This document shows positions 1 through 64,000 of a stretch of 64,000 nucleotides of DNA, in pieces; position 1 is the first letter of the stretch; the number at the start of each line of letters is the position of its first letter. The DNA is taken from the NCBI RefSeq assembly GCF_009914755.1, contig NC_060925.1. One strand, written 5' to 3'. Under the pieces are notes generated by a model. The model was not told the origin of the DNA and ran no database searches. It saw nothing but the letters and a program-made list of their open reading frames with translations. The stretch is from the human T2T-CHM13v2.0 reference genome, Homo sapiens. The position numbers were made by a program, and so were the translations under genes.

Positions 1-241
<241 letters not shown>

Positions 242-330
242 TTAGACAGCCTAAGTAAATAAATAGTTACATTATTTTTCATGGATAGATAAACTCAATA
301 TTGGAAATAGGTCAATTCATCCTACATTAA

Positions 331-627
<297 letters not shown>

Positions 628-918
628 TATTGAGCTCATCTTATGTGCCAGCCTCTGTGCTGAATACTTTGACACCTTTTGTTCATTTAATAATCACAAT
701 TTTAAAAGACAATTTATTATTCTGATTTTCAGAAAGATAAAATAAATTGCTCAGCGGGTAAATAAATGAAGGATCTAGCAGTCAGTTCGACTCCGAAATC
801 CTGTTCTTTCTACTGTAGTACATTGAAATGGGGATCAGGGGAGACATGCAAAGATGCTGATGGAGAAAAGCGGTTGATGGGATCACTTGAGGTCAGGAGT
901 TTGAGACCAGCATGGTCA

Positions 919-1102
<184 letters not shown>

Positions 1103-1495
1103 TCAAAAAATAAAAATAAAAAAAGCAGGTGATGGGATGACATGGAGTTTTTGTTTTGCTTTGTTTTGTTTTGTTTTGTTTTTTGCTGCTTCCCTGATAG
1201 GCTATATACTGCTCCCTTCAGCCTCTCCCCGAAACCACAGGCGCCCAAACAATGAGGCCAGGGTTGGAACCCCTGGCCAGCTAGATGATGAGCTGAAGGG
1301 GAGGCAACCTTTAGCCAGCAGACTTGAGACATCTCAGTGTACTCAGGGTCTGCTGGCTAGCAGGCCCAGTGGGGTCTCCAAAGCCCTTCTGTATCCTTAA
1401 TGGTCCTTAAACCCTGGTTGAAGATCCCCCCAGTTGTGTTTACTTAAGCCAGAAGGCTGGGCAATCTCTATATCCTTTCTCCATCGATCATCCTA

Positions 1496-2788
<1,293 letters not shown>

Positions 2789-4200
2789 GTGTGGTGGCAG
2801 GCGCCTGTAATCCAAGCTGCTTGGGAGGCTGAGGCAGGAAAATAACTTGATCCCAGGAGGCAGAGGTTGCAGTGAGCCAAGATCGCGCCACTGCACTCCA
2901 GCCTGGGCAACAGAGGGAGACCCTGTCTCAAAATACATAAGTAAATAAATAAATAAATAAGTTCAGCTCCAAATTGGGGAAATGTGGGGTCCACAGAAAG
3001 AAGTGGTTATAATTACTAGGGGAACAGGGCCCTTTTACTGAGAGAGGAACACATACACCCTCATCAACACAGAGGCACCGACACAGAAAGGAAGAAACAG
3101 AGTCTTGGAGAAAGAGACAGAGGCAGGGTACCCGGAGTCAGGGACAGAGCACACAGACCCAGGGGAGCAGACAGAGGTGCATAGACGATAGATTCCCATT
3201 CGCTCAGATGGAGCCAGAGCAATGCCCGGGCACAGAGAGACCCAGCAGCTGGCAGAACAGAGGAGACGTAGGATAGAATGGTGGCTAGACAGGCGAGGGG
3301 CAGGAGAGGAGGAGCAAGGCAGGGGCCTTCATGGGGATCTGTCTGTCCGTACCAGCCGGGAGGCGTAGCCACCCTGGTGCTGCAGTCCCAGAAAGGTGTC
3401 CAGTCCTTCTCGGATCTGCAGGAAGAGGGCCTCCTTGGGGCCTGGGCATCCCGATGCTTGCAGTCTCCTCCTGAAACACACATCGCCACCACTACCGTCT
3501 GTATCCAGTGGCCAGTGACGGGCACCAGGGAGGAACACTGCCTCGCCTCAGCCCAGCCCTGTTGCTTGCCCCCAGCCCAGCCCTTCCTGTTGGCATAAGC
3601 ACAGCCCAGACCCAAACTGGTCCTACTTTGGGGCTCTGCTTTGCCAGGGCTGCAGAGTTGGCTGTGGGCAAGAGTGGCCCCTGCTGGTCAAAGGGCAGTA
3701 CTGCCTCCAGAAGAAAGCCAGGGTTCAGGGGAAGGCGAACAGCAAGAGCAAGCTGAATTCTCCCTCCTTGCCTGGTTGCTGATGCCAACCTTTGCCCCTG
3801 CTCAGCCAAATAGTGCACTCAGGACTCCCTTCCCTCTCTAACCAAGGGGCAGAATTAATGCCTGACTGTGAAAGGTGGGTGACACTTGAAAGACCCTGAG
3901 ATACAGTTGGTGCCACATAAGGGGGGCCCAGGCATTTGGGCATCTCTGCTTTCAGCCAGCTACCCTTAGGAAGGTGCCATGAGCCCTGCAGGCATTGCTT
4001 CTCATCTGAGTTCCCACCCAAGCCAGTTCAGGGACAAGGCCCAGGGTCCTCTCCCCTCACTGAAACCAGCCAGCCCTGCCCGGGAGCTAGGGAAGGTTGG
4101 TTCACTCACCAGAGCTAAAGGAACTTGTTCAAGGGGACCATTGTCAAAGCAGAGAGACAGTGCCCTTCCATGGCCAGCAGCCCCTACAATGTTCACTCAC

Positions 4201-4410
4201 ACTGAACTCTTCATGCTGACCCCCGGACCTTCTCTTTCTGACTTCCTCTGACTTTGGGGAAGTGGTCAGGGGTTTTCCAAGGGAGGGGGAAGAGATGATC
4301 TCTCTGCTCCAGTCCACCAAGCCTATGCAGAAGTCTGAGCAAGAACAACTGATCTCATGTGGCAATGCGGGACCATGAGTTAATCCAAGACATCCTGGGT
4401 TGTCCTCAGC
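4201..4410 (-). other. Candidate 210-nt exon-like segment
   Basis: Acceptor cttttggttgcag| and donor |GTGAGT; the phase-0 frame is open (AEDNPGCLGLTHG...GQHEEFS). Confidence 0.35.
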
Positions 4411-4959
4411 CTGCAACCAAAAGCCCGGCAAAGGCCTGGCAATGGGGCAGGCCAAATGTCCCAACCGTGAGACCACCTCTCTCAAGAAATCTCTGAAAGT
4501 TCTTTGGGCCTCGGTTTCCTTATCTGTAAAATGAGGAGATTGTGCCATATGCTCTCTGAGTTCCTTTGTGGTTCTATTACACCATTATGTGGTTCTATGA
4601 AACCCACCGTGGGAGGCAGAAGCAAGAAGATCCAGTGTCCTGATACTCCCCCTGACTCCACACCTCCCTCCCACTTCCACCCTCAGTCTTCCCTGAGAGA
4701 AGGAGGTAAGAGCCACTGTGGAGAGGCATATTTTGGAAGGCAGCATCCATCCTCCCCCAAAGGCCCACAAATGGGATTGAGCTCTGGTTCTCCAGGGAAA
4801 GGACTGAGGGCCCAGGTCTCCTTGATTCTTGTTGTTCTTCAGATGGTTGTCTCTTGAGGGAGATGACTAGAGAGTTATCTAGTTCCTTCCCACTTTCCCA
4901 TTTTCTCCAAGGTCTAGGCCTGGAAGGAAGGAGGTACAGGAGGTCCCCTGGGGGCTTAC

Positions 4960-5053
4960 GTATTCAGTGGGCCCTCGAGCTCCCTGCCAGGCCCCCAACT
5001 ATGTCTTCTGAAGACGTCTTTGTTTTCGGCCGTGGGCCCGGAAAGCCCCTGAC
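4960..5053 (-). other. Candidate upstream exon, probably of ARHGEF2, encoding an AKAP13-like FRRHSWGPG motif
   Basis: Acceptor cccctccaaag| and donor |GTAAGC; 94 nt; encodes QGLSGPTAENKDVFRRHSWGPGRELEGPLN; CpG-rich. The ARHGEF2 assignment rests on known 1q22 gene order. Confidence 0.65.
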
Positions 5054-5373
5054 CTTTGGAGGGGTACAGCATGCGAGCCATTCCCCTCCTTTATTTCCCC
5101 ATCTCTTCTTCCTCCAGTTGTTCTCTGGATTCAACTGCAGAAAGGCAGAGGCCAGTGTGGCCTCACGGGCACCTTGTCTCCACCTGCTCAGAACACGTCT
5201 GGGACGGCTCTGTTCGTGGGAGACACACACAGACCAGTCTGCGTCAGCAGGAAATAAGAGTGAGCAGGGTTCTAGAACTCTGAAACCTTGGGACTAGAAG
5301 TGTGTCACAGTCAGCTGGACTTAGGAGTGCCTAGCCACCACTCACTTTACTGAGACACATAACTGGATAATGT

Positions 5374-5472
5374 GTCACATTGTGACACATTGTGACCTCA
5401 GGGTCACATTGTGACACATTGTGACCTCAGGGTCACATTGTGACACATTGTGACCTCAGGGTCACATTGTGA
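5374..5472. repeat. 29-bp minisatellite, ~3.4 identical copies
   Basis: Unit GTCACATTGTGACACATTGTGACCTCAGG starts at 5374, 5403, 5432 and 5461 (partial). Confidence 0.95.
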
Positions 5473-5816
5473 ATTAGCTGCAGACTCAAGGCTAGAACTT
5501 AGGTTTTCTGGATCCCAGTTCAGTGTCCTTTCTAGTACATAAAGAGATCCTCATTGTCTCCTTCTTATTCCATTTACTGAGGACTTATATAGCAGAAAGC
5601 CAAGCAAAGAGAAATAGATATTGTTCCTATCCTCAAGGAATCAGAGTCTAGTGAGTGGGTGAGTGTGTGTGTGTGTGTGTGAACAAGCAAAAGAACAAAT
5701 CACAGATGACTCCATAACTGGCTCACATATGCCAAATGCCACAAGAGAAGTTTCAACAAAAGGCTTTAGGCTGTTAAAGGAGTGAGGGCACGTGACCAGT
5801 TGGGAGACTCAAAAAA

Positions 5817-7708
<1,892 letters not shown>

Positions 7709-8478
7709 ATGATTTCTTCTTCTAAGAGTCTGGTCATATGCAGAGTGAAAGCCAGTCTGACCTCTCTCCATGGTGCAAAGAGAAGGGCTCCAAGCATCAG
7801 CCACAGAGCACACATTTCCTCCACTCTCTCCCAAATGGGCGTTGTTCTCAGTGCCCAACACTCCCGGTTGGCATCATGGCTTGCCTCAGTGTGTCTCAGA
7901 ATTAAGAACCCTCAGGTGCTCTTAAAGTTGAAAATGATAAGCCCCACTCCAGAAAGAAGTGCCAAGTCCCAGAGTACCAGGGGCAGGAAGGGCAGGAAGG
8001 GAAATAGCATTTACTGCATACCTCTGTACACTTCACTCTTAGGCCATGTCTCTCTCGACCTTCTGCTCTAATGAGTCTCCCAGGCTCCCTTTCTCCTGGG
8101 ACCACTTCTAGCTACTTAGACATCAGGAGTGCCCAGAAGGATCAGGAAGCCGGGACCCAAAACCTTCCCTCTTTCAAGGCTTTCTGTGGGGCTGTCAGAC
8201 CTTCTCCAGGTTGTCTTAACCACCCCAGGGAAGTCCAGGTTATCAGTTATTGTCCCTTCAATCTACTTTCCTCCGTCACTGCAATCTGTTCACTGCCCTC
8301 ACCCCACCCAGAGCAGCTGAGAAGAAAGTGCTGCGCCACAGGCTGGGCGCAGTCGCTCACGCCCGTAATCCCAGCACTTTGGGAGGCCAAGGCGGGCAGA
8401 TCACGAGGTCAGGAGTCCGAGACCAGCCTGGCCAATATGGTGAAACCCTGTCTCTACTAAAAATGCAAAAATTAGCTA

Positions 8479-8745
<267 letters not shown>

Positions 8746-9427
8746 CTAAGGAGAGAAAAGGAGAAGCCTAGGAGAGTGGCCATGGCCCTGTGCCCATCTG
8801 TGCTCATCGCGTCTGGGAGCAATGGACAGGGAACCCCTTAGCCAGCCACCAGGAGAGATCCTCTCCCTCCCTGCCTACAAATGGGCCCTGTGCCATCAGG
8901 TATGTTGGGTACAAACAGGATGAGCAGATCTACAGGAAGCAGGTCAGAGCCTAAGGGCCATGGCAGGGTCCCTCCCAACCAGTGGCCTCCAAAGCTGAGA
9001 TTTGGAGGCAGAGGGAGGTTGACAAAAATACTGTGAAAAGCTGGGGTGGAGAGAAGAGTAGGAACTGGAAATATACTAGGAAAAGGGGAACGGGGGCTGG
9101 AAATAGGACAGAAACTGAGAGGCCGTGACGGGGAGGCAGGGACACTGCGTAGATACTGTGAGCTCTGGAATTCAGGGACCTCCCAGAAGAAGAAAGTTGG
9201 TTTGAACTTTACACCCTGTATTCAACCTCTACCTCCTAGCCTTGTCTCAGCTGTGCCCACCCGGTTGAATTCTTCTTCTTCTTTTTTTTTTTTTTGGAGA
9301 GAGGATCTCTCTCCCTCTGTCACCCTCAAGCCTCACTGCAGCCTCCGCCTCCCAGGCTCAAGCAATCCTCCCACATTAGCCTCCTGAGTAGCTAGGACTA
9401 CAGGTGCATGCCACCACATCCAGCTAA

Positions 9428-9742
<315 letters not shown>

Positions 9743-9970
9743 TAAATTTTTTATAGCGATGGGGTCTCACTATGTTGCCTAGCCTGGTCTCAAACTCCTG
9801 GGCCCAGGCGATCCTCCTGCCTCAGCTTCCCGAAGTGCTGGGATTACAGATGTGAGCCACTGCGCCCAGCCTGCAGGGTTGAATTTGGCAAGATGAAGGA
9901 AGTGCAGTGAACTGGAGACCTTTGCTTTTCTTCTGTCTGTGTGGATGTTCCTGCTAGAGATGGTGTCCTG

Positions 9971-10068
9971 TCACCCTGGCCCCATTGACAGGTACCTCAG
10001 ATCTTAAGATCTTTGTGAAACTCACCCTGGCCCCACTGACAGGTACCTCAGATCTTAAGATCTTTGTG
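9971..10068. repeat. 51-bp tandem duplication
   Basis: TCACCCTGGCCCCA(T/C)TGACAGGTACCTCAGATCTTAAGATCTTTGTG at 9971 and 10022. Confidence 0.92.
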
Positions 10069-10834
10069 TAACTGTTCACCCTTCTTCCTCCAGCTCAGAC
10101 CAACTGGAGTCTGACCTCTTCTCAAAGATCTACCCTTTTTCCAGCATCTCTGTCATTTCATTCATGGTCTCTGCCCTCTGTGAAAATGGAATCTGTCTGG
10201 CAGTTTCTCCCTCACATCCTCATCCCCACCCACTAACCCTGCCTATGCTATGATGCCAATACTTTTTATTCTGTCCCTCAAAGAGATGAGGTTTAACAAG
10301 GCTTCCTCAACTCCCTCCTAGCAATATTCCCTCCTCCACTGTCTGAAATTCAAACTGGGGGTCCCATCATCGTGTTGCTTCTTTTTCCATTAGATTAACT
10401 CTCCTAGCCCCCCTCCCATTTTCCCTTAGCCTCTTGAGCTCAGGAAATGGTGCAGGGGAGAGGCCAGGGCTGGGTCTCACACAATGGCTTTATTTAGCCC
10501 TCAAATGAGATCACATCATGTCATATCACTGCTTCCACTGAGCAAAGAGATAGGAGATTCTGAAATAGGTCTGGGATCAGATGCTTGAGATGGGGGAGGG
10601 GAGCTGGGAAAGCAGGAAGGGGCTCTAAGAAGTCATTTTACTTATCTTCCTGCCTCTGGATCAGATGGTCTTCCCACCACTGCAAACCATCAGCGTGTGC
10701 TGTCCCTTCCTCCAAGTGTATAACCTCCACAGATTGCACTGGTCATCAAAGATTTCTTAGACATTCTACTGGGAGCTGGAATGGGAATATATAATATTTT
10801 AATAGAGAGAGACATCTGTTATTCAAAACTCTGA

Positions 10835-13884
<3,050 letters not shown>

Positions 13885-14127
13885 TCATATGATGGTCACC
13901 TACTGTTTTCTCTTAGAGAAAGACAATAAATAACCCATGGGCTGACACTAACATAACTATGATGGCAACAGTTACACACCACTTCTGATGGAAAAGTGTA
14001 TGCAACCAGAGCAAGAAGAGCAAGAAGAAATGAGTGCTTTTCTGTCCTTTGAGACCCTGATGAGCCCTGACAAAGTTGTCCTCTTCAAGGAGAAGAAAGG
14101 GATAGAATGGCCTCTGGAAATTTAAAG

Positions 14128-14365
14128 CAAGGGTTAGCAAACTATAGCCTCTGGGACAAATCTGTCCTGCTATCTTTTTTTAATAGTTGAAAAAAAATAA
14201 AAGAATACTTTGAGACACAATATTATATGAAATTCAAATTTCAGTGCTTGTAAATAAAGTATTTTTGGAACGCAGCCATGCTCAGTCATTTACATATTGT
14301 CTATGGCTGTTTTTGCATTATGACAGCAAAGTTGGTAGTTGCAACAGAGAGCCCACAAAGCCTGA
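14128..14365 (+). mobile_element. MER58-like hAT-Charlie DNA transposon fragment
   Basis: CAAGGGTTAGCAAACTATAGCC start and AAATAAAGT..TTGGAAC.CAGCCATGC..CATTTACATATTGTCTATGGCTG core. Confidence 0.7.
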
Positions 14366-14396
14366 TATATAGATATATCCTGAGTCTGGGATCCTA

Positions 14397-14531
14397 ATAT
14401 ATATGTGTGTGTGTGTCTGTGTGTGTGTGTGTGTATGTGTGTGTGTATGTGTGTGTATATATATATGTGTGTGTGTGTATATATATATATGTGTGTGTGT
14501 ATATATATGTGTGTATGTATATATATATATA
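14397..14531. repeat. Compound (TG)n/(TA)n microsatellite at an Alu tail
   Basis: Visible directly in the sequence. Confidence 0.95.
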
Positions 14532-14544
14532 TTTTTTTTTTTGA

Positions 14545-14763
<219 letters not shown>

Positions 14764-17292
14764 TGATCCATCTGCCTCGGCCTCCCAAAGTGCTGGGATT
14801 ACAGGCATGAGCCACCGTGCCCGGCCATATGTTTGGTTTTTTTTTTTTTTTAGACAGGGTCTCACTCGGTCGCCCAGGCTGGAGTACAGTAGCACGACCT
14901 CTGCTCACTGCAGCCTTGACCTCCCAAGCTCAAGCAATCCTCCCACCTCAGACTCCCAAGGAGCTAGGACTACAGGCACACAACACCACACTGGGATAAT
15001 ATTTGTAATTTTTGTAGAAACAAGGTCTCGCTTTGTTGCCCAGGCTGGTCTTGAACTCCTGACCTCAGGTGATCCACCCCACTTCAGCCTCCCAAAGTGC
15101 TGGGATTACAGGCCACCACACCAGGCCAAGTGGCTAGCTTTGAAAGAAATCCGGCAACATTATTTTTACCCACCTCATTCCTACCTCCCCGACCCCAGCC
15201 AAAGAAAAGCAGCAGCTTCCAAAAGAAATGAGATAGGGGTCCCAAAGAAGTTCAATGTATCCTTTCTGCTCCCTCTGTTAGCTTAGACCTCTGAATGAGG
15301 TGATGGGGCGCAGGCAGGTCTCTGGTTATGTTTGCTGCCAGCAAACACTGAACATAGGGGAGGAACTGCTGACAGTAACCAAACAGCCAGGCGTTGTGGC
15401 CTGGAGGCAATGCTGGCCGGCCCTTTCGCAGACTGAGAAGCTTTCTGAGTCTGGCTCTGGGATCCTAAATCTACCGAGGTGGCCAATATTGGAGAAGACC
15501 CAAGAGAACAGGATAATAAAGACTGAGGTGGAAGGGAGAGGCCAAATGACATGTTGTACTGGCTCTCCTCCAAATCTCCTGGCCCTGGGGGTGGGACACA
15601 GGGTCACAAAAACTCTTCGATGGTTCAAAATTTAACCTAACATTTCTTCTCCTGTAGAAAGTGAACCATTAATCCAGCAGTGCCCTGCAAAGACGGCTAA
15701 AGCAGAGCTTCTCTTCGCCTCAGATAAAGAAGCCAGGAGCTACAATTCCTTCCCACCTGCTCCCTAGATACCCCGTTCCAAGACAGGAGCACCCAAGTCT
15801 CTGACACCCTCCTGCTTCACCCATCCGCCTGACTTGGCTGAACGCTGGTGTCCTGGAACTCATTCTCTTTCTCTGATCTTCCTGTCCACTGCCAGAGAGT
15901 GGTGCCACAATTCCAAAAATGAAAGGAAAGTAAAAGATATAGAGGATCCATTCATTCAGCAAAGATTATTTTAGCACTTTGTAAGTGTCAGGCACAGAAA
16001 AGAGGACCCACAAGGGTCTATGCACAAATACAATGGTGGGACCTGGCTACCATCCCTTAGTGGGGCAGAGGCCAGTATGGGCAAAAGCCATGTGTCCTAT
16101 CAGCTTCCGGGTTGTCTCCTGAGAGGCATTATCATCTGTACTTAGTTCCTGAATTTCAAGGCATCCCCAGCCCCCTAATCTAACCACACACCCCTCTACT
16201 AAGTCAGCCACAGGCATCTCAGACACTCTCCCTAAATCATCCCCATGTCCTTGATGTACTAGGTTCGTAAGTCAGTCAGGAATTTTGCTGCTCTGGGCTT
16301 CCAAGTGTGACCACCTTTTTTTTTTTTTTAATTGGTTAGTAAAGTGAACTTAGGGACCCTGCCCTCTTCCTTTCTGCTGGACCTGTAGCTATATGCTTAT
16401 TCTATCAGGGGCTTGGGACCCAGACTAGCCCTTTATTTATGGCGGATAGAGAAGAAAAGGGTCAAGACCAACCAGTCTTCTTCTACCTCCTGCCAGTTTC
16501 CTGGGCATGTGTTCTGGGTGCTATGCCAGATGGGTGTGGCAAGAGAGGGTCTGAGGGTAAGGACCCAGGAAAGGGAAGAGGGAAACTCACCAGAACTGGG
16601 AGATATCCCAAAGATGGGGGACCTGTTTCTGCTGTCAGTTGGTGACTTCAGTGTGGGAAAAAGTCCTGCTTCAGGTGGCCCCTTTAAGAACCCAGTCCAG
16701 CACTTTGGTGGGGGTCCCCTCTCTCTTGGTCCTTTTAAGGGAGCTGTTCATGGTCCAGAAGTTTGCATAAGAGAAAGGGGGGACTCATTCCAGTCCAGAT
16801 CAGCTGCCTCTTCATCCACTGTAGCCCTTCCTTTCCCCGCCCTACTTCAAACACCCTAAACAGTGCTGTGCCCAGGACCTTAACTCTTTCAGTGCCATTA
16901 CTGATCCCAGGGACTCCTGGGTCCCTCTGTCTTCAGCATTCCTTGAACACAGGGTGGCTACAAAATTCAGACTTGTGTAGAAACAGGTACAAGAAGCCAT
17001 GCTGGGGTCACCCTGAGGAGAGAGTATGTGGGAACCTGACACCCCAGGGAACGTTTACCCTTCCTCCAACAGGGTCAGGGAGAAACTGAGGAGGGGAGAA
17101 AGCGGACATCTCTGGGAAAGAAACAGCTGCAGCTGGAAACCTACTTCACAGCAGGGTCCTCAGGTCAGTGGTGTCCTTTGCCCTCTCAAATTCAGCTACA
17201 AAACTGATTGTCAGCCGGGCATGGTGGCTCATGCCTATAATCCCAGCACTTTGGGAGGCCGAGGCGGGCGGATCACTTGAGGTCAGGAGTTA

Positions 17293-17640
<348 letters not shown>

Positions 17641-17792
17641 CTAGCGTCAGCACCAGGAACAGGGGTGACCAAGCAACTCAGCATATCCGGGGCTCACGGC
17701 TTGTTGTGGATACCAGGCGGCAGGATATTTGACCAGCTCCCCAACTCTCTTCCCAGATAACAGCTTCTGGGGTGGGGCGGGGGCTGACTCAC

Positions 17793-17843
17793 CTTCACTG
17801 CTTTCCCTGGGGCAGAAGACAGCTGGGGCGGACATCGGACTTC
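17793..17843 (-). other. Candidate 51-nt phase-1 upstream exon (probably ARHGEF2)
   Basis: Acceptor ctcccctttacctcag| and consensus donor AAG|GTGAGT; encodes SPMSAPAVFCPRESSE; in frame with the 5053-4960 exon. Confidence 0.5.
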
Positions 17844-18413
17844 CTGAGGTAAAGGGGAGCACTCCTCGCCTCCTGTGGGCTAGTAGAAAGGGCATATTAG
17901 AGCTGGAAGATCTTGGCTGCCTCTGCCAAGTCACTAGTTGCAGGACCTTGTGCCACCTATTTAGCCTCATCCCCTCATCTGTAAAATGCAGATGTTAAAT
18001 GAAACGTGCAAACAGTGGAACATAAATGCTGGGTCCATAATAAATAAATATGCTAGCTGCCACTGGCTGGGCAACCTTGGACAAGCCGCTTCACCCCTTA
18101 TCTTTCCTGATCTATTAAATGAGAGGATCAAATTAGGTAATCTATGGTCTATCCTTGCTCAAAAATTCTCTCTGTCAGTGAGTGGAAGACAGCAGCTGCT
18201 GCTGGATGTAGAACTGTGTGTGCCCTTCCCCACCTGGCTGGACCTCACCCACAAGATGAGAAAGTGACAGTGGTTGTTCCTCATGTTCCTCACTGCATAA
18301 CAACAAAGGGGTAATACCAGCCCTATCGTACTGGTGAGGGGTCCTCAAAAATCCTCCAATTAAACAATTTCATGATTGTGCAGAGGAGGAAACAGGCTCC
18401 AAGAGGGAGAGCT

Positions 18414-18650
18414 ATTTTATATATAATATATATATAATATATAAATATGTATATTTATATATATAAAATATATATTATATAAAAATATATTTTTATATTT
18501 ATATTTTTATATAATATATATTATATATAAATAAATAATATATATTATATATATATTATATATAAATAAATAATATATATTATATATATTATATATAAAT
18601 ATATATAATCTGCCCAAGGTGGGCAGATATATATTATATATATATAATTT
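18414..18650. repeat. AT-rich low-complexity tract
   Basis: Almost entirely A/T, adjoining the tail of a minus-strand Alu fragment. Confidence 0.9.
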
Positions 18651-18954
18651 TTCTTTTCCGTTGAGATAGGGTCTCACTCTGTCACCCAGGCTGGAGTGCT
18701 GTGGCATGATCATGGCTCACTGAAGACTTGAACTCCTGGGCTCAAGCAGTCCTCCTGCCTCAGCCTCCTGAGTAGAAGGGAGCATGATTTACCCAAGGTC
18801 ATACAGCCAGTGAGTGGTGGAGTTGGGGCGGGACCCAGTACTCCTGCCTCTGGCATACGTTGCTTCCCCCACTCTTAGCTGCTCTCTCAAGGGACTAAGC
18901 CTTGGTAACTTCTCATCCTTTCACTGAATCGCTCCATTACTTCCAGCTTTGTAG

Positions 18955-19371
<417 letters not shown>

Positions 19372-20045
19372 TGAGCCGATGCCAGCTGAAAGTCTGCACA
19401 ATGAGGGAGGGCTGGAGGGCTAGTCTCCAGGAGTGGGGACACCTGGAACATGCTGGTGGCTGACCTACTGTCTGTATTGCCTTTTAGGGAGGAGCCTCAG
19501 TTTGGGTACCCAGCCTCCAGGAAGGATGTGGGATCAGTGCTTACTTTCCTCCTCCCTCACAGATCTGCACACAATCCTGAGATCAAGGTTCACACCTCCC
19601 TAGGGTGGTTTTCAGTTAGAGCGGAGGAGTGTTGTCTGCCACTCAGCCTCCTATTAAATTACCTCAAGAAGTTAAGAGGGCTCAATCCTAAAGCCAACTA
19701 TTCCAGCTAAGACTTTCTGTCTATAGATTTTAGAGGCTCTTATATTCTCCAACACCACTACTTAAGGGAGGTTCACATTCCATTCTGACTCCAAGAAAGC
19801 TGATCTCTTAGGAGATGAGGTATCTAGCTTTGGCCTTGTTTCAAGGTGCCTGTGACACCAACTGTCTTCACAATGCTTCTCTTGTCATCTGTGTCAGGCC
19901 TGGGTTTCCCTCCTAGTTGCCTTCTTCATGACAAGGGCCAGGACACAAAGTGCTGAGTTTTGTAAGGGAAAGGTACAATAAAGACGCCCCCAGCTTTTGG
20001 GAAAGGAGCACCTCTCAGAGTTCAGATTAAGGAAGGAATCTTATA

Positions 20046-21065
<1,020 letters not shown>

Positions 21066-21390
21066 TATTATGTTCCAGAGTTATGAAGTTTACCCTATTC
21101 TCTAAGCCAGAACCCCGCCACCACCCCCCACTCCCCCCGCCCATAGGTTAACTCATTACATTTTCCTTGGAGACTACACAGATGGAAAATACCATTTCCT
21201 CCTTCAGAGGCTAACACTCCATAGTCCTGGAGTGCAAAATGATGCATATCAGACTAGTTCCCTTTCCCTTCCCCACACCTGTTCTCAAACCCAAGCCTCT
21301 GACTCATTGGCCTATCCTCCCCATTCTCCTGAGCAAGTCCCAGGTTTCCACCAGGAACACAATGAACAAAAGCAAATATATCCTCCTTGC

Positions 21391-21499
21391 CTGTAACCTG
21401 GCCAGTCTTGGGATGTCCAAGCTGCAGCCCCTGAAAGAGGGATGTGAGCTGGCAGAGGGCTACTCCATTTGGAGCCTCTCGTCTCCATGTTCTTTTCAT
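21391..21499 (-). other. Candidate distal first coding exon (probably ARHGEF2) with GC-type donor
   Basis: ATG with -3 A; encodes MKRTWRREAPNGVALCQLTSLFQGLQLGHPKTGQVT; ends CAG|GCAAGG in phase 1. Confidence 0.35.
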
Positions 21500-21825
21500 C
21501 CTCCTGGGCCTGGAGGCTCTGATTGCTGGGCTAAAGAAAGGTTAAACCAGTTGGGCAGGGGAGCCGGGGGAGCAGAATCTAAACTGGGAAACTCGGTAGC
21601 AGAAACAAAGCCGGTGTTTGTTGGGCTTCCCTCTTGCCTGGGAGGCTGTTCTCAGACCACGGCATTCCTGAGTTGGACAGAGTCAGCTCAGAGTGGCTTC
21701 TCCCCACTGCTGCAGCAGCAAAAGTCACTGCCTTTCCACAGGTCACGCTTAGAGCCCAACTCAAGGGATCCAGGTACTTCTTCCCTGCCAGAGCTCAAAG
21801 AACAGAAGCATTACAAGTAAATTCA

Positions 21826-23021
<1,196 letters not shown>

Positions 23022-23524
23022 AAAAAGCTAGTTCTTAACGAGAAAGGGCTAGAAGTCAGGCATGAGAGATAGCTTTTCAAGAACACTCAGGTGCCAGGCA
23101 CCGGTGTTCACCACTAGGTGACAGAGCGAGATTCCATCTCAAAAAAAAAAAAAAAAACCCACAAAAAAAACAAATACTGAGTCAATAAATCAGATGAGAT
23201 CTAAGGGGATGACAATAGCTGTTCCTCTGCAGACCATCTTTCCCCATCCTACATTCTCCAGCTGTGAAGAGGAGCTGCCTGGCAAGGAAGGTGTACGGCA
23301 ATAGGTGGTGACTGATGAGAACAACAATCAGAGGAAAATAAGGGATGGAAGCAAAAGATTCAAAAGGGCAGATATCTCCATGGGAACAGGACCCGCCCAC
23401 AACCCCTGCAGCAAGGCCAGAACCCAGCTCGCTTGCCCAGGGGTCTGGGCAAAGACTGAGTTCCAATAATCACCTGTGTTCACCCGGGGGCTAAGAAAAC
23501 AGACAAGTCAATGTGGCATTTGTT

Positions 23525-23530
23525 TTTATT
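23525..23530 (-). terminator. SSR2: SSR2 polyadenylation signal AATAAA
   Basis: tttatt on the plus strand, about 470 nt past the stop codon, followed by a GU/U-rich tract on the minus strand. Confidence 0.8.
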
Positions 23531-23938
23531 AGAAAACCCCTTAGTAAGCACTTCTCTAACCCAGAATAGACACTGGGTATCCTCCAAGAGTCCCATAGCT
23601 TTCATTTCATCTTCCACCCTCTTCTGAGAGGGGGAGGCAGGGGATAGGGGTGGTGTCAGGCAGTCTCCAAAATGCCCCTCCTAGACCCCTGAGAGAATTC
23701 ACGTTGCCAGCAATAAACCAACAGCACCTCAGTGGGGCATCAGAGGGCCCTCTAGGCTCAAGGCTATTGCCAAAGGCATTCCTGTTTATGGCTTCACGAT
23801 GGAACCAAGGAGGCTCTCGCAGACTCCTAGGGCTGGTCCTTCACTATGGCTGAGAGCAGGGCAGGATCCAGGAGAAAGTGGCCAAGGGCTAAGAGAGAAG
23901 AGATTGCATTTAAGATACCCTTTGGAGTCTGGAAAGCA

Positions 23939-23982
23939 CCTGGATTTCTTGGGAGAGGAGCCTGGATTTCTTGGGAGAGGAG
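23939..23982. repeat. 22-bp perfect tandem duplication in the SSR2 3'UTR
   Basis: CCTGGATTTCTTGGGAGAGGAG repeated twice. Confidence 0.95.
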
Positions 23983-23999
23983 GGCTGTGGAAGCCCCAA

Positions 24000-34654
<10,655 letters not shown>

Positions 34655-34869
34655 TTATCAAACCAAGTACGTCAAATTCACCAAAATCCTCTTGACAGCG
34701 CTCCCGTAGAAAGCTCCTTCGATGCTACCAGAACAGCAGCCCCTTCCACAGAGTAGTCCATAAGCCACCAGAGCAGACCCGTTCTCCAGACTCTCCTACC
34801 ATCTTCACCCTGCAGCCCTCGAAAAACCGGTACAAGCACCAATATATCTACTGCCCTCTTCCTGTCAGA

Positions 34870-35560
34870 AGCCCCGGGATGCCCACCGGCTGGTGGAGTC
34901 TTCTGAGGGGACACCATGTGGCCAGAGCAGGGCTTCCTTGGGGTGCCTGATTTCGGCCGATCTCGGACCTGCAGGAGCCTGTAGCTTTCCCTCACACAGG
35001 AGTGCCCACAGCCTTCCCGCTGCTCCCCTCCTCCTTGGCCACAGCTCTATTGGGATCCCACCGCGGACTCGCGGGGTCCTCCTCACATCCCTGTACCCCA
35101 CTCTCCAGTCCAGCCCCTGAGATCCCATTCGTCCTCGCCTGTCACATCCCTTTCTTGGTCCCACGGGCGGGGGGGCGGGGGTCAATCACCTCTGCCCCCC
35201 GCCTCCCGCCTCTTGCAAGGTTACACGTCCTCCAGCCACCGCGTCCTCTGCCCTTCCCGCCCTCCCCTAGCTAACCCCCAGCCACGGGGTGATGCGCGGA
35301 CACGAGGCTCTCGCCTCTCCCGTTCGGACGCCCTAAGCCTCCGGACTTACCGTTGGCATCCCAAACGCCTTTCCGGAGCCACAAAGACAGGAAGAGAGCG
35401 TCAGCATCCGAAAGACCGGAAATAAGCACTGGCCGGAAACCGTGGTGTTCCGCCCAATGCCTTGTGGGAGTTGTAGTTCTTGGAGAAGCCCCACCTTTCC
35501 CTTTGTAGTGCCCGCCTGCCTGAGAGGCTGTGAGCGCTCCTAAGAGGTTTGTGCGTTCTC
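34870..35560 (-). promoter_or_regulatory. SSR2: SSR2 CpG-island promoter with ETS (CCGGAA) sites, CCAAT box and ZNF143/THAP11 motif
   Basis: High CpG density; CCGGAA twice around 35416-35438; CCAAT at 35454-35458; ACTACAACTCCCA on the minus strand at 35477-35465. Confidence 0.85.
35351..35420 (-). other. SSR2: SSR2 exon 1 (5'UTR; 5' end approximate)
   Basis: Donor ACG|GTAAGT at 35351/35350 within the CpG island; pyrimidine tract CTCTCTTCC. Confidence 0.85.
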
Positions 35561-35916
35561 CAGGCTTCTTATTCGGCCCTCTTTGGGGGGCTTTTCAAGC
35601 TGATTTTTCACTACTGTATGTGACCCGCACCTCATTAGGTGCTTTGGGAAACTAGCAAACCTAGAAATTTGGATCATCTATCTAAAATGTCAACTAGTAC
35701 TGTCGAACAGAGAATTAGAGAAAAGCTATTCCAACCAGTATTTTTTCTATTCTCAGACAAGACACATAGACATTCCCTACATCCAGCAGGTCACCGAGCC
35801 CTGAGCTTTATTTAGAAGCCCTTTGAAGTGCCAAAAAAGTAGATCTTTTTTTCTCCATTCCTACTATAACTGCTTCAGTTCTTGCTGGTTTCTGGATGTG
35901 GGTTTTACTCTAGTAG

Positions 35917-36279
<363 letters not shown>

Positions 36280-36319
36280 TAATCAGCTGCCAAACTTCCC
36301 AAAACAGCATTTTGAACAG

Positions 36320-36560
36320 TAGATCTTAGGTTCAGAGGATGAACTGTGAAGTTAGGCAGTCATGAATTCAATCCCAGTTCTGTCACTTACTGGTTAGGTA
36401 ACCTTGAACAAGCATTACTTATATAACACCTTGGTTCCCACATCTGTAAAACAAGATAATTATAGCACTCACAAAAGGTTAGAGTATCAAATAAGATGAT
36501 GTATGTAAAACTCTTAGTACAGTGCCTGGCACATGTATGTGCTCAGTAAATGGTAATTAT
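36320..36560 (+). mobile_element. MIR SINE
   Basis: TTCAATCCCAGTTCTGTCACTTACT...CATCTGTAAAA...ACAGTGCCTGGCACAT core. Confidence 0.7.
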
Positions 36561-37109
36561 CAGTATTGCTGTTATTCTATACCTCCCTTGTAGCATTCCT
36601 GCATTCAATATGCGTTTACTGAGCACCTACTTTGTTCCTGGTGCTGCTGTAGGTTCTGGAGATACAGTGATAAATAGGACAGATATGGTTTCTACTTTCT
36701 GGGGGTTACATTCTTGTAGAATAATACACATTGCCTGTATCTGCCTTAGTATCTGTCCTTCCATTCTCCACCTCCAAGATTGCAGCTTCTTGAGAAAAGG
36801 TTGTCCATTTCCCGTTGCTTAGTGTCTTGCCTGAGCACACAGGAAGTAGTCCAGGAATTAATAATGACTTCTCTACATACAACCTCCAATCTGCTCTGAC
36901 TTCAGGCCTTGGTGTGTGGCTTCCCTGAAATGTCCTACTGCCTCTCTTTCTTATCCAAATCCAGCCAATCCTTCAGGACCCTGTTCTGGTCTTGTCCTCT
37001 CTGGGAAGCCCTCCTTGGCTTTGAGCTCTTTTACACACAACAGTTTATTTGTTTTCCTTTAATTGTTTCTGGCTTGAAAAATGTACCTTAGGCCAGGCAC
37101 AGTGGCTCA

Positions 37110-37393
<284 letters not shown>

Positions 37394-37400
37394 TTAATGA

Positions 37401-37697
<297 letters not shown>

Positions 37698-38446
37698 TGA
37701 CCTTGTGGTCCGCCCGTCTCAGCCTCCCAAAGTGCTGGGATTACAGATGTGAGCCACCACACCCAGCCAATTGGAGAAATTTTTATTCCTTCCTTCCTTC
37801 CTTTTTCTTTCTTTCCTTTTTTTTTCTTTTTAGGCAGAGTCTCACCCTTTGCCCAGGCTGAGTGCAGTGGCACAAACATGGCTCACTGCATCCTTAACCT
37901 CCTGGGCCAGCTGATCCTCTTACTTCAGCCTCCCGATTAGCTGGGACCACAGGTGTGCCCTACCATGCCTGGGTAATTTTTTTTTTTTTTACTTTAGGGA
38001 CGGAGTTTCGCCATGTTGCTCAGGCTGGTCTCTAACTCCTGGGCTCAAGTGATCCACTCGTCTCTGCCTCCCAAAGTGTTGGGATTATAGGCATGGCCCA
38101 CCTTGTTTGCTCAAATATTGCTTTCTATAGCCATTTCTTCAGGACCGGAAAGATGGACAGTGTGGGTGTTCTTGTTTCTCAGACTCTGCTGCACCTGAAA
38201 GCAATGTATCTTTAGCACACACTCTTTGGACACCTTACTATGTAGCCACTTCTAGGTCCAGAAGAGAAATGTCTTCATCTTTGGGTTGCCCACTTATACA
38301 CTGACCCTTTTCCTGCCTCTATCCCATCCGAGTCACTTGTTCTTTCATTAGTACATTTAGCATTCATTTTTTGAGCACCTGTTATGTGTCAAGCACTGTG
38401 ATAGTGACTATAAGAGATACAAAATAGGGCCAGGCACGGTGGCTCA

Positions 38447-38761
<315 letters not shown>

Positions 38762-40002
38762 CTATAGTCCTAACCATAATGAAAAGACAAATGAGGTGTC
38801 AAGCACTCCTCAAAAAAACAAAAACAAAAACAGTCAGGCAAGGTGGTTCACACCTGCAATCCCAGCACCTTGGAAGGAAGGACTGCTTAAAGCCAGGAGT
38901 TCGAGACCAACCTTGGCAACAAAGCGATACCTGTCTCTACAAAAAAAATTTTTAAGCAGCCAGGTATGGTGCCATGTTCCTGTAACCCCAGCTTACTCAG
39001 AAGGCTGAGGTGGAAGCATCGCTTGAGCCCAGGAGTTCGAGGCTGCAGGGAGCTATGATTGCACCACTACTCTCCAGCCTGGTGACAAAGCAACAACCTG
39101 TCTGGAAACAAAACACATGGGCCGGGTGCGGTGGCTCATGCCTGTGATCCCAGCACTTTGGGAGGCTGAGGCAGGCAGATTACCTGAGGTCAGGAGTTCA
39201 AAACCAGCCCTGCCAACATGGCTAAACCTGTCACCACAGCTGGCTAATTTTTGTATTTTTGGTGGATACGGGGTTTGGCCATGTTGGCCAGACTGGTCTC
39301 CAACTCCTGACCTCAAGCGATCCACCTACCTCGGCCTCCCAAAGTGTTGGGATTGCAGGCATGAGCCACTATGCCCCGCCTCATTTTTTAACTCATTTCA
39401 GTTTAAGTTTGAATAGCTACATGTGACTAGTATATGGAACAGCACAGCTCTAGTGTACTCTGACACATGTCTGGACTTTGGCTTTTGAAATGCAAAAGCC
39501 CAGCATTTTGCTACTCAGAAAGCATTTTCTCTGCTTTTTCTCTGAAACAATTCTTCCTCCATCATTGGGAAAGCTCGGGTCTGAGGCACAGGATGTGGGA
39601 CAGCTCCCAGTGAGTCCCCAAAAAACCTCCAAATCTTGACTGACCCCATTGAATGTCTGAACCCAGGGAAGATACCTTCCTGAGGTAGATGCTTCTAGGT
39701 ATGCAAAGCACACGGTATACCCCTTCCTCCTACACACATGAAGGATGTCCGTGTCCTCTCAGCCCCTTCACCCTCTTGTTCCCTCTCAGCCTCACAGCCA
39801 GTAATGAGGAGCCATTTTAGCATAAGGGCATATCATCCTGAGAGGCAGTCTCTCAGGATGAGAGCGACAGCATGACTTGTTGGTTTGGTTGTAGATATCA
39901 TACTCTGAAGATGGAATGGCGACGTCAGTGAGGAGGCCAGAAACAGGGGTCTCCTCGACCTCACCCAAGAGGCAGCAGCAGGAAGAAGTAGGGCTCCAAC
40001 TA

Positions 40003-40290
<288 letters not shown>

Positions 40291-40967
40291 CTATCTTAAA
40301 AAAAAAAAAAAAAAAAGCGGCAAAGTAGATAAGAACAAGGCAAGGGTCCTTTGTGAAAAGGGACTTCCGGGTATCTGCTCCAGGCTGGCTCTGGAAGACA
40401 ACTTTGGGAGAAAAGGCATGCATGCACATCCTACCTCCCGGACCAGGAGTCTATGTGTGTTACCAACCAGCTACCAAGGGGTCTCTTTTCTTTTCCACAA
40501 TGAGCTGTGTGCACTCAGTCTCCTGCCAGACACTAGGGGACGCTGGCAGTGTCGGCGAGCCTCTGCGCTGTGGTCCTGCTCTGCCACTGCATCCACCACG
40601 CTGTAGTCAGACAACTTGTCCCAGCTCTTTCCCCTCCCTGGACTGTGAGTACCTACAGGGCAGGGACACACCTCGTGTTTGTGGAATGGCTTCCCCATAA
40701 GTAGTCACTGAGCATAACTGAGCCACGCAGGGAGAAGAAAATCACTGCTGCTGACCCTGCAATGGTCAGGCTTGGCTGGAAAAGGACACCAGATTCCAGA
40801 GCCAAGAACAGTGCCCCACGCACAATTATTTATTTTGAAACACTTCAAACCTACAGAAACTTGAAAAAATGGTTGAATTAACACCTGTATACCTTTCATC
40901 TGGATTTATCAGTCACTAACATTTTGCCCATCTGCTGTCACTCTATATGTAAATTAATATATGTATA

Positions 40968-41298
40968 CACTGTCTTGTGCCACATAATGATGTTTTGGTC
41001 AACAATGGACTGTATATATAATGGTGGTCACATAGATTATGATACTGTATTTTCACTGTACCTTTTCTATGTTTAGATACACAAATATCATATGTTACAA
41101 TTGCCTACAGTATTCAGTACAGTAATGTGCTGTATAGGTTTGTGCCCTAGGAACAATAGGCTGTACCATACTACTGCCAAGGTGTATAATAGGCCATGCC
41201 ATCTAGGTTTGTAAGTACACTCTATGATGTTCACACAACGACATCACCTAACACCATATTTCTCAGAATGTATCCCGTGGTTAAGTGATGCATAACTG
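40968..41298 (+). mobile_element. Tigger3a/MER7-like DNA transposon
   Basis: TGTACCTTTTCTATGTTTAGATACACAAATA..TTACAATTGCCTACAGTATTCAGTACAGTAA core. Confidence 0.75.
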
Positions 41299-41306
41299 TA
41301 TATGTA

Positions 41307-43606
<2,300 letters not shown>

Positions 43607-44247
43607 TAGAGACAGGGGTTTCACCATGTTGACCAGGCTGGTCTGGAACTCCTGACCTCAGGTGATCTGCCCACCTAAGCCTCCCAAAGTGCTGAGATGA
43701 CAGGCATGAGCCACCATGCCTAGCTTCTTTATGACTTTCAAAAGAAAACTAGAATCCAACCAAGAATCGCATATTACAGCATTGTATTTGACCAATAAAG
43801 TTTAGACTAAACCAAATGAGCTTCTCCCCTAGAGAGAGCATGGAGAAAAAGGAGAAATGCATGGTAGATAGAAGAACTTTGGCTACTGAGAGGATGAGTA
43901 GAAAGAGGAGCGGAGAAGGCTCAGAAAGAGCTCAAGCTCCTGAAACAGACTCTGAAGGGTCCTTTCTAAGTCCTGGGATCACTTGAAAATCTTGGACAGA
44001 CCTGGCCACCCCAAGTTGAAAGTGGATGGAGGACTATTTTCTGCTTCTTGCCAAATTTCTCCCCAACACATGCAAATTCCAAGGTGGATTCTGGAATCTA
44101 TACCTGCTGTCTTGATGTCTTTTGAGGTTTCATCCCATTTTCAGAATTTGACCACCGTCTCCTCTTCTCCCTTTCTATTAGCCCAGGTGGGAGCTGGGGG
44201 AGGGGTTGAGCAGGCCCAGCCTCCTCTTGCTGAAGAGTGACGAAGGA

Positions 44248-44340
44248 GTGTGTGTGTGTGTGTGTATGTGTGTGCAAGTGCGTGTGCGTGTGCATCTGTG
44301 TGTGTGCATGCATGTGTGTGTGCATGCATGTGCACATGTG
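44248..44340. repeat. (TG)n/(TGCA)n alternating purine-pyrimidine tract
   Basis: Visible directly in the sequence. Confidence 0.9.
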
Positions 44341-44507
44341 GCCTCTCACATCCTTCAGAGGAGCCCTCCTTGAACCCATGGGCCCAGGACCCTACCCTCC
44401 TGTTGCTATGACAACCACTTCCGTGAGGACTCCGGGAGTAAAGAATTGTGAATGTGTGGTGAGGGAGGGAGGGGGACATGCCAGTCTCATGGCATTAGTG
44501 ATCATAG

Positions 44508-44621
<114 letters not shown>

Positions 44622-45475
44622 TGAGACCATCCTGGCTAACACGGTGAAACCCCGTCTCTACTAAAAATACAAAAAATTAGCCGGGCGTGGTGGCGGGTGC
44701 CTATAGTCCCAGCAACTCAGGAGGCTGAGGCAGGAGAATGGCATGAACCTGGGAGGCGGAGCTTGCAGAGAGCCGAGATAGTGCCACTGCACTCTAGCCT
44801 GGGCGAGAGCAAGACTCCGTCTCAAAAAAAGAAAAAAAAAAAAAGAAAGAGAATGGGCCTTTATCGACTCTCAAAGCCGGCAGGGTATGGGACACAGCCA
44901 GGAGCAAGGGCAGGGTGATTCCTGAAGTTCTGCTTGGTGTTTATTTATTTTACAGTGTCACTCTCAGGATATGGGCTGCTCCATTCTTTTTTTTTTTTTT
45001 TTTTTTTGAGACAGAGTCTCATGCTGTCACCCAGGCTGGAGTGCAGTGGCGTGATCTTGGTTCACTGCAACTTCCACCTCCTGGGTTTGATTGATTCTAA
45101 CTCCTCCTGAGTAGCTAAGATTACAGGCGCACACCACCACACCCAGCTATGGGCTGTTCCACTCTTAATTGGACTCTCCACCTCTCCCTTAGGAGATCAA
45201 AGAAGCTTGGGGGGCTTCAGGGGAAGAAAATCCCTCCTTTAACAAATTTGCTGTATCCTTGACATCCATCAACAGCTTCATTGATGACTTGGGCTACCAA
45301 GGGAGTCAGGAGCTGACCAGTGTAAGTGCCCCACCCTGCATCCCTCCCACCCCTCAGGTCTTGCACCCCTGTTCTACCATCATTTGAGCACTTTAGCTCA
45401 CTAAGAAATACTGTGGCAACCTCCCGTGCATTCTCTACATGCTTTTGATTCGTATCTTTACTAAAACATGGCTCA

Positions 45476-45712
<237 letters not shown>

Positions 45713-45984
45713 TCATAGCTAACATTTATTGAGTACTTACCACATGGTATTTTGTAAGAATTTACATCTCATTTAACTATCATAACAATCCTATAAGGCA
45801 GGTGCTACTATTTTCCCCATTTTTCAGATGAACAAACTCAGGCACAGGCAGGTTGAATAACTCTCCCAAGACCGCATAAGTAGAAAGCAAAGATGCTAGA
45901 GTTTGAGCTCAGTTTGGCTCAAGAGTTCACACACAAAAGAACCACCTCCCAGTTAGCCACTCGATTCTTATTAGTCCTTCCTAA

Positions 45985-46249
<265 letters not shown>

Positions 46250-46585
46250 TAGCCAGGATGGAGGAACTTCTTAATTGTCTGTTTGAGGGAGGGTTTAAAT
46301 GCTAGCTGTTTTTTGCTTTTGAGCTCTGACACACAATAAACTGTACATATTTAAAGTGTACAATTTGATAAGTTTTGACATATATATATATACTCATGAA
46401 ATCATCACCACAATGAAGATAATAAACGTATCCATCAAATATGAACAAGCAGGATTGTTCAAATATGAACAAGCAGGATTTCTAGAGCAGATAAATTAAT
46501 GGGTGATTATTTGCCTTCCAAAATGAGTTTTTTTTTTGAGCTGGAGTCTTGCTCTGCCGCCCAGCGACTCTCCTGCCTCAGTCTA

Positions 46586-46969
<384 letters not shown>

Positions 46970-47236
46970 TCAGAAAAAAAAAAAAAAAAAGAATGAACGT
47001 TTAATGCATTCAGGATATGCCTGTGTATCCTTTGCAGATACTGCTTTGTAGCTTGTCTTTAGTATTTTAAGTGAACGTGTCTTCCGGGCCAGGACAGTGT
47101 TTTTTAACCTCTGCTGTCTGCTCAGTTCTCACAGAGAGATGGGCGCTTGGTTTAGGTTTGCTCTGTGATCTCCATGCTTCTCTGCGGCACTTCGCCTCTC
47201 CGCCAACGACAGAGGCGAAGTCCCATATGTAACAGG

Positions 47237-47786
47237 ATGGGTCGGTGGAGAGCATGCTTCATTCCTTGCTCTTGGATTCCCCCAAGGAAGAAGATCCCAG
47301 CCTTGTTCAGACGAAGAGGCGGAAGCAGAACAAGGTTTGCATTCTCCAGATGAGGAAAAATGAGGTGAAAGAGGAAGACAAGGAGGACAAGGAGGATGAG
47401 GAAGAGGAGGAGGACCAGAGAGAGGGGCCCCCTACCTCTTTGCAATCACCTAGGACAGGACAGAGGCAATGCCCGTACTCAAGAATCCGCCAAGTGAGGC
47501 ACAAGGAGCACCTGAGCATCTTGGAAAGTGGCTTGAGCTTATCCACCAATGAAACCAAGTTGTCTGTCCATGTTTTTGCCAATACTTATGTAGCTGCTGC
47601 CACAGGAAGCAGAAGTCAGTGGAGGAAAACAAGGCATCCGACTCTGGAGCAAGGAGGAGCCCGGGTGAGACTGACTCAGCTGTGAGCTTCACTAATGGGT
47701 GATGGTCCAGATCTCCACGGGGCTCCAAGGAAAGCTCTGGGCAGAAGCCAGAAGAGCAGAGTGTAATCCTTCCGCTTAGAAATAAA
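47237..47786 (+). pseudogene. Candidate decayed intronless gene (acidic, Cys-cluster protein), unitary-pseudogene-like
   Basis: Strong Kozak ATG (AGGATGG), protein-like segments across frameshifts and two in-frame stops, then AATAAA at 47781 with a U/GU-rich downstream element. No poly(A) tail. Confidence 0.45.
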
Positions 47787-48197
47787 GCACATTTTATTTT
47801 TGTGAATGGCATGTGTGAGCCTGATGATTCCAGGTTTTTTTTGTTTTGTTTTGTTTTGTTTTTTTGCTAGATGTATTCAATCCCTGCCCCACTTTATCTC
47901 TCTGAACATCCCGTTTGCTTGCTCCTTCCTTCCTTGCTTGACCCCAGGAGTTTGAGACCAGTCTGGGCAACATGGTGAAATCCCATCTCTACAAAAAAAT
48001 ATAAAAATTAGCTGGGCATGGGCTGGGCGCGACGGCTCACGCCTGTGATCCCAGCACTTTGGGAGGCCGAGGCTGTCAGATCACCTGAGGTCAGAAGTTC
48101 GAGACCAGCCTGGCCAACATGGTGAAACCCCATCTCTACTAAAAACACAAAAAATTACCTGGGTGTCATGGCGGGCACCTGCAATCCCAGCTACTCA

Positions 48198-48365
<168 letters not shown>

Positions 48366-49282
48366 TCAGCAACCTTTTCCTAACTGGCCTCCAGGTCAAA
48401 GGCAGCCAGTCTTTAGAGTTTCTTTCCCCTCTGGGTTCCAGTCAGTCTTACTCACTCTTTGATGCTTTTTCCATTTTTTATGTATTTTTCCCAGATTTTA
48501 AAATTTCTAGTGAGAGTATCGGTCTCAGGCATCTAGTATACCATTATCAAAGTGGAACCTCCCACTCTTGGCTTATTCATGTTCCACAGAACCGTAGTCC
48601 ATAACTTCAATGTACAAAAGATAAAACCCCATAGGTGTGAAAAGACTTCCTCAAACTTACATGATTAGTGGTAATGCCAGGTTTAGTCTGAGCTCAAGAT
48701 TAATAACTACCAAACTTCACTGGCATAAAACCTGACTGCAAGAGTTTTTGTTTTACTTTTTTTTTTTTTTTTTTGAGACGGAGTCTTGCTCTGTCGCCCC
48801 CAGGCTAGAGTGCGTGGCACAATCTAGGCTCACTGCAACCTCTGCCTCCCTGGTACCAGCGATTCTCCTGCCTCAGCCTCCTGAGTAGCTGGGATTACAG
48901 GCACCTGCCACCGTGCCTGGCTAATTTTTGTATTTTTAGTAGAGACAGGGTTTCACCATCTTGGCCAGGCTGGTCTTGAACTCCTGACCTCGTGATCCAC
49001 CCACCTCAGCCTCCCAAAGTGCTGGGATTATAGGCGTGAGCCACTGTGCCCAGCCTTGTTTTACTTTTTAACCTAAGGTAAGGGGAGGGCAATCTTGCCA
49101 AAAGATCAGAGGATGGAGGCAATAATCTTACAATTCAGTTTCCTCTACCACACCTGACCTATGGGGAAGTAGGGGAAGAGATCTCAGATACCCAATGGTC
49201 TGATGGGGAATGGAAGAATGCAGTCCTCCCCATTCCCAAGTCATATATTACTGATACTTCCATCATCAGTTATCCCTTAACC

Positions 49283-49285
<3 letters not shown>

Positions 49286-49337
<52 letters not shown>
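49286..49337. repeat. (TA)n microsatellite, ~26 units
   Basis: Visible directly in the sequence. Confidence 0.95.
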
Positions 49338-49620
<283 letters not shown>

Positions 49621-49764
49621 TGATCTCAGCCACTTTTAATATTTCTTAACATCTGTAGTAACTGAACCAAACTTCAAATTCCTCTAGATCACAACTCTTG
49701 CCCTGGAAAACCAAGAAGTTGTTTTCAGCCAGCTTCTTCCTCAAAAAAACAAACGCCAACACAC

Positions 49765-51443
49765 TCTCACAACAAAGACCACGCCATTTATTTACAAAGG
49801 CCAGTGTGGGAGCTGGGGGAGGCAGGGAGGGAAAGCCACACAGACATCTTCTCTGGACTGCTTGGGACCCTTTCCCACTTGGAGCAAACTCTGTTCCTCT
49901 TGCCGTCATATTCTCAGCCATGGGGTCGGTCCTCCAAGCAGCTGGGCCAAGTAGGAGAGGGAAGAGGTGATATGAGCCTCCTCTGTGCTCTGACAGAGAA
50001 ATGTCCAATTCCAGATCAAAGGCATCATTGCCACCCTCTCCTCTCCTTCCTCAAAGAAAACTTTCTGGCCTGGAGGGAAATAGTTAAGAACTGAAAGGCC
50101 AGGGGCTCTGGAGGAAAAAAACCCTCTACTATTCCCACAAGGCAGTGAGGGGTGATAAGGGTGCTAGTCACAGCCCTGACAGCTTCAGAAAGGGTACCCA
50201 CATTACCTCTGGGTTACCCAGCATCCAGAGCCCCAAGGGACCTAGCTCTCCCGGATATATATTCCTGCAATGGACTGACCTTTTTACCCACTTGTCTCTG
50301 GTGGTGGGAGAGCACTCTGAACCAGAAACCAACAAGGAATCCACTTCCCACCCAACTTAAGAGTGTATGCACACATGTGGATACACATGCACCTCCCCAC
50401 TACTCACACAGACCCCAACCCCCTTCATGTCTTTTGAGGGGGGCTCAAACTACTGGTGCCTGGGGACACAAGCAAGACCTGGGTCCATGGAAATGTGTGT
50501 GTGTGTGCATATAAGCACATATGCTTGAGGAACTAAAGCCAATATGACCCCTTGTGGGGCGTGGCGCTTAGCTTCATTGGGCTCCTTTTTTCAGTTTAAA
50601 TTCCATTAGCATCTCTAAGTCTCTTCTGCCAGCTCGGGCCTGGATTCTTCTGCCTAAAAGAGCTATGAGTGCTTCTGCTCCCCACTGTTAATTCCAACTT
50701 CCAAGCCTTTTACTCAGGCTGTCTCCCCCATTCCCTTCCTCCGAATAATCTCATTCCCTCCTCTTTCACACGAATTTCCTCTGGGCTGCTCCAGCGTTTG
50801 TTAATTCCTGTCCAGAGAGCTGTCTCATCTCCCTCTTCAGACAGGGAGAACAGGCATCTTCCTCCTTACCCTGGAATTTCCAACAGTTCCCACCAAAAAG
50901 TGCTGAATGAACCAGAATAGGGGCCGAGAAGGAAAATTACCACCTGTTTCACCTGCTCCTCCTTCAGAGCAAGAAATTCTAGCATTGGTTGGGCTAGGGG
51001 TTGGTGGGTAGGGAGAAAAAGAAGGAAGAGAGTTACCAAAAGTAAACATAAGACAAAACCCTAGTGGTATAGATGGAAGACTATGTTCCAGTAAACCAGA
51101 GAGCTGGTTCCTCCCTCGACTCTGCACAGCCACTGAAAGTTTAAAGATTGCAAAAGTGGTGTGGGGCAAGGAGGTAGAGTCAATCAATGAAACTGTGAAA
51201 ACTGTTTAAGTAGCACTGCTCAAGGAGACCAGGAGAGAAGAGTCTGTTAGAGACGTAGCAGTAAAACCATAATTCTCAGACAGAGCTAAGGGGTTGGAGC
51301 CCATGCCTCTAAAGTCACCCTGCTGTTTGGAAAGGATGAGGGAGAAGACGGAAGGGAGGACAAGCTGCAGAGGGTAAGGATTGACAGAAGAACCGAATGC
51401 TGACATCGAGGGAGGGGAGAGGCAGGAGGCATGGGCCGAGGGA
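49765..51443 (-). other. UBQLN4: UBQLN4 3'UTR (3' end approximate)
   Basis: Alu-free unique sequence running from the stop codon to an AATAAA with a GU-rich downstream element. Confidence 0.75.
49787..49792 (-). terminator. UBQLN4: UBQLN4 polyadenylation signal AATAAA
   Basis: tttatt on the plus strand; on the minus strand it is followed by GGTCTTTGTTGTGAGAGTGTGTTGGCGTTTGTTTTTTT. Confidence 0.75.
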
Positions 51444-63125
<11,682 letters not shown>

Positions 63126-64000
63126 CTGATCAAGGGAGAGAGACAAAATGGGCCCCGGAACCAGGGGAGCACCAACCTAGGAAAAGGGTGGGCCTTGAGG
63201 AAGGGGGGTCTGTATCAGGATCAGGACCAGGGCCCAGGAACTGCCCCACAGTGACAGGGAGTAGAGTAAACTGGACTTCCTTCCTCTACTGTAATCTTGG
63301 CTCCAAGCCCGCCTCCCTGTGGGTATTTTGGTTGGCTTTTTCTAGTGGAGGACAATGATCCCAGCTGAAGTGAGGGCAGCAGCTTCCCTCCCTTAGGCTC
63401 AGAGTGTCCAAAGAAGTGTCAGGGTGCACAAGGAAACTGAGTCAGAAGAGACACAGAAAGAAAGGGGAGGAGGCAGAAGAGAAAATTAACATCTACTGAG
63501 AACCTACTGTATATGGGCACAGGGCCAAGTAGCTTACGGAATTCAAGTCATGTAATCTCCACAATAACCATCTCAGGTGTTTATTTCTGTCCCTATTTTG
63601 CAGATGAGCAAATAGGCTCAGAGATGTTAATTGACTTGCTGCCCTGGGACACACAGTCACTGAGTGGTGAAGACAGTGTTCAAAGCCAGGTTGGTTGGTC
63701 TGTCCAAGACCATACTGTGATTCCTGGTAAATGACTGCAAGTTGGGGAAGGAAAGCGTTCAAGCTGGAATAAAGCTACTGACACCCTGTAATTCCCACCC
63801 CCAAGTCTTTGCTCTGCCTGAACCTTGAGAAACACTGAAGATGGGGGCTTTCTTCTATGGAGCCAATGGCACAATCTCAATAAGGGGTGGCTATGTCAAC
63901 CCCGGGGGAGTTCATCACAGAAAAATAAGTATAACTACTTGTTCCCATTCAACTTGGAATACCTTCCCTCTCCTTCCCAAATGTGCTCCACACTTGCCTT

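What the first reader, a model, noticed from the sequence alone, without database searches (positions are those of the whole stretch)
4960..5053. Exon-like segment encoding the AKAP13-type PKA/14-3-3 motif FRRHSWGPG upstream of ARHGEF2
Seen: a 94-nt minus-strand segment bounded by AG and GTAAGC that translates to QGLSGPTAENKDVFRRHSWGPGRELEGPLN, a frame missing from the ORF track. Known: AKAP13 (AKAP-Lbc) carries FRRHSWGPGK, whose Ser1565 is the PKA site that recruits 14-3-3 to inhibit GEF activity. ARHGEF2/GEF-H1 is an Lbc-family paralog on this strand, left of SSR2, and to my knowledge its canonical protein lacks this region. Inference: a 9-residue match here is unlikely to be chance, so this is part of an ancestral long ARHGEF2 N-terminus that could add another PKA/14-3-3 switch.
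Basis: partly seen in the sequence, partly recalled or inferred. Interest (0 to 1): 0.82.

Follow-up and report, generated by a model that had tools for sequence, protein, structure and literature searches.

The report
Known long-isoform ARHGEF2 first coding exon
This stretch is the first coding exon of a long form of the Rho activator GEF-H1 (ARHGEF2) that is already modelled and was described in print in 2025-26; its RRHSW motif is inherited from the same ancestor as a known PKA/14-3-3 site in AKAP13, but nobody has yet tested whether it works as such a switch.

Summary
The sequence is as described. The FRRHSWGPG coding pattern occurs twice in the 3.1-Gb genome, here and in AKAP13. It is not a new exon. 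The ORF from ATG 5081 to the donor at 4960 is 100% identical to the N-terminus of RefSeq models XP_011508441.1 and XP_011508438.2. It splices exactly, through GT-AG introns, into the common ARHGEF2 exons. Chen et al. (Nat Commun 2026, PMC13696713) describe this isoform as ARHGEF2-219, place RHSWGP at residues 26-31, and assign it to actin binding.

The "ancestral N-terminus" idea holds:
- 90 of 111 mammalian ARHGEF2 hits carry [KR]RHSW.
- The pre-C1 regions of ARHGEF2 and AKAP13 align (E 8.6e-10).
- Both show the same intron-phase series, 2,0,1,2,0,1.
- The motif recurs upstream of the DH domain across the Lbc family (56 of 140 representatives; shuffles average 1).

The AG at 5054-5055 is not the acceptor the models use. 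The PKA/14-3-3 switch is untested, and the paper's text mentions neither PKA, 14-3-3 nor AKAP13. One extra finding: human residues 1-21 are read in a shifted frame compared with the chimpanzee, gorilla and gibbon protein models.

The parts
4960..5081 (-). Coding part of the first coding exon of the long ARHGEF2 isoform (RefSeq X1/X2; ARHGEF2-219 in Chen et al.). It encodes residues 1-40 plus 2 nt, with a phase-2 donor.
   Evidence: 100% identity over 40 of 40 residues to XP_011508441.1 and XP_011508438.2. tblastn. Exact spliced alignment with donor GAATAC|gtaagc.
4986..5012 (-). Codons for F24 R25 R26 H27 S28 W29 G30 P31 G32. The Ser28 codon AGT is at 5000-4998.
   Evidence: Read. The pattern occurs only twice in the genome. 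F24, R26, H27, S28 and W29 are invariant in 18 aligned long ARHGEF2 proteins. RHSWGP is given as residues 26-31 in PMC13696713.
4954..4959 (-). Splice donor GTAAGC of intron 1.
3353..3470 (-). Second coding exon (118 nt, residues 41-80, RRLQASGCPGPKEALFLQIREGLDTFLGLQHQGGYASRL). Acceptor tgtgtgtttcag|, phase-0 donor. It holds the 51-71 segment that Chen et al. call the second actin-contact region. It encloses the RefSeq 'enhancer' 3389-3468.
   Evidence: tblastn 100%. Exact spliced alignment. Paper passages. Hub annotation table.
5026..5217 (-). Remnant of the ancestral mammalian leader (MNRAVPEVFLAGGD..RRCLSAVESREQLEEEE..KEGNGSHAVPLRRSGAFRAHGR). In human it is broken into three frames. ACG (5217-5215) replaces the start ATG. 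There are in-frame TGA stops at 5190-5188 and 5165-5163, and frame changes near 5169, 5100 and 5024.
   Evidence: tblastn of macaque, lemur, pig, deer-mouse and opossum N-termini against human 4950-5320. Sequence.
5091..5102 (-). ATG GGG AAA TAA. This ATG starts the chimpanzee, gorilla and gibbon models (MGEIKEG...). In human it opens only a 3-codon ORF that ends 10 nt before ATG 5081.

Best explanation
Shown here. Window 5081-4960 (minus strand) is the first coding exon of the long GEF-H1 isoform. The exon splices through 3470-3353 and three further exons lying just left of the window (window coordinates -434..-551, -1450..-1489, -2683..-2776) into the common C1/DH/PH exons. All of these exons sit upstream of the canonical RefSeq start. 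This roughly 165-residue pre-C1 extension is ancestral. Exon for exon, it is the paralogue of the AKAP13 segment running from the FRRHSWGPG exon to the C1 domain.

From the literature. Chen et al. 2026 report that the isoform is made in differentiated intestinal epithelium, sits at adherens junctions, and needs RHSWGP plus residues 51-71 to co-precipitate actin.

Inferred. RRHSW is a conserved linear motif of the Lbc family that fits the PKA consensus R-R-x-S-hydrophobic. AKAP13 carries the identical motif. Its Ser1565 is a documented PKA site that recruits 14-3-3 and lowers RhoA activation, though the assignment of Ser1565 to this particular serine is recalled, not checked here. Ser28 of the human long isoform most likely serves as a basophilic-kinase phospho-site whose phosphorylation recruits 14-3-3 and/or releases the actin and junction contact. 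My odds are about 0.95 for the identity and ancestry and about 0.4 for the phospho/14-3-3 switch.
For: Identity: 40 of 40 residues match XP_011508441.1 and XP_011508438.2. The exact spliced alignment recovers every exon with GT-AG sites. The paper places RHSWGP at residues 26-31, uses an antibody to residues 6-28, and reports detection in human organoids and colon.

Conservation: 111 ARHGEF2 proteins match residues 1-175. Of these, 90 carry .[KR]R.SW..., and the 21 without it are shorter models that start further downstream. FxRHSW is invariant in 18 aligned long forms.

Paralogy: hhalign gives probability 96.5% and E 8.6e-10, colinear over 203 columns and joining three conserved islands. A reversed-template control gives E 0.024 and probability 2%. 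The donor phases are 2,0,1,2,0,1 in both genes, with the islands in matching exons.

Family-wide: among 140 representatives with a located DH exon, 56 have [KR][KR].SW upstream (43 with exact RRHSW) and 1 has it downstream. Shuffles average 1.0, with a maximum of 4. AKAP13-like representatives score 9 of 9. Three of the 9 ARHGEF18-like representatives carry it (4 of the 9 have 420 or more residues upstream).

AKAP-Lbc S1565 as a PKA site leading to 14-3-3 binding and RhoA inhibition: review table in PMC9361040.
Against: No phosphorylation or 14-3-3 data for this serine were seen. The main text of Chen et al. contains no mention of PKA, 14-3-3 or AKAP13, and it gives the motif a different role, as an actin interface. 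In RRHSWGP the proline is at +3, not at the +2 of the textbook mode-1 14-3-3 motif. AKAP13's own PKA-anchoring helix lies outside the homologous region, and Pfam finds nothing in residues 1-182 of the long ARHGEF2. ARHGEF28-like representatives lack the motif (0 of 10), so it can be lost. That Ser1565 is the serine of FRRHSWGPG is recalled; the primary paper is not held. The current RefSeq annotation of this assembly does not extend ARHGEF2 into the window (hub table).
Confidence: 0.85

Rival explanations
1. The motif is purely a structural actin-binding surface, as Chen et al. propose, and is not a phospho-regulatory site. On this view its similarity to the AKAP13 site reflects shared ancestry without shared regulation.
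For: According to the paper, AlphaFold-Multimer puts R26-P31 in contact with ACTG1, and the W29A/P31A mutant and a mutant of the 51-71 helix lose ACTG1 co-precipitation.
Against: The same RRHSW core is kept in AKAP13 (120 of 120 listed hits). It is also found in 3 of 9 ARHGEF18-like and many more distant representatives whose flanking sequences differ. That pattern fits a short kinase or reader motif better than half of a two-part actin surface. In AKAP-Lbc the motif is reported as a PKA/14-3-3 site. The two roles do not exclude each other.
Confidence: 0.35
2. In humans the exon is a decaying relic. The ancestral start and leader are destroyed, so the human long isoform is a minor or poorly translated product, and the motif survives only through recent common descent.
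For: Human has ACG in place of the ancestral ATG, two in-frame stops and three frame changes upstream of the motif. The ape ATG now opens a 3-codon ORF just before ATG 5081. The current RefSeq annotation leaves the model out (hub table).
Against: From residue 22 onward the human sequence stays in frame, and all downstream extension exons are intact with canonical splice sites. Chen et al. report protein detected with an antibody to residues 6-28, which are partly specific to the human frame, in human organoids and colon.
Confidence: 0.1
3. Chance resemblance: an untranslated intergenic ORF that happens to contain nine AKAP13-like residues.
For: Nothing beyond the short length of the motif.
Against: Only 2 genomic matches against 0 for the control pattern. 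Exact identity with a gene model. Conservation in 90 of 111 orthologue hits. Matching exon structure in the two genes.
Confidence: 0.01

Closest known systems
Long GEF-H1 isoform: human ARHGEF2-219 / mouse Arhgef2-207 (Chen et al., Nat Commun 2026, PMC13696713; preprint PMC12776446), RefSeq models XP_011508441.1 and XP_011508438.2
   Same: It is the same object. The N-terminal sequence is identical and RHSWGP is numbered 26-31.
   Different: Nothing differs in the sequence. The paper's main text does not discuss the AKAP13 paralogy, PKA or 14-3-3, nor, in the passages I read, the frame shift that makes human residues 1-21 lineage-specific.
AKAP13 (AKAP-Lbc) Ser1565 PKA/14-3-3 site
   Same: Same core motif, identical over nine residues in human, chimpanzee and gorilla. 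It sits in the equivalent exon with the same donor phase, followed by the same series of exons up to the C1 domain.
   Different: AKAP13 has about 1,500 more N-terminal residues, including its PKA-anchoring region. ARHGEF2-long starts about 75 residues before the motif in most mammals and 23 residues before it in human. Phosphorylation and 14-3-3 binding are documented for AKAP-Lbc (review) but not for ARHGEF2-long. Most mammals have K rather than R at the first basic position.
GEF-H1 Ser885/886 14-3-3 site in the C-terminus
   Same: A basophilic-kinase (PAK1, PKA) site in the same protein that docks 14-3-3 and lowers RhoA activation.
   Different: It lies at the other end of the protein and is present in all isoforms. 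The site discussed here exists only in the long isoform.
Upstream exon of ARHGEF18 on chr19
   Same: An ORF upstream of the ARHGEF18-like DH exons encodes ...[20 protein letters not shown] and ends in CGG AG|gt, a phase-2 donor as in AKAP13. ARHGEF18-like representatives carry RSMSTSRR[HY]SWE.
   Different: The island-1 profile did not score it as significant (best E 0.6). That it belongs to published long ARHGEF18 isoforms is my recollection and was not checked here.

Membership tests
ARHGEF2 long isoform (first coding exon) | The translation is identical to the N-terminus of the gene model | tested here: met
   40 of 40 residues, 100% coverage, against XP_011508441.1 and XP_011508438.2.
ARHGEF2 long isoform (first coding exon) | Splices in frame, through canonical sites, into the shared C1/DH/PH exons | tested here: met
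   The exact spliced alignment of residues 1-256 recovers 8 exons, with GT donors and AG acceptors preceded by pyrimidine tracts.
ARHGEF2 long isoform (first coding exon) | An orthologous exon exists in other vertebrates | tested here: met
   111 mammalian hits, 90 with the motif, opossum included. Two long ARHGEF2-like representatives at 58-61% identity carry FRRHSWEPG and WRRHSWEPG, but their taxa are unknown.
ARHGEF2 long isoform (first coding exon) | Transcript and protein are expressed | not testable with these tools
   Reported by Chen et al. using isoform-specific antibodies, mass spectrometry in mouse, Pol II CUT&Tag and CAGE-defined promoters (passages). The supplements could not be opened.
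   The model's coding sequence starts at ATG 5081, upstream of that AG. In other mammals the coding sequence continues upstream without a break.
AKAP-Lbc-type PKA/14-3-3 switch | PKA consensus R-R-x-S followed by a hydrophobic residue | tested here: met
   R25 R26 H27 S28 W29. [KR]RHSW is present in all 90 motif-bearing orthologue hits.
AKAP-Lbc-type PKA/14-3-3 switch | Homologous position to the AKAP13 site | tested here: met
   hhalign E 8.6e-10. Same exon order and the same phases 2,0,1,2,0,1. That this serine is numbered 1565 is recalled. Full-length AKAP13-like representatives place it at about 1533-1568.
AKAP-Lbc-type PKA/14-3-3 switch | Textbook mode-1 14-3-3 motif R-S-x-pS-x-P | tested here: not met
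   The proline is at +3 (RRHSWGP), as read. AKAP13 has the same sequence, so this does not separate the two.
AKAP-Lbc-type PKA/14-3-3 switch | Phosphorylated by PKA, with phospho-dependent 14-3-3 binding that lowers GEF activity | not testable with these tools
   No data were found. 'HSWGPG' occurs only in the two Chen et al. texts, and these do not mention PKA or 14-3-3.
AKAP-Lbc-type PKA/14-3-3 switch | PKA anchored on the same polypeptide (an AKAP helix) | tested here: inconclusive
   Pfam finds no match in residues 1-182 of the long ARHGEF2. The homologous region begins only about 75 residues before the motif. Short amphipathic helices are poorly detected by this kind of scan.

The most novel reading that the evidence does not exclude
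RRHSW, placed ahead of the C1 domain, is an ancient regulatory motif of the Lbc RhoGEF family. It is kept in AKAP13, ARHGEF2-long, ARHGEF18-like proteins and more distant relatives, and lost in ARHGEF28. In long GEF-H1, phosphorylation of Ser28 by PKA recruits 14-3-3 and switches off the actin/afadin anchoring that Chen et al. map to the same residues. On this reading cAMP would control which pool of GEF-H1 sits at adherens junctions. The human protein would be a natural truncation that keeps this site but has lost the two upstream conserved basic motifs (RRCLSAVE, LRRSGAFRAH).
Probability: 0.35. Interest if true: 0.55.

Novelty: already known. Interest (0 to 1): 0.3.

Why it matters
The exon and the isoform are already known, so the finding adds no new gene structure. 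Two points may still be useful.

First, the published "actin-binding" motif of junctional GEF-H1 is the exon-for-exon paralogue of the motif recalled as AKAP-Lbc's PKA/14-3-3 site. This gives a specific and inexpensive hypothesis, a Ser28 phospho-switch, linking cAMP signalling to epithelial barrier control.

Second, the human N-terminus differs from the mouse one used in the knockout work. Humans lack about 50 ancestral leader residues and read residues 1-21 in a shifted frame. That matters when mouse results, or antibodies, are carried over to human.

Tried and rejected
- **PDB sequence search** with the 30-residue peptide found no match at E up to 10.
- **Own-genome protein search** with the 30-residue peptide found only the locus itself and missed AKAP13. 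The degenerate pattern search worked instead.
I fetched 80 kb upstream of the ARHGEF18-like DH exons and 120 kb upstream of the ARHGEF28-like DH exons and ran hmmsearch locally. Nothing was significant (best E 0.6). A plain regular expression then found the ARHGEF18 RRRSW exon. Nothing convincing turned up in the 120 kb of chr5, which may not reach far enough upstream.
- **AlphaFold2 model of the 1139-residue protein**, built on 18 aligned orthologues, was poor throughout: mean pLDDT 36.5 and pTM 0.21, with most of the DH/PH region below 50. The low confidence over residues 1-193 therefore says nothing about disorder. No fold search was run.
- **Literature.** 'RRHSWGP' appears in 0 papers. 'RRHSW' appears in 2 unrelated papers. 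'ARHGEF2' + 'isoform' + 'N-terminal extension' returned 6 papers; I saw only the search listing and did not open them. Diviani 2004 (PMC514948) is not held.
- **dN/dS and PhyloCSF** could not be run, because no orthologous DNA is available here.
- **No complex prediction** with 14-3-3 was attempted, because the method cannot represent phosphoserine.

Full report
**Observation**

An AG sits at 5055-5054 and GTAAGC at 4959-4954. The frame gives QGLSGPTAENKDVFRRHSWGPGRELEGPLN, inside a stop-to-stop ORF at 4956..5090.

A degenerate DNA pattern for FRRHSWGPG matches exactly twice in the 3.1-Gb assembly. One match is here and one is on chr15 at 83,407,728. The reversed control pattern matches nowhere. 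The chr15 ORF is AKAP13, at 99% identity to a human AKAP13 partial protein.

**What it is**

A search of the large protein collection with the 40 residues from ATG 5081 returned two human RefSeq models, XP_011508441.1 (1139 aa) and XP_011508438.2 (1138 aa), "rho guanine nucleotide exchange factor 2 isoform X1/X2". Both match at 100% identity over 100% of the query.

An exact spliced alignment of residues 1-256 of X1 recovers these exons, in window coordinates:

| Exon | Window coordinates | Length | Donor phase |
|---|---|---|---|
| 1 (from ATG) | 5081-4960 | 122 nt | 2 |
| 2 | 3470-3353 | 118 nt | 0 |
| 3 | -434..-551 | 118 nt | 1 |
| 4 | -1450..-1489 | 40 nt | 2 |
| 5 | -2683..-2776 | 94 nt | 0 |
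| 6 (shared C1 exon) | -16595..-16739 | 145 nt | 1 |

- All introns are GT-AG, and the acceptors have pyrimidine tracts.
- The five extension exons lie upstream of the canonical RefSeq start at -6266, which is why the hub's table does not show them.
The AG at 5054-5055 is not the boundary used, because the coding sequence starts 28 nt further upstream.

**Already in print**

The string HSWGPG occurs in two texts of the searchable library: a December 2025 preprint and its Nat Commun 2026 version. I read passages of the Nat Commun paper and its outline. According to those passages:

- It describes long GEF-H1 isoforms, human ARHGEF2-219 and mouse Arhgef2-207, in differentiated intestinal epithelium, located at adherens junctions with nectin-3 and afadin.
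- It uses an antibody to residues 6-28 of the human isoform.
- It numbers RHSWGP as residues 26-31, which agrees with the ORF here.
- It proposes from AlphaFold-Multimer models and co-precipitation of mutants (W29A/P31A and a helix mutant) that this motif and residues 51-71 bind ACTG1.

The main text has no occurrence of "14-3-3", "AKAP13" or "PKA". A search for "GEF-H1" plus "long isoform" found no other paper on the subject.

**Conservation**

Residues 1-175 of X1 matched 111 ARHGEF2 proteins out of 526 candidates, all mammalian, including opossum.

Ninety of the 111 carry .[KR]R.SW...:

| Variant | Count |
|---|---|
| FKRHSWGPG | 65 |
| FKRHSWGPD | 13 |
| FRRHSWGPG (two human models, chimpanzee, gorilla) | 4 |
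| FKRHSWGSG | 3 |
| LKRHSWGPD | 2 |
| FKRHSWGTS, LKRHSWGPG, FRRHSWEPG | 1 each |

- The other 21 are shorter models that begin in later exons.
- The perfect nine-residue identity with AKAP13 is thus confined to the African-ape rows. The ancestral mammalian match is eight of nine.
- In 18 aligned long forms, F24, R26, H27, S28 and W29 are invariant, while most of the extension varies.
- Pfam has no family covering residues 1-182.

**Paralogy with AKAP13**

I compared a profile of 11 mammalian long N-termini with a profile of six tetrapod AKAP13 segments. The result was probability 96.5% and E 8.6e-10. With a relaxed alignment threshold the match is colinear over 203 columns. A reversed-template control gave E 0.024 and probability 2%.

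The alignment joins three conserved islands:

| ARHGEF2-long | AKAP13 |
|---|---|
| F[KR]RHSWGPG | FRRHSWGPG |
| MLSKSVSMSGIN | PLTKSISLMTIS |
| LRRTFSFLLG..GKAKTREKEK | VSRTFSYIKNK..KSKEKEK |

The AKAP13 exons from the motif exon to the C1 exon are 193, 109, 55, 133 and 175 nt long after a phase-2 donor, giving phases 2,0,1,2,0,1. This is the same series and the same exon count as in ARHGEF2, and the islands fall in corresponding exons. The extension is therefore older than the split between the two genes.

**The rest of the family**

A full HMMER search of 1.84 billion representatives with the opossum long form returned 150 proteins, of which 149 were new ids. I classified these by their best match to one DH exon of each of the four human paralogues:

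| Class | Representatives | With 420 or more residues upstream of the DH exon | With the motif upstream |
|---|---|---|---|
| AKAP13-like | 9 | 9 | 9 |
| ARHGEF2-like | 12 | 2 | 3 |
| ARHGEF18-like | 9 | 4 | 3 (RSMSTSRR[HY]SWE) |
| ARHGEF28-like | 10 | 7 | 0 |
| More distant | 100 | 59 | 41 |
| No DH exon located | 9 | 0 | 1 |

- Both long ARHGEF2-like representatives carry the motif. One of them, P0233 (1186 aa), keeps the whole leader as well as FRRHSWEPG.
- Overall, 56 of the 140 proteins with a located DH exon have [KR][KR].SW upstream, and 43 of these have exact RRHSW. Only 1 has it downstream. Composition-preserving shuffles average 1.0, with a maximum of 4.
- The library carries no names, so the taxa of the distant group are unknown.
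- In the human genome, an ORF upstream of the ARHGEF18-like exons encodes ...[20 protein letters not shown]. It ends with a phase-2 donor, CGG AG|gt, as in AKAP13. The profile search did not score it as significant.

**The human N-terminus is remodelled**

Macaque, marmoset, lemur, cow, pig, dog, deer mouse, tenrec, armadillo and opossum models start with MNRxVPEVFLAGGD.VPQGHTRRCLSAVESREQLEEEE...KEGNG.HAVPLRRSGAFRAH..YDPFKRHSWGPG, with a few short additions in front of it.

The human DNA still holds this leader, but in three shifting frames (sequence):

- (T)NRAVPDVF*AGGDKVP at 5217-5170, with ACG in place of ATG and a TGA stop.
- P*GHTGLCLSAVESREQLEEEEMGK* at 5168-5091.
- GEIKEGNGSHAVPLQRSGAFRAHGR at 5100-5026.
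- The motif frame follows.

Chimpanzee, gorilla and gibbon models begin MGEIKEGNGSHAVPL.RSGAFRAHGRN.DVF.RHSWGPG in a single frame. Relative to those models, human has one base fewer in the G run at 5100-5097 and one base more in the A-rich run near 5024.

As a result, the ape ATG (5102) opens a 3-codon ORF in human. The human protein starts at ATG 5081, and residues 1-21 (MARMLYPSKGQGLSGPTAENK) are read in a frame that is not coding in the other species. This conclusion rests on protein models of the other species, not on their DNA.

**Mechanism**

RRHSW fits the PKA consensus. A review table lists AKAP-Lbc S1565 as a PKA site that lowers RhoA activity through 14-3-3 binding, citing Diviani 2004 and 2006.

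The primary paper is not held.
- The numbering is at least consistent: full-length AKAP13-like representatives place this serine at about 1533-1568.
- GEF-H1 already has a PAK1/PKA 14-3-3 site at Ser885/886.

I consider a phospho-switch at Ser28 the most likely function of the conserved core, at about 0.4. It could act on the actin and junction contacts that Chen et al. map to the same residues. No data seen here test this. The proline sits at +3 rather than the textbook +2. ARHGEF28-like proteins have lost the motif.

**Verdict**

The exon and its isoform, however, are already modelled and published. What remains open is the PKA/14-3-3 hypothesis and the human-specific N-terminal frame.

Noticed in passing
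window 5026-5217 (-): The ancestral mammalian leader of the long isoform survives in human only as a broken reading frame. ACG replaces ATG, there are two TGA stops, and there are three frame changes. Human residues 1-21 come from a frame that other species do not use. The conserved RRCLSAVE and LRRSGAFRAH motifs are lost from the human protein.
   Followed up: partly
window 5091-5102 (-): The ATG that starts the chimpanzee, gorilla and gibbon models opens only ATG GGG AAA TAA in human, 10 nt before the human start codon. If the transcript starts upstream of it, this would act as a very short upstream ORF.
   Followed up: no
window 5374-5472: A perfect 29-bp tandem repeat (3.4 copies, 100% matches). 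It lies between the long-isoform first coding exon and the start of the divergent lncRNA ARHGEF2-AS1 (5538, + strand), in what should be the shared promoter region.
   Followed up: no
window 3389-3468: The RefSeq 'enhancer' element lies entirely inside coding exon 2 of the long isoform (3353-3470).
   Followed up: no
G000:C19:7365206-7365600 (+), loci L017: An ORF upstream of the ARHGEF18-like DH exons encodes ...[20 protein letters not shown] and ends in a phase-2 donor, CGG AG|gt. The AKAP13 motif exon has the same phase and the same last bases.
   Followed up: partly
P0275-P0301 and others: ARHGEF28-like representatives (0 of 10, of which 7 have long N-termini) lack any [KR][KR].SW upstream of the DH domain. 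Among the four paralogue classes compared, this one appears to have lost the motif.
   Followed up: partly
P0091, P0098-P0103, P0097, P0104, P0111: Many species have intermediate ARHGEF2 models. Some start inside extension exon 3 (MLSKSVSMSG...). Others start from a further alternative first exon (MPRPQGGPLPADPRRTGHLSGTAAPGW...). This suggests additional promoters between the long and the canonical starts.
   Followed up: no
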